Shown: positions 1 through 64,000 of the stretch, one piece after another | Numbering within the stretch: the stretch's first letter is position 1 | Layout: every line of letters starts with the position of its first letter | DNA from: Candidatus Latescibacterota bacterium | GTDB taxonomy: Bacteria > Latescibacterota > UBA2968 | Reading direction: 5' to 3' | Assembly (NCBI GenBank): GCA_965208125.1 | Contig: OZ242320.1 | Span: forward strand, 3,456,001-3,520,000 | Length of the DNA stretch: 64,000 nucleotides | The notes under the pieces: model-generated | The model's input: only the letters and a program-made list of their open reading frames with translations | What the model was told of the DNA's origin: nothing | Database searches by the model: none | Program-made: the position numbers and the translations under genes

Positions 1-1
1 T

Positions 2-970
2 AAACTCGCGCGGGTGCAGAGATGGTTGCGCGAGGTGGCGGGTGGTAGATCTTTTCAGGTGGGGATTGCGCGTTACGGGTATCTCGCGGCGGAGTGGCGG
101 CAAGGTGTTGCGGCTGCTTCTTCGCACTCACAGGCTTCTGCGGCTAAGTCGTATTATTCGACGCTTTTGGGCATTGTGGTGGCGGGAGGCAAGTTGTCTT
201 CGCCAGATGAAAGAGTCGTCGATTACTATCCTGAGATGATGGATGTGGGCGAGCAGGAGGGTCCAAAGCCCGGGCGGTATGCGTTTGAAAAAGATCGCTA
301 TATTACGTTTCGGCATTTGATATGTAATGTGTCGGGCTATATGAAGCCGGGGGAAAAACCGGGGGAGGTTTTTCACTATCAGACTTATGGGATGAATATT
401 CTGACCCACGCAATGGCTAAAATTTATGGGTGTTACGATGCAGATGATCCCGAGGGTTTGCCGGGGTGCGGGAAGGTGATAGAAGAAAAGTTGCGCGATC
501 CCATTGGCGGGACCTGGACGCATTCGCATTCTAATTTTGATCTGTGGCCCAGTGCGCGGTTAAATATTTTCGGGTATTACACGCAGGTGCATACCACATT
601 GCGCGACCAATTGAGGGTGGGACATTTGTGGGGCAACTACGGTAATTGGAATGGGGTTCAGGTTGCGCCGGAGAATTACTTGCGCGAGGCAACAGTGACG
701 AATGATTTTCTTCTGAAAAACGAACCCGAAGAGAACTGGAAATACGGACACGGATTCTGGTGCAATGATCGCGGGATGCAGTGGGCAGATGCACCGAGGG
801 ATTCTTTTGCTGCATCGGGTGCTGGTGCCAAACATGTCTGGATGTGCCCGCGGTTGGGGCTGGTTATCGCGCAAAATCCAGGGTTGTGGGATCAGTTCAG
901 GGAAGAGCGGGATAAGGTCGGGAGCCAGAATGAGGTGATTGCGCGAGTTGTGAATGCGGTGAAGACTTAG
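2..970 (+). CDS. Serine hydrolase, beta-lactamase/AmpC-like family (5' end runs off the window)
   Basis: SxxK motif (SAAK), ITFRHL and F-H-Y motifs; the frame is open to the window edge. Confidence 0.75.
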   Translation, partial: KLARVQRWLREVAGGRSFQVGIARYGYLAAEWRQGVAAASSHSQASAAKSYYSTLLGIVVAGGKLSSPDERVVDYYPEMMDVGEQEGPKPGRYAFEKDRYITFRHLICNVSGYMKPGEKPGEVFHYQTYGMNILTHAMAKIYGCYDADDPEGLPGCGKVIEEKLRDPIGGTWTHSHSNFDLWPSARLNIFGYYTQVHTTLRDQLRVGHLWGNYGNWNGVQVAPENYLREATVTNDFLLKNEPEENWKYGHGFWCNDRGMQWADAPRDSFAASGAGAKHVWMCPRLGLVIAQNPGLWDQFREERDKVGSQNEVIARVVNAVKT

Positions 971-1046
971 GAATTGCTTGCACTCTGCACTATCGCATCA
1001 TGTATCAATCACATTCAATGGGAGAGTGAGATTTCCGTAGAATAAC

Positions 1047-1074
1047 TTGACACAAAACAACGCGAGGCTATTTT
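1047..1074 (+). promoter_or_regulatory. Sigma70-like promoter
   Basis: TTGACA-16 nt-TATTTT, 7 nt upstream of the ATG at 1082 (leaderless geometry). Confidence 0.55.
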
Positions 1075-1081
1075 GGCTAAC

Positions 1082-1183
1082 ATGAAAACTACGATCACAC
1101 TTGATACAGATGTGGAGAAGGCAATGCACCGACAGGGCAAGAGCTTCCAGGAAAACTTAAATCACAGATCGTTCAGGCTGTGA
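1082..1183 (+). pseudogene. Truncated VapB/CopG-like RHH antitoxin remnant (33 aa)
   Basis: Manual translation MKTTITLDTDVEKAMHRQGKSFQENLNHRSFRL resembles the MRTTITLDDD...GxSFKE antitoxin N-terminus; no toxin follows. Confidence 0.55.
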
Positions 1184-1199
1184 AGAGGATATTTGCATT

Positions 1200-2774
1200 A
1201 TGCGCTTCTTCAATACTGCTGGTCCCATCAAGCCCGAAAGGCACTACTGCATCCTGCCTCTGGAACGCTTAAATATGGACGAGGTGCTCGCACTCATCCG
1301 AGACGAGAAATACTTTGTCTTGCACGCGCCTCGGCAGACGGGCAAGACTTCTGCTTTGCTGGCATTGCGCGACCTGCTCAACGCTCAGGACACCTATCGC
1401 TGTGTGTACGTCAACGTTGAAGGTGGACAGGCCGCGCGCGAAGATGTGGAACTGGTGATGCGCACCTTTTTGGGTGAGTTGGCATCTCGGGCGCGTTCAG
1501 TAGGTGACGAATTTTTGGACGAGATCTGGTTCGACATCCTGGCGAAATACGGGCCTCACACTGCACTGCGCGAGGCGTTGATGCGCTGGGCACAGGCTGC
1601 TCCGAAGCCATTGGTGTTGCTCATTGACGAGATCGATTCTCTGATTGGCGATTCTCTGCTGTCCGTGTTGCGGCAGTTGCGGGCTGGCTATGACCGTCGC
1701 CCGGAGGGTTTTCCGCAAAGTGTGGTGCTGTGTGGGGTGCGCGATGTGCGCGATTACCGCATCCAATCAACGGCAGAGAATGCGATTATTGCCGGTGGCA
1801 GTGCGTTTAATATCAGAGCGCGATCTTTGCGCCTGGGCGACTTCTCGCGTGACGAGGTGCTCGCCCTGCTCAACCAGCATACGGATGAGACAGGACAGGT
1901 GTTCACTCCTGCTGCGTTGGAACTGATCTGGAGACAGACCCAGGGGCAGCCGTGGCTGGTCAACGCGCTGGCGGAAGAAACCTGTTTCTATGGCGAAGCC
2001 GCAGAGGACCGGGGTATCTCGATTACTGCCGACGCCATCCGCGACGCTCGTGAGCAACTCATCCTGCGCCGGGAGATACACCTCGACCAACTCGCCGACA
2101 AGTTGCAGGAGAAGCGCGTGCAGCGCGTGATTGAACCGCTGCTGAGTGGTGGAGAGGACAGCGACTTCTCCACTCGCGATCTCGAATATGTCCGCGACCT
2201 GGGTTTGATCGCATCCGAAGATCCACTCCGTATTGCCAATCCGATCTATGCAGAAGTCGTCCCGCGCGAATTGACCTACGCAGCCCAGGTCGGGATCAAT
2301 GAGGACACAGAATGGTATGTCAATGCCGATGGCAGTTTGAATGTGGTGAAATTAATGACCGCGTTTCAGACCTTTTTCCGCGAGCACTCAGAGCATTGGG
2401 TGACGCGGTTTCAATATCAGGAGGCAGGGCCGCAGTTGCTGTTGCAGGCATTTCTGCCGCGCATTGTGAACAGTGGCGGACGCATTGAACGGGAGTATGG
2501 TCTGGGGCGAATGCGTACGGATTTGCTGATCGTCTGGCCGCAGGGTGATCAGACGCGCAAGATTGTGATTGAGTGTAAATTGCTCCACAAGAGTCTGGAC
2601 CAGACCATTGCCGATGGCCTGGATCAGACCGCCGAGTACATGGATCGGTGCGATGCAGAGGCGGGTCATCTGGTGGTTTTTGACCGCCGTGATGGGAGAC
2701 GTTGGGCGGACAAAGTATTCCACGATCGCCGGACATCAAGCAGTGGGGTCGAGATTGAGGTGTGGGGGATGTGA
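1200..2774 (+). CDS. AAA-like ATPase with C-terminal PD-(D/E)XK-type nuclease domain
   Basis: Walker A APRQTGKTS, Walker B LLIDEID, C-terminal RTDL...IECK. Confidence 0.8.
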   Translation: MRFFNTAGPIKPERHYCILPLERLNMDEVLALIRDEKYFVLHAPRQTGKTSALLALRDLLNAQDTYRCVYVNVEGGQAAREDVELVMRTFLGELASRARSVGDEFLDEIWFDILAKYGPHTALREALMRWAQAAPKPLVLLIDEIDSLIGDSLLSVLRQLRAGYDRRPEGFPQSVVLCGVRDVRDYRIQSTAENAIIAGGSAFNIRARSLRLGDFSRDEVLALLNQHTDETGQVFTPAALELIWRQTQGQPWLVNALAEETCFYGEAAEDRGISITADAIRDAREQLILRREIHLDQLADKLQEKRVQRVIEPLLSGGEDSDFSTRDLEYVRDLGLIASEDPLRIANPIYAEVVPRELTYAAQVGINEDTEWYVNADGSLNVVKLMTAFQTFFREHSEHWVTRFQYQEAGPQLLLQAFLPRIVNSGGRIEREYGLGRMRTDLLIVWPQGDQTRKIVIECKLLHKSLDQTIADGLDQTAEYMDRCDAEAGHLVVFDRRDGRRWADKVFHDRRTSSSGVEIEVWGM

Positions 2775-2845
2775 GGCATTCCCGCACATTATCCATTTAC
2801 TGATGTTACGCCGTTTATCTACAATGGGCTGTCATTAGAGAGAGG

Positions 2846-4174
2846 ATGAAAATGGATGCAAAAACCAAAAAGTTGCAGGTGGATCAGGCTGTGAAATCGC
2901 AGTCGCGACGGGCGTTTAAGCTGTCGCGGAGTATTCACGGCTGGGCAGAGCGGCCGTTTCAGGAATACGAGTCGTCAAAGGCGTTGGCGGCGTATTTGGA
3001 GGAGAACGGATTTCAAATTGAATTTCCGTTTAAAAAGATCCCGACGGCTTTTCGCGCCACATGGGGCACGGGCAAACCCATTATTGGCATGTTGGGGGAG
3101 TACGACGCATTGCCCAATTGCGGTGCCGAGGAGGGTACCTGGGGGCACGGCTGAGGTCATAATCTTTTGGGCGTTGCCCCGGCCGCAGGTGCGGTTGCTG
3201 CAAAAACAGTGTTGGAAAATTTGAAGTCGCCCGGTCAGATTATTTACTACGGCTGTCCGGCTGAAGAGACGCTGGCGGGCAAGGTGTATATGGCCCGCGA
3301 TGGTGCGTTTCGAGATCTGGATGCGGTGCTGGCATGGCATCCGGGATCGAGTACGGGTGTTAGTAATTATGGTGGTTCGTCGCTGGATTCGCTGGTGTAT
3401 GAGTTTTTTGGCAAGACGTCTCACGGCGCGAGTGCTCACAATGGGCGCAGTGCATTGGACGGGGTGATGTTGATGGATGTTGCGGCGAATTATTTGCGCG
3501 AGCATGTTCCCGAAAATGTGCGTATCCATTGTGTGATCCGTGACGGTGGGGATGCGCCCAATGTGGTGCCGGCTTATGCGAAGGTGTGGTACTATGTGCG
3601 TGGGAAGGATCGTGAACAGGTGAATAAAGTACGCAAGCGATTGACTAAGTGCGCCAAAGGTGCGGCGATGGCTACGGAAACAACTATGAAATGGCATCGT
3701 ATCACGGCTGTGTACCCGCGTTTGCCAAATGATGTGATGTGCGAAACTGTGCGCAAAAATCTCGAATTATTCGGTCCACCTCGTGCGTCAAAAAAAGATA
3801 AGGAACGCGTAAAGGAATTGGGATACAAAGGTGAATTTGACGGGAAGATCAAAAAGGGGAAGGGGTCGCAGGGGCGTGGGTCTTCGGATGAAGATAATGT
3901 GTCGTGGCTGGCACCGATGGGGCGGTTTCAGATGGTGTGTTATACCAAGGGCACGCCGGGCCATCACCGCGATATGACCGCACAGGCGATCATGCCTTAT
4001 GCCGAGCGCGCGGTTTTGCAAACGGCCAAGGTGTTTGCGGGATCGGCTATTGATCTGATTTTGGACAAAAAGGTGTTGCAAGCAGCGCGTGCGGAATTTA
4101 AGAAGGGAACGAAGGGGTTTGAGTACGATCCGTTGATTCCGAAACGCCAGAAGGTTCCCGTGGATCCTCCATAG
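2846..4174 (+). CDS. M20D/AbgB-like amidohydrolase with in-frame TGA (3152-3154); candidate selenoprotein of 442 aa
   Basis: ORFs 2846..3154 and 3167..4174 share a frame; readthrough gives EYDALP..GHG-U-GHNLLG, then GCPAEE, WHP, GSSD; RBS upstream of 2846. Confidence 0.8.
3174..3203 (+). promoter_or_regulatory. Putative bacterial SECIS hairpin
   Basis: Upper stem GGCCGC/GCGGTT with loop AGGT (3187-3190); lower stem TTGC/GCAA; 32 nt separate the TGA from the loop. Confidence 0.65.
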
Positions 4175-4180
4175 AAGGAG

Positions 4181-5179
4181 ATGGTCGTGAAAGCACAACG
4201 ATTAATATGCACAGATGTCCGGCGGATTGAATTAGAGGATTTTGAACTGCTGCGTGTGCCAGATAATGGCATTTTGGTGCAGAATGATTATACCGCTGTG
4301 AGTGTGGGTACGGAAATTTACAATTATGCACATGGGGGTGAACCGTCGCGTGCGAGAACATTTCCGCGGCCAACGGGGTATTGCAATACGGGTGTGGTGC
4401 TCGAGGTGGGCAAAGATGTGAAGGGGATAGAACCAGGTGATCGTATTGCCGCGCAGGGCAATCACGCCAGTCATGCGGTCATGAGCGGGAATTTTTTTAG
4501 AGTGCCCGAAGGTGTTTCGCCCAGGTCCGCGGCTTTTATGGTTATGTGTGCTATTGCCATGCACGGGCACCGGGTTGGGCGTCCGGAATTGGGTGAGGTT
4601 GTTGCAATTACCGGTATGGGTATTGTAGGCCAGTTGGCAGCGACCTTTGCGCGATTGGCCGGTGCGCTCCCGGTTATTGCGATTGATCTGGATGTTTTTC
4701 GGTTGGGTAAAGCGAGAGACAGGGGCGCAGATGTTTGTGTCAATCCCAATAATGCAGGGGATGTCGCCGAAGTGGTGCGCGAGCATTGCGTGGGCGATGG
4801 TGTCGATCTGGTTATTGAAGCGACGGGTATTCCGGCGGTTTATCCCATGGCGTTGACTTTGCCGCGGTTGGGAGGGCGTCTGGTCGCTTTGGGGTCTCCT
4901 CGCGGTACCGTGGAGGTTAGTTTTTTGCCCGAGGTTCATTTGCGCGAGATCACAATTCTGGGCGCGCATCAGCCCAAGACGCCGGATAATGACCATATTT
5001 ATTATCCGTGGAGTAAGCACAGAGATCGCGAACTAATTTTGCGTTTGATGGCTGCGGGCAAGTTGCCCATCGAAGATTTGATTACCCATGTTGTCAATCC
5101 CGCCGATTGCCAGGCTACCTACGATATGCTCGCCGATAATCCGAGAGAAGTGTTGGGCGTGGTATTTGAGTGGAGGTGA
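4181..5179 (+). CDS. MDR-family (zinc-binding dehydrogenase-like) oxidoreductase
   Basis: SVGTE, GMGIVG Rossmann motif, VIEATG. Confidence 0.85.
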   Translation: MVVKAQRLICTDVRRIELEDFELLRVPDNGILVQNDYTAVSVGTEIYNYAHGGEPSRARTFPRPTGYCNTGVVLEVGKDVKGIEPGDRIAAQGNHASHAVMSGNFFRVPEGVSPRSAAFMVMCAIAMHGHRVGRPELGEVVAITGMGIVGQLAATFARLAGALPVIAIDLDVFRLGKARDRGADVCVNPNNAGDVAEVVREHCVGDGVDLVIEATGIPAVYPMALTLPRLGGRLVALGSPRGTVEVSFLPEVHLREITILGAHQPKTPDNDHIYYPWSKHRDRELILRLMAAGKLPIEDLITHVVNPADCQATYDMLADNPREVLGVVFEWR

Positions 5180-5229
5180 TCTCGCCTGCTGAAATAAAAT
5201 CCCTGTCAGAACCATAGAGGAGATCGAAT

Positions 5230-6201
5230 ATGAGACGCCACTCTTTTGGAAGTCGTGCTGTAGTAAAGGTTTTCGGATTCTATCTTCTTTTGTTTTTCTC
5301 GTTTTCCGTCTTTGCTAATATCAGAAAAGTTTTCGCACAACAAGTCTCACAAAGCAGAGGTTTGGCTTCACAGATGTCAGAGATAGCAACCATTAAAAAT
5401 TACAAGTACGGCCCCCATGAGCGGAACGTATTTGATTTTTATCCGGCACAATCGGACGAACCCACCCCTGTTGCAGTGTATATTCACGGCGGCGGTTTCA
5501 GAAACGGCAGCAAGGATGGGATTGGTAATAAGACATTGAAAGCTTTATTAGATGCGGGCATTTCTGTCGCGGCTTTTAACTATCGCTATGTCCAGCAGGC
5601 TCCTTTGCCTGCTGCGCACTACGATTGTCGGCGAGCGCTTCAGCTTCTGCGTTCCAAAGCCACCGAATGGAACATCGATAAAAATCGGATCGGTGCATTT
5701 GGCGGATCGGCTGGGGCACAAATTTGCATGTATCTTGCTTTTCACGAAGACATGGCCCGTCCAGACAGCGATGATCCAATCGAACGCGAATCTACCAGAC
5801 TTCAGGCCGTGGCCACATCTGGCGGTCAGACCACGATGGACGTTGCCTGGTGGAAGAAGAATATTCCCGGGTACGACGAGTCCCATCGAGATTTTTATCA
5901 GACATTAGGCGCAACGACCCAGGAAGAATATCAGAATCGCGTAAGCGAGATTTCGGCGCTTGATTTGGTATCAAAGGACGACCCCGCTATTTATATGAGC
6001 TATAGAATGTCACCGAAAGATCCTGTGCCAGAAGGACAGACTGCTCGTGGTTGGAAAGTGCATCACGTGCAGTTTGGTGTTGCTTTACAAGAAAAAATGA
6101 CAGCGCTTGGTATAGAATCTGATCTGGTTTATCCAGGTTCAAAAAATAAATATCAAAGCAATGTTGACTACTTTATCTCAATGTTAAAAAATAGGAAATA
6201 G
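5230..6201 (+). CDS. Secreted alpha/beta hydrolase (esterase/lipase)
   Basis: HGGGF, GGSAG nucleophile elbow, N-terminal hydrophobic segment; start uncertain. Confidence 0.8.
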   Translation: MRRHSFGSRAVVKVFGFYLLLFFSFSVFANIRKVFAQQVSQSRGLASQMSEIATIKNYKYGPHERNVFDFYPAQSDEPTPVAVYIHGGGFRNGSKDGIGNKTLKALLDAGISVAAFNYRYVQQAPLPAAHYDCRRALQLLRSKATEWNIDKNRIGAFGGSAGAQICMYLAFHEDMARPDSDDPIERESTRLQAVATSGGQTTMDVAWWKKNIPGYDESHRDFYQTLGATTQEEYQNRVSEISALDLVSKDDPAIYMSYRMSPKDPVPEGQTARGWKVHHVQFGVALQEKMTALGIESDLVYPGSKNKYQSNVDYFISMLKNRK

Positions 6202-6315
6202 ACGGGTTTGAGACACCAGTTTGGAGCTTTTTTCTTTGACAAGTTACTTTTGGGGCGCAATTATAGAGGTGCATAAATGCAGACCTACTGTTCAAAATAT
6301 TTTACGAGGTGATTG

Positions 6316-6813
6316 ATGGCTTTCAAGACTACTGATTTGTGCGATGAGCACGAAACCGATCCAGCACTTCAAGTTGCCGAACCGATATTCAATGACTATG
6401 GCGGCGTGATGGCATTTTGCGGTCCGATTGCCACGGTCAAAGTTTGCGAAGACAATGTGCTGGTGCGCGAGATCCTCGAAACCCCGGGCGAGGGGCGCGT
6501 TCTCGTCGTCGATGGCGAGGGCTCGATGTGGTGTGCGCTGTTGGGGGATATGGTCGCTGAAATCGCCAGTGACAATGGCTGGTCGGGGATTGTCATAAAT
6601 GGCGGTGTGCGCGATGTGTCTGAACTTGCACAAATTGGAATAGGCGTCAAAGCACGCTTTGCTGTGCCGCGCCGCAGCCGAAAAGAAGGCAAGGGCCGCC
6701 AAAATACGCCTCTTGCTTTTGCCGGTGTCGCCTTTCTTCCGGGCGATTATCTCTACGCCGATGAAGACGGTATTTTGATTGCTACGAGAGATTTGTTAGA
6801 CGCGCAGGATTGA
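6316..6813 (+). CDS. rraA: RraA family protein / HMG aldolase-like
   Basis: TTDLCD, EDNVLV, VVDGEG, ALLGD, YADEDG motifs. Confidence 0.9.
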   Translation: MAFKTTDLCDEHETDPALQVAEPIFNDYGGVMAFCGPIATVKVCEDNVLVREILETPGEGRVLVVDGEGSMWCALLGDMVAEIASDNGWSGIVINGGVRDVSELAQIGIGVKARFAVPRRSRKEGKGRQNTPLAFAGVAFLPGDYLYADEDGILIATRDLLDAQD

Positions 6814-6847
6814 CCTGCAATACAACCTTACACTATGGAGACAAAAT

Positions 6848-8215
6848 ATGCCGCAGACGGATCGGCCCAATATTCTCTTTATTATGGACGACCAGCATCG
6901 TTTTGATTACATGGGCTGTGCAGGTGCTGATTTTGTTCGCACACCCAATATTGACCGCCTGGCAAAGCAGGGGGTGCATTTTACCCAATGCACGACGAAT
7001 TGCCCTGTTTGCGCGCCTTCGCGCATTGCACTGGCTTCTGGCATGCAGCCCTCGCGCCTCGGTTGCGTTGGGAACAATTGCTTCTTGCCTCGCAGCCAAC
7101 CGACTTATTACCAGCAATTGCGCGATTATAATTATTATGTGGGTTGTGTGGGCAAGCTCGATCTGGCCAAACCCGACGGATACAATGGACGCGATGGCGA
7201 CAGGCCAGCTACGTATATGTGGGGCTTTACTCATCCGGTCGAATGCGAGGGCAAAATGCACGCTGGGCATTCCAAAACACCACAGGGCCCTTATAACCAC
7301 TTTTTGGAGGAAAGAGGGTTGCTCGGTGCTTTTGTCGATGATTATACCCGTCGCTCCAAAGAGGGTTATCACGCTTCCTGTCACGATTCGGTCTTACCTA
7401 CCGAAGCTTTTGAGGATGTGTATATTGGGCAGCGATCTGTCGAGTGGATTGAGAATATCCCCGGGGATTTTCCCTGGCATTTATTTGTGAGCTTTGTGGG
7501 ACCTCACGATCCTTTTGATCCGCCAGCCGAATACGGAGAGAAGTACCGCGATGCAGAGATGCCACCCGCCACGCCTGCTAATTTGCCGGGTAAACCCGCT
7601 TACTTAAAAGATCGCATCAAAGACATGACCCCGGAAAAAATTGCAGAGACCCGACGGCAATATTGCGCGGCAATTGAAGTTATTGACGATCAGATCGGCG
7701 AGATGCTCGCGGCAGTGGAACGGCGGGGGATGGCCGATAATACGTATGTTATCTTTTCCAGTGATCACGGAGAAATGCTGGGCGATCACGGTTTGTACAC
7801 CAAAAGTGTGCCTTACGAAGCATCGGTACATGTTCCGCTCATTGTTGCGGGGCCTGGGATTGAAGGCGGTCGCGTCTCAGATGCTCTCGTTGAACTCATT
7901 GACATGAATCCAACGATATGTGATCTTGCTGGCGTGCCTCCGCTTTCGGATATCGATGCGCGATCAATTGGCGCGGTGCTTCGCGGAGAGGCAGAGGAAC
8001 ACCGCACGGAAACCGTGAGTGGCATACAAAATTTCAGGTGTATCCGTACGCGGGAGTACAAATTGGTGGAGAACTACAACGATGTTACGGAACTCTACGA
8101 TCTGATCGCTGATCCTGCAGAAGAACACAATATTGCCGAACAAGAGCCAGAGGTACGGCGCGAATTGTCTCGCCGTCTCTCAGCGCGTTATTTAGAAGGC
8201 ACATGGTATCGGTAG
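6848..8215 (+). CDS. Sulfatase (Cys-type, formylglycine-dependent)
   Basis: PNILFI, CAPSR, PHDP, SDHGE. Confidence 0.92.
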   Translation: MPQTDRPNILFIMDDQHRFDYMGCAGADFVRTPNIDRLAKQGVHFTQCTTNCPVCAPSRIALASGMQPSRLGCVGNNCFLPRSQPTYYQQLRDYNYYVGCVGKLDLAKPDGYNGRDGDRPATYMWGFTHPVECEGKMHAGHSKTPQGPYNHFLEERGLLGAFVDDYTRRSKEGYHASCHDSVLPTEAFEDVYIGQRSVEWIENIPGDFPWHLFVSFVGPHDPFDPPAEYGEKYRDAEMPPATPANLPGKPAYLKDRIKDMTPEKIAETRRQYCAAIEVIDDQIGEMLAAVERRGMADNTYVIFSSDHGEMLGDHGLYTKSVPYEASVHVPLIVAGPGIEGGRVSDALVELIDMNPTICDLAGVPPLSDIDARSIGAVLRGEAEEHRTETVSGIQNFRCIRTREYKLVENYNDVTELYDLIADPAEEHNIAEQEPEVRRELSRRLSARYLEGTWYR

Positions 8216-8224
8216 GAGGGAATC

Positions 8225-9208
8225 GTGAAATACACCAAACTGCCCGGTACGGATATCGATGTCTCTGTTATTGCTCTGGGCTGCTGGCCTTTTGCTGGTG
8301 GTGATGTTTGGGGTGAGCAAGACGACGATGTGTCTATCGCCACGGTGCATGCTGCGCTTGATGCGGGTATCACTTTTTTTGATACGGCAGAAGGGTATGG
8401 CAAGTCCGAGCGCGTGCTTGGGGAAGGTCTCAAAGGTCGTCGGCAAGACGCGGTGATCGCCACCAAAGTTGGCGGCGGTCATCTTTCGTCCGATGATTTG
8501 CCCAGAGCCTGCGAACAGAGCTTGAAAAGTCTGCAAACAGATTATATCGATTTGTACCAGATTCATTGGCCCAATCACAATATTCCCATCGCAGAAACAG
8601 CAAGCGCACTTCAACGTCTCCGCGATCAGGGAAAAATTCGGGCTATTGGCGTTTGTAATTTTGCCTGCGGCGATTTGCGCGACCTGCTCGCTGTTGCCGA
8701 TATTGTCACCAATCAGTTGTCCTTTAGCTTGCTCTGGCGCGTTATTGAACGCGAGATTCAGCCGATGTGTTTGGAAAACAATATTGGCATTATCTGTTAT
8801 AGCCCGCTGATGCAGGGGTTGCTTACCGGACGTTATGCCTCTGCGGATGATGTGCCAGATGGTCTGGCGCGAACCCGCCTGTTTTCGAATGACCGCCCCA
8901 GGGCCAGACACGGTGAAGAAGGCTGTGAGGCCGAAGTGTTTGACGCGCTGGAAAAAGTTCGCGATGTTGCCGATGAAGCAGGCGTTGCAATGGCAGAGAT
9001 TGCCCTTGCCTGGGCACTACAACAACCCGGTATTACATCGCTTCTGGTGGGCGCGAGAAATCCCGATGAAGTGCAATGGAATCTCCCTTCGGTTGATCTC
9101 GCATTGTCAGAAGATATATTGCAACGCTTATCTGAAATTACAGAAGGTGTTAAAGACAAACTCGGCAATAATCCCGATATGTGGATGTCGGAGTCGAGGA
9201 TGAGGTAG
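8225..9208 (+). CDS. Aldo/keto reductase
   Basis: DTAEGY, IATK, DLYQIHWP, YSPL. Confidence 0.92.
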   Translation: MKYTKLPGTDIDVSVIALGCWPFAGGDVWGEQDDDVSIATVHAALDAGITFFDTAEGYGKSERVLGEGLKGRRQDAVIATKVGGGHLSSDDLPRACEQSLKSLQTDYIDLYQIHWPNHNIPIAETASALQRLRDQGKIRAIGVCNFACGDLRDLLAVADIVTNQLSFSLLWRVIEREIQPMCLENNIGIICYSPLMQGLLTGRYASADDVPDGLARTRLFSNDRPRARHGEEGCEAEVFDALEKVRDVADEAGVAMAEIALAWALQQPGITSLLVGARNPDEVQWNLPSVDLALSEDILQRLSEITEGVKDKLGNNPDMWMSESRMR

Positions 9209-9283
9209 TTTTGCGAAACAAATTTTACTCGTATTTGTCTCATTTTTTAGATACGCTACGTTAGAAAAGATCAGGAGGCTCTC

Positions 9284-9631
9284 ATGGCTCATCTTCAGAT
9301 TGACGACCCAGAAACATTTTTTCGCACCTTTGCAGATCTTTTAGCTGCTGGTGAAGACGACAAACACATGGCCCGAAAATTGGGGTGCTCGCGGGGCGAA
9401 AGCAAGCGCAGGCGACAGGCATTTCAAAAAGGGGGTATTGTGACGGGAAAAGGCGTATCTAAAGAAAAATTGGATGCGTGGCTGTCTTCAAGTGACGGCC
9501 AGCGCGCACAACGCCAGTGGGAAGGCCATCACAAGCGTCAACAGGCTATGGGGGCAACGGGTACCAAACCGCAAAAGGGTTTTCGCAGACAGCCCGAAGT
9601 CAAGCGCGGTTGGATGCGGCAAAAGATTTGA
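9284..9631 (+). CDS. Hypothetical basic protein with possible HTH
   Basis: Strong RBS AGGAGG, terminator downstream, MARKLGCS HTH-like segment. Confidence 0.65.
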   Translation: MAHLQIDDPETFFRTFADLLAAGEDDKHMARKLGCSRGESKRRRQAFQKGGIVTGKGVSKEKLDAWLSSSDGQRAQRQWEGHHKRQQAMGATGTKPQKGFRRQPEVKRGWMRQKI

Positions 9632-9650
9632 GGTATTACAATATCAGTTT

Positions 9651-9686
9651 AAAAAAAGGCCGATGGGCAATGTTCCATCGGCTTTT
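9651..9686. terminator. Bidirectional intrinsic terminator
   Basis: A-tract, GCCGATGG/CCATCGGC stem, T-tract, between convergent genes. Confidence 0.85.
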
Positions 9687-9702
9687 AATATTTTTATATC
9701 TC

Positions 9703-10677
9703 TCACCGCTCGTCGCGTTTCAAGTCCAGCCAATCGAGTTCTTCCTGTGTGAGTTTCAAATTGAGAGCCTCGATATTGGCCTTGCACTCATCGGGATGGA
9801 ACACGCCGATTAATGAGAAGAGATTCAGGGGCTGGTTCAGGTTGAATGCCAGCGCGATTTGTGGCACGGTCAGCCCTTTTTCTTTTGCCAGTTCGCCCGC
9901 GCGGTCCAGGCGTTTAAAATTTTGTTCGTAACAATAGGCTTCGACGCAAGAGCCAGGCAGATTTGCTTTGTAGTCTGCAAAAGTTTCGCGCGTAAATCTG
10001 CCAGAGAAAAATCCCTGCGCGAGACTCGACCAGGTAAACAGGGGCATGTTTTGTTCTGTGTACCACACGCGGTCTGCCTCGTTGTCAGGCCCACTGATGC
10101 TGATACAACCTCTCCAGGGTTCTTTCACCTGTTCTGCAAGGCTGTAATTGGGGCTGCTCACGGTAAATGGTTCAAGGTTGTGCTTATATGCGTATTCATT
10201 GGCTTCTTGTATGCGCGGCACGGTCCAGTTCGATCCGCCAAATAGTCCGATTCGACCCGCTGCTTTGTGTTCGTTTAGTATCTCTACTATTGGCCCAACT
10301 TCGACATTGAGATCATCGCGGTGCAATACGTAGATGTCGATAAAATTCGTTCGGCAACGCTCCAATGAAGTGGTTAGATCGGCTGTAATGTCAACAGGCG
10401 TTACTTTGTTTTTGTTCCCAGTGTGGTGTGCCCCTTTGGTCAAGATGACGGCTTCTTCGAACAGGCCTCGTTCGTCGAGCCATTGGCCCAGAACACGCTC
10501 ACACTGACCGCCGCCGTAAATATATGCCCCGTCAAAGCCGTTGACGCCGAGTGCCCATACGCCGTCTAACAGGTCAAATGATTCTTGCAGGTGATCTTCG
10601 CGCAACATCATTGTCCCTTGTAAAATGCGCGAAATTTTTTTGTTCATTCCTTCAATTGTGCCGTATTCCATTGGCAT
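9703..10677 (-). CDS. Aldo/keto reductase
   Basis: FDGAYIY, LTKG, IDIYVLHRD, WSSLAQG. Confidence 0.9.
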   Translation of the reverse strand: MPMEYGTIEGMNKKISRILQGTMMLREDHLQESFDLLDGVWALGVNGFDGAYIYGGGQCERVLGQWLDERGLFEEAVILTKGAHHTGNKNKVTPVDITADLTTSLERCRTNFIDIYVLHRDDLNVEVGPIVEILNEHKAAGRIGLFGGSNWTVPRIQEANEYAYKHNLEPFTVSSPNYSLAEQVKEPWRGCISISGPDNEADRVWYTEQNMPLFTWSSLAQGFFSGRFTRETFADYKANLPGSCVEAYCYEQNFKRLDRAGELAKEKGLTVPQIALAFNLNQPLNLFSLIGVFHPDECKANIEALNLKLTQEELDWLDLKRDER

Positions 10678-10681
10678 GATA

Positions 10682-11668
10682 TTATGTCCTTTCCATCGGA
10701 TATTTCAATCCCCATTGCTCTCGAATTGCGTCCAGGGTCTGCATATTGGCAAGCGTATCGCCGTGTGACATGAGATCGCTTTCCAGCTTGCCCGCGCGCA
10801 CGCAACGGGCCACCTCGGCGGCTTCACATTCGTATCCATTTCCAGCGCATTCCAGTGTTACCACTTCCTCTTTGTCGCCAGCGGAGAGGATAGCGGTGCG
10901 TCCATCCCAAAACTTCGGTACTGTGATCATGCCGTCTGTGCCCAAAATTTTCGCTTCGTGTGGTGTTTTGATTCGCACGCCACAGGAGATCAATGCGAGT
11001 TGTCCTTTGTCGTAGCCAAATACCATCGCTGCCTGTTCATCTACGCCAGTTTCGCCGATATGCGCCTGGCTCGAGATGGTGGCAGGTTGGGTGTCGAAGA
11101 TCAGGGATGCATAAGAGATGGGGTAGATACCTATATCGAGCAGGCCACCTCCACCGAGTGCGAGATCGAACAAGCGACCTTCGGGATTAAGGTTGGCGCG
11201 AAATCCAAAATCGGCGTATAACATCCGCACTTCGCCAATTGCGCCGTCTGTGACCCACGCTTTTACCTGTTTGGTGATGGGCAAAAATCGGGTCCACATG
11301 GCTTCCATCAAAAACACGCCTTCGCTGCGGGCGACTTCGATAACTTCTCTGGCTTCGTGTTGGTTGATTGTAAATGGTTTTTCGCACAACACGGGCTTGC
11401 CCGCTTTCAGGCATAAGATACTGTTCTCTTTGTGAAAGGGATGGGGTGTTGCCACATAAACCGCATCGACTTCTGGATCTTCGGCGAGTGCTTCATAAGA
11501 GGCGTGGCGATTGGGTACATCATACGTATCGGCAAAGGCGTCGGCGCGATCCTGACTGCGCGATCCCACGGCGACGACTTGTGCATCGTCGAGGGCGCGC
11601 AATCCCGTGGCGAACTTGTGTGCAATACTGCCGGGACCGATAATGCCCCAGCGGAAAATATCACCCAT
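10682..11668 (-). CDS. Gfo/Idh/MocA oxidoreductase
   Basis: WGIIGPGSIA, CEKP, MEAMW, LLDIGIY; start reset to MGDIF. Confidence 0.92.
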   Translation of the reverse strand: MGDIFRWGIIGPGSIAHKFATGLRALDDAQVVAVGSRSQDRADAFADTYDVPNRHASYEALAEDPEVDAVYVATPHPFHKENSILCLKAGKPVLCEKPFTINQHEAREVIEVARSEGVFLMEAMWTRFLPITKQVKAWVTDGAIGEVRMLYADFGFRANLNPEGRLFDLALGGGGLLDIGIYPISYASLIFDTQPATISSQAHIGETGVDEQAAMVFGYDKGQLALISCGVRIKTPHEAKILGTDGMITVPKFWDGRTAILSAGDKEEVVTLECAGNGYECEAAEVARCVRAGKLESDLMSHGDTLANMQTLDAIREQWGLKYPMERT

Positions 11669-11685
11669 TGTTGATCCTTTTCTTA

Positions 11686-12414
11686 TCAGGAGGTTAAAAA
11701 TAGAAAATGCAAAATCATGCGTAAGGCGAGCAGTGTTACCAGCCACCTTAAAAGGACGCGAAAATGGTGCTCGGGCACATGCCCGCGAATCAGGGTTCCC
11801 AGATAAGACCCAAGCGATGCCGAGGCGATCATGCCAACGACCAATTTCCAATAGGGTGCAAAGGCAAATCCCAAAAATCCAAATGTCAAAATTTTCATCG
11901 CATGGCTCGATGCCATCTGAACCGAATGCGTGATTACCGTGCGGTCTCGGGGCAGGTTTTCTCGCAGGAGAAATGGCATATTGAGCGGACCACTTACACC
12001 CAAAAACAAGGATAAAGCAGTTTGAAAAGCACCCAGAAGTGTGAATTTTGCGGGTAAATCGGGCGCGCGGGAAAATTTGGGCATCCACGTGATGAGCAAA
12101 ATAAAAATACCCAAAAAGAGGGGCAGGAGTTCCCATTTAAAATCGATAATAAAACGAGAACCCAATGCGGCGCCAATCACTGTTCCGATCGCGTATTGCC
12201 CCACAAGACGCCATTCGGTATGCTTGAGGCCAATGAACGCGCGGCTCAAATTGCTGGCAATTTGCACCAGTCCGTGAATCGGGATAATCGCCGCAGCGGG
12301 GAGGAAGCCCGGCATAATCGCAATGAGGACAACGCCGCCGCCAACGCCGCCAACAGCCGCGATCATCGATGTTATACACGCCGCCCCAATTAAAAACCAA
12401 TCCGCTGTCTCCAT
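11686..12414 (-). CDS. TauE/SafE-family membrane transporter
   Basis: GGVGGG motif and multiple hydrophobic helices; next to a sulfatase. Confidence 0.85.
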   Translation of the reverse strand: METADWFLIGAACITSMIAAVGGVGGGVVLIAIMPGFLPAAAIIPIHGLVQIASNLSRAFIGLKHTEWRLVGQYAIGTVIGAALGSRFIIDFKWELLPLFLGIFILLITWMPKFSRAPDLPAKFTLLGAFQTALSLFLGVSGPLNMPFLLRENLPRDRTVITHSVQMASSHAMKILTFGFLGFAFAPYWKLVVGMIASASLGSYLGTLIRGHVPEHHFRVLLRWLVTLLALRMILHFLFLTS

Positions 12415-12421
12415 GCACTCA

Positions 12422-13870
12422 TCACCAGGTCATATAATGCGTTACAGGCTCGCCCTGTTTGGCGGTAAAGCGATCGTATTTCGGATGGATAAAATCTTCG
12501 GTTGCATCCATGTGGGCGTAAAAAGTTCGCTTCATTTCTTCTCTTTTTTCCGGTTGGGCGTCGTATAAATTGTTTAGTTCAAAGGGATCGTCGATTAGAT
12601 TGTACAACTCGCCGTAATTTTTTGCCGGGTAGTGAATATATTTCCACTCTCGCGTGCGGATGCAGCGTTTATCGACCGCTTCGGCAAAAATTATGTCTCG
12701 TATTTCCGATTGTTCGCCATTCATCAGCGGCGATAAATCCAGGCCCTGCACGCATTCGGGCGCATCAAAACCCGATAGCTGCGCGATTGTGGGAAATAGA
12801 TCCACGGTTTCGATCAGGGCATCGCAGTCGCCGCCAGCACGACCCGGCACGGCGATAGAGCACGGTATATGTAACATGCAGTCGAGGAGAAATGGCGCTT
12901 TGGCCGGGATACCGTGATCGCCTAAAAATTCACCGTGGTCCGATAGAAAGATTACGATGGTCTCATCCGCCACGCCTTTTTTTTCTAATGTCTCGATGAT
13001 CTGGCCCACTTGATGGTCAATTTGCGATACCATGCCGTAATACGCCGCCTTCATCTTGCGGAATGTCTCATCGGAAGCCTGGTCAAACCCGCGGTATTTG
13101 TGGTGTTCTGCTTTGAAATACAAACTGTATTCGGGCGGTTTTTTTGCAATGTCGTCTTCCGCGTACCGAAAGGGGGGCATCCCATTGGGATCGTACATAT
13201 TTGCAAAGCACCCAGAGGGGACATAGGGATGGTGCGGTCCGTAGAATCCCACCCATAAGAAAAAGGGGTTGCTCGTATCCAATCCTTTGAAGTATTCAAT
13301 GCTTTTCATTCCCACATAGGCATCGATGTGGCAATCTTCGGGGAGATCGGATGGCACAGCACCGAGGTTTTTGCGAAAATTGGGCAGGGCGTATCCCGTT
13401 TTATATTCGTATCCCCGATCGCGAACATATTGCTCAAATGGATTGGGATCGGTGACTGTATAATTTCCATCTGCGCGCTCTTTCCATCCCCGCCGTATTC
13501 CCACGGCGTCCATGTGGTCGAGTATTTGTCGAAAACGCTGCTGTCCAATGCCGTGTTTGCCCACGCTGGCAGTTGTGTAGCCCTGGTTTTTGAACGCTTC
13601 TACCATTGTAATTTCATTTTCGTTGAGCTTTGAACCGTTCCATTTTACGCCGTGATTTTTGGGATAACGCCCGGTCATGAATGTCGCACGCGACGGAGAA
13701 CATACGGGATTTTGCACAAAGCATTTTGAAAATCGCGTGCTCCTTTCAGACAGAGCGTCTATCGCAGGCGTTTGTATAACGCGATCCCCCGTGTATCCCA
13801 GCGTATCATATCGCAAATGATCGGTTGTGATAAATAAGATATTGGGCTGTTTAATCATCGCATACCTCAT
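12422..13870 (-). CDS. Sulfatase (Cys-type)
   Basis: PNILFI, CSPSR, GKH, PHHP, SDHGE; start may be 13858. Confidence 0.92.
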   Translation of the reverse strand: MRYAMIKQPNILFITTDHLRYDTLGYTGDRVIQTPAIDALSERSTRFSKCFVQNPVCSPSRATFMTGRYPKNHGVKWNGSKLNENEITMVEAFKNQGYTTASVGKHGIGQQRFRQILDHMDAVGIRRGWKERADGNYTVTDPNPFEQYVRDRGYEYKTGYALPNFRKNLGAVPSDLPEDCHIDAYVGMKSIEYFKGLDTSNPFFLWVGFYGPHHPYVPSGCFANMYDPNGMPPFRYAEDDIAKKPPEYSLYFKAEHHKYRGFDQASDETFRKMKAAYYGMVSQIDHQVGQIIETLEKKGVADETIVIFLSDHGEFLGDHGIPAKAPFLLDCMLHIPCSIAVPGRAGGDCDALIETVDLFPTIAQLSGFDAPECVQGLDLSPLMNGEQSEIRDIIFAEAVDKRCIRTREWKYIHYPAKNYGELYNLIDDPFELNNLYDAQPEKREEMKRTFYAHMDATEDFIHPKYDRFTAKQGEPVTHYMTW

Positions 13871-14607
13871 AGCAAATCGTTACTTAAAATTGTTGGACAC
13901 CAGAATTTTTCAATAAACGATATTACCAATTGCGTGCCTACTTCATGGCTCACATAAGGCGGCTTTGCCGGATTGTACATAGCATCGGTCAAATCTCGAA
14001 TTAGCGCGACCTGGATGCCCCAACGCGTCATTTGTTTGATTGCAAACGTGCGATGCAACACGCACATGTTAGTATGCACGCCCATGATGAGCATTTTGTC
14101 GATTTCCCGATGCTGCATATAGCTGTAGATTTCGTGTCCTTGATCGGAAATAATATCCCGTTCGTGGTCAATATCTATCCCCGCGTGTTGCCGCGTCCAG
14201 ACCTGCGTGTTGATTTTCTTCGGGTCTTCACCCGTGTCTGACCCGCCATCCGAATCGTCGATCGGTAGCGGGGGATCAGCGAGATCTAAATTTTCAGGTG
14301 GCTCAACGGGTGGGACATCCAATACCCGTCTCCGCGCAGGCGTATTGGCATAAACATCGAGTGTGCCCGAAGGTGCGTGAATAATGGTCACACCTTGCTT
14401 TCTCGCGCTTTGCACTACGGCGTGCATGCGGGGAATCATTGCTTCTAATCGCTCAACTGCACCGCGACACCAGTGGTTGTTCCACACATCGCATAATAAC
14501 AGGACTGTTTGCTCGGGAGGCCAATAGACCCGTTCTGTTATTGTTTCCCAAACTGTGTGTTCACTGTCGTCCCACAATAAGGTCTGATGCTGCACGGTTA
14601 GATTCAT
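13867..14607 (-). CDS. Isochorismatase/nicotinamidase-like cysteine hydrolase
   Basis: LLLCDVW, IIHAPS, GVHTNMCV; GGAGG RBS before MNLTV. Confidence 0.8.
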   Translation of the reverse strand: MNLTVQHQTLLWDDSEHTVWETITERVYWPPEQTVLLLCDVWNNHWCRGAVERLEAMIPRMHAVVQSARKQGVTIIHAPSGTLDVYANTPARRRVLDVPPVEPPENLDLADPPLPIDDSDGGSDTGEDPKKINTQVWTRQHAGIDIDHERDIISDQGHEIYSYMQHREIDKMLIMGVHTNMCVLHRTFAIKQMTRWGIQVALIRDLTDAMYNPAKPPYVSHEVGTQLVISFIEKFWCPTILSNDLL

Positions 14608-14627
14608 CGCGTCCTCCATATCAAAAA

Positions 14628-15449
14628 TCAGGTTTCCCACACCAACCGGGGCCCCTCGTCCATCCCGCATACCACCCCCAATTGTCTCTCGCGCTGATAG
14701 CCCAGACAATGAGAAATATACGTCACACCCTCGATTTCTCGACACCGATTGCGATGCTGATGGCCGTATATGTGAATCGATGAACCGAGTTTTCGCAATA
14801 GGCGATCTAAGGCCCTTGTGCCAGCCACCCGACTGAAATTGAAATTCGACGCGCTCGTCAATGGGCGCGGACGGGGAGCGGAATGGGACCTGCCAAAGAT
14901 CAACTCCCGTCTGGGCAAAAAGTGGCTAAAGGTAATGACTGGCCCATCGCCCTGAACAGGCGCGGTATTTTGGGCGAGCATATAGCGCGCAATGGATCGC
15001 TCGTTTTCGGGCCAGCGAATCAGACGGTTGTCCGCCCACATGTGCAACGCTGCGTCTTCTCCTTCTTGGGGCACGTACAAACTGTCGGTACTTTCTTCGG
15101 GTTTTTCATACCACGACAAAAGCGGTACAATTTGTACACCCGGCAATTGCGTCCGCGAGGTTTCTATGTTCAACACGTTACACAAAGCCATAAGCGCGTG
15201 GAATTTCTCCAACGAGTCGCATCGTTCATTGGGCCTCACCCACAAATCGTGATTGCCCGGTACAAAAAAAACGCGTGCAAATTTTTGCTTCAGTTCGCAC
15301 AGGGTATCGCGCATCGGGTCGGCGCGGTCAGTTATATCTCCGGCCACAATCACCACATCATCGGTAAAATCGCAATTGGAAAGCCGCTGCACCCACCGAT
15401 GGTTTTCCTTGTAATCGACGTGCAAATCAGAAATGGCAAAAACGCGCAT
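14628..15449 (-). CDS. Calcineurin-like metallophosphoesterase
   Basis: SDLH, AGD, GNHD, SH and GHQH motifs. Confidence 0.9.
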   Translation of the reverse strand: MRVFAISDLHVDYKENHRWVQRLSNCDFTDDVVIVAGDITDRADPMRDTLCELKQKFARVFFVPGNHDLWVRPNERCDSLEKFHALMALCNVLNIETSRTQLPGVQIVPLLSWYEKPEESTDSLYVPQEGEDAALHMWADNRLIRWPENERSIARYMLAQNTAPVQGDGPVITFSHFLPRRELIFGRSHSAPRPRPLTSASNFNFSRVAGTRALDRLLRKLGSSIHIYGHQHRNRCREIEGVTYISHCLGYQRERQLGVVCGMDEGPRLVWET

Positions 15450-15473
15450 GGGTTATCCAGTTGAAATAGCCAC

Positions 15474-15589
15474 GAGCGGGGTATGAAGGCGAGTAATGAA
15501 CTGCTGACTCAGTTGTACCCCGCTCCGAGCATGACTGGCCGGTGAACGAGCCTGAAAAGCGGCTCGTTGTACACCATCCTCAGGCCAGT
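15474..15589. ncRNA. Unassigned structured intergenic element (two long hairpins)
   Basis: GAGCGGGGTA/TACCCCGCTC 10-bp stem; second hairpin with arms ACTGGCC-GGTG-AACGAGCC and GGCTCGTT-CACC-GGCCAGT. Confidence 0.5.
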
Positions 15590-15613
15590 TCAAAATCACA
15601 AAAGAAATCACGC

Positions 15614-16408
15614 TCAATATCTCTCATCGACCAGCCACGCGCTTTTGGGATTTTTTTCCCAGTGTTGGCGCAACACCTGTTCGTTTGGACAAAATTCACC
15701 GCGATAGGCGACCCCGCCATGAGAAATATTAAAGCTCATGGCGACCTCATCTTCGCCCGCATCAACCCAGTGAGGCGTCAATAACTGGTTCCACAGCAAA
15801 TCGCCGGGTTGCATGTCATAGGTCAAAATATCTGCTGGATCTATTTGGGGAATATCAATGCGCGTAACACCCGTTCGATCTTCCACGAGTTTCTGAACAG
15901 GTTCGCGTTTTTCCGGTTCCAAAAACCCGTGAAAGTGTTTTTTTCCATAAACTTGCCACGCGAGTACATGCGAGGAATCTGCGTGATAGGTCGAGCTACA
16001 TCCTTTTCCAGAGATAAATATAATGGGATAACATCTTTGCCACGTAAATCCGAGTTGAGAGAGGAATGTGCGCCAGAGAATCATCACACATTCTTGAAAG
16101 TGTTCGAGAAATTGTCCTGCGCCATAAAAATTTTGCAAATGAAAATGCGCCAGACTAATCGGCATTTCGACGGCTTTTTCTATGGGCGCAGCCTTAAACT
16201 TTTCGACCAGATTATTTTGCTCTGCATCGCTTAAGCTGTCATCTAAAAATTGAATGCGCGCCTCGGAATCGCGCCGCAAAATATCTATAACTTCTTCGGC
16301 GGGGATGAGTGGCATTTCAAATTTGAACAACGCAGAATGGATAAGAAAATTTCGCTCGCCATTCCAAAGCTGGCGAAAATCATCTGCTGTCTTGGCAATC
16401 AGGTGCAT
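15614..16408 (-). CDS. JmjC/cupin-like Fe(II) oxygenase
   Basis: YHAD, WQVYGKK, PGDLL...PHWV. Confidence 0.7.
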   Translation of the reverse strand: MHLIAKTADDFRQLWNGERNFLIHSALFKFEMPLIPAEEVIDILRRDSEARIQFLDDSLSDAEQNNLVEKFKAAPIEKAVEMPISLAHFHLQNFYGAGQFLEHFQECVMILWRTFLSQLGFTWQRCYPIIFISGKGCSSTYHADSSHVLAWQVYGKKHFHGFLEPEKREPVQKLVEDRTGVTRIDIPQIDPADILTYDMQPGDLLWNQLLTPHWVDAGEDEVAMSFNISHGGVAYRGEFCPNEQVLRQHWEKNPKSAWLVDERY

Positions 16409-16538
16409 TGTTTGCTCCAGTGGTTAGTGGTAAAAGGGCCATCCAGTCCCAGCCTCTAGTCCCCAGCCCCTTGCTTCTCTAACATACATCATCACCCAAA
16501 GAGATTCAAGCGATCAAGATAGGGCGGCGTGAAGGTAC

Positions 16539-16567
16539 TTGACAGTAAATTTTCTTGCATTCATTAT
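16539..16567 (+). promoter_or_regulatory. Sigma70-like promoter
   Basis: TTGACA-17 nt-CATTAT upstream of the AGGAGG RBS. Confidence 0.5.
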
Positions 16568-16600
16568 GTACTATCAATTCCCACATATAGGAGGCTAAAG

Positions 16601-17824
16601 ATGAAAATCACCGATATTGAAGCCATCCCGATTGCGATGCCTTTGGCAAAACGCTACGACAACCACCACGGGCGCACACGCATGTACGATATTGATCAAC
16701 ATGTGGTGGTCAAAATCCATACGGATAACGGGCTGATTGGCTATGGCGATTACGAAGACAGTTCTGCGATTGCGTCTGAGGAAATCGAGCCGTTAATTGG
16801 GCGCAATCCCTTTGACTTTTTGCACAATAATTTACATCTGGCTCTTGGCATGGCGCTCTACGATGTGATGGGCAAGTACCTCGAAGTGCCTGCCTATAAG
16901 CTCCTGGGGCAAAAAGTGAGAGATGCCGTGCCGGCGGCGGCATGGACGCGGCCTTGTTCGCCCGAAGTATTTGCCGGAGAAATCCAGCGTGCTGTCGATC
17001 AGGGGTATCGCATTTTCAAGATGCACTCCGACGCCCGCTATGACGTTATTGAACAAACGCGAGCCGCTGCCGAAGTTGCGCCAGAGGGCTTTAAGCTTCA
17101 TTGGGATTTCAACCACAACCGCACGATGGGTGTTGTACTTCCCATTGTTGCCGAACTCGAACGCAATTATCCGGTGGTCGGTTTTATCGAAGACCCGCTG
17201 CCATGGGCCGATATTGATGGCTGGCGCACATTGAGACAAAAAACGCAGTTGCCGCTTATTATGCACAATCCTCAACTCGGCGGCATGCAGGAGGTCTTAC
17301 ACGGCACTGCCGATATTTATATGATTGGTGGTCGCATTGGCGATACTATGCGAAAGGGATTTGCGTACGGTCAGGCCAATATCCAGACGCTCCTTCAGCA
17401 ATCGGGCAATACCCTGATGAAGGCTTTTACGTTGCATCAAGCGGCGGTCTTGCCCACGGCAACCGCGCATATTATCACCCTTGACGATCAATACGAAGAC
17501 GATATTACCACGTCGCAACTGCTGCCGACAGAGGGTTTCTGTCGCGTGCCGGAGGGGGCGGGGCTCGGTGTTGAGGTCGATGAGGAAAAACTCAAGCAGG
17601 CCGCCCAACGCCAACATATTCCCAAACTCGATGTCATTGGCGTGCTCCACCTGCCTTATGGACGCAAGTATTATACCCGCGGAGAGCCCAATGTTATAAA
17701 TCTTACTGGTTTTGAAGAAGGCGCGTTGCGGGGTATCCATTGCGAACGCCTCGTCAGAGGCGAATCTCCCGACTTTGAGCGCGTTCACAAACGGCTCGAA
17801 GAGGAGGGGCCATTTGTTGAATGA
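16601..17824 (+). CDS. Mandelate racemase/muconate lactonizing enzyme (enolase superfamily)
   Basis: MKITDIE start with RBS, ALYDVMGK, DFN, EDP, GLGVEVD. Confidence 0.88.
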   Translation: MKITDIEAIPIAMPLAKRYDNHHGRTRMYDIDQHVVVKIHTDNGLIGYGDYEDSSAIASEEIEPLIGRNPFDFLHNNLHLALGMALYDVMGKYLEVPAYKLLGQKVRDAVPAAAWTRPCSPEVFAGEIQRAVDQGYRIFKMHSDARYDVIEQTRAAAEVAPEGFKLHWDFNHNRTMGVVLPIVAELERNYPVVGFIEDPLPWADIDGWRTLRQKTQLPLIMHNPQLGGMQEVLHGTADIYMIGGRIGDTMRKGFAYGQANIQTLLQQSGNTLMKAFTLHQAAVLPTATAHIITLDDQYEDDITTSQLLPTEGFCRVPEGAGLGVEVDEEKLKQAAQRQHIPKLDVIGVLHLPYGRKYYTRGEPNVINLTGFEEGALRGIHCERLVRGESPDFERVHKRLEEEGPFVE

Positions 17825-17829
17825 AAAAT

Positions 17830-17863
17830 AAACAGGGCATCTCTTTAAAGAAATGTCCTGTTG
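17830..17863. terminator. Probable terminator between convergent genes
   Basis: ACAGGGCAT/ATGTCCTGT inverted repeat with an A-rich left flank. Confidence 0.6.
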
Positions 17864-17887
17864 TGTTGCGGGCTGTATTATGCAATT

Positions 17888-19333
17888 TTAAAAGAATCGA
17901 TCTGCATCGCGAGGTGGCGTGGTGGCGAAAGATACGAGGATGAGAATGAGCGCGGAAACAGGGACGATAATGCCGGCGGGGATTAAGCCAGTTCCGCCAA
18001 TGCTGTACGCGCCTTCTGCGTTAAGGGAATCTGCATAAAAAAATAGCCATAGACCAATTACACTCAGGATTGCCGCGGTTGCGCCCTGCTTTGTGCTGCG
18101 CTTCCAGTACAGTGCGCCGACGAATACGGGTACCAATCCCGCAAAACCCGTGAGTGACCAGGCACCGAGTTCAAAAATTGACCGCGTTGTAAATAGCGAC
18201 GCAACAAAGGCCAGGACGAGGAATGCAGCGACAAATAGACGCCCAAACAAGACCTGCTGTTTTTCGGATAGCTGGTTGTCAAAACCGTAAAATCGCACAA
18301 TATCTTCGGTAAACATCGCGCCCAGGGCAAGGGTTTGAGAGTCGAGCGAAGACATAATTGCAGCAAAAACACCTGCCGCAAGGCATCCTGCCAGCACACC
18401 GCCCGTATGTGCCAGAATCAATTCAATCAAAATGGGGCCGTTCAGCGGCGCCGTAAAATCAATGCGACCGACCATTCCCAGGGTGACGCTGGGCACCCAT
18501 ACAGCGGCGATACACAGGGGATAGAATACTATGGGCGTTTGAAATGATCGCGCGGTTCGGGCGGAGAGCCAATGACCGTAAATATGGGGAAATGCCGCAA
18601 CACTGATGGGTAGCATGAGATAGGAGAGTATTTTGAATACGGTATAAGATCCGCTGCCAAAAACCACAAATTCGGGGTGCGTATCGCGCAGCGTTGCCAT
18701 AGCTTCGCCGATCCCGCCGTAGTGATCCATAATGACGAGATAGGCGATGATGCCCACGAGAATAAATACTGTTGTTTGAAAGGTATTTGCCCAGGCCGTA
18801 CTTCGCATTCCGCCATAGGTTACGTACAAAAATGTTACTCCACATACGAGCAAACTACCAGCCCAACTCGGCCACTCACCGCGCGTGATTGCCGCGAGTG
18901 CATCGCCTCCACCTTTGACTCCTATCAAGATGTAGGGTAGCATCAACAACACCACGACGACAAATAAGAGCGTTCCCAATGCTGGCGAGGTATAGCGGTC
19001 CCGGATCATCTGGATTTGGGTGACATAGGAAAATCGTTTGCCCAACCACCAGCTTTTTGTGCCGAGATAATAAAAGAGAAATGGTATCAGAATAGACGAG
19101 CTCGCGCCCATCAAACCGAAAACGACAATCCCCAGACGATAGGCTTCTCCAGATGCTCCCAGCATTGTAAATGCAGTGAGATTGGTGCCCAGCAGTGTCA
19201 TCAACAGGACTACAGGGCCAATGGTTCGGCTTGCGACAAAGTAATCTTCTGCGGTATTGCGAAACAGCCGATGCCCCAGGGTGCCGACCACTATAACCAG
19301 CCCCAGATAAATTGCGACAACCGCAATAATCAT
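17888..19333 (-). CDS. Sodium:solute symporter (SSS family)
   Basis: DYFVASR, YGGMR, AAIMSSLDS and many transmembrane segments. Confidence 0.92.
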   Translation of the reverse strand: MIIAVVAIYLGLVIVVGTLGHRLFRNTAEDYFVASRTIGPVVLLMTLLGTNLTAFTMLGASGEAYRLGIVVFGLMGASSSILIPFLFYYLGTKSWWLGKRFSYVTQIQMIRDRYTSPALGTLLFVVVVLLMLPYILIGVKGGGDALAAITRGEWPSWAGSLLVCGVTFLYVTYGGMRSTAWANTFQTTVFILVGIIAYLVIMDHYGGIGEAMATLRDTHPEFVVFGSGSYTVFKILSYLMLPISVAAFPHIYGHWLSARTARSFQTPIVFYPLCIAAVWVPSVTLGMVGRIDFTAPLNGPILIELILAHTGGVLAGCLAAGVFAAIMSSLDSQTLALGAMFTEDIVRFYGFDNQLSEKQQVLFGRLFVAAFLVLAFVASLFTTRSIFELGAWSLTGFAGLVPVFVGALYWKRSTKQGATAAILSVIGLWLFFYADSLNAEGAYSIGGTGLIPAGIIVPVSALILILVSFATTPPRDADRFF

Positions 19334-19545
19334 TCCCGGTCCTCCGCATCTAAATGATGAGGCCAGGCCAGGCGCACGATTACGAGCATAGAGAGTGTGG
19401 TCAGGACACACAGGCCAATGTGGTAAAGCAAATTGATCGGCAATCCCAGGATTAGTGCGTCGTTGTCCCACATCCAGATATTAAAGAATAAAATCAGCAG
19501 ACTGAGCAAAACACTCAAGGGCCAGATTTTTGTCTGTTGTGACAT
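19330..19545 (-). CDS. Small two-TM partner protein of the SSS transporter (DUF3311-like)
   Basis: WMWD..LILGLP motif; ATGA overlap with the symporter start. Confidence 0.75.
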   Translation of the reverse strand: MSQQTKIWPLSVLLSLLILFFNIWMWDNDALILGLPINLLYHIGLCVLTTLSMLVIVRLAWPHHLDAEDRE

Positions 19546-19573
19546 GGATTTCTCCTTTTTGTTCTGCTCGAGA

Positions 19574-20545
19574 TTACGGCCTTTGCGCGCCTTTTGCTTC
19601 AAGGTACACTGAGTACAAACACATGCCGCCTGTCATGAAGAGGCGGTTTTTTTTGTGTCCGCCAAAGCAGAGATTGGAACACACTTCGGGCAGGTGAATT
19701 TTGCCAATGAGGTCGCCATTGGGCGCGAAAATTTTGACGCCGTTGTCTTCGGGGTTGCCCCAGCCCGAACTGCTCCACAGGTTGCCGTCAATGTCGCAGC
19801 GAATCCCATCGGCAAATCCGGGTGCCATGTCGGCAAAGATGCGACTGTTTTTGAGGTGGTTATTTTCCACATCAAAAGCGCGAATATGTGCGGGACCTCC
19901 CAATCCATGAGAGGACCCGGTATCGGTGATGTAGAGAATTTTTTCGTCGGGTGAGAAACACAGTCCGTTGGGGCGCACAAAATCGTCGGTAACAACTGTG
20001 GCATTTCCAGTATTGGGATCGAGGCGATAGACGTTGGTGGGCAGTTCGCTTTCGGCAATGTTGCCTTCGTAGTCGAGCATGATGCCGTACCCCGGATCGG
20101 TGAACCATATACTGCCATCGGAATGCGCGGTGACGTCATTGGGTGCATTGAGAGGTTTGCCCTCAAAGCTGTCGATGAGTACGGTGATGGTTCCGTCGTA
20201 TTCGGTGCGCGTGACGCGCCGCGTGCCGTGTTCACAGGTGATCAGACGACCTTCCCGGTCGCGGGTGTGACCATTGCAATAATTGGAAGGTTGACGATAG
20301 ACGCTGAGGCTGCCATCACTTTCGTTCCAGCGCATGATGCGATTGTTGGGGATGTCGCTGAAGAGCACACAACGCGCGTCTCCAAACCACACCGGGCCTT
20401 CACCCCAGCGCAAGCCAGTACAGAGGCGCTCGACTGCGGCGTTGCCTATGGCGTATTTTTCAAAGCGCGTGTCCAGAATTTCGATGGCGGGGTCGGGATA
20501 AGGGACAGGGCTGCCGTCCCAGGAACGGGTTTTCCAATCGGACAT
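19574..20545 (-). CDS. SMP-30/gluconolactonase family protein
   Basis: WGEGPVW, PND, FTDP, PNGLCFSPD, DGI. Confidence 0.92.
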   Translation of the reverse strand: MSDWKTRSWDGSPVPYPDPAIEILDTRFEKYAIGNAAVERLCTGLRWGEGPVWFGDARCVLFSDIPNNRIMRWNESDGSLSVYRQPSNYCNGHTRDREGRLITCEHGTRRVTRTEYDGTITVLIDSFEGKPLNAPNDVTAHSDGSIWFTDPGYGIMLDYEGNIAESELPTNVYRLDPNTGNATVVTDDFVRPNGLCFSPDEKILYITDTGSSHGLGGPAHIRAFDVENNHLKNSRIFADMAPGFADGIRCDIDGNLWSSSGWGNPEDNGVKIFAPNGDLIGKIHLPEVCSNLCFGGHKKNRLFMTGGMCLYSVYLEAKGAQRP

Positions 20546-20657
20546 TTTTTCTCCTTAGAAGCGGTTTGATGTCTGCGCTTACGATGGGCTTCAACGAGTA
20601 CCGTACTTTGAAGAGCTGCAGGTATAAGAGAGGATGGGAGGAGGGGATTTAATCCAA

Positions 20658-20805
20658 CGAAAATTCTATTGGCATAAACATCCAGACTTTGCGGCGTTCT
20701 CCCTGGTGTTTGCCGGGGCGGAATTATTGTCGCTTCAGCGAAAATTCTATCGGCATAAACATCCAGACTTTGCGGCGTTCTCCCTGGTGTTTGCCGGGGC
20801 GGAAT
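20658..20805. repeat. 67-bp direct repeat, two copies (20658-20724 and 20739-20805), period 81
   Basis: Copies are identical except one T/C mismatch; duplicates the tonB 3' end. Confidence 0.95.
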
Positions 20806-21476
20806 CGATATTGCCGCGCCGCCTCTAATGCCGCTTTTTTGAAAATTTCCGGGCCGTGTACAAACTGGACGTCTTCTACGTTGCCTATCTTGTCAACCAG
20901 TACTTTGACCATGGCTTTGCCTTCGAGGCCCTTTTTTCGCGCTTCAACGGGATATTCCGGTACGACAATTCGACTTGGGTGTGGTTTGTAGTCAATCTCA
21001 GTATAGTCGAGCGGTTCGTCTAAGTCAGGTCCCTTTGTGCTTGCTAAATTGGGGATAAATATTTTGTCGAGGTCCAATTCCGTTGATTCAATTGTCACAT
21101 CCTCGGGTACCTCGTCGCCTTCAACGGCCAATGGTACCTGCGGGCGTGGGGGCGGTGGCGGGCGTTTTTGTTGACTGGTTTCGGGAATATTTACTGTTTG
21201 AACCTTGATGGCCGATTTCGTCAGGTGTACGGTGGGATGGTATTCGGGGTAGAGCAAAGTAGCGGCGATGAAGAGTATGAGATTCAACAGGCTCGCGCGC
21301 ATCATGTTCGGCCAGTAGGGCAACTTCAAGTCAGCAGAAGGGTTTTTTGAGCGCGTTTCTATCTGAACATCGCAGGGCTGGGCAGATAGTCTTTTTTGAA
21401 ATTCGCGCTGAGCCTGGCGCGCCTGATAAATTTGACCACTTAGTGTATTTCCAAATCTAATCTGGACGAGGTTCAT
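20724..21476 (-). CDS. tonB: TonB family energy transducer
   Basis: TM anchor, PPPPPRP linker, PEYP..AR...EG.A.V C-terminal domain; true start probably downstream of 21476. Confidence 0.85.
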   Translation of the reverse strand: MNLVQIRFGNTLSGQIYQARQAQREFQKRLSAQPCDVQIETRSKNPSADLKLPYWPNMMRASLLNLILFIAATLLYPEYHPTVHLTKSAIKVQTVNIPETSQQKRPPPPPRPQVPLAVEGDEVPEDVTIESTELDLDKIFIPNLASTKGPDLDEPLDYTEIDYKPHPSRIVVPEYPVEARKKGLEGKAMVKVLVDKIGNVEDVQFVHGPEIFKKAALEAARQYRFRPGKHQGERRKVWMFMPIEFSLKRQ

Positions 21477-21703
21477 GCGTTTCCCGTTTAATAAACAATT
21501 TTGATCAGTCAGGTATTCTTTAAATTTTCAACGAAGAATAAAGTTCCATTTCTACGGATCAGAAGGGCAGTAGAAAACAACAATTTATATGAGTCTGAGG
21601 CGTTTGTCCAGACGAATCCGTATCAAACCAGTTGTGTTTTGGGGCGATGAATTGTAATATAAAGGCGATATTTAGGTTATGACAAAACTTATTGGAGGAA
21701 GAG

Positions 21704-22705
21704 ATGAATCGTCAGATTACGCTGGCCGCACGTCCTGAAGGATTTCCCGTACCGGAGGATTTTAAGCTCGTTGAAATGCCTATTCCAGAGCCGGGCGAAG
21801 GCGAAGTGTTGTCGAGAACGCTGTTTATGTCTGTTGATCCGTATATGCGCGGGCGGATGAATGATCGGGCATCGTATGCGGCAAATGTGCAAATTGGCGA
21901 TGTGATGGTGGGAGGTACGGTGGGTGAGGTGATCGCGTCGAATGATCCGAATTTTGGGGTTGGCGATATTGTCCAGGCGCAAATTGGGTGGCAGGCTTAT
22001 GGTGTGTCTAAGGGATCGAATTTGCGCAAGGTCAATCCAGATATTGCACCTGTGTCAACGGCTTTGGGGGTGTTGGGAATGCCTGGGCTTACGGCGTATT
22101 TTGGATTGTTGGAAGTTGGGCAACCCAAAGAAGGCGAGACCGTGCTGGTGACGGGTGCTGCTGGTGCTGTGGGATCAATTGTGGGACAAATTGCCAAAAT
22201 CGTGGGCTGCCGCGTTGTGGGTGTGGCGGGATCGGATGAAAAGATCGCCCATGTGGTTGATGAGTTGGGTTTTGACGCCGCTTTCAATTACAAGGAGGTC
22301 GATGATTACAGCGCCGAATTGCAACGCCAGTGTCCCGATGGCATTGATGTATTCTTCGACAATGTAGGGGGCGCAGTTTCCGATGCGGCCTTTCCCCTGA
22401 TGAATGTGCGTGGTCGCATTTCTGTTTGCGGGCAAATATCGCAGTACAATTTGACCGCTCCGGAACAGGGTCCGCGGATGATGTGGTACTTTATCTCTCA
22501 GAGATTGACGATGCGCGGCTTTCTGGTTTTTGACTTTGAAGACCAGCATGCCGAAGCACTCAATCAGATGGCTATTTGGGTCAATGAAGGACGGATTAAA
22601 TATCGGGAAGATATCTGGGAGGGGTTGGAGAATGCTCCCGAGGCATTTATCGATATGATGCGGGGTGGTAATGTTGGGAAGCGCGTAGTAAAGGTGGCGG
22701 ACTGA
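21704..22705 (+). CDS. NADP-dependent oxidoreductase (CurA/PTGR family)
   Basis: SVDPYMRGR, GMPGLTAYFG, GAAGAVG, DNVGG. Confidence 0.92.
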   Translation: MNRQITLAARPEGFPVPEDFKLVEMPIPEPGEGEVLSRTLFMSVDPYMRGRMNDRASYAANVQIGDVMVGGTVGEVIASNDPNFGVGDIVQAQIGWQAYGVSKGSNLRKVNPDIAPVSTALGVLGMPGLTAYFGLLEVGQPKEGETVLVTGAAGAVGSIVGQIAKIVGCRVVGVAGSDEKIAHVVDELGFDAAFNYKEVDDYSAELQRQCPDGIDVFFDNVGGAVSDAAFPLMNVRGRISVCGQISQYNLTAPEQGPRMMWYFISQRLTMRGFLVFDFEDQHAEALNQMAIWVNEGRIKYREDIWEGLENAPEAFIDMMRGGNVGKRVVKVAD

Positions 22706-22707
22706 GT

Positions 22708-23466
22708 ATGATAGATTATCAGATCGAACATTTTCATCGCAATGGATTCTTTTTTGTTTCAAATCCGTTGGGCGATGATGCTATGTTCGAGATTGACCAA
22801 CGCCAGCGAGCGGTTGAACCGGAGTGGTTAAAGGCCGAGTGGGCAGCGGGTTTTAACCGGGGGGCCTGTCAGTTTTTTATGGTTGGCGAGCCGTTGTTGC
22901 AGGCGGTGGAGCGGCCGGAATTTGTGGATATGGCGCGGCGCATTTTGGGGTGTGAAGATGTGCATGTGGGCGCGTGCGGGTTGGGCGATGCGTCGAAGAT
23001 TGTGTCGGCAGATGGGCGTTTGCTGCAGCAAGTCCACTGGCACGCGGATGGGGGACCAGATGTACAGCAGGTGTCAATGCGTACAGCATTGGATAGACAC
23101 GACCCATCCAATGCGCCGTTGCGCGTATTGCCCGGCACCCATGTCAGATCCCGCGAGGAGGTCGAAGAAGAATTGCGACAAATCGAAATTGCCACGGGAC
23201 AGCACGATGAGATGCCCGAGTTGTTATTTGCCCCACACCCCCGCGAGGTGGAAGTGATTCTGGATCCGAGATGGACGCTGGTGTGGACGCCGAGTTGCTG
23301 GCATGCGACGGGTGTGAAGACGGCTGCGGGTCCAAGGCGTGCGATGGCGTGGAATTATTTCCCGAGCGGTGGTCGTAAGCGAGATGTGGAGGCGCTGAAG
23401 TACGTGATTGAAGGTTGGGAGGATTGGTCCGATGACCGAAAGCGGTTATGGGGGCTTGTGGCGTGA
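22708..23466 (+). CDS. PhyH-family Fe(II)/2OG dioxygenase
   Basis: WHAD, LRVLPGTH, WHA. Confidence 0.8.
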   Translation: MIDYQIEHFHRNGFFFVSNPLGDDAMFEIDQRQRAVEPEWLKAEWAAGFNRGACQFFMVGEPLLQAVERPEFVDMARRILGCEDVHVGACGLGDASKIVSADGRLLQQVHWHADGGPDVQQVSMRTALDRHDPSNAPLRVLPGTHVRSREEVEEELRQIEIATGQHDEMPELLFAPHPREVEVILDPRWTLVWTPSCWHATGVKTAAGPRRAMAWNYFPSGGRKRDVEALKYVIEGWEDWSDDRKRLWGLVA

Positions 23467-23524
23467 AGGCGGATCAGGATAAGAGGGGGCTATCTGAGAG
23501 CGGCGCACAGGTTTGGTGCCGCTC

Positions 23525-24661
23525 TTATTTTTTTGATATCATTACCAATGCGCCGATGGCATATATTCCACCGCCAATGAGAAAAATCCAGTCCGATGAC
23601 AAATGTACTTGCTGTGTCATCCATCCGAGCATAGGGCCTGTTGCCGAGCCGAGGTCAGATGCTGTTACGTATCCGGCAACTGAACGCGAACCGCGCATTC
23701 CCGCCTCGGCGTGCATTATTACCGTTGCGCCAACACCACACAAAAAAAATACCACCACGCACAAGATCAACAATCCCATATTGGATGTGATTGACGCAGA
23801 GAACAGAGCCAACATCCCTATGCCAAAATAAATAATTGCACTCCGCCGCCGTCCCAACCGATCACTGATGTGGCCCAGAAAAGGGGCACCGATCGCGTCG
23901 GCAATCCACCGTGAAGATAGCAACAGGCCGTTTAATGTGGCTACGCCAATGACCATACCCAACAGGTTCAGCGATGTGCCCACGGTTTCGACGAGGACTA
24001 CTCCCAGGGTGGACATTAAAATGCCCGGCCCAACGCACCCGATCACAAAACCGCAAATCATTAATTTGGGTACCCAGCCCGAGTCTTCAACACTTTCTTT
24101 TTTTTGACTTTCATGTAAAACGGCGCGTCGAGCCAACCAGCCCAGGGGTGTTCCCAGCAACGAGATGATGGCGAATAAAAAGAGTGTGAGTGTAAATCCA
24201 ATGATGTCGTGAGCCAGCCCGCCCAAAGAATTGCCCGCCAACGACCCAAGGCGCGATACGCCGTTGTAAAATCCCATCCTGTGACCGATCATTGATGGCG
24301 GCGTGGTATCTACTACAGTCATCAAACCAATCTGGCGTATAAATGACCAGGATAATCCCCAGAGCATGCGCGCGATAAGCAAGATGGGAAAAGAGGTGAA
24401 AACCCCGTAAACGGCGGTCAATACGGCTCCGAGAATCAAGGAACCTGTCATCAAAGCCGTCAGATTATAGCGCTGGCACAATTTTTCAGCCAGGGTGTTT
24501 GTTATCAGGCGCACCCAGCGATTTACAGAGAGAATGATGCCGACCTGATAAGGCATCAGTCCAATTTCGGCATAATGCGTTGGCAACACGGAGTACAACA
24601 TCTGGTCGCCCAGCAATGAAAATGCCGTAGCCAATGCAATGAATACTACAGACGACTGCAT
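23525..24661 (-). CDS. MFS transporter
   Basis: Many TM segments; GHISDRLGRR motif A. Confidence 0.88.
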   Translation of the reverse strand: MQSSVVFIALATAFSLLGDQMLYSVLPTHYAEIGLMPYQVGIILSVNRWVRLITNTLAEKLCQRYNLTALMTGSLILGAVLTAVYGVFTSFPILLIARMLWGLSWSFIRQIGLMTVVDTTPPSMIGHRMGFYNGVSRLGSLAGNSLGGLAHDIIGFTLTLFLFAIISLLGTPLGWLARRAVLHESQKKESVEDSGWVPKLMICGFVIGCVGPGILMSTLGVVLVETVGTSLNLLGMVIGVATLNGLLLSSRWIADAIGAPFLGHISDRLGRRRSAIIYFGIGMLALFSASITSNMGLLILCVVVFFLCGVGATVIMHAEAGMRGSRSVAGYVTASDLGSATGPMLGWMTQQVHLSSDWIFLIGGGIYAIGALVMISKK

Positions 24662-25386
24662 TACGGATGATGTTCGACATTTTCTCCGCGATGCTCGCCG
24701 TCGATAAATGCCTGAGTAAATGCCGTTACCTGTGTAATTGCATCTTCCACGAGTGCTGCGCCGGCTTCTGCGGTGGCTTCCAGCGGTTCTTTATCTATTT
24801 GGTCCTGCATTGCATCGTGGCGCACGTTTTCGGGCCACAGTGCCAGCGCAAATGCCGTTTCAAATTCCTGCGCGTGTCCCGGATAGCGTTTTGTTTTTAA
24901 ATTCTGCTCGGCAACATCTTTTGACATGAGATCCCAGTAAGAAGTCCATTGTAGATTTACGTCGGGACGGTCGATCTTAAAAAACAACCGCCATTGACCA
25001 AATATGCCCCGCAGGGGAGCTACATTGCCGCCGTGACCATTTAGCACAATGACATTTTTTACGCCATGACGCACCAGGCTTTCGACTGCGTCGAATAACA
25101 CGGCCAACCACGACCCGGGTTTGGCTGTCACGGTTCCTTTGTGTACCATATGGTGTTCGGAGATGCCCACGGCCATCGGTACATTGACAATTACCTGGGG
25201 ATACAATCGTTTGGCGGCCTCCACCGCGACATGGGCTGACGAAGCGGTATCGTGCTCCATTGCCAGGTGCTCTAAATGCTGCTCGTTGCTTCCCACCGGA
25301 ATAATCGCCGTTTGAAATTCTCCGCGCGCCAGTGCTTCCCGAAACTCGCGTCGCGTCAATTTCGCCAGCAGTACTTGCTCGCTCAT
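24661..25386 (-). CDS. Creatininase family amidohydrolase
   Basis: PVGSNEQH..HL..D, NGHGGN, HA..FET. Confidence 0.9.
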   Translation of the reverse strand: MSEQVLLAKLTRREFREALARGEFQTAIIPVGSNEQHLEHLAMEHDTASSAHVAVEAAKRLYPQVIVNVPMAVGISEHHMVHKGTVTAKPGSWLAVLFDAVESLVRHGVKNVIVLNGHGGNVAPLRGIFGQWRLFFKIDRPDVNLQWTSYWDLMSKDVAEQNLKTKRYPGHAQEFETAFALALWPENVRHDAMQDQIDKEPLEATAEAGAALVEDAITQVTAFTQAFIDGEHRGENVEHHP

Positions 25387-25406
25387 TGCGTTTCTCCTTA
25401 TGTTAA

Positions 25407-26144
25407 TTAATCTTGTGAATAATACTCCGCGGTCTGGTTAGATGATGCCTCTGTGCCATTACGTCTCTGAATTAATCCCCTCATCGCCCTGTACATGAAA
25501 TAAATCGAAATAGTAGCCCAAACAAATGCAATTGGATATGCCAATATCTCTATGCCGAAATACCGCGCCAATATTCCCGCATCGGTCCGTTCTGTCTGCA
25601 TCCACAAATCTGTGCGAAAATCGTACAAACTGTACAAACACAAGACAATACCGATCCACGTTGCCAACAGATGGGATAAGCGACCAAATCGAATCGTTAC
25701 GACAATCAGTACGAGACCGCAGGTCGCGCCAAACCAGAAATCGAGTGTCCCAAATGGTGTGTACAGTGCAGCCATTCCAATTTGCATAACACCGATCAAT
25801 CCGAGCAATATTCTTTGCGTGCCCAGCCAGCGGCCCGTATAAATCAGCAATGCACCGAGAATGGCCGATCCCACATAACCCGCTGAACTGATGAGTGGAA
25901 ATATTCCCCCTCGGCTGATCACATGCCCCGATTCATTCCACCGTACGCGCAGTTCCTCTACTTCACCACCTGTTGCAATCGCCATACTCGCATGGCCCAT
26001 TTCGTGTATCCATACCACAAATACGCGAAACGGTTTTATGACCGGCGTGTCCCACAATGCCAGGGCGATAACCGCCAATAGCAGATGCAGCCAGAATGTT
26101 CTTATTATGATCATTCCCAATACAAACCTATCGTCCGGATTCAA
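25407..26144 (-). CDS. M50B-like membrane metallopeptidase
   Basis: HEMGH, SAGY, TDA; start uncertain. Confidence 0.8.
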   Translation of the reverse strand: MNPDDRFVLGMIIIRTFWLHLLLAVIALALWDTPVIKPFRVFVVWIHEMGHASMAIATGGEVEELRVRWNESGHVISRGGIFPLISSAGYVGSAILGALLIYTGRWLGTQRILLGLIGVMQIGMAALYTPFGTLDFWFGATCGLVLIVVTIRFGRLSHLLATWIGIVLCLYSLYDFRTDLWMQTERTDAGILARYFGIEILAYPIAFVWATISIYFMYRAMRGLIQRRNGTEASSNQTAEYYSQD

Positions 26145-27102
26145 GATTCACGGAAACGGCGTCCAATTTATCTCGCAATGCGGCATCCAGAATCCATCCC
26201 ACGCCCCCGATATTGTCCTCTAAATGCGCGATGGTGTCGCCACCTGTAATTGCCACGGTCACTTCGGGATGCGACAGGACCCAGGATAGGGCGACTTGTC
26301 CCGGTGTTTTGTCCAGTTCATCTGCGATATCAAATAGGGTTGTTAGCACTTTTCCCTCTGCGCCCGCCATCATGGTTTCGTATTGGTCCATTCGGCGTTT
26401 TGCCCATAGTGAACCTTCTGGAGGTGGTGCGTCGGGTTTGTAAAATCCGCTCAATAGTCCCACGGCTAATGGACTGTAAACCATTACTCCCAGCCCCTCG
26501 CTTCGCACAAAGGGGAAAATTTCTCGCTCCAATGCGCGGTGTAGCAGATTGTATGGATTTTGCATGCACATATAAGGCGCCAGATTCAATGTGTGTTGAA
26601 TCCAGAGGGCTTTGCACGCTTGCCATGCCGAATGGTTGCAACACCCGATATAGCGCACTTTGCCCTGATGTACCAGGTCGTCCAGTGCGCGTGCGGTTTC
26701 TTCAATGGATGTCGATTCATCGAAGTTATGTACGAGATACACGTCGATATGATCGGTGTCCAATCGGTTCAGTGAGCGCTCTACTTCCCGCATGATGTGA
26801 TAGCGGGATAGACCCTGATCATTAGGTCCCGTGCCGATGCGGCTAAATACTTTCGAGGTGATTACCACATCATCGCGCTTGCCCTTTAGAGCTTTGCCCA
26901 ACACGACTTCCGAACGCCCGATATGCGTACGATCATCACCGGGCCCATAGGTATTGGCGCAGTCGATTAAGTTTATGCCCAGATCTATCGCCCGCTCAAT
27001 AACCCTTTGTCCTTCTGCTTCGTCTGCCTGTCCGCGGAATCCCAGGCCCAGTGCCACCCGGCTTACTTTTACACCCGCTGAACCAAAATTGACATATTCC
27101 AT
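26128..27102 (-). CDS. Aldo/keto reductase
   Basis: DCANTY, ITSK, IDVYLVH, YSPLAVG. Confidence 0.92.
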   Translation of the reverse strand: MEYVNFGSAGVKVSRVALGLGFRGQADEAEGQRVIERAIDLGINLIDCANTYGPGDDRTHIGRSEVVLGKALKGKRDDVVITSKVFSRIGTGPNDQGLSRYHIMREVERSLNRLDTDHIDVYLVHNFDESTSIEETARALDDLVHQGKVRYIGCCNHSAWQACKALWIQHTLNLAPYMCMQNPYNLLHRALEREIFPFVRSEGLGVMVYSPLAVGLLSGFYKPDAPPPEGSLWAKRRMDQYETMMAGAEGKVLTTLFDIADELDKTPGQVALSWVLSHPEVTVAITGGDTIAHLEDNIGGVGWILDAALRDKLDAVSVNLESGR

Positions 27103-27123
27103 AAATCTACTCCCGTTAATTGT

Positions 27124-28404
27124 TCATATTTTCGCCAATAAGATTGGGGCGAGTTTATCTCTTGTTTTGTGTGCCCAGGCTTGCAGGTGAGTTTTCAAAT
27201 TTGCGACGGTTTCAGAGCTTGCCATTTCTTGCCAGCGATTTTGACGTTCACCCGGGTCGCTGGGCAAGTGATACAGTTCGGGTTTTCGCACGGTTGACAA
27301 AATTAGTTTCCAATCGCCTGAAACCACACACCGCTCTTCTCCTTTATCGAGTTCGGGCTGATTGGGGCCTTCGCCTTTTTTATCGATAAATGGCGTATTT
27401 ACTATGACAAGTGCCTCGCGTCCTGTTTTGCCACTCTGTCGGATTGAATCGCTGAGGTCTATACCATCGAGGCCCTCGGAGACTACATATCCCAGAAGGC
27501 CGAGGATCGTCGGTATCAAATCGACCGAACTGATGAGGGATTCGTCGATTTTACCACTGGAAATCGCTGAAGGAAATCGCATGAGCAGGGGGATGCGCGC
27601 GACAATGTCATAACAGAGGCGTTTGCTGTGGTCATTCCACCGGTGGTCAAAGAGGTGACCGTGTTCGGAGGTAAAGACGACGAGGGTATTTTCTGCTATT
27701 CCTTTGTCATCGAGTGTTTTCAACAGGTCGCCAACTGCATCGTCAATCGCTGTACACATCGCGTAGTATTTGCGCCGTTTTTCGTCCTCGGGGTAGAGTT
27801 TTTGATAAAGTGCTTCGTATTTTTTGGGGACAGAATAAGGCGGATGGGGAGGATAATAGGATACATAAGCACAGAATGGACGCGCGTCATCTTTGCGAAT
27901 AAAATCAATGGCGTCTTGTGCCAGCACATCCGTTTGATACACTTTTTTGTCGTCGATTGTGTAATAATGCCCTTGCCCACGGCCATCGCGGGGATATGTG
28001 GGCATTGTCTCCCAGGCGTCTCTCGATGGATCTCCCAGATGCCATTTGCCAAAGTAGGCACACCGATATCCCACAGCTTTGAGGAAATCGGGAAAAAGCG
28101 GTATTTCTGGATCTATATCCCATGTGTTTTCGAGCACGCCGTGATTGTGCGGATAAAGGCCCGAGAAAATTGTGCCGCGATTTGGCGCGCAGACGGGTTG
28201 TGCGGCATAAGCTCGGTCAAATCGCATTCCGTCTGATGCCAACCGATCCAGATTGGGTGTTATAATGCCTTTTTTTCCGTAACATCCCACGCCATCCTGG
28301 CGCTGTTGGTCCGTTAAGATGAATAGCAAATTGGGTTTTGGCTCTGCGGTAGCCGTGCTGCCAACTGCTCCTGAGAAATTTCTGCGCGATACATTTTGTG
28401 CCAT
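27124..28404 (-). CDS. Sulfatase (Cys-type) with vestigial Tat-like N-terminus
   Basis: CAPNR, GKWH, PHPP, SEHG; N-terminal SRRNF. Confidence 0.9.
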   Translation of the reverse strand: MAQNVSRRNFSGAVGSTATAEPKPNLLFILTDQQRQDGVGCYGKKGIITPNLDRLASDGMRFDRAYAAQPVCAPNRGTIFSGLYPHNHGVLENTWDIDPEIPLFPDFLKAVGYRCAYFGKWHLGDPSRDAWETMPTYPRDGRGQGHYYTIDDKKVYQTDVLAQDAIDFIRKDDARPFCAYVSYYPPHPPYSVPKKYEALYQKLYPEDEKRRKYYAMCTAIDDAVGDLLKTLDDKGIAENTLVVFTSEHGHLFDHRWNDHSKRLCYDIVARIPLLMRFPSAISSGKIDESLISSVDLIPTILGLLGYVVSEGLDGIDLSDSIRQSGKTGREALVIVNTPFIDKKGEGPNQPELDKGEERCVVSGDWKLILSTVRKPELYHLPSDPGERQNRWQEMASSETVANLKTHLQAWAHKTRDKLAPILLAKI

Positions 28405-28405
28405 A

Positions 28406-29419
28406 TCAACTCCCATTACATTTCACCAGTCGTTTGCCAATATTATCACCTCGCAGCATGCCGATGAATGCCTGGGGTGCGTTTTCCAATCCTTCGACAA
28501 TATCTTCCCGGTAATTGAGCCGACCTTCCTTTAGCCAAGCCGACATCTGCTGTAATCCCTCGGCGTGTTGATCTGCGAAATCGCCCACCAGGAATCCCTG
28601 CATGTGCAACCGCTTGCCAATAAAGCCACTCATCATCCGGGGGCCCATTTCCGGTTCGATGAGGTTGTATTGTGAGATTTGTCCGCAAACGGAAATTCGA
28701 CCCCACATGTTCATGAGGGAAAAAACCGCATCGGTAATGCTTCCGCCCACGTTGTCGAAGTACACATCTACACCATTGGGGCATAAGCGTTGCAATGCGG
28801 CGCGGTAGTCCGCTGTGGTTTTGTAATTGAATGCGCCATCAAAACCCAGACCGTCAATGGCATAGTTCACTTTTTCATCGCTGCCAGCTATGCCAATGGC
28901 GCGGCATCCTTTGATTTTTGCAATTTGCCCGACCAGCGATCCCACGGCACCGGCGGCTGCCGAAACCACGACGGTCTCATCGGCTTTGGGTTTGCCGACT
29001 TTCAGTAAGCCAAAATAGGCTGTCAATCCCGGCATGCCGAGAATGCCGAGTGCGGTTGAAACGGGTCCCAGTGAAGGATCTATTTTTCGGAGGCCCTGTG
29101 CCGAAGAAACCGCGTAAGCCTGCCATCCGTGATCGGCCCAGACAATATCTCCGGGCTGAAACTCAGAGTGGTTGGATGCGATTACTTTGCTTACACTCCG
29201 CCCAATCATAACCGCACCAATTTCTACATTTGGTGCGTAGGATTTTCGATCATTGATGCGCCCGCGCATATAGGGGTCAACGGAGAGGTACTGCGTTTTC
29301 AAGAGCAGTTCCCCTTCGCCGGGGTCGGGGATGGGCGATTCCTCAATTGAGAAATCGGATGTTTTGGGATATCCGACTGGACGCGCTGCCAATCGAATTT
29401 GAATATTTTTCTCTGCCAT
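28406..29419 (-). CDS. NADP-dependent oxidoreductase (CurA/PTGR family), second paralog
   Basis: SVDPYMRGR, GMPGLTAYFG, DNVGG; start reset to MAEKN. Confidence 0.92.
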   Translation of the reverse strand: MAEKNIQIRLAARPVGYPKTSDFSIEESPIPDPGEGELLLKTQYLSVDPYMRGRINDRKSYAPNVEIGAVMIGRSVSKVIASNHSEFQPGDIVWADHGWQAYAVSSAQGLRKIDPSLGPVSTALGILGMPGLTAYFGLLKVGKPKADETVVVSAAAGAVGSLVGQIAKIKGCRAIGIAGSDEKVNYAIDGLGFDGAFNYKTTADYRAALQRLCPNGVDVYFDNVGGSITDAVFSLMNMWGRISVCGQISQYNLIEPEMGPRMMSGFIGKRLHMQGFLVGDFADQHAEGLQQMSAWLKEGRLNYREDIVEGLENAPQAFIGMLRGDNIGKRLVKCNGS

Positions 29420-29457
29420 AGAAATAGTGCTCCTGATTTTTCGGTGGTTTGGATATC

Positions 29458-30486
29458 TCATTCTGCATAAACTGCTTCTCGTAAGCCCTTCAAATATCCG
29501 ACGGCAAATAGCCGCGCGATGCCGTGCTCGTCACCAAATTGCTCGTCTCCCATTTTGGGATAGTGGTCTGGGCGGCACACGCCGTCAAATTCGACGTCTC
29601 GATATGCGCGCAAACATTCGACGAGGTCCGTTTTGCCATCGTCGTGAAATGTTTCTTCAAATTTATCGGGTTGACCGACAACATCGCGGATGTGCAAGAA
29701 ATGGATTTTTTTCTGTTCGCCAAAGTGCCGGATGACCGAGGGCAAATCGTCTGTCATCAGTGTAAAATTGCCCTGGCAAAGCCCTATGCCATTCATCGGA
29801 CTCGGTACGAGGTCAACGAGTTTTTGGTAGTTTTCAACGCTGCTCATAATGCGCGCAATGCCGCGGATGGGCGATAGCGGTGGGTCGTCGGGATGCAGGG
29901 CCAGTTTGACATTGGCTTCTTCGGCCACGGGTACAATGCGCTCGAGAAAATACTTCAGATTGCCCCACTGTTGTTCCTCTGTCACGGTTCCCGAGGGATT
30001 CTCTTGCTGGGCTATTGGTACGCCGTCAATATTGTGTATGGGACGCTCGGCGGGATCGCCTTGCGATTCCAGTGCACTGAGATCAAATCCACTTACATGC
30101 GCGCCACCCCGCGATGAAATGGATCGGGATGTACGCATGACTCCCAGTATGGGCATCCACGCATAACACCACACGGGGATTTCGAGTTTGCCCATGTTTC
30201 GGAGCAGTTCACAGACTACCTCAATTTCCTCATCTCGTCCGGGCAATCCCAGTTTTATCTTTTCCATGGGTGGTCGCGATTCAATGACCTCAAAAGGTAT
30301 TCCGGCCGCTTCGTAAGCGGCTTTTGCTTTTGCCAGCGATGTGTAACTCCAGGGCTGTTCTTCTGGCTCTGCGTCCGGTTTTGGGCGCAGTGTTATGCCG
30401 CCAACTGCGCCTTCGACCCCGCATTGTTTCATGAGCGTCCATCGCTGACTGGCTTGTGGCGGTGCCAGGATAGCAATTCTCAACAT
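29458..30486 (-). CDS. uxuA: Mannonate dehydratase family protein
   Basis: CYAWMP, LHPDDPP, CQGN, HIRD, RPDH. Confidence 0.85.
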   Translation of the reverse strand: MLRIAILAPPQASQRWTLMKQCGVEGAVGGITLRPKPDAEPEEQPWSYTSLAKAKAAYEAAGIPFEVIESRPPMEKIKLGLPGRDEEIEVVCELLRNMGKLEIPVWCYAWMPILGVMRTSRSISSRGGAHVSGFDLSALESQGDPAERPIHNIDGVPIAQQENPSGTVTEEQQWGNLKYFLERIVPVAEEANVKLALHPDDPPLSPIRGIARIMSSVENYQKLVDLVPSPMNGIGLCQGNFTLMTDDLPSVIRHFGEQKKIHFLHIRDVVGQPDKFEETFHDDGKTDLVECLRAYRDVEFDGVCRPDHYPKMGDEQFGDEHGIARLFAVGYLKGLREAVYAE

Positions 30487-30676
30487 GACTATTTCCTTTC
30501 GTTGTTGGTGTTTTTGCCATTTTCATCGCTGCCCAATATATGCAGACCGGGTGCGATATGCCATAAAAAATCCATCGCCAGGAGCGTGCTCTAAATGGCT
30601 TTTGAGAAGCTGTGCTCTTGCATATATTAATAATGACAAAAGGCAATCACTATCTGGCATACAAGGAGGCTCTGCT

Positions 30677-31987
30677 ATGACCTGTAAACTGCTGGCGCAG
30701 TCATGCTCAATTTACTCGCCTTCATACCCCGCTTGGAAAATTCTCGCTGCCATCCTGTTGATCACACCACCTCTATTGGCTCAGGAGCAAGCTGAAAACC
30801 GCTTCCAGAGGGCGGCGGAGCGACATTTTGAGCGCAATGACGCAAATAAAGACGGCAAATTGTCGCGGGAGGAATTTCCCGAACAACGGCGCCGTCTGTT
30901 TGAGCGAATTGACACAGATAAAGATGGCTTTGTCACACTTGAAGAAGATACTTTTTATCGCAAGAGCGCACCGGATCGTTTTTTAGCACGCAATGACGCA
31001 AATAAAGACGGCAAATTGTCGCGGGAGGAATTTCCCGAACAACAGCGCCGCCGGTTTGAGCGAATTGACACAGATAAAGATGGCTTTGTCACGCTCGAAG
31101 AAGATATTCTTTTTCGCGATAATCAATGGAGGAATGCCGTGCAGGTTCCAGAAGGTGTAACTGTCCACCGAGATTTGATCTACGGACGGGTTGGGGAAAG
31201 AGAACTCCCCCTCGATCTCTATCTTCCGCCCGATACGTCATCCCCCGTGCCCGTGGTGATATGGGTTCACGGGGGGGCGTGGCGTGGGGGGGGCAAAGGC
31301 AATGGCGGACGGGCGCGCAATATGACCACACGCGGATTTGCCGTTGTTGCTGTGGAATATCGGCTCAGCGGCGAAGCCCTTTTTCCAGCGCAAATTGAAG
31401 ACTGCAAAACAGCCGTGCGATGGGTGAGAGCAAATGCAAAAAAATACAATCTCGATCCCGACCGTATCGGCGCGTGGGGCTCGTCTGCTGGGGGGCATCT
31501 CGTGGCGCTGATGGGTTTAACGCACGATGAAAATGTATTTGAGACGGATGATCACAGCCAATATTCGAGTCGGGTGCAGGTGGTATGCAACTGGTTTGGG
31601 CCTACAGATTTTTTGCGTATGAATGATTTTGAGGGTCGAATTGATCACGACGCAGCCGATTCGCCCGAGTCCGAATTAATTGGTGGTCCTATCCAGGAAA
31701 ATAAGGAGAAAGTCGCTGCGGCCAATCCCATTACTTATGTCAGCAAGAACGATCCGCCCATGCTCATCATGCACGGGGAAAAAGATCGGGCAGTTCCCTA
31801 TAATCAGAGCGAATTGCTCTATGCCGCAATGCAAAAAGCGGGATTGGATGTCACGCTTTATAAGGTCGTCAATGCCGGTCACGGCTTTGGCAATGCCACG
31901 CAAGATAACCAGGCATCGCTGTTTGAAATGTCCGCTCAATTTTTAGAAAAGCATCTTAAACCCCAAACGGATGCCGCATCACCATAA
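30677..31987 (+). CDS. Secreted EF-hand-containing alpha/beta hydrolase (esterase)
   Basis: AGGAGG RBS, signal-like segment, four EF-hand loops, HGGAW, GSSAGG, HGEKD, AGHG. Confidence 0.88.
   Translation: MTCKLLAQSCSIYSPSYPAWKILAAILLITPPLLAQEQAENRFQRAAERHFERNDANKDGKLSREEFPEQRRRLFERIDTDKDGFVTLEEDTFYRKSAPDRFLARNDANKDGKLSREEFPEQQRRRFERIDTDKDGFVTLEEDILFRDNQWRNAVQVPEGVTVHRDLIYGRVGERELPLDLYLPPDTSSPVPVVIWVHGGAWRGGGKGNGGRARNMTTRGFAVVAVEYRLSGEALFPAQIEDCKTAVRWVRANAKKYNLDPDRIGAWGSSAGGHLVALMGLTHDENVFETDDHSQYSSRVQVVCNWFGPTDFLRMNDFEGRIDHDAADSPESELIGGPIQENKEKVAAANPITYVSKNDPPMLIMHGEKDRAVPYNQSELLYAAMQKAGLDVTLYKVVNAGHGFGNATQDNQASLFEMSAQFLEKHLKPQTDAASP
30833..31119 (+). repeat. Intragenic tandem duplication, period 156 bp (EF-hand pair x2)
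   Basis: Near-identical DNA copies begin at 30833 and 30989. Confidence 0.92.
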
Positions 31988-32006
31988 AAGTATAATGTGA
32001 ATGAAT

Positions 32007-32044
32007 AAGCCCTGGAGATTGAGTTCTCCAGGGCTTTTGTTTTT
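32007..32044. terminator. Intrinsic terminator
   Basis: AAGCCCTGGAGA/TCTCCAGGGCTT stem with T-tract. Confidence 0.88.
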
Positions 32045-32058
32045 AGATGGGGCAAAAG

Positions 32059-32667
32059 TCAATGAAACTCCAAACTCGCCACAATTTGCTCATATTCGGT
32101 TAGCGGATAGCCTGCGTCCCGGCTGCCATTGCCGATCATGTAATACCCCACCCGATTGTGGATGGCTATGGCTACGAGAAATCGGGTGCCGGGATAATCT
32201 CGATTGGATCTTTCCAGTTGAGAATAGCGAAATTGCCACTGAATTGCCTCGCCCACATTGAGCCGGATGCGCTGTTTTTCGCCAATAACGCGATATTGAT
32301 CAAATGCCTGCATTAGATACTCTTCTTCAAACGCCTGAACGATCTCATCCACTGTCATTGTGGTGAATCTCGCCGGCAGTCCTTGTGGATACAGGTGCAT
32401 TTGTGGACGAAAGTCACTTGTGAATCCAGGGCTGAGAATGCGTACGGTTACGGGTGATAAACCACTGTTGGGATCTCTTTGAGATGTAATGGTTGATATA
32501 TCGATACCCCACTGGTCGTTGGGACGACTGACTCGAAATCCCCATGAGTTGTTGGTATAAACGAGTCCATCTAAAGTGGGTTCAGGCTCTGTGGGGATTG
32601 GTTTACACCCAGAAGTTGCCAACAGGCTACACAGCGCGAAAGCGCAAAATATTCGGACGCATATCAT
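32059..32667 (-). CDS. Hypothetical lipoprotein
   Basis: Lipobox-like LATSG-C; AAGGAG RBS before MICVR. Confidence 0.7.
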   Translation of the reverse strand: MICVRIFCAFALCSLLATSGCKPIPTEPEPTLDGLVYTNNSWGFRVSRPNDQWGIDISTITSQRDPNSGLSPVTVRILSPGFTSDFRPQMHLYPQGLPARFTTMTVDEIVQAFEEEYLMQAFDQYRVIGEKQRIRLNVGEAIQWQFRYSQLERSNRDYPGTRFLVAIAIHNRVGYYMIGNGSRDAGYPLTEYEQIVASLEFH

Positions 32668-32709
32668 ATTAATCTCCTTTTCGATCAATCGCGAAAGCAG
32701 ACAAGTACT

Positions 32710-35616
32710 TTATTTGACGCCAGATGGCTTGGTCGTGTTCCTGTCGCGTTGGAGCAATTCCGGGTGCAGGCGATAAAATATCGCTTCTATCTGCTTCAGA
32801 CCCTCGGCCTGCACCACAAAATGCCCATCTATTACCACAGTCGGCGATCTTGTCGGTATCACGCCGAGTGCTTGAGCAGTGGCGTGTATTTCCGCCCTGT
32901 TGTCTGTTCCGCTGACGTCAATACCCATCTGTTTTAAGCAGTTTACCACAGAAGATGTGTCGGAAGTAGCCTTCTGTTTGTGGCATAATAGGGCGTCAAC
33001 TATCCGCTCTGGAGCGGCCTGTTGTGCCTGCCGAAATAGTGCGTTTTGTTTGTCATTGCCTATAAAATGCAGGCGCAAGCGCCCAGGTGCCTGGACTTTT
33101 TTTTGCCATTGCAAGAGTCGTTCAGCTATTTGTAGTGCTGGAGATACGTTAACATCCATAAACAGGTCCATACCCTCTAAATTTTGGCCTTGAAGAACCC
33201 GCGCAATGGGTGTCAATAGCACGGTTGGCACAAAGTGATCGCCAACGCGCTGCATCAAGTGTGCAAACCGATTAAAATGGGCTGTTTGTTCAAATTTGTC
33301 ATCCAGCACATAAGCCGGCACCCGATCCAGCCTATAACGCGCAATCAAATTCTGTCCCATCTCGCTGTTCACATCCAAAGTTTGGAAATCAGCACCGGGA
33401 AAGAGCGATAGTGTAGATCGAATAAACGAATACGTATCACATACTTTACAGGTCGCGTCGTTGAGAATGGTCGTTTGAAAGGGGATGGGATCGCGTACTT
33501 CGCATTGCGCGCGGGGCGTTCCGCCGTTTAAGCACAGGCCAACTTTGCCCGGATGTACACAATCCCGATCGCTTATGCACTCGGGAATATCGGCGCAAAA
33601 GGGCAAATTTTTATTATTGCGACATATTAATTGCGCCACCTCATGAGACGACGTTTTGACATCGCGCCCATTTACGCGCAATGTGGGCGATGCGTTGATC
33701 CCCAGCAGATTGGCTCGGCGAATATTTTCGGCAAATAGCGTTTCACCCGCAATGCTTTCGGATAACTCTGCGATTTTGTCTGCATCCATGTTCACCTGCG
33801 TTGCACAAACGCGCCAGTCGGTTGCAATACCCGATTTATTGCGACACAAAATGTAATCCCAGAACCGATTGGGATACAGCGACATCACAACGGTTTGCCG
33901 AATGCCTTCGGCTATTTCTCTATCGCCGTGCAAACTGCGAAAGCGGCCCGATCCCGTCGCGGTCGTCGCCTGACATCCAGGCTCTGTTGTTCGTGTCGTG
34001 CGTGCGACGGGGGGAGGCGATGCGACATCCTTTGCGTTCGCTTCATCTGCGATAAAATACAGATGAAAGTCGATTTGATCCCTCAATTTGCGAAACAGAG
34101 GGGCAAGGGTTTGTTCTGCGCGTATGCCATAAGGGCAATCTGCCATTACAAATAGCTCGACGAGGGGGCGACCATCTCGGCTCTGTCCCGTATCCTCGTG
34201 CTCTTCTGATTTAGTTATTGGGTGAGAAGAACCGTGCCCCTTGTGATTCACTTCCGCCAACATATCGGCAAATCGGGTGTCAAAGTCGGGCGTCTGATTT
34301 GCATCGTGACAGCGCTGGCATAAATTGGGAGACGGTGTGCGGCGAATATTGCGGACTTCGGGCCTCCGCGCATGTTGTTCTCCTGGTCCGTGGCACACTT
34401 CGCACTGCACATTTGTAAGTCGTTTGGCATCTTTGCCAATTCGGAATCCCGTGGGATATCCAAATCCCGTTGTATGACACGTTACGCAGTCGGGCTGATA
34501 GTGTTTTTGTTTTTGTAACAAGCGATTAAATGCATTCGCATGATGCGACTGCTCCCAGTCTGTAACCTCGGCTGCATGGCATCCTTTGCACGTCTCTACC
34601 CCCACATATCTATTGGTGCCCTGACGCACCTGATCTTCCAGTGCAAATCCTGCAAATCTCGGTCGCCCCGTCTGCTGTAATGCAGAATTTTTTTGAACCA
34701 GATTGTAGAATTCATCCACGAGCCGTTTCACGGTGCGGTCTTCGCCAATGGATTCCGAGATCAATACGGGGGTGATTTGTTCTGCTGCCACCCGTCCATT
34801 TTCTACGTTTAAGATCGCCTGCCCAATTGCCTTGCCCTGAGGCTGGGTGCCCAGCAATAGGGTATTGCCAATCTGATGGGTTGTCTCGGTTGACCTCGCG
34901 CTGATCACGACATCTATATCGGCGATATGTTGTACGAGGCCGCGTTCTGCCTCTCGATCCAAATCGCTCAATACAACTATGAGATCGGTCTTTTGACGCA
35001 CAGATGCGACCGCTTCCTGGATGCCATCAAGTTTAACGTCTATGCCATCGGGCATATTTATATGCGAGGCCCCCATTGCCATACCGTGTACTTCAATATT
35101 CCGTTCACCCGCCACACCTATGACACCTACGCGCACATCACCCGCGTCCAAAATTTGCACGGGCGCACCCATTTGTACGCCATTTATCTTCAAGTTTGCA
35201 CTTACAAAAGGGATGCCACCAGAATCGCGCATGGTTTCAAAGAACGCTTGTCCAAACCGCAATTCTCCCACACCGATATTGGCGACGTCGTAATGGATGG
35301 CTTTCATGGCTTGCAAATGTATTTTGCATCGCAATTGGTCCAATACGGTATCGCCTGCAAATAGACCGCCGGCATCTAATAACAGGGCATTGGGATACGA
35401 TCGCTTTAAGTCATTTACCATTGATGCACGCCTCGCAATGCCGCCGAGCTGATTGTCCGCGCAGCCACACACTTCCAGGAAGCTCTGTGTGTCTCCCGTA
35501 TAAAGCAATACTACCTCTGCCGCTCTACTTTGTCCGATGAGACAAAAGACAGCTAATAGGAGAGACAAAACGAAGGGTGATCTTTTACAATCCCATCTGT
35601 GTACATTTGGGTCCAT
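32710..35616 (-). CDS. Exported fusion: UshA/5'-nucleotidase-like domain, tetraheme c554-like domain and thioredoxin/DsbA-like domains
   Basis: CGC..LGGIARR, FVSANL; four CxxCH (CKGCH, CVTCH, CEVCH, CQRCH); VELFVMADCPYG, SPTL, CKVC. Confidence 0.8.
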   Translation of the reverse strand: MDPNVHRWDCKRSPFVLSLLLAVFCLIGQSRAAEVVLLYTGDTQSFLEVCGCADNQLGGIARRASMVNDLKRSYPNALLLDAGGLFAGDTVLDQLRCKIHLQAMKAIHYDVANIGVGELRFGQAFFETMRDSGGIPFVSANLKINGVQMGAPVQILDAGDVRVGVIGVAGERNIEVHGMAMGASHINMPDGIDVKLDGIQEAVASVRQKTDLIVVLSDLDREAERGLVQHIADIDVVISARSTETTHQIGNTLLLGTQPQGKAIGQAILNVENGRVAAEQITPVLISESIGEDRTVKRLVDEFYNLVQKNSALQQTGRPRFAGFALEDQVRQGTNRYVGVETCKGCHAAEVTDWEQSHHANAFNRLLQKQKHYQPDCVTCHTTGFGYPTGFRIGKDAKRLTNVQCEVCHGPGEQHARRPEVRNIRRTPSPNLCQRCHDANQTPDFDTRFADMLAEVNHKGHGSSHPITKSEEHEDTGQSRDGRPLVELFVMADCPYGIRAEQTLAPLFRKLRDQIDFHLYFIADEANAKDVASPPPVARTTRTTEPGCQATTATGSGRFRSLHGDREIAEGIRQTVVMSLYPNRFWDYILCRNKSGIATDWRVCATQVNMDADKIAELSESIAGETLFAENIRRANLLGINASPTLRVNGRDVKTSSHEVAQLICRNNKNLPFCADIPECISDRDCVHPGKVGLCLNGGTPRAQCEVRDPIPFQTTILNDATCKVCDTYSFIRSTLSLFPGADFQTLDVNSEMGQNLIARYRLDRVPAYVLDDKFEQTAHFNRFAHLMQRVGDHFVPTVLLTPIARVLQGQNLEGMDLFMDVNVSPALQIAERLLQWQKKVQAPGRLRLHFIGNDKQNALFRQAQQAAPERIVDALLCHKQKATSDTSSVVNCLKQMGIDVSGTDNRAEIHATAQALGVIPTRSPTVVIDGHFVVQAEGLKQIEAIFYRLHPELLQRDRNTTKPSGVK

Positions 35617-35649
35617 CTGGTTGCTTTCTGTTTTCTGAATTTTGTCTGT

Positions 35650-35680
35650 AAAAAAAGGCCCGATATTTCATCGGGCCTTT
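35650..35680 (-). terminator. Intrinsic terminator after lepB
   Basis: AAGGCCCGAT/ATCGGGCCTT stem with A and T tracts. Confidence 0.85.
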
Positions 35681-35700
35681 TAAGTACCTTTTTTATTCGG

Positions 35701-36357
35701 TTACTCCACCAGACCCAGCCTGCCCCAACGGATTTTTTGAAAAATGTTCCACAGAGGCTTTTGGCTATCCCAGGAATAATAAATAAATAATGGGTGTGCT
35801 TTTACTTTTTCCATAGGCACCATCCCCCAAAATCGGCTGTCGTAGCTGCTGTCGCGATTGTCCCCCATTACAAAAATGTGTTCCGGTGGCACTGTGTGAG
35901 GTCCGTAATTGTCGCGTGGACTATGCTGTTTGTGTTCTACTCTGGGATCTTCGTGCTTAACGCCTTCTGGATTTTCAAATCGCTTTCCATCTACATATAC
36001 AATTTTGTTTTTGATTTCTACTGTCTGCCCTTCCACCGCAATACACCGCTTGATAAAATCGCGCGACTCATCCCGGGGGAATTCAAAAATCACCAGATCC
36101 CCCGGTTGGGGGGTTGAAAATCCCGGTACGCGAAATGAGGGCAATTTGGTATTCAGTATGGGCACGCGGTCGGGTATTTGCGTGCCGAAGGTCAGTTTAT
36201 CGCCCAGTACGTAATCGCCTTCTAATAGCGTATCTTCCATCGATCCCGAGGGAATGTGATACGCTTGTACCAGCGTTCCCCGGATCAAAATGGCCAAAAA
36301 TATGGCGATTCCAAATTCTCGCAACGCGCTCCGTTTTCGCTTCTTTCTTTTTAGCAT
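35701..36357 (-). CDS. lepB: Signal peptidase I
   Basis: IPSGSM, FIKR, MGDNRDSSYDSR. Confidence 0.95.
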   Translation of the reverse strand: MLKRKKRKRSALREFGIAIFLAILIRGTLVQAYHIPSGSMEDTLLEGDYVLGDKLTFGTQIPDRVPILNTKLPSFRVPGFSTPQPGDLVIFEFPRDESRDFIKRCIAVEGQTVEIKNKIVYVDGKRFENPEGVKHEDPRVEHKQHSPRDNYGPHTVPPEHIFVMGDNRDSSYDSRFWGMVPMEKVKAHPLFIYYSWDSQKPLWNIFQKIRWGRLGLVE

Positions 36358-36434
36358 AGTCCTTCCATTGTGGTGAGTTGTCGGTTATACTGAGTCGTGC
36401 CCTGCAAGGGCGGTAACTGGTCTGACTGCTTTCT

Positions 36435-37412
36435 TCAACGATTTTGTGAAAAATAAGTTCGCTCGGGTTGGCCTGTTTCAGCAGATTTGTTTGCCGCGAG
36501 CGAAATATCGAGGCTGCGCAAACCGTCTTCAAAGTCAGACAAGATTCCCGATCTATCTCCCGAACGAATTGCAGCCATAAATACTTCGTCAATATCTTCC
36601 GATTCGAGCATTTCGCCGACTTCCGCCGCACCTCCAGGAAATACGGTTACACCATTTCCATCGACGGTCGCTCGCATATCGCGCATGATGATATCAATGC
36701 CATTTGAGCCACCGCCATTGCGGAGAACGCATGTGGAACTCAGCGTGCCCACAGCACCATTTTCAAATTGGAGAGATAGAGCATATACATCGGGGATATC
36801 GAGATTTTCGACATCGTTCAATGCGCGGGTGGCATAATACGCGTGTACTTCTGCAACATCACCCACGAGGTAACGCAATAAGTCGATCTGATGCGTGGTC
36901 TGTTCGACAATCTGCCCACCCGACTGCGCCATCACGCGCCACCACGGGGTGCCAGGCAAACCGCCCCATCGATAGGCCAGGGCCATGGCAACGGGCTTGT
37001 CTTTCAAAAATTCACGCCCCTGTTTTGCCCAGCCCGTATATCGCTGTTGATAGCCCACAGATGTCAGCACACCTGATTTTTGAACGGCTTCCAAAATTTC
37101 CAATCCCTTTTCCATTGACGGCACTACGGGTTTTTCCAACAACATGTGTACGCCCTGTTGCGCCGCCAAAATCTCTGCGTCGTAATGTGCAAATGTCGGC
37201 ACGACCACATACATTGCGGTCAAATTTTCACTGTCCAGCATCACGCGATAGTCGGTATAAGCTGTGCCACCAAATTCCGAAGTCGCGCTTTGTGCTGTTT
37301 CTTCTTTTATGTCGCAAATTGCAACGATCTCGACATCTTCTATATTGGCTAACGCGCGCATATGCGACCGCGCACGTCCTCCAGCACCCACAAAACCCAC
37401 ATTAATGCTCAT
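36435..37412 (-). CDS. Gfo/Idh/MocA oxidoreductase
   Basis: GFVGAG, LEKP, EQTTHQID. Confidence 0.92.
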   Translation of the reverse strand: MSINVGFVGAGGRARSHMRALANIEDVEIVAICDIKEETAQSATSEFGGTAYTDYRVMLDSENLTAMYVVVPTFAHYDAEILAAQQGVHMLLEKPVVPSMEKGLEILEAVQKSGVLTSVGYQQRYTGWAKQGREFLKDKPVAMALAYRWGGLPGTPWWRVMAQSGGQIVEQTTHQIDLLRYLVGDVAEVHAYYATRALNDVENLDIPDVYALSLQFENGAVGTLSSTCVLRNGGGSNGIDIIMRDMRATVDGNGVTVFPGGAAEVGEMLESEDIDEVFMAAIRSGDRSGILSDFEDGLRSLDISLAANKSAETGQPERTYFSQNR

Positions 37413-37441
37413 TTATATCCTCCATAGTATTCTTTTGTTCA

Positions 37442-37470
37442 AAAATAGACTGCATGGCCAGAACTGTCAA
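37442..37470 (-). promoter_or_regulatory. Sigma70-like promoter
   Basis: TTGACA-17 nt-TATTTT on the minus strand upstream of a GGAGG RBS. Confidence 0.65.
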
Positions 37471-37510
37471 GAGGCACGCCCATTATTAAGCTGTGTTGTG
37501 GCACTTTGCA

Positions 37511-39256
37511 TTATTTTTTTGCCACTGGACCCTGTGGCGCCTCCTTACTGTACAATGTACTGCCTCGCTCGTAAGACGCGACGACTGAACCGTCGGCAAT
37601 TTCCAATCTGGGTACGTTTTTTTCGAATACATCGCGGTCGGGTCCGCGCATGACTGCTATCTGTTCATCGGTCATGCCCGAGACGAGATCGCCCCACCGT
37701 TTTTCTGGATGGGTCAATTCTCCGCCGCTGCGATTGAAGTTGCGCGATGAGTATTTGTGCAAAATTCCCCGCCGCGAGATGTCACTTTTCCATGCCAATG
37801 TGCCATGTGTGGTGCCGCCATCCATGAAGAAGAGCACATCGCCCGCTTTCATCTCTACGTGTTTGACCAATTCCATGTGGTCATCGCAGGTGCGCACGCC
37901 CGGAGGGAGTGAATAATACGCTTTGTGCGATCCGGGCACGCACGCAAATCCGCCATCGGCTTCGGTTACGTCGCGCAATTGCCAGGTCACAGTTACGGCT
38001 TCGCAATAGCTTCGCCCATTTTGATAAATATATCCTCGTCCGGGATTGAGCGGCTCATTGGAGTCGTGCAGAGAATGGCCCGATGTACCTTTGACTGCGC
38101 AAAATGCCGTTCCCCCTCCCGTGCGACCGCCACTGGCACCCATCCAGTTGAGCCGATGTTCAACAGCCGGGTGGGCGAGCATTCGGCGAAATGGGTCACA
38201 ATGGGGACTGGGCAATTGAGTCAGCCCACTCAACAGGGGCCTGCCCGTGCCCGCGAGGCTTTTTGACCCGCGTGCGAGTTCTTCGCCAACGACGATTCGA
38301 TCCTCAAATTTGTCAATGGCGGCATTGGCCTGTGCCAGCCATTCTTCATCCATGATTCCGCGTAGCACCAGGTACCCGTTCAGGTCCCAAAAGAAAAATT
38401 CCTTTTCATCAATGCCCGAATTTGGATTTTTAATCAGGTAAGATGGGTGGAAAATCTGGCGGGATTCGTCCAATGCAATTGTCTCACCATCTGTTTTCAA
38501 CGTTGGTGGTGGCGTGGTATCGCGATATCCAGGTCTGTACAGCGATGCACGCTGCTCTGGACTCATTCCCGCCATTGAGTCGGATACTGGCATTTTTTCT
38601 GTTTCAGGGCCAGGTCCCGCAGAACGGATCACACCACGTCCCACGTATTCGTAGGATAGCAAGCGTTGCAGTCCCTCGCCATGCCACGGACGCATGCCCT
38701 GTACGACGCTCAGGCCGACAATGAGCAGATCACCCGCTTTTAATTCTGGTTGAAAAATATAATCCGAGTCATCCTCGCCGGTCAATATATCCTCTGGCGT
38801 TTCTACATTTGCCTTGTGTGTACACGGTACGAATACAAATCCGCCTTCTCCGGCTTTGACATCAGAGAGTGCCCAGATTACGCGCACGCCTTCGCAAAAT
38901 CTTCGATCGTTCTGATGATAATATGCCAGCGCGGGATCTCGTGGCTCATTGCCGCCCTCCAGCGGGGCAGAGATGTCACAGGTTACGTCACATAGAATTT
39001 CGGGGGCGCGGTCGAGTCTGAAACCGTATCCGACAATTTGATTCAGATACCACACGAGTTGGGGATGGATCAGCAAATCGCGGAATGGTTCGCGCAAATC
39101 GCCTTCCCAGCCGAGCATTCCTTCGAGTGACCCTGCCCGATCAATTGCGTCGTTTATCCGCGCGACTTCGGGACGGGTTAAAGCCCCTGGTATATGCAAA
39201 TAACCCGTTAAATCAAAGGCGTAATTCTCTTCGTTTGTCATCGTTTCCCGGTCCAT
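37511..39256 (-). CDS. Tandem two-domain PhyH-fold protein, copy A
   Basis: FDLTGYL and WDLNGYL, GGFVFVPCTHK and GGFACVPGSHK, AGDVL, THGT; GGAGG RBS before MDRET. Confidence 0.85.
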   Translation of the reverse strand: MDRETMTNEENYAFDLTGYLHIPGALTRPEVARINDAIDRAGSLEGMLGWEGDLREPFRDLLIHPQLVWYLNQIVGYGFRLDRAPEILCDVTCDISAPLEGGNEPRDPALAYYHQNDRRFCEGVRVIWALSDVKAGEGGFVFVPCTHKANVETPEDILTGEDDSDYIFQPELKAGDLLIVGLSVVQGMRPWHGEGLQRLLSYEYVGRGVIRSAGPGPETEKMPVSDSMAGMSPEQRASLYRPGYRDTTPPPTLKTDGETIALDESRQIFHPSYLIKNPNSGIDEKEFFFWDLNGYLVLRGIMDEEWLAQANAAIDKFEDRIVVGEELARGSKSLAGTGRPLLSGLTQLPSPHCDPFRRMLAHPAVEHRLNWMGASGGRTGGGTAFCAVKGTSGHSLHDSNEPLNPGRGYIYQNGRSYCEAVTVTWQLRDVTEADGGFACVPGSHKAYYSLPPGVRTCDDHMELVKHVEMKAGDVLFFMDGGTTHGTLAWKSDISRRGILHKYSSRNFNRSGGELTHPEKRWGDLVSGMTDEQIAVMRGPDRDVFEKNVPRLEIADGSVVASYERGSTLYSKEAPQGPVAKK

Positions 39257-39398
39257 GTCAGCCTCCTTGACTGTGATGTACCTGTTTGCCTGCCGATATG
39301 CAGGCATGAATGTGGCGGTTTATTCATGAAATGTTCAAATTGATGCAAAAAACAAGCATAAAATGAAACCCTTCTCGACCGATTGCTTGACGCATCTT

Positions 39399-39429
39399 AA
39401 AAAAAACTGCCCATTTAAATGGACAGTTT
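39399..39429 (-). terminator. Intrinsic terminator between the duplicated genes
   Basis: Minus strand AACTGTCCAT-TTAA-ATGGGCAGTT followed by a T-tract. Confidence 0.75.
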
Positions 39430-39449
39430 GTGAGTTGTGACGCTTTGCA

Positions 39450-41195
39450 TTATTTTTTTGCCACTGGACCCTGTGGCGCGTCCTGGCTGTACAATGCACT
39501 GCCTCGCTCGTAAGACGCGACGACTGTACCATCGGCAATTTCCAATCTGGGCACGTTCTTTCTAAACACATCGCGGTCGGGACCGCGCATGACTGCCATC
39601 TGTTCATCGGTCATGCCCGAGACGAGATCGCCCCACCGTTTTTCTGGATGAGACAATTCTCCTCCGCTGCGATTAAAATTGCGCGATGAATATTTGTGCA
39701 AAATTCCCCGTCGCGATATGTCGCTTTTCCACGCGAATGTGCCATGTGAGGTGCTGCCATCCATGAAGAAGAGCACATCGCCTGCTTTCACCTCTATGTG
39801 TTTTACCAATCCCATGTGGTCATCGCAGGAGCTCACACCCGGGGGGGTAGGATAATACGCTTTGTGCGATCCCGGCACACACGCAAATCCACCATCGGCT
39901 TCGGTTACATCGCGCAATTGCCAGGTTACGGTTACGGCTTCGCAATAACTGCGTCCATTTTGATAAAAGTATCCCCGGGTGGGATTGAGTGGCTCATTGG
40001 AGCCATGCTGGGAATGTCCCGATGTGCCTTTGACCGAGCAAAATGCCGTTCCCCCGCCCGTGCGACCACCACTGGCTCCCATCCAGTTCAGCCGATGTTC
40101 AACGATCGGATGGGCGAGCATTCGTCGAAAAGGATCGCAATGGGGACTGGGCAACTGAGTCAGTCCACCCAACAGAGGTCTGCCCGTGCCTGCAAGGGTT
40201 TTTGATCCTTGTGCGAGTTCGTCGCCAACGACGATTCGGTCCTCAAATTTGTCAATGGTGGCATTGGCCTGTGCCAGCCATTCTTCATCCATGACCCCGC
40301 GCAGCACCAGGTATCCGTTCAAATCCCAAAAGTAAAATTCTTTTTCGTCAATGCCCGAGTTTGGATTTTTAATCAGGTAAGATGGGTGAAAAATTTCGCG
40401 CGATTCGTCCAATGTGATTGTCTCGCCATCTGTTTTCAACGTTGGTGGTGGCGTGGTATCGCGATATCCGGGGCGATACAGTGATGCGTGCTGTTCAAGT
40501 GTTAGTTCTGCCATCAAGTCGGATACTGGCATTTTTTCCGATTCCGGGCCAGGTCCCGCAGAACGGATCACACCGCGGCCTACGTATTCGTAGGATAGTA
40601 AGCACTGCGGTCCCTCGCCTTGCCACGGACGCATGCCCTGTACGACGCTCAGACCGACGATGAGCAAATCGCCCGCTTTTAGTTCGGGTTGAAAAAGATA
40701 ATCCGAGTCATCTACACCGGTCAATATATCTTCTGGCGTTTCTACATTTGCCTTGTGTGTACACGGTACGAACACAAACCCGCCATCGTCAGCCTTGACA
40801 TCAGAGAGTGCCCAGATTACGCGTACACCTTCGCAAAATCTTCGATCGTTCTGGTGATAATATGCCAGCGCGGGATCTCGTGGCTCATTGCCTCCTACCA
40901 GTGGGGCAGAGGTGTCACAGGTTTCGTCACACAGAATTTCGGGTGCGCGGTCGAGTCTGAAACCGTATCCTACAATTTGATTTAGATACCACACGAGTTG
41001 GGGATGGATCAACAAATCGCGGAATGGTTCGCGCAAATCGCCTTCCCATCCGAGCATTCCCTCGAGCGATCCGGCCCGATCAATTGCATCGTTTAACCGG
41101 GCGATTTCGGGACGGGTTAGAACCCCCGGCACATGCAAATAACCCGTTAAATCAAAGGCGTAATTCTCTTCGTTTGTCATGGTTTCCCGGTCCAT
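39450..41195 (-). CDS. Tandem two-domain PhyH-fold protein, copy B
   Basis: Same length and motifs as copy A. Confidence 0.85.
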   Translation of the reverse strand: MDRETMTNEENYAFDLTGYLHVPGVLTRPEIARLNDAIDRAGSLEGMLGWEGDLREPFRDLLIHPQLVWYLNQIVGYGFRLDRAPEILCDETCDTSAPLVGGNEPRDPALAYYHQNDRRFCEGVRVIWALSDVKADDGGFVFVPCTHKANVETPEDILTGVDDSDYLFQPELKAGDLLIVGLSVVQGMRPWQGEGPQCLLSYEYVGRGVIRSAGPGPESEKMPVSDLMAELTLEQHASLYRPGYRDTTPPPTLKTDGETITLDESREIFHPSYLIKNPNSGIDEKEFYFWDLNGYLVLRGVMDEEWLAQANATIDKFEDRIVVGDELAQGSKTLAGTGRPLLGGLTQLPSPHCDPFRRMLAHPIVEHRLNWMGASGGRTGGGTAFCSVKGTSGHSQHGSNEPLNPTRGYFYQNGRSYCEAVTVTWQLRDVTEADGGFACVPGSHKAYYPTPPGVSSCDDHMGLVKHIEVKAGDVLFFMDGSTSHGTFAWKSDISRRGILHKYSSRNFNRSGGELSHPEKRWGDLVSGMTDEQMAVMRGPDRDVFRKNVPRLEIADGTVVASYERGSALYSQDAPQGPVAKK

Positions 41196-41325
41196 GTCAG
41201 CCTCCTTGACTGTAATGTACCTGTTTGCCTGCCGATATGCAGGCATAAATGTGGCGGTTTATTCATGAAAAGCTCAAACTGATTCAAAAAACAAGCATAA
41301 AATGCGCCCCCTCTCGACCGATTGC

Positions 41326-41354
41326 TTGACGCATTTGATAGGGCTTTGTAAATT
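41326..41354 (+). promoter_or_regulatory. Sigma70-like promoter for the sulfatase
   Basis: TTGACG-17 nt-TAAATT. Confidence 0.5.
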
Positions 41355-41446
41355 GCGTCTATTCTCTGTCTGACACTTGTTTTACCCGGCTCTTTTTTCA
41401 GGTGAGTAGTCGGGCGAGGTTGGTCTATTCTTTGAAAGGTATAACA

Positions 41447-42880
41447 ATGGCAAAGTCGCGTCCCAATATTGTGCTTGTGATGTGCGACCAGATGCGCTGG
41501 GATGCGGCTGGTTTTGCGGGTAGTTCTGTTGTTCACACGCCCCATCTGGATCGTCTATCCGAGGGTGGGGTGTGCTTTGAAAATGCCTATTGCGCTTCTC
41601 CTGTTTGTTCGCCCGCTCGGGCGAGTTGGTTGACCGGGTGCTATCCCCATGCGCATCTGCAATTGCGAAATTATGGGCCACAACGAGGAAAAGAATGGGG
41701 AGGTTATCTGCCGCAGGACTGTGTTACGATGGGGGATGTTTTGAAACGCGCGGGATATTGCTGTGGCATGGTTGGTCCGTGGCATCTGGGCGATGACCAT
41801 GCGCCACAGCACGGGTTTGAGGATTTCTGGCAGACCTATCGATATCTGGGCGACGAATATACAGATCCTCTTTTCGATTATTTTGAACGCGAGGGGGTAC
41901 CCAATATCTACGGCGATGGAGAATCTGTCACCCAGTACGGAAATATACTGGCGTTTACGACACTTACAGATCCGCGACAGCAGCGTACGACCTGGACGGT
42001 TGACCGCGCGATTGATTTTTTGCGCCAGCAAGAAGATGACCCGTTTTTTCTTTTTGTGAGTGTTAAGGATCCGCATCCCCTCATCGTTATTCCGCCAGAA
42101 TTGCTCGAACTCTATCCGGTAGATCAAATGCCCTTGCCGGATTCTCTGCGAGATCCACTCGAGGGTAAGCCGCATTTTCAAACCCGCACAAAATTTCGCA
42201 TGCCCAATACGGTGACAGATCGGCAGTTCCGCGAGATGATTGCGTACTATTATGCCCTGATCACCCATATTGATGCACAGATTGGGCGTCTGATTAGCGT
42301 TCTCGAAGAACAGAATATGCGCGACAATACGCTCGTGGTTTTTATGAGCGACCACGGCGAATTGCTCGGCGATCACGGTTGCACAGAAAAGTGCCTGATG
42401 TACGAGGCCTCGGTCAGAGTCCCTTGTCTGCTTTCCTGGCCGAGTACTCTTCCAGCGGGTTTGCGCGTGACGACTCCGCTTGCCGGTGTTGATTTAATGC
42501 CGACTTTGCTCGATCTGGCAAACGAGGTGCCGCCCGAGAAAATTGATGGTCGCTCTGTTGCGGACGCGATTCTGAATGGTCGGCAACCCACATCTCAGCC
42601 CATTTTTGCAGAGATCGCCAGCCAGGAGGCCATTTATTGGGGGTCAACAGAAAGAGAGCAGTTTGCCGCGCATGTGATGAATTTCGATGGCCGCTGGAAG
42701 TATATTCGCAATCGCTTTGATATCGATGAGTTGTACGATTTGGAGACAGATCCAGGCGAAATGCAAAATCTCGCGCAGCTTTCCGAATATCAACCGCGCA
42801 TCGCGACTATGCGCCAGCAAATCGCCGAGATGATTTGCCATACAGGTCCTGGTCCTTATGACTGGTGTTTGCAAGTGTAG
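41447..42880 (+). CDS. Sulfatase (Cys-type)
   Basis: PNIVLV, CSPAR, PHP, SDHGE. Confidence 0.92.
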   Translation: MAKSRPNIVLVMCDQMRWDAAGFAGSSVVHTPHLDRLSEGGVCFENAYCASPVCSPARASWLTGCYPHAHLQLRNYGPQRGKEWGGYLPQDCVTMGDVLKRAGYCCGMVGPWHLGDDHAPQHGFEDFWQTYRYLGDEYTDPLFDYFEREGVPNIYGDGESVTQYGNILAFTTLTDPRQQRTTWTVDRAIDFLRQQEDDPFFLFVSVKDPHPLIVIPPELLELYPVDQMPLPDSLRDPLEGKPHFQTRTKFRMPNTVTDRQFREMIAYYYALITHIDAQIGRLISVLEEQNMRDNTLVVFMSDHGELLGDHGCTEKCLMYEASVRVPCLLSWPSTLPAGLRVTTPLAGVDLMPTLLDLANEVPPEKIDGRSVADAILNGRQPTSQPIFAEIASQEAIYWGSTEREQFAAHVMNFDGRWKYIRNRFDIDELYDLETDPGEMQNLAQLSEYQPRIATMRQQIAEMICHTGPGPYDWCLQV

Positions 42881-42908
42881 ATAGCGCGCGAAAAGGAGAA
42901 CTAACAAT

Positions 42909-43856
42909 ATGGAAGAATCAACAGGTCTTGCGGAGAACGGTGCCATTCCATTTGAGGTGTTTGCGGGTTTCGAGCGGCTTGAAAATGTCAATCCCATCAT
43001 TGCCTGCGAGCCGCCAGAGTGGGCTGCCGCCGCCCATGCTTATGTGATGGATGATACGGTGCACTATTTGTGGGGGAGGAGAAAAGAGGGCAACTATTGG
43101 ATTTTGATGCATAGCACGGCTCCGGTGAACGATCCCGCAAAGATCGCGCACGATCCGCGCAATCCCGTGCTTTTGCCTTCGAGCAAGGGATTTGACGATT
43201 ATACAATCGAATATCCTTTTCCGTTTTGGAATCCCGCCGATGGCAGGTTCTATGTTTATTATTTGGGGCGACGACAAAAGCCACCGAAGCAGACGGGGCT
43301 ATTGGTGGGGGACGGCGATTTTGGCAAGTGGACGCGCGTTTGCCATACGCCTGTGATTGCCTCAGACACCGCGCACGAGCGACAGGGTTCGTCGCATCCC
43401 TCGGTTGTGGTGGTAGATGATACCATACACATCATTTATACGGGGGAGTCGGCAGATCCGCCGACCTTATGTCATGCGACCGCGCCGACAAGCGATCCCG
43501 CGGCTGTTACCAAAGATCCCGCGAATCCCATTTTTAAAGGTAGCGGAGAAATGTGGGATAGTTGTGGTGTCCGCGAGGCAGAGATTTTTAAGGGACCACA
43601 GTATTTCCATCTCTTTTACGGGGGATCCGATGGCGAGGTCTGGCGGATTGGACATGTGCGGACGCGCGATTTTCGCACCTTTGAACCCAATCCGCACAAT
43701 CCAATTTTTTCTCCCTCGCCAGATCCCGATGCATGGGATTGCGATGGGTTGCTAACGCCCCAGGTGATTGAGATTGACAATCGCTATTACATGGTCTATG
43801 CGGGTATGAGAGGGAGTGAGTGGCAGACGGGTCTCGCGGTAACGCGGTCTGTATGA
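42909..43856 (+). CDS. Five-bladed beta-propeller glycoside hydrolase-like protein (GH32/43/130 type)
   Basis: Repeated NP(I/V)...WD...Y.G blades; RIGHV and TGLA motifs. Confidence 0.7.
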   Translation: MEESTGLAENGAIPFEVFAGFERLENVNPIIACEPPEWAAAAHAYVMDDTVHYLWGRRKEGNYWILMHSTAPVNDPAKIAHDPRNPVLLPSSKGFDDYTIEYPFPFWNPADGRFYVYYLGRRQKPPKQTGLLVGDGDFGKWTRVCHTPVIASDTAHERQGSSHPSVVVVDDTIHIIYTGESADPPTLCHATAPTSDPAAVTKDPANPIFKGSGEMWDSCGVREAEIFKGPQYFHLFYGGSDGEVWRIGHVRTRDFRTFEPNPHNPIFSPSPDPDAWDCDGLLTPQVIEIDNRYYMVYAGMRGSEWQTGLAVTRSV

Positions 43857-43857
43857 C

Positions 43858-44961
43858 TCAATCTTTCAGAACGCGGTTGGGCGTGTACTGGTTTGTGTAG
43901 TGACGCAGGTTTCCCGTGGCGTTGTTTTGTTTGATGGCGTCAGCGGGGAAGGTATGTAGAAACCAGTTGTTGTAGATTTCAGCACTTTCCTGGGGAATAC
44001 CGCGAATGACTACGGCGGGTACACTGGTGGCGTGAAATGTGTTGTGGTGGATTAACATGAAATCGCCAGCGATATGCGTGTCGTCACCGCGATCTCGGCC
44101 GCCGTGCATGTCAAAGCTGTGGCTATTGGCATTTTCCAGAATCAGGTTGTAACGGGCCTCATAGCTGGTGCCGGGCCTGCCGGTGCCTGCTATGTGGTGG
44201 CGACACCAGTCGAACAAATTGGCTTCGATAAGGGCATTGGACTGGTCCAGCACCACGCCGTAGCCCAGGCCATAGCGCTGGTTGTGGTGAAAATAGTTGT
44301 GATGGATGTGGTTGTCCGTTGAGCCTGCCCGCAGAAATATCGCGCCGTGGCTCCAGCCCCAGAGTTCGCAGTTATCGACTTCGAGGTTGGGGTATTCGGT
44401 CTGGATAGCGCGGGAGTTAGGGATGCTGTAGTAGCGCCCTTCGGCATGGAGTTGTCTCATCTGCTCGGTGCGTCTGAGGGTGTCTGGACCCTGAAAGCGA
44501 AGGCCAGTGATACGGACGTTGGGTCCGGTGGCGATAAAGAGCGGTATGGTTTCGAGTTGTTTGGAGTAGAGCAGGGCACCCTGAGAGCCGGGTTTGCCCC
44601 GGCCACTGGCGAGTGTGACGCCTCCGCGTATGGCGATGTTCTGGTGTCCGGTCAGGTCGATTCTGATGGTATCTACTATATAAACTACCTGGTTGGGACC
44701 GGCGAACTCGAGGGCGTCGAATAATTCCATGCGGTTTGTGACCAGGTATTCGGATGGGTTAAGCAGGCGGTTATAACCCTCGCCGCCACCGATGGGATTG
44801 CCGGTGGGGTTGATATCGGCACCAAATTTGTCATCCGAAAGCAGGGGTTTTTCCTGTTGACTGTTGCCATCTGAGGAAGGATCGGGCGTGAGTGGCTTTT
44901 CTTTGCCAGAACAGGCGAGCAGAAGGAGCAACGCGATGAGATATCGGAGTGTTCCTGACAT
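43858..44961 (-). CDS. Lipoprotein with right-handed beta-helix (pectin-lyase-like fold)
   Basis: LLLLA-C lipobox; repeated IHHN, IEAN and IYNN turns. Confidence 0.75.
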   Translation of the reverse strand: MSGTLRYLIALLLLLACSGKEKPLTPDPSSDGNSQQEKPLLSDDKFGADINPTGNPIGGGEGYNRLLNPSEYLVTNRMELFDALEFAGPNQVVYIVDTIRIDLTGHQNIAIRGGVTLASGRGKPGSQGALLYSKQLETIPLFIATGPNVRITGLRFQGPDTLRRTEQMRQLHAEGRYYSIPNSRAIQTEYPNLEVDNCELWGWSHGAIFLRAGSTDNHIHHNYFHHNQRYGLGYGVVLDQSNALIEANLFDWCRHHIAGTGRPGTSYEARYNLILENANSHSFDMHGGRDRGDDTHIAGDFMLIHHNTFHATSVPAVVIRGIPQESAEIYNNWFLHTFPADAIKQNNATGNLRHYTNQYTPNRVLKD

Positions 44962-45081
44962 GGCAATATCCTTCTTTATTTCAGAATGATTAGTCAGTAA
45001 AAAACTACGGCAATTCAGCTAATTGATCAAGTCGAATACAAGTCCAACCAACACGGACCACTCACGAGAAAGGAGTTCGCA

Positions 45082-46050
45082 ATGCGCGATATTGTGGTCT
45101 TTAGCGGGAACGCACATCGTCAATTGGCAGAGCATATATGCCAGTATCTGAGCGTGCCTCTTAGTCAGAGCACGATTAACCGCTTCAGTAACGATTGCAT
45201 TCAGGTGCAGTTGAACGCAAATTGTCGGGAGGCTGATGTCTTCCTGATTCAGCCTTTTGTGCCACCTGTCCAGGACCATCTCATGGAACTCCTGCAGATG
45301 CTGGACGCGGCGCGCGGGGCATCGGCTGCCCGTACGACGGCAGTTATTCCATACTACAGTTATGCACGGTCGGATAAAAAAGATGCACCTCGTATCTCGA
45401 TTGCAGGGAGACTGGTGGCAGATTTGATTGATACGGCAGGTGCTAATCGAGTGCTTACGATGGCCCTTCATGCACCGCAGGTACATGGATTTTTTCGCAT
45501 TCCCGTCGATCATCTCAATGCTCTCCATGTGTTGGCGAGATATTTTCAGGGCAAAGATCTGGCGGATACGGTCGTTGTTTCGCCCGATCTTGGAGGCGCA
45601 AAGGAGGCAACGCATTTTGCCCGTCTGCTCAAGTTGCCCGTAGCTGCTGGAACCAAACGCCGCATCAGCGATGAAAAAGTCGTGATTGATTCAATTGTCG
45701 GCGATGTAGAGGGGAAGAAGGTGATTGTTCTGGACGAAGAGATAGCTACGGGGGGAACACTTGTGGAGCTTATTGATCGCCTTCGGGAGCGCGGTGTTAA
45801 TGACATCACGGTATCCTGTACACATGGACTTTTTACGGGACAGGCCCTGCCGCGTTTGGGTGCAATTGCAGAGGTGAAGGAATTGGTGACGACAGATACG
45901 GTTCCACTTTCTTCGCAGAGCCAATGTCCTCCCAATCTGACCACTCTATCCGTGGCACCTCTCCTGGGTGAGGCGATCCGCAGGATACACCACGGGGAGT
46001 CGGTCAGTAGTCTGTTCACGGCCCCAGATTGGATCGTGGATACGGGATAG
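45082..46050 (+). CDS. prs: Ribose-phosphate pyrophosphokinase
   Basis: PYYSYARSDKK, VVSPDLGG, ATGGT, THG. Confidence 0.93.
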   Translation: MRDIVVFSGNAHRQLAEHICQYLSVPLSQSTINRFSNDCIQVQLNANCREADVFLIQPFVPPVQDHLMELLQMLDAARGASAARTTAVIPYYSYARSDKKDAPRISIAGRLVADLIDTAGANRVLTMALHAPQVHGFFRIPVDHLNALHVLARYFQGKDLADTVVVSPDLGGAKEATHFARLLKLPVAAGTKRRISDEKVVIDSIVGDVEGKKVIVLDEEIATGGTLVELIDRLRERGVNDITVSCTHGLFTGQALPRLGAIAEVKELVTTDTVPLSSQSQCPPNLTTLSVAPLLGEAIRRIHHGESVSSLFTAPDWIVDTG

Positions 46051-46070
46051 ATGGGAGGGGGATTTAGCAA

Positions 46071-46370
46071 TTAAGCCACCGGAGCGGTATCAGTTAATGG
46101 CTCATTTTGAAGGTCGCCGATCTTTTGTTGCGCGTGCCAGAGGTCGTATTGCAGTTGCAAATTCATCCAGAAAACAGGTGTTGTCCGAAATGCTTTGCTC
46201 AACCGAATCGCCATTTCTGGACTTACTCCGGCCTTGCCATTGACAAGCTCAGAAACGGTCTTTCGCGCCACGCCAAGTGTATGGGCTACTTCTGTCACGG
46301 TCAGGTTTAGTGGGATTAAACAGAGTTCTTTTAAAATTTCACCTGGATGAGCCGGATTGTACATTTCCAT
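46071..46370 (-). CDS. higA: HigA family antitoxin
   Basis: [25 protein letters not shown]. Confidence 0.93.
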
Positions 46371-46381
46371 AAGAATGCTCC

Positions 46382-46423
46382 TCAGTGATAGTCCACGAGA
46401 TCCACATCAAATACAACACCATT
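46382..46423 (-). pseudogene. higB: C-terminal remnant of HigB toxin
   Basis: Manual translation [13 protein letters not shown]-stop directly upstream of higA, preceded by an in-frame TAA. Confidence 0.75.
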
Positions 46424-46442
46424 TTAAAATAGGTTAAAGATA

Positions 46443-47126
46443 ATGAAAAAGAAAGCTGTTGTCTTACTCAGTGGTGGTTTGGATTCCACTACAACGCTGG
46501 CCATTGCGACAGACAAAGGGTACGCGTGTTATGCGATTACATTTCGCTACGGGCAACGACACGAAACCGAACTCGAATGTGCAAAAAAAATTGCCGCTCA
46601 TTTTGGCGTGCGGGATCACGTTATAGCCAATATTGATTCGCGTGCTTTTGGTGGTTCGGCATTAACCGACGATATCGATGTGCCCAAAAATCGAGACGAG
46701 AGCGAAATTTCCGACGGTATCCCGGTCACTTATGTCCCCGCTCGCAATACGATTTTTCTTTCTTACGCGCTTGCAATGGCCGAATCTCTCGATATCCGCG
46801 ATATTTTTATTGGCGTCAATGCCATTGATTATAGCGGTTATCCCGATTGCCGCCCTGAATATATCGCCGCCTTTCAGGCCATGGCGAATCTCGCCACCAA
46901 AGCCGGTGTTGAAGGGGATGCGTTCACGATTCACACGCCGCTTATTGATCTGACCAAAGTCGAGATTATCAAACACGGCTTAGAACTCGGCGTTGATTAC
47001 GCTATGACCTGTACCTGTTACGATCCCGATACAGAAGGCCGCGCGTGCGGGCTGTGCGACGCCTGCTTGTTGCGCTTGCAAGGTTTTGCTCAGAATGGTA
47101 TGAAAGATCCAGTGGTGTATCGGTAA
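46443..47126 (+). CDS. queC: 7-cyano-7-deazaguanine synthase
   Basis: SGGLDS, YGQRH, TYVPARN, YPDCR, CGLCDAC. Confidence 0.96.
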
Positions 47127-47231
47127 GGGGTGGATCCTTTTTGCCATAATGCCAAAGTCAGCTTGCTAAATACAGGCGGATTTACGATCTTACAAAGTCG
47201 TTATCTCATTCACATTCAAAGAATTGTGTTT

Positions 47232-48569
47232 ATGCCACCTCTTTCTCTCGACCAACTCATCGCCGATTATTGCGATCAAAACGCACACTCGCAACGTCTT
47301 TTCAAACGCGCACAAGAAGTTTTGCCCGGTGGCAATACGCGCACCGGTGTTTTTGTCAATCCCTTCCCGATTTACGCTGACCGGGGTGAGGATGTTTATA
47401 TTGATGATGTCGATGGTAACCGCCGTCTCGACTTTGTCAATAACGCCACCGCCCTCATCCTGGGTCACGCTCATCCCGCTGTGAGCGATGCCCTGCGCGA
47501 ACGTATCAATAGTGGCACGGCCTTTTTTGGCCCTACCCAACTCGAAATCGAATGGGCAGAACTCCTGCGCGAGCGCGTCCCTTCCCTCGAGCATCTGCGC
47601 TTTTGTAGTTCGGGTACCGAGTCTGTGGGCAATGCTCTGCGCGTTGCCCGCGCTTTTACGGGGCGTCAAAAAATTGCCAAATTTGAGGGTGCGTATCACG
47701 GTATTGACGATCCGGCTCTCATAAGCTATGTGCCACCTGTTACTCCCGATCTCGGTCCCGAAGATGCGCCTCATTCGGTACTGTCTTCAGCTGGTCTGGC
47801 ACCCGCGACTGCTGAAAATGTTCTCGTTTTGCCCTTTAACAATGCGCGCGCTTGTGAACATCTCATTCGCCAACACGCGGAAGAACTCGCGTGCGTCATT
47901 ATTGACCCGCTTTCTACGGCTGCGGGCATGGCTCTGCCCGATCCCGAGTTTCTCACGCTCTTGCGCTCTGTGACGCGGGAACTCGATATTCTTCTTATAT
48001 TCGACGAAATCGTCAGTTTTCGAATGACGTCAGGCGGCACACAGGCGGCGTACAATATCACGCCCGATCTGACCTGTCTGGCGAAGGTTATCGCTGGTGG
48101 CACCCCGGCAGGTGCTTTTGGTGGTCGCAAAGATGTGATGGCTCTGTATGACCCCACATCTGGATCGCCCGCCATCCCACAATCTGGTACGTACAATGGC
48201 AATCCTCTCGTGGCCATCGCTGGTCTTATGACTCTTAAAACCATGACCTCCGATGCATATCGCCATATTGATTCCCTCACAGAGTACATTGCCGCTGGTC
48301 TCAAAGATGCTTTTAAAAGTGCCAGTATTCCGGCGACTATCGTCACTGCTGGTTCGCTTTTTCGCATCTACTTTCTCGACTTTACCCCTGCCAACTATCG
48401 CCAGGCCGCACGAGACAGTGGCGAAAAACACCGCTGGCTCTACTTTTATCTTTTAAACCACGGTATTGTCATCCGCCAGGGCGGCTGTGTTTCTCTTCCT
48501 ATGACGAGCAAACATGCCGATGATTTGATCAACTGCGTGCGTGAAGGATTGCGCGTTTGGCCCTATTAA
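47232..48569 (+). CDS. Class III aminotransferase (GSA aminomutase-like)
   Basis: LPGG, SSGTE, GAYHG, FDEI, AKVIAGG, SGTYNGN. Confidence 0.88.
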   Translation: MPPLSLDQLIADYCDQNAHSQRLFKRAQEVLPGGNTRTGVFVNPFPIYADRGEDVYIDDVDGNRRLDFVNNATALILGHAHPAVSDALRERINSGTAFFGPTQLEIEWAELLRERVPSLEHLRFCSSGTESVGNALRVARAFTGRQKIAKFEGAYHGIDDPALISYVPPVTPDLGPEDAPHSVLSSAGLAPATAENVLVLPFNNARACEHLIRQHAEELACVIIDPLSTAAGMALPDPEFLTLLRSVTRELDILLIFDEIVSFRMTSGGTQAAYNITPDLTCLAKVIAGGTPAGAFGGRKDVMALYDPTSGSPAIPQSGTYNGNPLVAIAGLMTLKTMTSDAYRHIDSLTEYIAAGLKDAFKSASIPATIVTAGSLFRIYFLDFTPANYRQAARDSGEKHRWLYFYLLNHGIVIRQGGCVSLPMTSKHADDLINCVREGLRVWPY

Positions 48570-48577
48570 TTGGAACT

Positions 48578-49300
48578 ATGTCTGTATCCATACCAGATGG
48601 CATCGTTGTCCTCACTTTTGATGATGGCGTCAAATCACAACATACCTTCGCTGCCCCCATCTTGCGCGAATGTGGATTCTATGCCACTTTTTATATTACT
48701 GAGGGCTTGAACTTTCTCGCGGATAAAACGCGCTATCTCACCTGGGAAGAGGTGCGCGAATTACACGACCTGGGCTTTGAAATTGGGAATCATACGCGGC
48801 AACACAAAAGCGTCGCCAACCAATCGCGGGAGGAACTTTTGTCCGATATTCGCCACATCGACCGGCAATGCAACCACTACGGCATCCCGATTCCCACTAC
48901 ATTTTGTTACCCCGGTTACACCAATACCCCCGAAGCTGTTGATGTACTCAAAGAGCGCGGTTTTACTTATGCCCGACGTGGCACTGTACCCGAATATCCT
49001 TATGATAGGGAAGGTGGTCGCGGCCCGGCTTATAATCCCGAGCAACACAATCCGCTTCTCATTCCAACCACGGGCGCGTCGGGACCGCACTGGAACTTCG
49101 ACGATTTCTTGTGGTCGCTTGAGCAGGCACAAAATGGTTGCGCCACAGTTCTCACCTTTCACGGGGTGCCCGACCTCGATCATCCCTGGGTGCATACCGA
49201 ACCCGCATTTTTTGAACGCTGTATGCAGCATCTCACAGATAATGGACACAAAGTAATCGCCCTGCGCGATCTCACAAACTACATCACCTCGGAGTCCTGA
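48578..49300 (+). CDS. Polysaccharide deacetylase family protein
   Basis: LTFDDG, EIGNHT..H, FCYP. Confidence 0.88.
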   Translation: MSVSIPDGIVVLTFDDGVKSQHTFAAPILRECGFYATFYITEGLNFLADKTRYLTWEEVRELHDLGFEIGNHTRQHKSVANQSREELLSDIRHIDRQCNHYGIPIPTTFCYPGYTNTPEAVDVLKERGFTYARRGTVPEYPYDREGGRGPAYNPEQHNPLLIPTTGASGPHWNFDDFLWSLEQAQNGCATVLTFHGVPDLDHPWVHTEPAFFERCMQHLTDNGHKVIALRDLTNYITSES

Positions 49301-49301
49301 T

Positions 49302-50102
49302 ATGGTCGATCCTCTTCCTCTTATTGCCTACGACACGCTTGTAGAGCAAACCGAAGCTCTGTACCGCGATGGCTATGCCTATCTGCCAGGTGTATTGACG
49401 TCCGATCAAGTGGCAAAACTCCGCGGTCATATGGACGCGCTTACACCGGTTTCGGAAAGTTTTGACAAAAACGGTCGTCCTGAAGATGTCGGTTTTATTA
49501 ATAAACACATCAACAATGCTTTTAACCGACACGCTCATTTTTTACAATTTCTCGACCGCCCCGATGTAATCGAGATCGCTGAAGCTATACACGGCGACGA
49601 TTGCCACTGTATCGGCATGACTGCATGGATGACGGGTCCCGGTCGTCCCGATCAGAATCTCCATACTGACTGGCTTCCCCTGAGTCTGCCCGCAGATATA
49701 CTTGAGGATTCTCGGGTGCGCATCCCCATTTTTATCACTACGGCGCATTTCTATCTCGACGATATCACCGAAGCCCTTGGTCCGACTAATTTTATCCCCG
49801 GCAGCCATCTTTCGGGCAGAAGCCCCAACGGAGATACAGCATGGAAAGGTCAGACTGAAAAATCCATTATGTGCAATGCAGGTGATGTGGTCATTTTTCG
49901 CAGTGAGGTCTGGCATCGCGGTACGGCCAATACCAGTGATAAAACGCGCTATTTGCTTCAAGTCCACTATGCGAAACGCATGATTACGCAAAAATATCCC
50001 CCGTATCTCAACCGTTTTCAATTTGATCCCGAAATTCTCGAGCAGGCGACCCCACGCCAGCGCCGCCTGATGGGCGATCACAAAAGCAGCAACTACGATT
50101 GA
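49302..50102 (+). CDS. PhyH-family Fe(II)/2OG dioxygenase
   Basis: LHTD, IPGSH, AGDV, WHRG, R. Confidence 0.88.
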   Translation: MVDPLPLIAYDTLVEQTEALYRDGYAYLPGVLTSDQVAKLRGHMDALTPVSESFDKNGRPEDVGFINKHINNAFNRHAHFLQFLDRPDVIEIAEAIHGDDCHCIGMTAWMTGPGRPDQNLHTDWLPLSLPADILEDSRVRIPIFITTAHFYLDDITEALGPTNFIPGSHLSGRSPNGDTAWKGQTEKSIMCNAGDVVIFRSEVWHRGTANTSDKTRYLLQVHYAKRMITQKYPPYLNRFQFDPEILEQATPRQRRLMGDHKSSNYD

Positions 50103-50112
50103 GGAGGGTACT

Positions 50113-50547
50113 GTGACTTTCTTGATAGGATATTATCTTTGGCTAAAAGTTGTACATCTCATCGCCATGATCGGTTGGATGGTCGGCATTTTGTATTTGC
50201 CGCGGCTATTTGCCTATCACGCCGATGCCTCTACTGATACGGATGCGGTGTTTCAGCAGATGGAATACAACCTTATGCGGCTTCTGCTTATGCCCTGTCT
50301 AATTGTGGTTTTTATTACGGGCATTCTCTTGATTGTTGCAACGGGGAGCTTGGCGAGCGGATGGCTTCACACCAAAATTCTACTCGTGCTCCTGCTCGCC
50401 GGTTTGCACAGTATGATGTCGCGCCAGCGCAAGAATTTTCAACGCGGCGAAAATACCAGAAGCGCGACTTATTTTCGCACATTTAGCCACGTTACAACGC
50501 TTATTGTGATTCTCGTTGTCGCGCTGGCTGTTTTGAAACCTTTTTAG
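50113..50547 (+). CDS. hemJ: Protoporphyrinogen oxidase HemJ family protein
   Basis: KVVH, LYLPRLFAYH, WLHTK, C-terminal KPF. Confidence 0.85.
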   Translation: MTFLIGYYLWLKVVHLIAMIGWMVGILYLPRLFAYHADASTDTDAVFQQMEYNLMRLLLMPCLIVVFITGILLIVATGSLASGWLHTKILLVLLLAGLHSMMSRQRKNFQRGENTRSATYFRTFSHVTTLIVILVVALAVLKPF

Positions 50548-50571
50548 TGTCCTTTTGAGTGGGAGTGAAGC

Positions 50572-51321
50572 ATGACAAACGACGAATTTGTGATTCCGAG
50601 ACGATTGATCAATTCGGACCGGGAAGAAACACCGAGGTCCTTGCTGGACCTGATTGAACAGGGGCCATTCGATTTGGATACGGCGGCGTGGTGGATGTCG
50701 CACGTGACGAATGGAGCATCGTGGATCGTGGGGTCGGGACCGGGCGGAATCGGGAAATCGACGACGATGCGTTCCTTTCTGAGCGTTGTACCCGGGGACC
50801 GGGCTTTTGCGATTGCGATGCCGGGGGAGATCCCGCCGCTCGCGGATCAGAAACGCTGCACGATTGCGCTCGAGTTGAGCGATCACCGGCCGCCCGGCTA
50901 CCTTTGGGACCAGGACCTGCGTGACTTCTTCGACCTATCAAAGGCGGGACATCAGCTTGTGGGGAACGTCCACGCGGATACGGTGGAAGAGACGCGTGAA
51001 CAGATCGTCGGGGCGTGTAGCGTTCCCGAGGAACAGTTCCATCACATCAACATCATCGCATTCGTCTGGTTGGAAGGTTATGAACGCGGACAAAGTAGGC
51101 GGATCAGGGATCAGACGTCGCGGCGGTTTCTGACAAGCGTACACTACACCGATGGTTCAGGCGCTCATGCGCAAGTCTATTCAGAAGGATCAGGACTCTC
51201 GCCCAACGCACCGAGGGATGTGGAACACGAGGCAAAGTGCCGAACTTTTTTGGAGGAGGCATTGGGAGAAGCGTCGCGGGATATAGATGAACTGAGAGAG
51301 CGATATCTGGCCTGGCATTAG
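50572..51321 (+). CDS. Stand-alone P-loop NTPase resembling the VirB11/TadA ATPase core
   Basis: GPGGIGKSTT, ALELS, NVHAD; no N-terminal domain. Confidence 0.6.
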   Translation: MTNDEFVIPRRLINSDREETPRSLLDLIEQGPFDLDTAAWWMSHVTNGASWIVGSGPGGIGKSTTMRSFLSVVPGDRAFAIAMPGEIPPLADQKRCTIALELSDHRPPGYLWDQDLRDFFDLSKAGHQLVGNVHADTVEETREQIVGACSVPEEQFHHINIIAFVWLEGYERGQSRRIRDQTSRRFLTSVHYTDGSGAHAQVYSEGSGLSPNAPRDVEHEAKCRTFLEEALGEASRDIDELRERYLAWH

Positions 51322-51392
51322 GAGTGGTGGATTCCCTGCGCAGCCTATGTGACCGGAGGCGATTTAGCGCATCGTCACCAGCCTTTTTTTGA

Positions 51393-52523
51393 TCAAACCT
51401 GGATCTGATCCAGCCAGCCTTCCAGGGTGTAGCTCGGATCGCCGATTTCCTCCGGGCGGAGGCACGATAGGTCGGTGCGGTGTATGGGCAGGATGCCGAG
51501 GTCGGGGAGGGTGGCGCCGCGCTGGTGAAGGTCGGTGCCGTAGAGTTTTTCCAGGACGATGCCGTTGGCGTCACACCAGTCGCCCGAGTTGAGGGGGGGC
51601 AGGCTCTCTTCTGGGTCGAAACCGGGGGCACCGAGGTGGCGGTGGATCCATTCCAGGGCGACGGTGTAGCCGAAGTAGGGGCGATGCCCTCCCTCCGGTT
51701 CGAACCAGCAAGCGATGTGGCCGTCTGGGAAATTCGGCGCTGCTCTGGCCACGGCGTTCCGGGTACCTTCCCACGCGGTGCCGTCTCCCTCTGTGTCGAT
51801 GATGACGTCGGCGTCGCCATTGAGGATGAGGACAGCGCAGTGAGGCGCCGCCAGGGAGAGAAATTCTGGCCAGGTACAGAGGGTGCGCAGGCGCTGATTT
51901 GGGACGCGGGTGCAGAACTTGCCTGTGACCGTCATGGTGTCACACAGCGCCCAACCGGAGACCAGGGCCAGCTTGAGGCGGGTGTCGAGGGCCAGCATCC
52001 AGGAGGCCTTGGCACCGCCGAGGGAGTTCCCCGCCACCCCGACGCGCTCCTGATCGATGTCGCTCCGGGTGAAGAGGAAATCGATGCCCCGCATCGTGTC
52101 GAAGACGAGCTTGCCCATGATGAGCCGGCCAGCCCCATCGGCGCAGGTGTGGACTTCTTCGGGGTCATGCGCCCGGGTACCCATGTCGCCGCAGATGTGA
52201 CGCTCTTCTTCTCCGACCGGGTCCAGAACCAGGCAGGCCAGTCCGAGTCTGGCGTAGAGCTGGGGGATGTAGGTGTACTGCCACTGGCTTTTGCTGCCGC
52301 CGTGGCCGCAGGTTATCACGATGGACGGCATGGGTGCAGTAGGGTGTGAGGGTCGATAGAGTACGGAGGGGACGCGGGAACCAGGTTCGCTCGTCCAGAT
52401 CCATTTTTCGACGATGATTCCATCCCGTTCGATCTGTCCGCGGGACTCCGGAGCCAGGTCGCAGCGGACCGTGGGGATGCCCAGGAGGTCGCGCAGGTCG
52501 CGGCGGAGGGATTCGGTTTGCAT
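51393..52523 (-). CDS. Alpha/beta hydrolase (acetylxylan esterase/dienelactone hydrolase-like)
   Basis: EKWIWTSEPG..VP, GHGG, GNSLGG, GGH. Confidence 0.8.
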   Translation of the reverse strand: MQTESLRRDLRDLLGIPTVRCDLAPESRGQIERDGIIVEKWIWTSEPGSRVPSVLYRPSHPTAPMPSIVITCGHGGSKSQWQYTYIPQLYARLGLACLVLDPVGEEERHICGDMGTRAHDPEEVHTCADGAGRLIMGKLVFDTMRGIDFLFTRSDIDQERVGVAGNSLGGAKASWMLALDTRLKLALVSGWALCDTMTVTGKFCTRVPNQRLRTLCTWPEFLSLAAPHCAVLILNGDADVIIDTEGDGTAWEGTRNAVARAAPNFPDGHIACWFEPEGGHRPYFGYTVALEWIHRHLGAPGFDPEESLPPLNSGDWCDANGIVLEKLYGTDLHQRGATLPDLGILPIHRTDLSCLRPEEIGDPSYTLEGWLDQIQV

Positions 52524-52610
52524 GGGAAAGCTCTTTAGCTGGACAGCGGGATGGTGGCGTGCCGTGAGACGGTGAAGGTCCGTCTTGTAGATCGGCTCGC
52601 CACAAAAGAA

Positions 52611-52995
52611 TGGTGGAGGCGGCGGGAATCGAACCCGCGTCCGAAAGCGGTTTGATAACGGCATCTACGTGTGTAGTCTATTCACTTAGAATCTCGCACC
52701 TTGCGCCCCAACAGACAGGGTCGCTGAGGTGCCAGCTCGATGGTTGGGGCTGTGGCCCACTCTCATCCGGAGGCCCTCGAGCGGAAACCCCCGCACCAGC
52801 CTGCTCTCGTCGGCGCTCTGCCCAGACCACGCAGGCAAGGTCTGAGAGAACGGACTGCGTAACGTTTAGTTAGGCAGCCATTGCGTACGTGTTATCGTCC
52901 GCAGTTGCGTTTTTTCCCAATTGTTTTACGAGGTGATTGGGTACCTCGACACGCAGCTATTATCTCTCCACCCCCGTCGAAGCCATGTCGCCCCC
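52611..52995 (-). ncRNA. ssrA: tmRNA; tag reading frame 52902-52870 encodes ADDNTYAMAA
   Basis: 5' GGGGGCGACATGGCTTCGAC; 3' GGGTTCGATTCCCGCCGCCTCCACCA; tag ends in AA-stop. Confidence 0.95.
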
Positions 52996-53007
52996 AGCAC
53001 GTTGAAA

Positions 53008-53036
53008 AATATATCTAAGTTAATCCTTCCAGTCAA
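53008..53036 (-). promoter_or_regulatory. ssrA promoter
   Basis: TTGACT-17 nt-TATATT just upstream of the tmRNA 5' end. Confidence 0.7.
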
Positions 53037-53051
53037 GCGGTCAACTCCAGC

Positions 53052-53987
53052 CTAATTTTCTCTAAACCATTCAATTGTCTGTCGCAGTCCCTGATCTGGT
53101 GTCACTTTGGGTTCCCATCCAAGGAGTTTTTTCGCCAGGGTGATATCGGGTTGTCGCTTTTGAGGATCGTCGCCGATTTGCGCGTTGGGCATCAGAGCGA
53201 TTTCGCTTTTGCTCCCGGTTAGTTCAATAATCTTTTTTGCCAGATCTAATATTGAGGTCTCACTTGATGGATTGCCGATATTTACAGGTGCGTGATAATC
53301 TGTGTGCATCAACCGATAGATCCCCTCAATAAGGTCTGAAACATAACAAATACTGCGCGTTTGACTGCCGTCGCCATATACTTTTAATGGTTCACTTGCC
53401 AGTGCCCGATTGACAAAATTGGGAATGGCCCGTCCATCGTTTTTACGCATGCGGGGACCATAGGTATTAAATATTCGCACAATCCGCGTATCGACCCCGC
53501 TTTCGCGGTGATAGGCCATTGTCATGGCCTCGGCAAAGCGCTTGGCTTCGTCATAGACACCACGCACGCCCAGTGTATTGACATTGCCCAAATACGATTC
53601 TGGCTGTGGATGCACCAGTGGATCGCCGTAAATTTCGGATGTTGAGGCAAAAAAAAATTTCGCTTTTTTGGCTCGCGCTACACCGAGCGCGTTATGCGTA
53701 CCATGTGCGCCTACTTTCAGGATGCGAATGGGATAGCGCGAAAAATCATCGGGGCTGGCCGGGCTGGCAAAATGCAACACATAATCCAGAGGTCCTTTCA
53801 CATAGATGTATTGCGTCACATCGTGTTTGATAAATGTAAAACCATCTCGTCCAAACAGGTGTGCGATATTTTTTGTACGTCCAGTCAACAGGTTATCCAT
53901 GACAATTAGTTCGTGCCCTTCATCCAGCAAACGATCACACAAATGCGACCCCAAAAATCCCGCACCGCCTGTTAGTAATATACGCAT
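53052..53987 (-). CDS. UDP-glucuronate decarboxylase-like NAD-dependent epimerase/dehydratase
   Basis: [35 protein letters not shown]. Confidence 0.92.
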
Positions 53988-53997
53988 ATAATCCCTG

Positions 53998-55344
53998 TTA
54001 CAGTTTAAAGACGTGATCTTTCTTTCCAGATACAGCCTGCGTGGCATTGCGTGTATCGACAATACAGCACGCGTGTTTTACAATCCATTCATAATCCCAA
54101 TCGCTGTGATGTGTCACAATTACCACACAATGGGCTTCAGTTAAATTTTTCTCGTTTAAAGTAACGCTCTTCATGTCCAAATTTTCTGTTTGCAAGTAAT
54201 CTATAAACGGATCACAATACGAGACCTTCGCCCCTTTCTCCTGAAGCATTTCCAGTATATCCAATGCTGGCGATTCTCGAATATCGCGGACATCGGGTTT
54301 GTATGTCACACCCAATATCAGGATGTTCGCGCCCTTCAAACACCGCTCGTATTCGTTGAGGGCGTCGGTGATTTTTTCGACCACATAACCAGGCATGCTG
54401 CGCGTCACTTCGCTGGCCAATTCGATAAAGCGCGCATTGTAATTCAAGGTCTTCAACTTCCAGGCCAGGAAGTGCGGATCAACCGGGATACAATGCCCAC
54501 CCAGCCCGGGACCGGGATAAAATGGCATAAATCCAAACGGCTTGGTCGCTGCGGCATCGATCACTTCCCAAACATCCACTCCCAGACGGTCACACATCAG
54601 TGCCACTTCGTTGACAAGGCCAATATTTACACTGCGAAATGTATTTTCCAGCAACTTGGTCATTTCAGCAGTCTGGGTCGATGAGACCGGCACGACTTCG
54701 CCGATCAATTGCCGATAAAAATGCGTGCCTATTTCTGTGCAAGACGGTGTAATACCACCCACGACTTTGGGCGTGTTGGTGATGGAATAAACCCTATTGC
54801 CCGGATCGATGCGCTCTGGAGAAAATACCAGAAAAAAATCGCGGCCAACCTTTAAGCCACTTTTTTCGAGCAGTGGCAATACCAGTTCCTGAGTCGTACC
54901 TGGATACGTGGTGCTTTCCAGAATTACCAGTTGTCCACAGCGCAGTCGGTCTTTGATTGCACCACACGCTTGTAAAATAAATGAGACATCTGGATCGCGT
55001 GTTTTATTTAAGGGTGTGGGTACGCATACCACGACCACATCGGCCTCATTGAGCACATCGCATTCTCGTGTTGCTGTCAATTTGCCCACAGCTTTGAGAC
55101 CCGCTACTTCAAATTCCGATACACCCTGCACATCGGACTTTCCCGATTCCACCAGATCTACTTTGCGCGCCGATGTATCGATTCCAGTGACGGAAAATCC
55201 CACTTTACCCAATTCCACGGATAGGGTCAATCCCACATACCCCAATCCCATCACGGCTATCCGCGCTTCGTGCGATGCGATCTTCTCCTCCAGCGTCTGC
55301 CTGGGGTTGGAGATTTCCCGAGATACTCTTTCTGTTATAGCCAT
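53998..55344 (-). CDS. Nucleotide-sugar dehydrogenase (UDP-GlcNAc/UDP-glucose 6-dehydrogenase family)
   Basis: GLGYVG, ESTTYPG, SPER, GGHCIP; start overlaps the argF stop (TAATG). Confidence 0.93.
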
Positions 55345-56267
55345 TATGTTATCCGCTCTGGTCCGATCATTTGAATCAATACGGCCTTTTGAACGTGCAT
55401 GCGATTCTCTGCTTGATCCACAGCAATGCATCGCTCGCTTGCCATGACTTCATCTGTTACTTCATATCCCTTATGTGCAGGCAAGCAGTGCATCACATAA
55501 GCGTCGGTCTTTTTGAGCAAATCGCCGTTGATCTGATATGGCATGAATACTTTAGTGCGTCGCTTTTTTTCTTCTGCAAATTCTGGATTGTTAAAAAATT
55601 CCATATCAATCCACGTATCGGTATAAAGAAAATCTGCATCGGCAACAGCAGCTTCCAGGTCCAGTGTTTCTTCAAATAACCCGGTTGCACGCGCTGCTTT
55701 GACCAGTTCGGGATCTGCCGATGGCTTGTTGATCTCTGGCGTCACAGCCGTTATGCGCACGCCGGCTTTTGTACACGCTGTCACCAGCGAATTGCACACA
55801 TTATTCCAGATGCCCACATAAACCACATGCGTTCCCTTTAACTTGCCTCGCACTTCCAGGATCGATAGCAGATCGCCCAGAGCCTGACAGGGATGATAGC
55901 GGTCACAACATCCGTTGATTACAGGGACTTCGGAGCCGAGAGTCAGCCGCAATAAATCCTCGTGTTTGAGCATGCGCGCCATAATCACATCTGCATATCG
56001 CGATAGGACTTGTGCTTCATCGCGTACATCTGCCAATCCAAAATTGGTGGTCATCCAGTCCAAAAATACGGCCTGCCCTCCCAATTGATGCATGCCTACT
56101 TCAAAAGCTACGCGGGTGCGCGTTGATGTTTTCTGAAATAACATCGCCAAAGTTTGTCCCTTTAGCAGACCTTCATAGCGCTCGGGATTCTTTTTGATCA
56201 CCAGACCCATTTCTACCGCACGCAAAATATCATCTGGCGACCACGTCTTCAGTGTCAAAAGATCCAT
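55344..56267 (-). CDS. argF: Ornithine carbamoyltransferase
   Basis: STRT, HPCQ, HCLP, QAENR. Confidence 0.9.
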   Translation of the reverse strand: MDLLTLKTWSPDDILRAVEMGLVIKKNPERYEGLLKGQTLAMLFQKTSTRTRVAFEVGMHQLGGQAVFLDWMTTNFGLADVRDEAQVLSRYADVIMARMLKHEDLLRLTLGSEVPVINGCCDRYHPCQALGDLLSILEVRGKLKGTHVVYVGIWNNVCNSLVTACTKAGVRITAVTPEINKPSADPELVKAARATGLFEETLDLEAAVADADFLYTDTWIDMEFFNNPEFAEEKKRRTKVFMPYQINGDLLKKTDAYVMHCLPAHKGYEVTDEVMASERCIAVDQAENRMHVQKAVLIQMIGPERIT

Positions 56268-56356
56268 ATCTATTTCCTTTCTGTTGAACCGCTACTACAG
56301 CCTGCCCCTGCTGGAATCGTGCAGGGGGTTGCCAGGCCTGGGGGAGTTTCACCGAT

Positions 56357-57322
56357 TCACAATTGTTCGCGCACAAGGGATAGCAAACGCGCTTGCACTT
56401 GACTGACAGAGCCTTTAATCTCGCACCCCGATGCTCGGATATGACCGCCACCATCAAATTGACGGGCAATGCGATTGACATCCACTTTTCCCCGCGACCG
56501 TAAACTCACGCGCTGTTGTCCCGGCTCTTGTTCTTTAAAAAATAGTGCGACTTCAACTCCATCAATCGACATCGCGTGATCGACCACGCCATCCAGATCG
56601 CCATTCATCGCATGGGTTTTGTGATCGACGTACAATATGCTGATCTGTCCATTTTCGTGTAGTGTTAGATTCGACAGCGCGAATCCCAGGGTTTTCACCG
56701 TTTGGTACGTTTGATGTGAAAACATGTTCTCCGCAATCTGCTGAGGGTCAGCGCCGTGTGTAACGAGTTCTGCAGCAGCGCAGAGTGCGCGTTCTGGATG
56801 CGAATGTTTAAATAGCTTTGTGTCAAAAACAATTCCGGCATATAAACACGTCGCTATCTCGGGTGTAAATCCCAAATTACTACGACGAGCATACCGGTTT
56901 ATGAGCAAATAGATCAATTCACTGGCAGAACTGGCATCTGGATCAATCACCCGTACATCGCTCTCTTCATCTGCATCCACATGGTGATCGATAACCAGCG
57001 TTTTTGTCGCAGGCCCAATCAGACCCGCGACATCGCCAATGCGTTTTTTCGATGTCGTCGTATCTACCACCACGAGGCGCGGCACGGGGGCTACCAGTCC
57101 AGAGTTATACACCGATTCTATGCGATCATAACCCGGCAAAAACCGATATTTGCGATCTGGTATCTCGTCCGCCACCACAATGCGGTGCTTTTGGTCCTGC
57201 CTCGTCAACCAATGGCTCAATCCCAACAGTGCACCGAAGCCATCGCCATCGGCATTCACATGCGTTGTTAGCACGAGTTCATCGCCTGCCAACAAAAAAT
57301 TTAGAGCCCCTTGAAAGTCCAT
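56357..57322 (-). CDS. nrnA: DHH/DHHA1 phosphoesterase (NrnA-like)
   Basis: H..ADGD, VVD, IDHH, SLRS, GGGH..ASG. Confidence 0.9.
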   Translation of the reverse strand: MDFQGALNFLLAGDELVLTTHVNADGDGFGALLGLSHWLTRQDQKHRIVVADEIPDRKYRFLPGYDRIESVYNSGLVAPVPRLVVVDTTTSKKRIGDVAGLIGPATKTLVIDHHVDADEESDVRVIDPDASSASELIYLLINRYARRSNLGFTPEIATCLYAGIVFDTKLFKHSHPERALCAAAELVTHGADPQQIAENMFSHQTYQTVKTLGFALSNLTLHENGQISILYVDHKTHAMNGDLDGVVDHAMSIDGVEVALFFKEQEPGQQRVSLRSRGKVDVNRIARQFDGGGHIRASGCEIKGSVSQVQARLLSLVREQL

Positions 57323-57367
57323 TGTTATATCCAAATGTACATATCAATGCAAGAGTATAGCTATTCG

Positions 57368-57958
57368 TCAAGGTTTTAAAATTTGCTCGTGCTGGCGTTT
57401 GCGTTGCCACAAAATTTGCTGTCGCTGCTTCTGCGAGTTGAGTATGTTAAAAAGAATATTCACCCGTTTGCGCGCCGCCTGCAATGCTTGAACATCCCGC
57501 TGGTCCTGATCTTTTATCCGGGAAAAATACAGCATGCGTTGGGCCGCATCTCGTAGCGACTTCGCCGAAAACAACACGGATAGTATTCCCTGTCGCCCTA
57601 TTTTGTATATTTCGCGCGCACGTTGCGCTATATTCTGCTCGCGATTTTTAAGTTGTGATTCAGCCAGTCGAAGCTGTTGCTCAGTACGGTTGATTTCATC
57701 ATTCAGACTATTGATTTCTTCAGCTAGATTCAAAGATGTGTCCCGCGCCTTCTCACCCTCGCTTTCAGGTTGATTCTGTACCGATGCTTCAGATGAGGAC
57801 TGGGAGTTTAAGTCCCGCGCTTTTAAGCTGTCCATCGCCGCTTGTTCGGCTTTGAGACGCGCTTCCAGCGCTGTTATAGTCTGCGCGCTTCCATTGGGAG
57901 ATAATGCGAGTAGAAAAGTTATTATACACAATATATATTTTTGCACGCCATACCTCAA
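57368..57958 (-). CDS. EnvC/PcsB-like coiled-coil protein lacking the LytM domain
   Basis: Signal peptide and heptads, RAREIYKIG...LFSA; directly downstream of ftsX; only 196 aa. Confidence 0.7.
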   Translation of the reverse strand: MRYGVQKYILCIITFLLALSPNGSAQTITALEARLKAEQAAMDSLKARDLNSQSSSEASVQNQPESEGEKARDTSLNLAEEINSLNDEINRTEQQLRLAESQLKNREQNIAQRAREIYKIGRQGILSVLFSAKSLRDAAQRMLYFSRIKDQDQRDVQALQAARKRVNILFNILNSQKQRQQILWQRKRQHEQILKP

Positions 57959-57973
57959 TGGACAGGCACTGCC

Positions 57974-58852
57974 CTACGCGATTTCTCTCAACACTCGATT
58001 CAGCGATGACCAACTGCCTATCGCGCCCAGCACGGTGCCCAATACTACCAGACAGAATGACAGTTCAATCGTTGGTGTGACTGTCAAATCCGGTACTCGA
58101 ACAGCCCACCACGGTGATATATAAGCCAACATCAGGGGGGCTAAAAATCCACCGATAAAGCCCAATAGTGCTCCCCCAGCCCCAAAGATCATCCACACAG
58201 TCGTATTTGTTGCGCCGACCAACCGCATAATCTCAAGAGTATCGCGCTGCGCCAGCACCATCAACTTGGTCGTATGGCTCACTGCAAATGCACACGCAAA
58301 ACACAACATACACCCAAACGCGAGTCCAATTCCGGTGGTTACTTGAATAAAATGCTCCAAAGAATCCGCCCATACTTCACCCACATTTACACCTTCGACA
58401 GCACTATGATTGGTTACAGATCTTGCAACAGCCCGAGCGCGGCGCGGCATATTCTCACCGGGAGAAATGCGTACTCTAAGTGAAGCGGGCAATGGATTGC
58501 TCGAAAGCGCATCGACCGTACCCAGACCAAATAGTGACCGAAATTCTCTGGCAGCTGCTTCCTGATCCATATACACAATCCCGCCTACCTCGGGTCTCGC
58601 TTCTAACGTGCGCCGCAATGAGAATACGCGTTGAGGTGAAACACCATCTTTCAGGTAAATGTCTATCTCCACCCGCGCGCGCAATCGGTTAGCCAGCGCG
58701 TTCCCACTCTCGATCGCTTGCCAAAAGAATCCCAGTACCAGCAGCGATGCACCAATGGTCGCCACTGAAATCACACCTGCGATTCCCGTGCGCCTGATCC
58801 CTTGCAATGCCTCGCGCAATATTAGATTCATTCCACTTTTCCATTTGCTCAA
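57974..58852 (-). CDS. ftsX: Cell division permease FtsX
   Basis: NPLPASL, IMRLVGAT, four TM segments. Confidence 0.88.
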   Translation of the reverse strand: MSKWKSGMNLILREALQGIRRTGIAGVISVATIGASLLVLGFFWQAIESGNALANRLRARVEIDIYLKDGVSPQRVFSLRRTLEARPEVGGIVYMDQEAAAREFRSLFGLGTVDALSSNPLPASLRVRISPGENMPRRARAVARSVTNHSAVEGVNVGEVWADSLEHFIQVTTGIGLAFGCMLCFACAFAVSHTTKLMVLAQRDTLEIMRLVGATNTTVWMIFGAGGALLGFIGGFLAPLMLAYISPWWAVRVPDLTVTPTIELSFCLVVLGTVLGAIGSWSSLNRVLREIA

Positions 58853-59514
58853 TTTGTAATCTGTTCAATGGCCTCATTTTCCAACTGCAATATTCGCCCC
58901 GAATATCGGTCCTCCAGCGCTGCATCATGTGTCGCTATGATCACAGCTATTCCGCGCACATTGATTTTTTGAAAAATAGCCATCACCTGCTCTGTTGCTT
59001 CGGAATCCAAATTGGCAGTTGGTTCATCTGTCACCAAGACAATGGGATCATTCACCAGTGCCCGCGCTATTGCTACTCGCAGCCGTTCATAAGCCGACAA
59101 CTCATCTGGATACGCATGGCGTTTATGCAACAAATCTACATCCGATAATATCGCCTGTGTTTTGCGCTTGATCCGACGCCGCGAAACGCCTGTTACTTCA
59201 AGCGCGAAGGCCACATTTTCATATACTGTGCGATGGTGCAATAGTTTGAAGTCTTGAAATACTACGCCCACTTGCCGTCGCAATCGCGGGATATCCGTTT
59301 TTCGCATTTGCCGCGAGTCGTATTCTCCCACAGATACCACACCCGAACTGGGTAATTCCTCAAATATAATCAGTTCGAATAGCGCGCGTTTTTCCGCCTC
59401 TGTGTGTCCGATCAGATAGACGAATTCGCCCTGATTGATCTCTGTGTTGGCATCGATCAATATCGGTTGGCCCCGTTGCTCGACACACGCGTTTTGTAAT
59501 TTAATTACTGGCAT
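58849..59514 (-). CDS. ftsE: FtsE-like ABC ATPase with degenerate Walker A and signature motifs
   Basis: LRRQVGVVFQDFKLL, ENVAFAL, DEPTANLD, ATHD; Walker A reads GHTEAEKR. Confidence 0.85.
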   Translation of the reverse strand: MPVIKLQNACVEQRGQPILIDANTEINQGEFVYLIGHTEAEKRALFELIIFEELPSSGVVSVGEYDSRQMRKTDIPRLRRQVGVVFQDFKLLHHRTVYENVAFALEVTGVSRRRIKRKTQAILSDVDLLHKRHAYPDELSAYERLRVAIARALVNDPIVLVTDEPTANLDSEATEQVMAIFQKINVRGIAVIIATHDAALEDRYSGRILQLENEAIEQITN

Positions 59515-59546
59515 AATGTACAACTGCATCAGCAGTTCCAATTAAA

Positions 59547-60296
59547 CTATTTTTTGAGAACAAAATGCACCCGGTCCGAATGTTCCGTCGGCGGTGCATA
59601 TCCAAATCCACCATAAGCCCCCACCATTTCAAAAGGCGATTTATCTAAAATTTCTACAATCGTCTCCAAAGAATAAATACGCTGTTGGTGTACTTCTTTG
59701 ACCACTTCATTCGTGTCTTCAAAGTGAATATCAAATTTGTTGTATTGCACACCCTTCTCGTAATAGCTGTGCCGCCGATATGAAAATCCGTCTCCCGAAT
59801 CTTCTGACTCCATATTGCAGAAGTATTGCCTCGAATTGCTCTCTGTACAGATATCGACCACAAAAACCCCGTTGGGATTTACAATGCGATGCACTTCTTC
59901 CAGAGCAAGCGCAATCATTTCAGGTGACATCAAATAGTTGATGCTATCGTACAAGCACAATACCGCATCACACGGGGGCAAATCGTCCAAATCGAGCAAA
60001 TTGCGATGGTAAAATGGAATGGCATAGCGCAACTTACGCGTTTTATTTTTAGCCACATCCAGCATTTCCCGGCAACCATCCGCACCCATTACATCAAACT
60101 TCTGACGGTATAGCTCAATTGCCAGACTGCCCGTGCCGCAGGCCAGGTCCAATATGCGGTTGGGTTTCACTTTGTGTCGTGCGAGCAGTGACGACACATA
60201 ATGCGCCCAATGCACGTAATCCACATGTCGCATTACATAATCGTAAATGGTCGCTAAGCGGCTATACGGGGTTGCCTCAGTTTTGAAGTTTTGCAT
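59547..60296 (-). CDS. Class I SAM-dependent methyltransferase
   Basis: LDLACGTG, DSINY. Confidence 0.9.
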   Translation of the reverse strand: MQNFKTEATPYSRLATIYDYVMRHVDYVHWAHYVSSLLARHKVKPNRILDLACGTGSLAIELYRQKFDVMGADGCREMLDVAKNKTRKLRYAIPFYHRNLLDLDDLPPCDAVLCLYDSINYLMSPEMIALALEEVHRIVNPNGVFVVDICTESNSRQYFCNMESEDSGDGFSYRRHSYYEKGVQYNKFDIHFEDTNEVVKEVHQQRIYSLETIVEILDKSPFEMVGAYGGFGYAPPTEHSDRVHFVLKK

Positions 60297-60366
60297 AAAA
60301 TGAAAAACGGCCAGCCCGTGCCGGCCTTTGCCTTTCTACTTTTTTTCGTTCTGACGGGGTCGCGTT

Positions 60367-60639
60367 TTAAAAAAACTCTGGTGCCCGTGCCTCATCCCGA
60401 ATAACGCGATAATATTCAGGTGCTCGCTTCCGCGATACATTGCCCCGTGGAATCGCCAATACCTCAAATTCCAACAGACGGTCGGAAAACGCAATGCTCA
60501 CCCTTTGCCCTGCGCGTAAGACGCGACTCGCTTTGGCCTCTTGCCCATCTACTGCTACAATCCCATTATCACACGCTCGTTTGGCCTCTGATCGACGCCG
60601 CACCAGACAACACGTATTTAGATAGATATCTAATCTCAT
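60367..60639 (-). CDS. S4-domain RNA-binding protein (Hsp15/RqcP-like)
   Basis: MRLDIYL...RRSEAK..C..G. Confidence 0.88.
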   Translation of the reverse strand: MRLDIYLNTCCLVRRRSEAKRACDNGIVAVDGQEAKASRVLRAGQRVSIAFSDRLLEFEVLAIPRGNVSRKRAPEYYRVIRDEARAPEFF

Positions 60640-60645
60640 ACTTTC

Positions 60646-61890
60646 CTATTCCAACCGCACATCCACATATAATTTCGCCCGCGTTTCTGCCAGTTTCTCG
60701 CGGAATAATTCCTGCAAGCGTTCCTGTCCTGCAAATTTCTCTAATGTTGCGGCATCGTCATTGAAGCGGAATATATTCCAACCGCCTTCCATTTTTACGG
60801 GCAAACTCACATCACCCGGCTTGAGTGTACGCACCACATCTGCAATTTCGGGGGGAAGATTTTCCCTGGTAAGGTCGTCCCTCCAAAATCCGCCGCGCGA
60901 TGCTGTTTCTTCAAAGTCGGAATGCTCGCGCGCAAGTTCGGCAAAATCAGCCCCATCTTTAATCTGTTGATACAACGCCATTGCCTTTTGTTGACCGGCT
61001 TTTTCGTCTTTTTGCAACAAAAACAAAATGTGACGCGCCCGCACCTGATCGCCTGAGGTTTCCTCTACGCGAATAATGTGAAAGCCAAACTGCGATTGTA
61101 CGAGGTCACTAACCTCGCCGGCTTTGAGACTAAAGGCAACGTCTTCAAATGCAGGTACCATGGTGCCGCGCCCAAAAAAGCCCAGATCCCCACCTTGAGA
61201 CGCGCTGCCAGGGTCTTGTGAGTATTCTTTTGCCAGCGCTGCAAAATCTTCACCTGCCCGAATGCGTTCTAAAACCGCTTCTGCCTGGGGGCGAATTTTG
61301 TCCTGCTGTTCTGTCGATGCAGCAGGTTCAATAAAAATATGACTCAATGACACGCTACCCGACTCACCACGGCGGTATTTTTCTTCAAATTCCTTTATAT
61401 CCCGGGGCGACACTTTAACCTGCTGCGACAGCAGTCCATACATACTCTCTTCCAAATACTGATTGCGAAAGTGCTCTCTGTACTGGTCTCGCATCTGTCG
61501 CTCGGTCAATCCCTCCTTTTTTAGCTCTTCAGCAAATGCCTCTGCGCCAAATTGTTCCTTAATGTAGCGAATCTGTGCGCGCACCATTTCTTCCACGCGC
61601 TCGTCATCTGCCTCAATGCTATCTTCTCGCGCCCTGACCAGTAATAAGTTGCGCTGAATTTCATTTTCCAGAACTTTATTAAACATATTCTCAAGCTCTG
61701 CCTGCGGCACGGTGCGCACATCAATTCTTCGACCGATCAATTCCATCCGCAGCTTGTTCTCCACATCAGATCGCAACACAATTTTGTCATCTACTACCGC
61801 TATAATTTTATCCAATAAGATAGGCTCTGCACGCGCTGTACCCGCGAGCAGGAATAACCCAATTAGCAAGTTGATAAATAGCGTTTTCAT
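60646..61890 (-). CDS. surA: SurA-like parvulin peptidyl-prolyl isomerase
   Basis: [29 protein letters not shown]; two PPIase domains. Confidence 0.88.
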
Positions 61891-61934
61891 GTCGATAAAT
61901 TCCTTGTATTAGTAATCAGTAGCCCGTCCAATCC

Positions 61935-62792
61935 TCACTGTGCTCTATTCAATTGCTTCCAATCCACTGACCATTCAGTCCGCTCTTTGAGTTCGGCCAG
62001 CATTTTTGCGCGTTGCTCGCGTCGGCGCTCGGTCAGGATGCGTTGCTGAATCTCGCCGCGCACATCGACCAAATCGCGTATTGAGCCCTCGTCGTCCCGA
62101 TCCATTACCTCAATGATATGGTAGCCCAACTCAGTGCGTGTGCGTATCCGATGCCCCAATTTGGCTTCCCGACAGGCTGTCCAGAAAGAGGCGGTGACCA
62201 TATCTTCGGTAAAATATCCCAGATCGCCGCCATTTACAGCCGACTGATCGATAGAAACTTCGCGTGCCACCTGCTCAAAAAATTCACCCTTTTGCAGCCG
62301 GTCCCACGCCCGAGTCTGTGCATTCCGATCTGCCACAATGAGGTGCCGTACCCTGAGTTCGAGTTGATCGCGTTCAAAATCTGCTCGATGTTCTTCGTAA
62401 TAGGCGAGAATTTCATCCTCTGAGATTTCGGCGTTGCGTGCGTATGCGCGGGTCATTAATTCGTTCGCTAACAGTTGTCTAACAGCGCGATCAATGCGAT
62501 CCGATAGTTCGGCGTCCTGGTCGAGTTTTTGTCTTATAGCTTCTCGATAGAGGAGTTCTTCCTCAATCCAATTTTCGACCAATTTTTGTTTTTCTTTGGG
62601 CGAAATTGTGCTTGCAAACGGGGTGGGAATACGCCTCTCAAATGCTTCTGTGGTCAGATAGCTATTCCCCACTTGTGCCACGACGGAAACTTTTTGTGGT
62701 CTCTCACATCCCCACAGGCCAATCAGGCAGATTATCAAGCCAATTTTCAAATACCGCGCCCGTTTCAAAACGCGATCCCCCATTGCGGTCAT
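61935..62792 (-). CDS. PpiC-type peptidyl-prolyl isomerase lipoprotein
   Basis: LWG-C lipobox, VRHLIV, GGDLGY, GYHII. Confidence 0.88.
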   Translation of the reverse strand: MTAMGDRVLKRARYLKIGLIICLIGLWGCERPQKVSVVAQVGNSYLTTEAFERRIPTPFASTISPKEKQKLVENWIEEELLYREAIRQKLDQDAELSDRIDRAVRQLLANELMTRAYARNAEISEDEILAYYEEHRADFERDQLELRVRHLIVADRNAQTRAWDRLQKGEFFEQVAREVSIDQSAVNGGDLGYFTEDMVTASFWTACREAKLGHRIRTRTELGYHIIEVMDRDDEGSIRDLVDVRGEIQQRILTERRREQRAKMLAELKERTEWSVDWKQLNRAQ

Positions 62793-62856
62793 ATCCCCGT
62801 ATGTGGCTCTAAACTATTGACAATAAAAAAGGTTCCGACTAATCGAATATACGCCT

Positions 62857-64000
62857 TCAAATTAGGCTCTGCAACACATTTTTAGCCGATTCTAACCGCG
62901 ATTGTGGTCCCTTTCCCATTAGCGCGACTTCTATTTTTGGCGGATCTCCCAGGACAAATTCCAGGGGGAGTGGTGACTGTGTCACCATTCGTTCAATATC
63001 CGTTCGCATCAGCGGTTTGTCAGGCGACAGGGTCATTGTCATGATCTGTCCGATTTGCAACAGCGACAACCTGAGTTGGCGGGCCAAAATTTTGACTTGT
63101 AAGATGTCTAATAATGCAGTTGTGGGCTCGGGCAAAGGTCCAAAGCGGTCCACGAGTTCTTCCTCTATTGCCAGGACTTCCACAGTTTGCCGTATCTGGC
63201 CCAATCGCTGATAAAACTGCATTTTTTGATCTGTATCGGGAATATAGTCGTCTGGAATATACGACGAGACGGATATCTGTACATCTGGTTCAATCGCGGG
63301 TTCGGTCTCATCGCCCTTAATTTGCCGCACGGCTTCGTCCAGCAATCGCGTGTATAAATCAAATCCCACGGCTGCGATATGTCCGTGTTGCTGCGCGCCG
63401 AGCAAGTTGCCCGTGCCCCTGATTTCCATATCTCGCATTGAAATGTGAAAACCCGATCCCAAATCCGAAAATTCTTCGATGGCGCGCAATCGCCTGACCG
63501 CTGGTTTTTTGAGTGCTTGCCACGACGGTACAAATAAATACGCATATGCCCGCTTATTCGATCGTCCCACCCGACCACGCAATTGATACAACTGTGCCAA
63601 TCCCAGGCGATCTGCCCGATTTACGATTAGCGTGTTCGCGTTGGGAATGTCCAGCCCGGATTCCACGATCATGGTTGAGACCAGAACATCGTATTTATGC
63701 TCAAAAAAGTCCATCATCACTTTTTCGAGTTGCCGTTCGGGCATCTGTCCGTGTCCCATGCCAAAACGCACCTGCGGTAGCAAGCGAGTGAGAAAACCCA
63801 TCATCGCGTGCATGGATTGAACTCTATTGTGGACAAAATAAACCTGTCCACTGCGATCTACTTCCCGTAAGATCGCTTCGGCTATGCGGTCTTCTTCAAA
63901 AGCCAGCACTTCAGTCTGAATTGGTAAGCGGTCTTTGGGCGGGGTTTGTATGACAGACATATCGCGCGCGCCCATCAGCGACATGTGCAGGGTGCGCGGA
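62857..64000 (-). CDS. mfd: Transcription-repair coupling factor, C-terminal part (5' end off-window)
   Basis: GQVYFVHNRV, GLAQLYQLRGRVGRS, RDMEIRG.GNLLG, TRCF domain. Confidence 0.96.
   Translation of the reverse strand, partial: PRTLHMSLMGARDMSVIQTPPKDRLPIQTEVLAFEEDRIAEAILREVDRSGQVYFVHNRVQSMHAMMGFLTRLLPQVRFGMGHGQMPERQLEKVMMDFFEHKYDVLVSTMIVESGLDIPNANTLIVNRADRLGLAQLYQLRGRVGRSNKRAYAYLFVPSWQALKKPAVRRLRAIEEFSDLGSGFHISMRDMEIRGTGNLLGAQQHGHIAAVGFDLYTRLLDEAVRQIKGDETEPAIEPDVQISVSSYIPDDYIPDTDQKMQFYQRLGQIRQTVEVLAIEEELVDRFGPLPEPTTALLDILQVKILARQLRLSLLQIGQIMTMTLSPDKPLMRTDIERMVTQSPLPLEFVLGDPPKIEVALMGKGPQSRLESAKNVLQSLI

Follow-up and report, generated by a model that had tools for sequence, protein, structure and literature searches.

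The locus very probably encodes a full-length M20D amidohydrolase in which an in-frame UGA is predicted to be read as selenocysteine (Sec), replacing the metal-bridging cysteine of the family motif (Table 1). We propose that the gene product would be a two-domain metal amidohydrolase/dipeptidase of ~440 residues and that SelB with Sec-tRNA(Sec) would decode the UGA as Sec, guided by the hairpins that lie directly 3′ of it (3169–3197). Sec would then take the slot of the motif Cys. Since in this subfamily the motif Cys bridges or binds the two catalytic metals, a selenolate instead of a thiolate would hold the metal centre at which water is activated to hydrolyse the amide bond.

Within the window (the whole stretch of 64,000 nucleotides that was analysed) two open reading frames, 2846..3154 (102 aa) and 3167..4174 (335 aa), lie in the same frame with the TGA as the sole intervening stop, just as the initial annotation had described them. 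Reading through the TGA gives a single protein of 442 residues when counted from 2846 (...GTWGHG-U-GHNLLG...), and the frame contains no further stops and no frameshifts. The motifs EYDALP, PAEE, WHP and GSSD, which had been noted at the outset, are all found in the read-through protein, and the Cys of LPNC does lie 11 residues upstream of the TGA. The span originally given for the gene, 2846–4174, is right at its end, but at its 5′ side the ATG at 2852 appears from the sequence to be a more likely start than the ATG at 2846, which adds two residues. In 62 of 69 Sec-form loci an ATG lies exactly 100 codons 5′ of this codon, with a GGAGG-like ribosome site before it, and the orthologues carry GGAGG or AGGAG spaced identically from this ATG. 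The Cys homologues have a length of 440 aa, with the motif Cys as residue 101. Residue numbers in this text count from 2846, which makes the Sec residue 103; it is residue 101 when counted from ATG 2852.

Table 1. Features of the candidate gene, in coordinates of the window
Feature	Position	Strand	Remarks
Ribosome-binding site, purine-rich, GAGAGAGG	2838..2845	+	5′ of ATG 2852; read from sequence
CDS of Sec-containing M20D amidohydrolase (predicted)	2852..4174	+	440 aa from the likelier ATG 2852
Cys92 (LPNC)	3119..3121	+	invariant in 30/30 aligned members
In-frame TGA, predicted Sec	3152..3154	+	slot of the motif Cys in GH(G/A)CGH(N/D)
His105, presumed metal ligand	3158..3160	+	invariant (30 aligned sequences); corresponds to the motif His of HmrA, PM20D2 and ILL2
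First hairpin, GGGC-GUU-GCCC	3169..3179	+	4 of 4 pairs without variation among 37 distinct Sec-form sequences
Second hairpin, CGGCCGC-AGGU-GCGGUUG	3180..3197	+	apical loop 3187-3190, 32 nt downstream of the UGA
Glu140-Glu141 (PAEE), presumed to act as general base and metal ligand	3263..3268	+	invariant
His165 of WHP, presumed metal ligand	3338..3340	+	invariant; corresponds to the His of HmrA, PM20D2 and ILL2
His373-His374 (GHH), presumed distal metal ligand (inferred)	3962..3967	+	H373 invariant, H374 at least 90%

Family, fold and candidate active site

The read-through protein scores 198.4 bits against TIGR01891, the model for amidohydrolases of the Ama/HipO/HmrA type (cut-off 153.75), and 31.5 against the dimerisation domain PF07687 (cut-off 21); the catalytic-domain model PF01546 stays below threshold on this protein and is precomputed for many of its close homologues. 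The AlphaFold model (mean pLDDT 93.1) predicts a two-domain fold, with a catalytic and a dimerisation/lid domain, and its top Foldseek matches are PM20D2 (8zel/7yh4) and HmrA (3ram). The best sequence match among solved structures is HmrA, an M20D peptidase of Staphylococcus aureus (3RAM, E = 2e-41; Foldseek TM 0.81/0.91, rmsd 2.2–2.8 Å), which shares the GH-x-C-GHN, PAEE and H-P motifs and reportedly has Met-X carboxydipeptidase activity. Human PM20D2, which we take to be ACY1L2, is the second sequence match (7YH4, 8ZEI, 8ZEL, 8XZC; E = 6e-39 over residues 9–420). It is a β-alanyl-lysine/Xaa-Arg dipeptidase and shares the same motif set; a literature search found no paper on its metal site. 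Unlike the candidate, both are Cys and not Sec enzymes, at ~27% identity for HmrA and 26–27% for the eukaryotic PM20D2, and both are without the insertion that contains Cys92. CsAga, the Corynebacterium N-α-acyl-glutamine aminoacylase (6SLF), is also an M20D enzyme that uses Cys, and is matched at 19–20% identity (sequence E = 3.6e-4, Foldseek E = 2e-23).

AbgB (p-aminobenzoyl-glutamate hydrolase subunit B) belongs to the same broad family. Orthology with it was ruled out, as the solved Abg protein 3IO1 is a weak match (E = 8.6e-5) and no second M20 gene (AbgA) adjoins the locus. The AbgB/ACY1L2-type M20D assignment made initially therefore stands as far as the subfamily is concerned, with PM20D2 and HmrA as the nearest structures, but does not extend to the gene being an AbgB orthologue.

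The ligand set of M20D enzymes is Cys-His-Glu-His-His, with Cys in the slot where other M20 enzymes have a bridging Asp. In alignments the TGA falls on the motif Cys of HmrA, PM20D2 and ILL2, and Glu140-Glu141 fall on the PAEE of the same three proteins. C/U103, H105, E140/E141, H165 and H373 show no variation across 30 sequences. We assume that His105 is a ligand and that Glu140-Glu141 act as base and ligand, in keeping with such roles in M20D. According to a review, a cysteine of the M20D enzyme CsAga bridges the two zinc ions; this bridging Cys is matched to residue 103 by family only. From homology at ~27% identity we infer that Sec103 would be a metal ligand, and the identity of the metal is likewise a prediction. 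The substrate is probably a dipeptide or an N-acyl amino acid. The gene neighbours (an AAA ATPase, a zinc-type ADH_zinc_N dehydrogenase and a BD-FAE esterase) offer no clue to it; the downstream dehydrogenase is retained in the genus and a few relatives, and is absent from the other Sec clades and from all 50 Cys loci.

What is the role of Cys92 then? It sits in a 7-residue insertion (NCG..EG) that HmrA and PM20D2 lack, and may serve as an additional ligand or as redox partner to Sec. The latter would fit an alternative in which Sec is inserted as proposed but acts mainly as something other than a passive ligand, by forming a reversible selenenyl-sulfide switch with Cys92 or else a soft-metal or substrate-binding site. 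The enzyme would then be redox-regulated or chemically unlike ordinary M20D hydrolases. The invariance of Cys92 (30/30) within an insertion absent from both reference structures speaks for this alternative, as does the presence of Sec in Sec/Cys redox pairs in most known selenoproteins (PMC13188914). However, Cys92 is conserved without exception in the Cys forms too and so is not specific to the Sec forms, and the remaining presumed ligands His105, Glu140/141, His165 and His373 are intact. We consider such a main role for Sec103 unlikely, and favour metal ligation. Separately from the choice between these roles, an insertion with an invariant Cys beside the site could alter coordination.

Conservation of the TGA and its exchange with cysteine

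The TGA is found at the identical codon in all 39 orthologues (71–100% identity) obtained from 41 genomes of the same order, and the reading frame is maintained across it in every one of them. The 168 genomes labelled Latescibacterota gave 64 matches at E ≤ 1e-100, of which 55 contain one TGA and the remaining nine none; the 55 TGA-bearing genomes span three families, and many are single-contig assemblies. Because the same codon recurs throughout the order-level orthologues and in 55 genomes of the phylum, its conservation is, by sequence comparison, far beyond chance, and the TGA is not a mutation.

Among 80 loci from genome contigs the motif codon is TGA in 30 and TGC/TGT in 50, and Cys stands opposite the TGA in each of the 102 full-length proteins among the 120 database matches listed, the other 18 being calls of 294–336 aa that begin just past the TGA. 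A comparison of homologues at this codon had been named as a check in the initial annotation, and it came out in favour of the proposal: independent homologues retain the TGA, while close homologues have TGC/TGT. FastTree, on which the number of exchanges rests as the single method, places one Sec/Cys change on a tree of 100 genome rows and four once 46 metagenome Cys proteins are added, with at least two of the four forced by starred branches.

Purifying selection acts on the gene on both sides of the TGA, with dN/dS of 0.08–0.18 upstream and 0.06–0.13 downstream in pairs with unsaturated dS. The proposed comparison of selection on either side of the codon has thus yielded constraint on both (0.06–0.18), and the TGA, which was also to be sought in sequencing data, is present in contigs of four further public runs. 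These contigs carry the gene at 94–96% identity and so come from relatives and not from this strain; among the 40 differences listed, out of 140, none changes positions 3152–3154. The shares obtained in the sequencing-run search were only 0.13–0.33, with stretches lacking contig cover being uninformative in this comparison. Contigs from RNA libraries span the TGA as well, which is not proof of transcription.

Selenocysteine machinery and the downstream hairpins

The genome contains a full set of genes for Sec insertion. selB (396 bits) adjoins selA (578 bits), and tRNA-Sec (70 bits) adjoins selD (365 bits), which carries a single TGA of its own, in SCGG-U-ASK. All four exceed the curated cut-offs, and selA, selB, selD and selC, for which a genome search had been advised, are consequently all accounted for. 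The machinery appears to be used elsewhere in the genome as well, as other TGA-containing genes include a deiodinase-like gene, an AhpC/TSA gene (W-U-PHC), UGSC and two DUF1573 genes. A relaxed genome scan for selenoprotein genes returned 45 candidates, most of them probably false; six were examined, of which five match known selenoprotein families and one is without any match.

The second of the two hairpins that follow the TGA is likely to be the SelB-binding SECIS core. The pattern CGGCCGY-RGGU-GCGGUYG is shared, at the same place and with a spacing of 32 nt, by 46 of 48 distinct Sec forms, with a 7-bp stem, a 4-nt loop (second position G, then G) and energies of −9.3 to −11.4 kcal/mol; in the present gene the 18-mer has −9.4 kcal/mol, or −11.6 kcal/mol with the lower stem. 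This hairpin agrees with the published bSECIS model, which is permissive, some conforming hairpin being found by chance also in 11 of the 50 Cys forms. A similar hairpin with a GGU loop is present in selD of the same genome.

Constraint on this region is seen in synonymous codon entropy, which averages 0.125 bits over codons +6 to +13, compared with 1.41 over the gene (50 distinct Sec forms). It is the lowest of 108 windows along the gene, and the first hairpin falls within these frozen synonymous sites too; in 24 near Cys forms the same codons have 1.0–1.8 bits. In the hairpin alignment 99.8% of cells are paired. Covariation is weak: no change at all is seen in 9 of 11 pairs, the observed score is reached by 33 of 500 shuffles, and a single pair is altered on both sides, to A-U in three sequences, with one A·C mismatch in addition. 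One Cys form at 70% identity has nearly identical nucleotides across the hairpin stretch, and part of the hairpin may therefore stem from GC-rich Gly/Ala/Pro codons. Follow-up in metagenomes revealed Cys forms with partly similar hairpin nucleotides, and among metagenome contigs there were no matches to a Cys-codon version with the exact hairpin sequence. An Rfam search gave no match within the gene. Folding of 3140–3230 alone is not significant (z = −0.62), so single-sequence energy fails to single out the hairpin.

These data also bear on whether the TGA could be a true stop, with the locus making a 102-aa N-terminal fragment and a 335-aa protein re-initiated at a nearby Leu/Val codon, and with the conserved downstream nucleotides serving re-initiation. 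There is a TTG at 3167, and gene callers did give 18 truncated products among the 120 matches listed, which go under the names of ordinary proteins in public records. However, the supposed restart codons vary (CTT TTG, CTC CTG, CTG CTG, TTG TTG) and many orthologues are without a usable start, while the frozen bases are located 3′ of the supposed start and fold into hairpins instead of forming a ribosome site. Splitting the protein would lose the motif Cys and part ligands that share one chain in every Cys homologue, and it is hard to reconcile with a frame kept across the TGA in 39/39 orthologues. We regard termination at this codon as very unlikely.

A suppressor or near-cognate tRNA that inserts Cys, Trp or Arg at the UGA, with no involvement of selenium, is extremely improbable. 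Cys would be functionally acceptable at the site, but the one tRNA with anticodon tca among the 49 found by ARAGORN is tRNA-Sec, and tRNA-Cys (gca) and tRNA-Trp (cca) are ordinary. TGA is moreover the commonest ordinary stop in the genome, closing 1353 of 3221 open frames of at least 300 codons, and it ends the neighbours at 1200–2774, 4181–5179 and 6313–6813, in agreement with the early remark that other genes here terminate in TGA. None of the Sec-form genes does so (0 of 39 and 0 of 30), against 13 of the 50 Cys forms. The constraint on the hairpin, in turn, is a prediction of SelB-dependent decoding. A pseudogene or an assembly error, that is, a functionless nonsense change such as a single window would leave open, has a negligible probability and is in practice refuted, given that 55 genomes from three families and the contigs of four further runs share the TGA, that dN/dS is 0.06–0.18 on either side and that other stops or frameshifts are absent.

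Precedents, novelty and significance

An M20D hydrolase with Sec at its metal site would have its closest parallels in the formate dehydrogenase alpha subunit (Sec-Mo/W) and the [NiFeSe] hydrogenases (Sec-Ni), where Sec also directly coordinates the catalytic metal (PMC13188914). These enzymes depend on the standard bacterial UGA, SECIS and SelB decoding that we propose for the M20D candidate. However, their metals are redox-active, whereas the candidate would contain a hydrolytic two-metal centre at which a redox step is not expected. Precedent for predicted Sec outside thiol-oxidoreductases is given by a UshA-like protein, a CTP-synthase-related glutamine amidotransferase and the MerB-like lyase SaoL, which appear as predicted selenoproteins in Table 1 of PMC13188914. 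Compared by their table rows only, they have other folds and motifs, and none is in M20.

The same table, which catalogues 119 prokaryotic selenoprotein families as of 2026 and in which the families of Haft & Gwadz 2023 also appear, contains no M20 enzyme. Term look-ups in PMC13188914, PMC12013277, PMC13326102, PMC2398784, PMC1976440 and PMC9312934 gave no amidohydrolase, peptidase, hydrolase, acylase or M20, and a literature search limited to main texts found no M20/amidohydrolase selenoprotein in print. The novelty for which the initial annotation had called for a search is upheld within these catalogues and texts. Two papers that came into consideration were set aside: PMC5658510 deals with the lack of selenium genes and with a hippuricase that is unrelated, and not with an M20 selenoprotein, and the motif Cys is not the concern of PMC2937973 (Sapep).

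As to what Sec would do for the enzyme, we offer only the tentative and rather doubtful suggestion that the two metals of a hydrolytic centre are bridged by a selenolate, which may shift the choice of metal or the resistance to oxidation, or that a reversible Se–S switch is formed with Cys92. If this is true, a sponge- and coral-associated clade of Latescibacterota would have a peptidase chemistry that depends on selenium and for which no counterpart has been described, and the repeated Sec/Cys exchanges would mark a functional trade-off, not neutral drift. To our knowledge, almost all selenoproteins are redox enzymes, and where Sec binds a metal, as in formate dehydrogenase and NiFeSe hydrogenase, the metal is redox-active. 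The M20D candidate would be a test case for selenium at a Lewis-acid metal site, with respect to ligand softness, pKa, metal choice and oxidation tolerance, and its closely related natural Cys versions are ready controls. The bacterial selenoproteome would gain a family, in a little-studied phylum with several other selenoproteins.

Annotation of the truncated calls would also be corrected. Public records annotate the Sec-form genes as truncated proteins, and in NCBI and JGI they bear the names of ordinary proteins, the JGI name for the Cys forms and the truncated Sec forms being 'aminobenzoyl-glutamate utilization protein B'. Truncated calls of this gene account for at least 18 of the 120 listed database clusters, and one such truncated cluster has 217 member sequences.

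An in-frame TGA within a conserved reading frame

Read-through of the single TGA at 3152-3154 gives a protein of 442 residues (P0001, ...EYDALPNCGAEEGTWGHG-U-GHNLLGVAPAAG..., plus PAEE, WHP and GSSD); all the motifs named in the initial annotation are seen in the translation. P0001 scores 198.4 bits against TIGR01891 'amidohydrolases' (cut-off 153.75) and matches PF07687 (M20 dimerisation domain). The ATG at 2852 is more likely to be the true start than 2846, since an ATG lies exactly 100 codons 5' of the TGA in 62 of 69 loci with this TGA (Sec forms), with a GGAGG-like site before it, and since homologues with TGC or TGT there (Cys forms) are 440 residues long with the cysteine at residue 101.

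Features of the window and related loci elsewhere on C1, the contig of the same genome (G000)
Feature	Position	Strand	Remarks
M20D amidohydrolase ORF pair	2846..3154 and 3167..4174	+	same frame, parted by single TGA at 3152-3154
First hairpin, Sec forms	3169-3179	+	GGGC-GUU-GCCC, common to Sec forms
Second hairpin, Sec forms	3180-3197	+	CGGCCGY-RGGU-GCGGUYG, directly after first hairpin
AAA-ATPase gene	1200-2774	+	in some genomes of the genus only
tmRNA gene	52611-52995	-	RF00023, 188.7 bits; sole Rfam match in the window
M20D paralogue	C1:3800376-3801320	-	29% identity, no stops
M20D paralogue	C1:3013598-3014545	-	24% identity, no stops
L145, deiodinase-like/thioredoxin-fold	C1:1038881	+	FGSFT-U-PPF; PF00837 at 1.8e-29; known selenoprotein family
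L147, secreted, thioredoxin-like	C1:862254	-	N-terminal G-U-xxC, then DUF1573/HYDIN-type Ig repeats
L144, secreted, thioredoxin-like	C1:640817	+	as L147
L148, UGSC family (PF24696)	C1:1753143	+	in-frame TGA
L146, AhpC/TSA	C1:5058587	-	in-frame TGA, W-U-PHC
L149, probably false positive	C1:2198435	+	strong GGC-loop hairpin past TGA

An order-level search (41 genomes in 8 genera and 2 families, the genome itself among them) found an orthologue at 71-100% identity in 39 genomes, each with one in-frame TGA, which is the same codon within GHG-U-GHN in all 39 excised orthologues; genus g7 (two genomes) has distant paralogues only. Phylum-wide, 64 of 168 genomes gave a match at E <= 1e-100 and 55 of these carry one TGA (30/30 in family f1, 18/22 in f2 and six genomes in f4), while the remaining nine are free of stops, one at 68% identity and eight at 44-47%. 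Across a species-genome collection TGA is found in 30 of 80 kept loci, titled mostly Candidatus Latescibacterota with some Gemmatimonadetes and one Planctomycetota, and TGC or TGT in the other 50; the homologue comparison suggested by the initial annotation thus returned both codons. Four more public runs, from sponge metagenomes and including two RNA libraries, also have contigs that carry the gene at ~94-96% identity, and none of the 40 listed of 140 differences falls within 3146-3204. The proposed check of the TGA in raw reads is answered favourably at the level of these contigs and for the differences listed. The TGA is kept across orthologues, genomes of the phylum and contigs of other runs, which excludes both a sequencing error and a private nonsense mutation.

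Both parts of the gene are maintained as protein in the read-through frame: for pairs with unsaturated synonymous change, dN/dS, which had been put forward as a check, is 0.08-0.18 over the 100 codons 5' of the TGA and 0.06-0.13 over the 339 codons 3' of it. Among the 120 database matches listed, all 102 full-length proteins have cysteine at the TGA-aligned position, 96 of them within GH[GA]CGH[ND] and six within variants (GHGCGHH, GHACGHH, GHGCSHN, GHGCCHN or GPGCGHN). The other 18 are of 294-336 residues, start just past the TGA and represent Sec forms that gene callers have truncated. Public records annotate the Sec-form gene as truncated, and the short products are named 'peptidase dimerization domain-containing protein' by NCBI and 'aminobenzoyl-glutamate utilization protein B' by JGI.

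Decoding machinery and a candidate SECIS element

The genome, a single contig of 5.75 Mb, contains selA, selB, selD and tRNA-Sec, all named by the initial annotation as genes to look for. The selB gene (396 bits, cut-off 242) directly adjoins selA (578 bits, cut-off 268). The selD gene (365 bits, cut-off 125) also contains one TGA, within its classical SCGG-U-ASK motif, and adjoins tRNA-Sec (Rfam, 70 bits). In ARAGORN, tRNA-SeC (tca) has the sole tca anticodon among 49 tRNA genes, and the usual anticodons are seen in tRNA-Cys (gca) and tRNA-Trp (cca). TGA ends 1353 of 3221 open frames of at least 300 codons and three of seven neighbouring genes checked, so it is a regular stop and the code is not reassigned, in agreement with the original reading.

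The strongest evidence for a SECIS element is constraint at synonymous sites. At codons +6 to +13, for identical residues, codon entropy in 50 distinct Sec forms is 0, 0.33, 0, 0.40, 0, 0.21, 0.14 and 0 bits, and the best-window mean of 0.125 is the lowest of 108 windows (gene-wide mean 1.41 bits at conserved four-fold codons); the same codons in 24 near Cys forms have 1.0-1.8 bits. Of 48 distinct Sec forms, 46 share one hairpin position that fits the published bacterial model (bSECIS), with loop AGGU, a stem of 7 bp, a spacing of 32 nt and -9.3 to -11.4 kcal/mol. The loop of the first hairpin reads ACA in one Sec form, which favours the second as the candidate SelB binder; selD of this genome has a hairpin AUCCAGC-GGU-GCUGGAU. 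When 37 distinct sequences are compared, base pairing holds in 99.8% of cells, yet 9 of 11 pairs are invariant, one of the variable pairs being C-G/U-G and the other G-C, G-U, three A-U and one A.C mismatch, and the observed covariation score was reached by 33 of 500 shuffles. Some bSECIS-conform hairpin occurs by chance in 11 of 50 Cys forms, and in one Cys form at 70% identity the stretch is almost unchanged at the nucleotide level; the Gly/Val/Ala/Pro-rich helix past the ligand may have predisposed this stretch to become a SECIS.

The terminal stop is TAG or TAA in all 39 order-level Sec forms, and TGA ends 0 of 39 + 30 Sec-form loci versus 13 of 50 Cys forms. A second UGA may be avoided near a SECIS-bearing message, or the pattern may simply reflect shared ancestry.

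Predicted role of selenocysteine and its exchange with cysteine

Among solved structures, S. aureus HmrA (3RAM, E 2e-41) and human PM20D2 (7YH4 and others, E 6e-39) come closest, and the cysteine of their GHACGHN motif aligns with the TGA, as does that of HACGHD in Arabidopsis ILL2. The predicted structure, built on 30 homologues (mean pLDDT 93.1), also matches HmrA and PM20D2 best in Foldseek (TM 0.81/0.91 to 3RAM), followed by CsAga (6SLF), 4EWT, 3IO1, YxeP and ILL2. Unlike HmrA and PM20D2, the Sec amidohydrolase subfamily has a 7-residue insertion with an invariant Cys92 before the motif. From the assignment to AbgB/ACY1L2-type M20D enzymes the family holds, given these neighbours and the TIGR01891 score, but an AbgB orthologue is rejected (3IO1 only at E 8.6e-5, no adjacent AbgA). 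With two further, stop-free M20D paralogues, the genome has three genes of this subfamily, the Sec form among them.

M20D enzymes have the ligand set Cys-His-Glu-His-His, and C/U103 (the TGA codon, in P0001 numbering), H105, E140/E141, H165 and H373, invariant in the 30-sequence alignment, match it. According to an aminoacylase review (PMC11511702), HmrA and CsAga belong to M20D and a cysteine of CsAga bridges two cocatalytic zinc ions. Given the aligned motif cysteine, this bridge and the invariant ligands, the role most likely to be played by selenocysteine would be that of a selenolate binding or bridging two metals in place of a thiolate.

FastTree, run on 100 genome-derived sequences after masking of the Sec/Cys column, groups the 50 Sec forms into a single clade (support 99) that branches from within the Cys forms and has a Latescibacterota Cys form as its neighbour. 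When 46 full-length metagenome Cys proteins were added, the fewest Sec/Cys changes rose to 4, at least two of them forced by well-supported branches, and two Cys forms (P0002 and P0003, 82-83% identical to the query) fall within a clade of 27 rows whose other members are all Sec. Sec and Cys thus seem to have been swapped more than once in the family, on FastTree topologies only.

Novelty and genomic context

Taken together, the observation holds and the selenoprotein interpretation is supported: the amidohydrolase gene is very probably a genuine selenoprotein gene, and with somewhat less confidence Sec would be a metal-site ligand of a hydrolase. A 2026 review of the prokaryotic selenoproteome (PMC13188914) counts 119 families and subfamilies, with no M20 peptidase, amidohydrolase or aminoacylase in its Table 1. 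Such terms are likewise absent from the searched text of that review, of the deep-Sep, BSepDB, GOS and Olavius studies and of a 2022 review; a full-text literature search, supplementary tables aside, returned no paper on an M20/amidohydrolase selenoprotein, and no selenoprotein-specific model in NCBIfam release 20 matches P0001. On these searches, the novelty lies in the protein family and in its chemical setting; the decoding route is the standard bacterial one. It is not a new category, because new families are still regularly reported (nine in one 2025 paper) and Sec is an established metal ligand in formate dehydrogenase and NiFeSe hydrogenase (PMC13188914).

Upstream lies a variably present AAA ATPase, matched in 6 genus-level genome_contigs loci; immediately 5' of 2852 the contigs of the four other runs part from the window, and the gene looks like a variable insertion. 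A zinc-type dehydrogenase starts 7 nt past the amidohydrolase stop, and the other neighbours are a BD-FAE esterase, an RraA-like protein, a sulfatase and an aldo-keto reductase. These neighbours give no clear substrate clue, only the dehydrogenase being partially conserved.

A rough whole-genome scan returned further TGA-containing candidates (Table). One of them, L149, has no Pfam match and an odd translation composition. Of the two secreted proteins L147 and L144, both of which end in an EF-hand/dockerin-like segment, one is 1695 residues long with 14 repeats. The deiodinase-like, AhpC/TSA, UGSC and DUF1573 families are all in the review's table (PMC13188914). The genome contains at least seven selenoprotein genes, selD counted.
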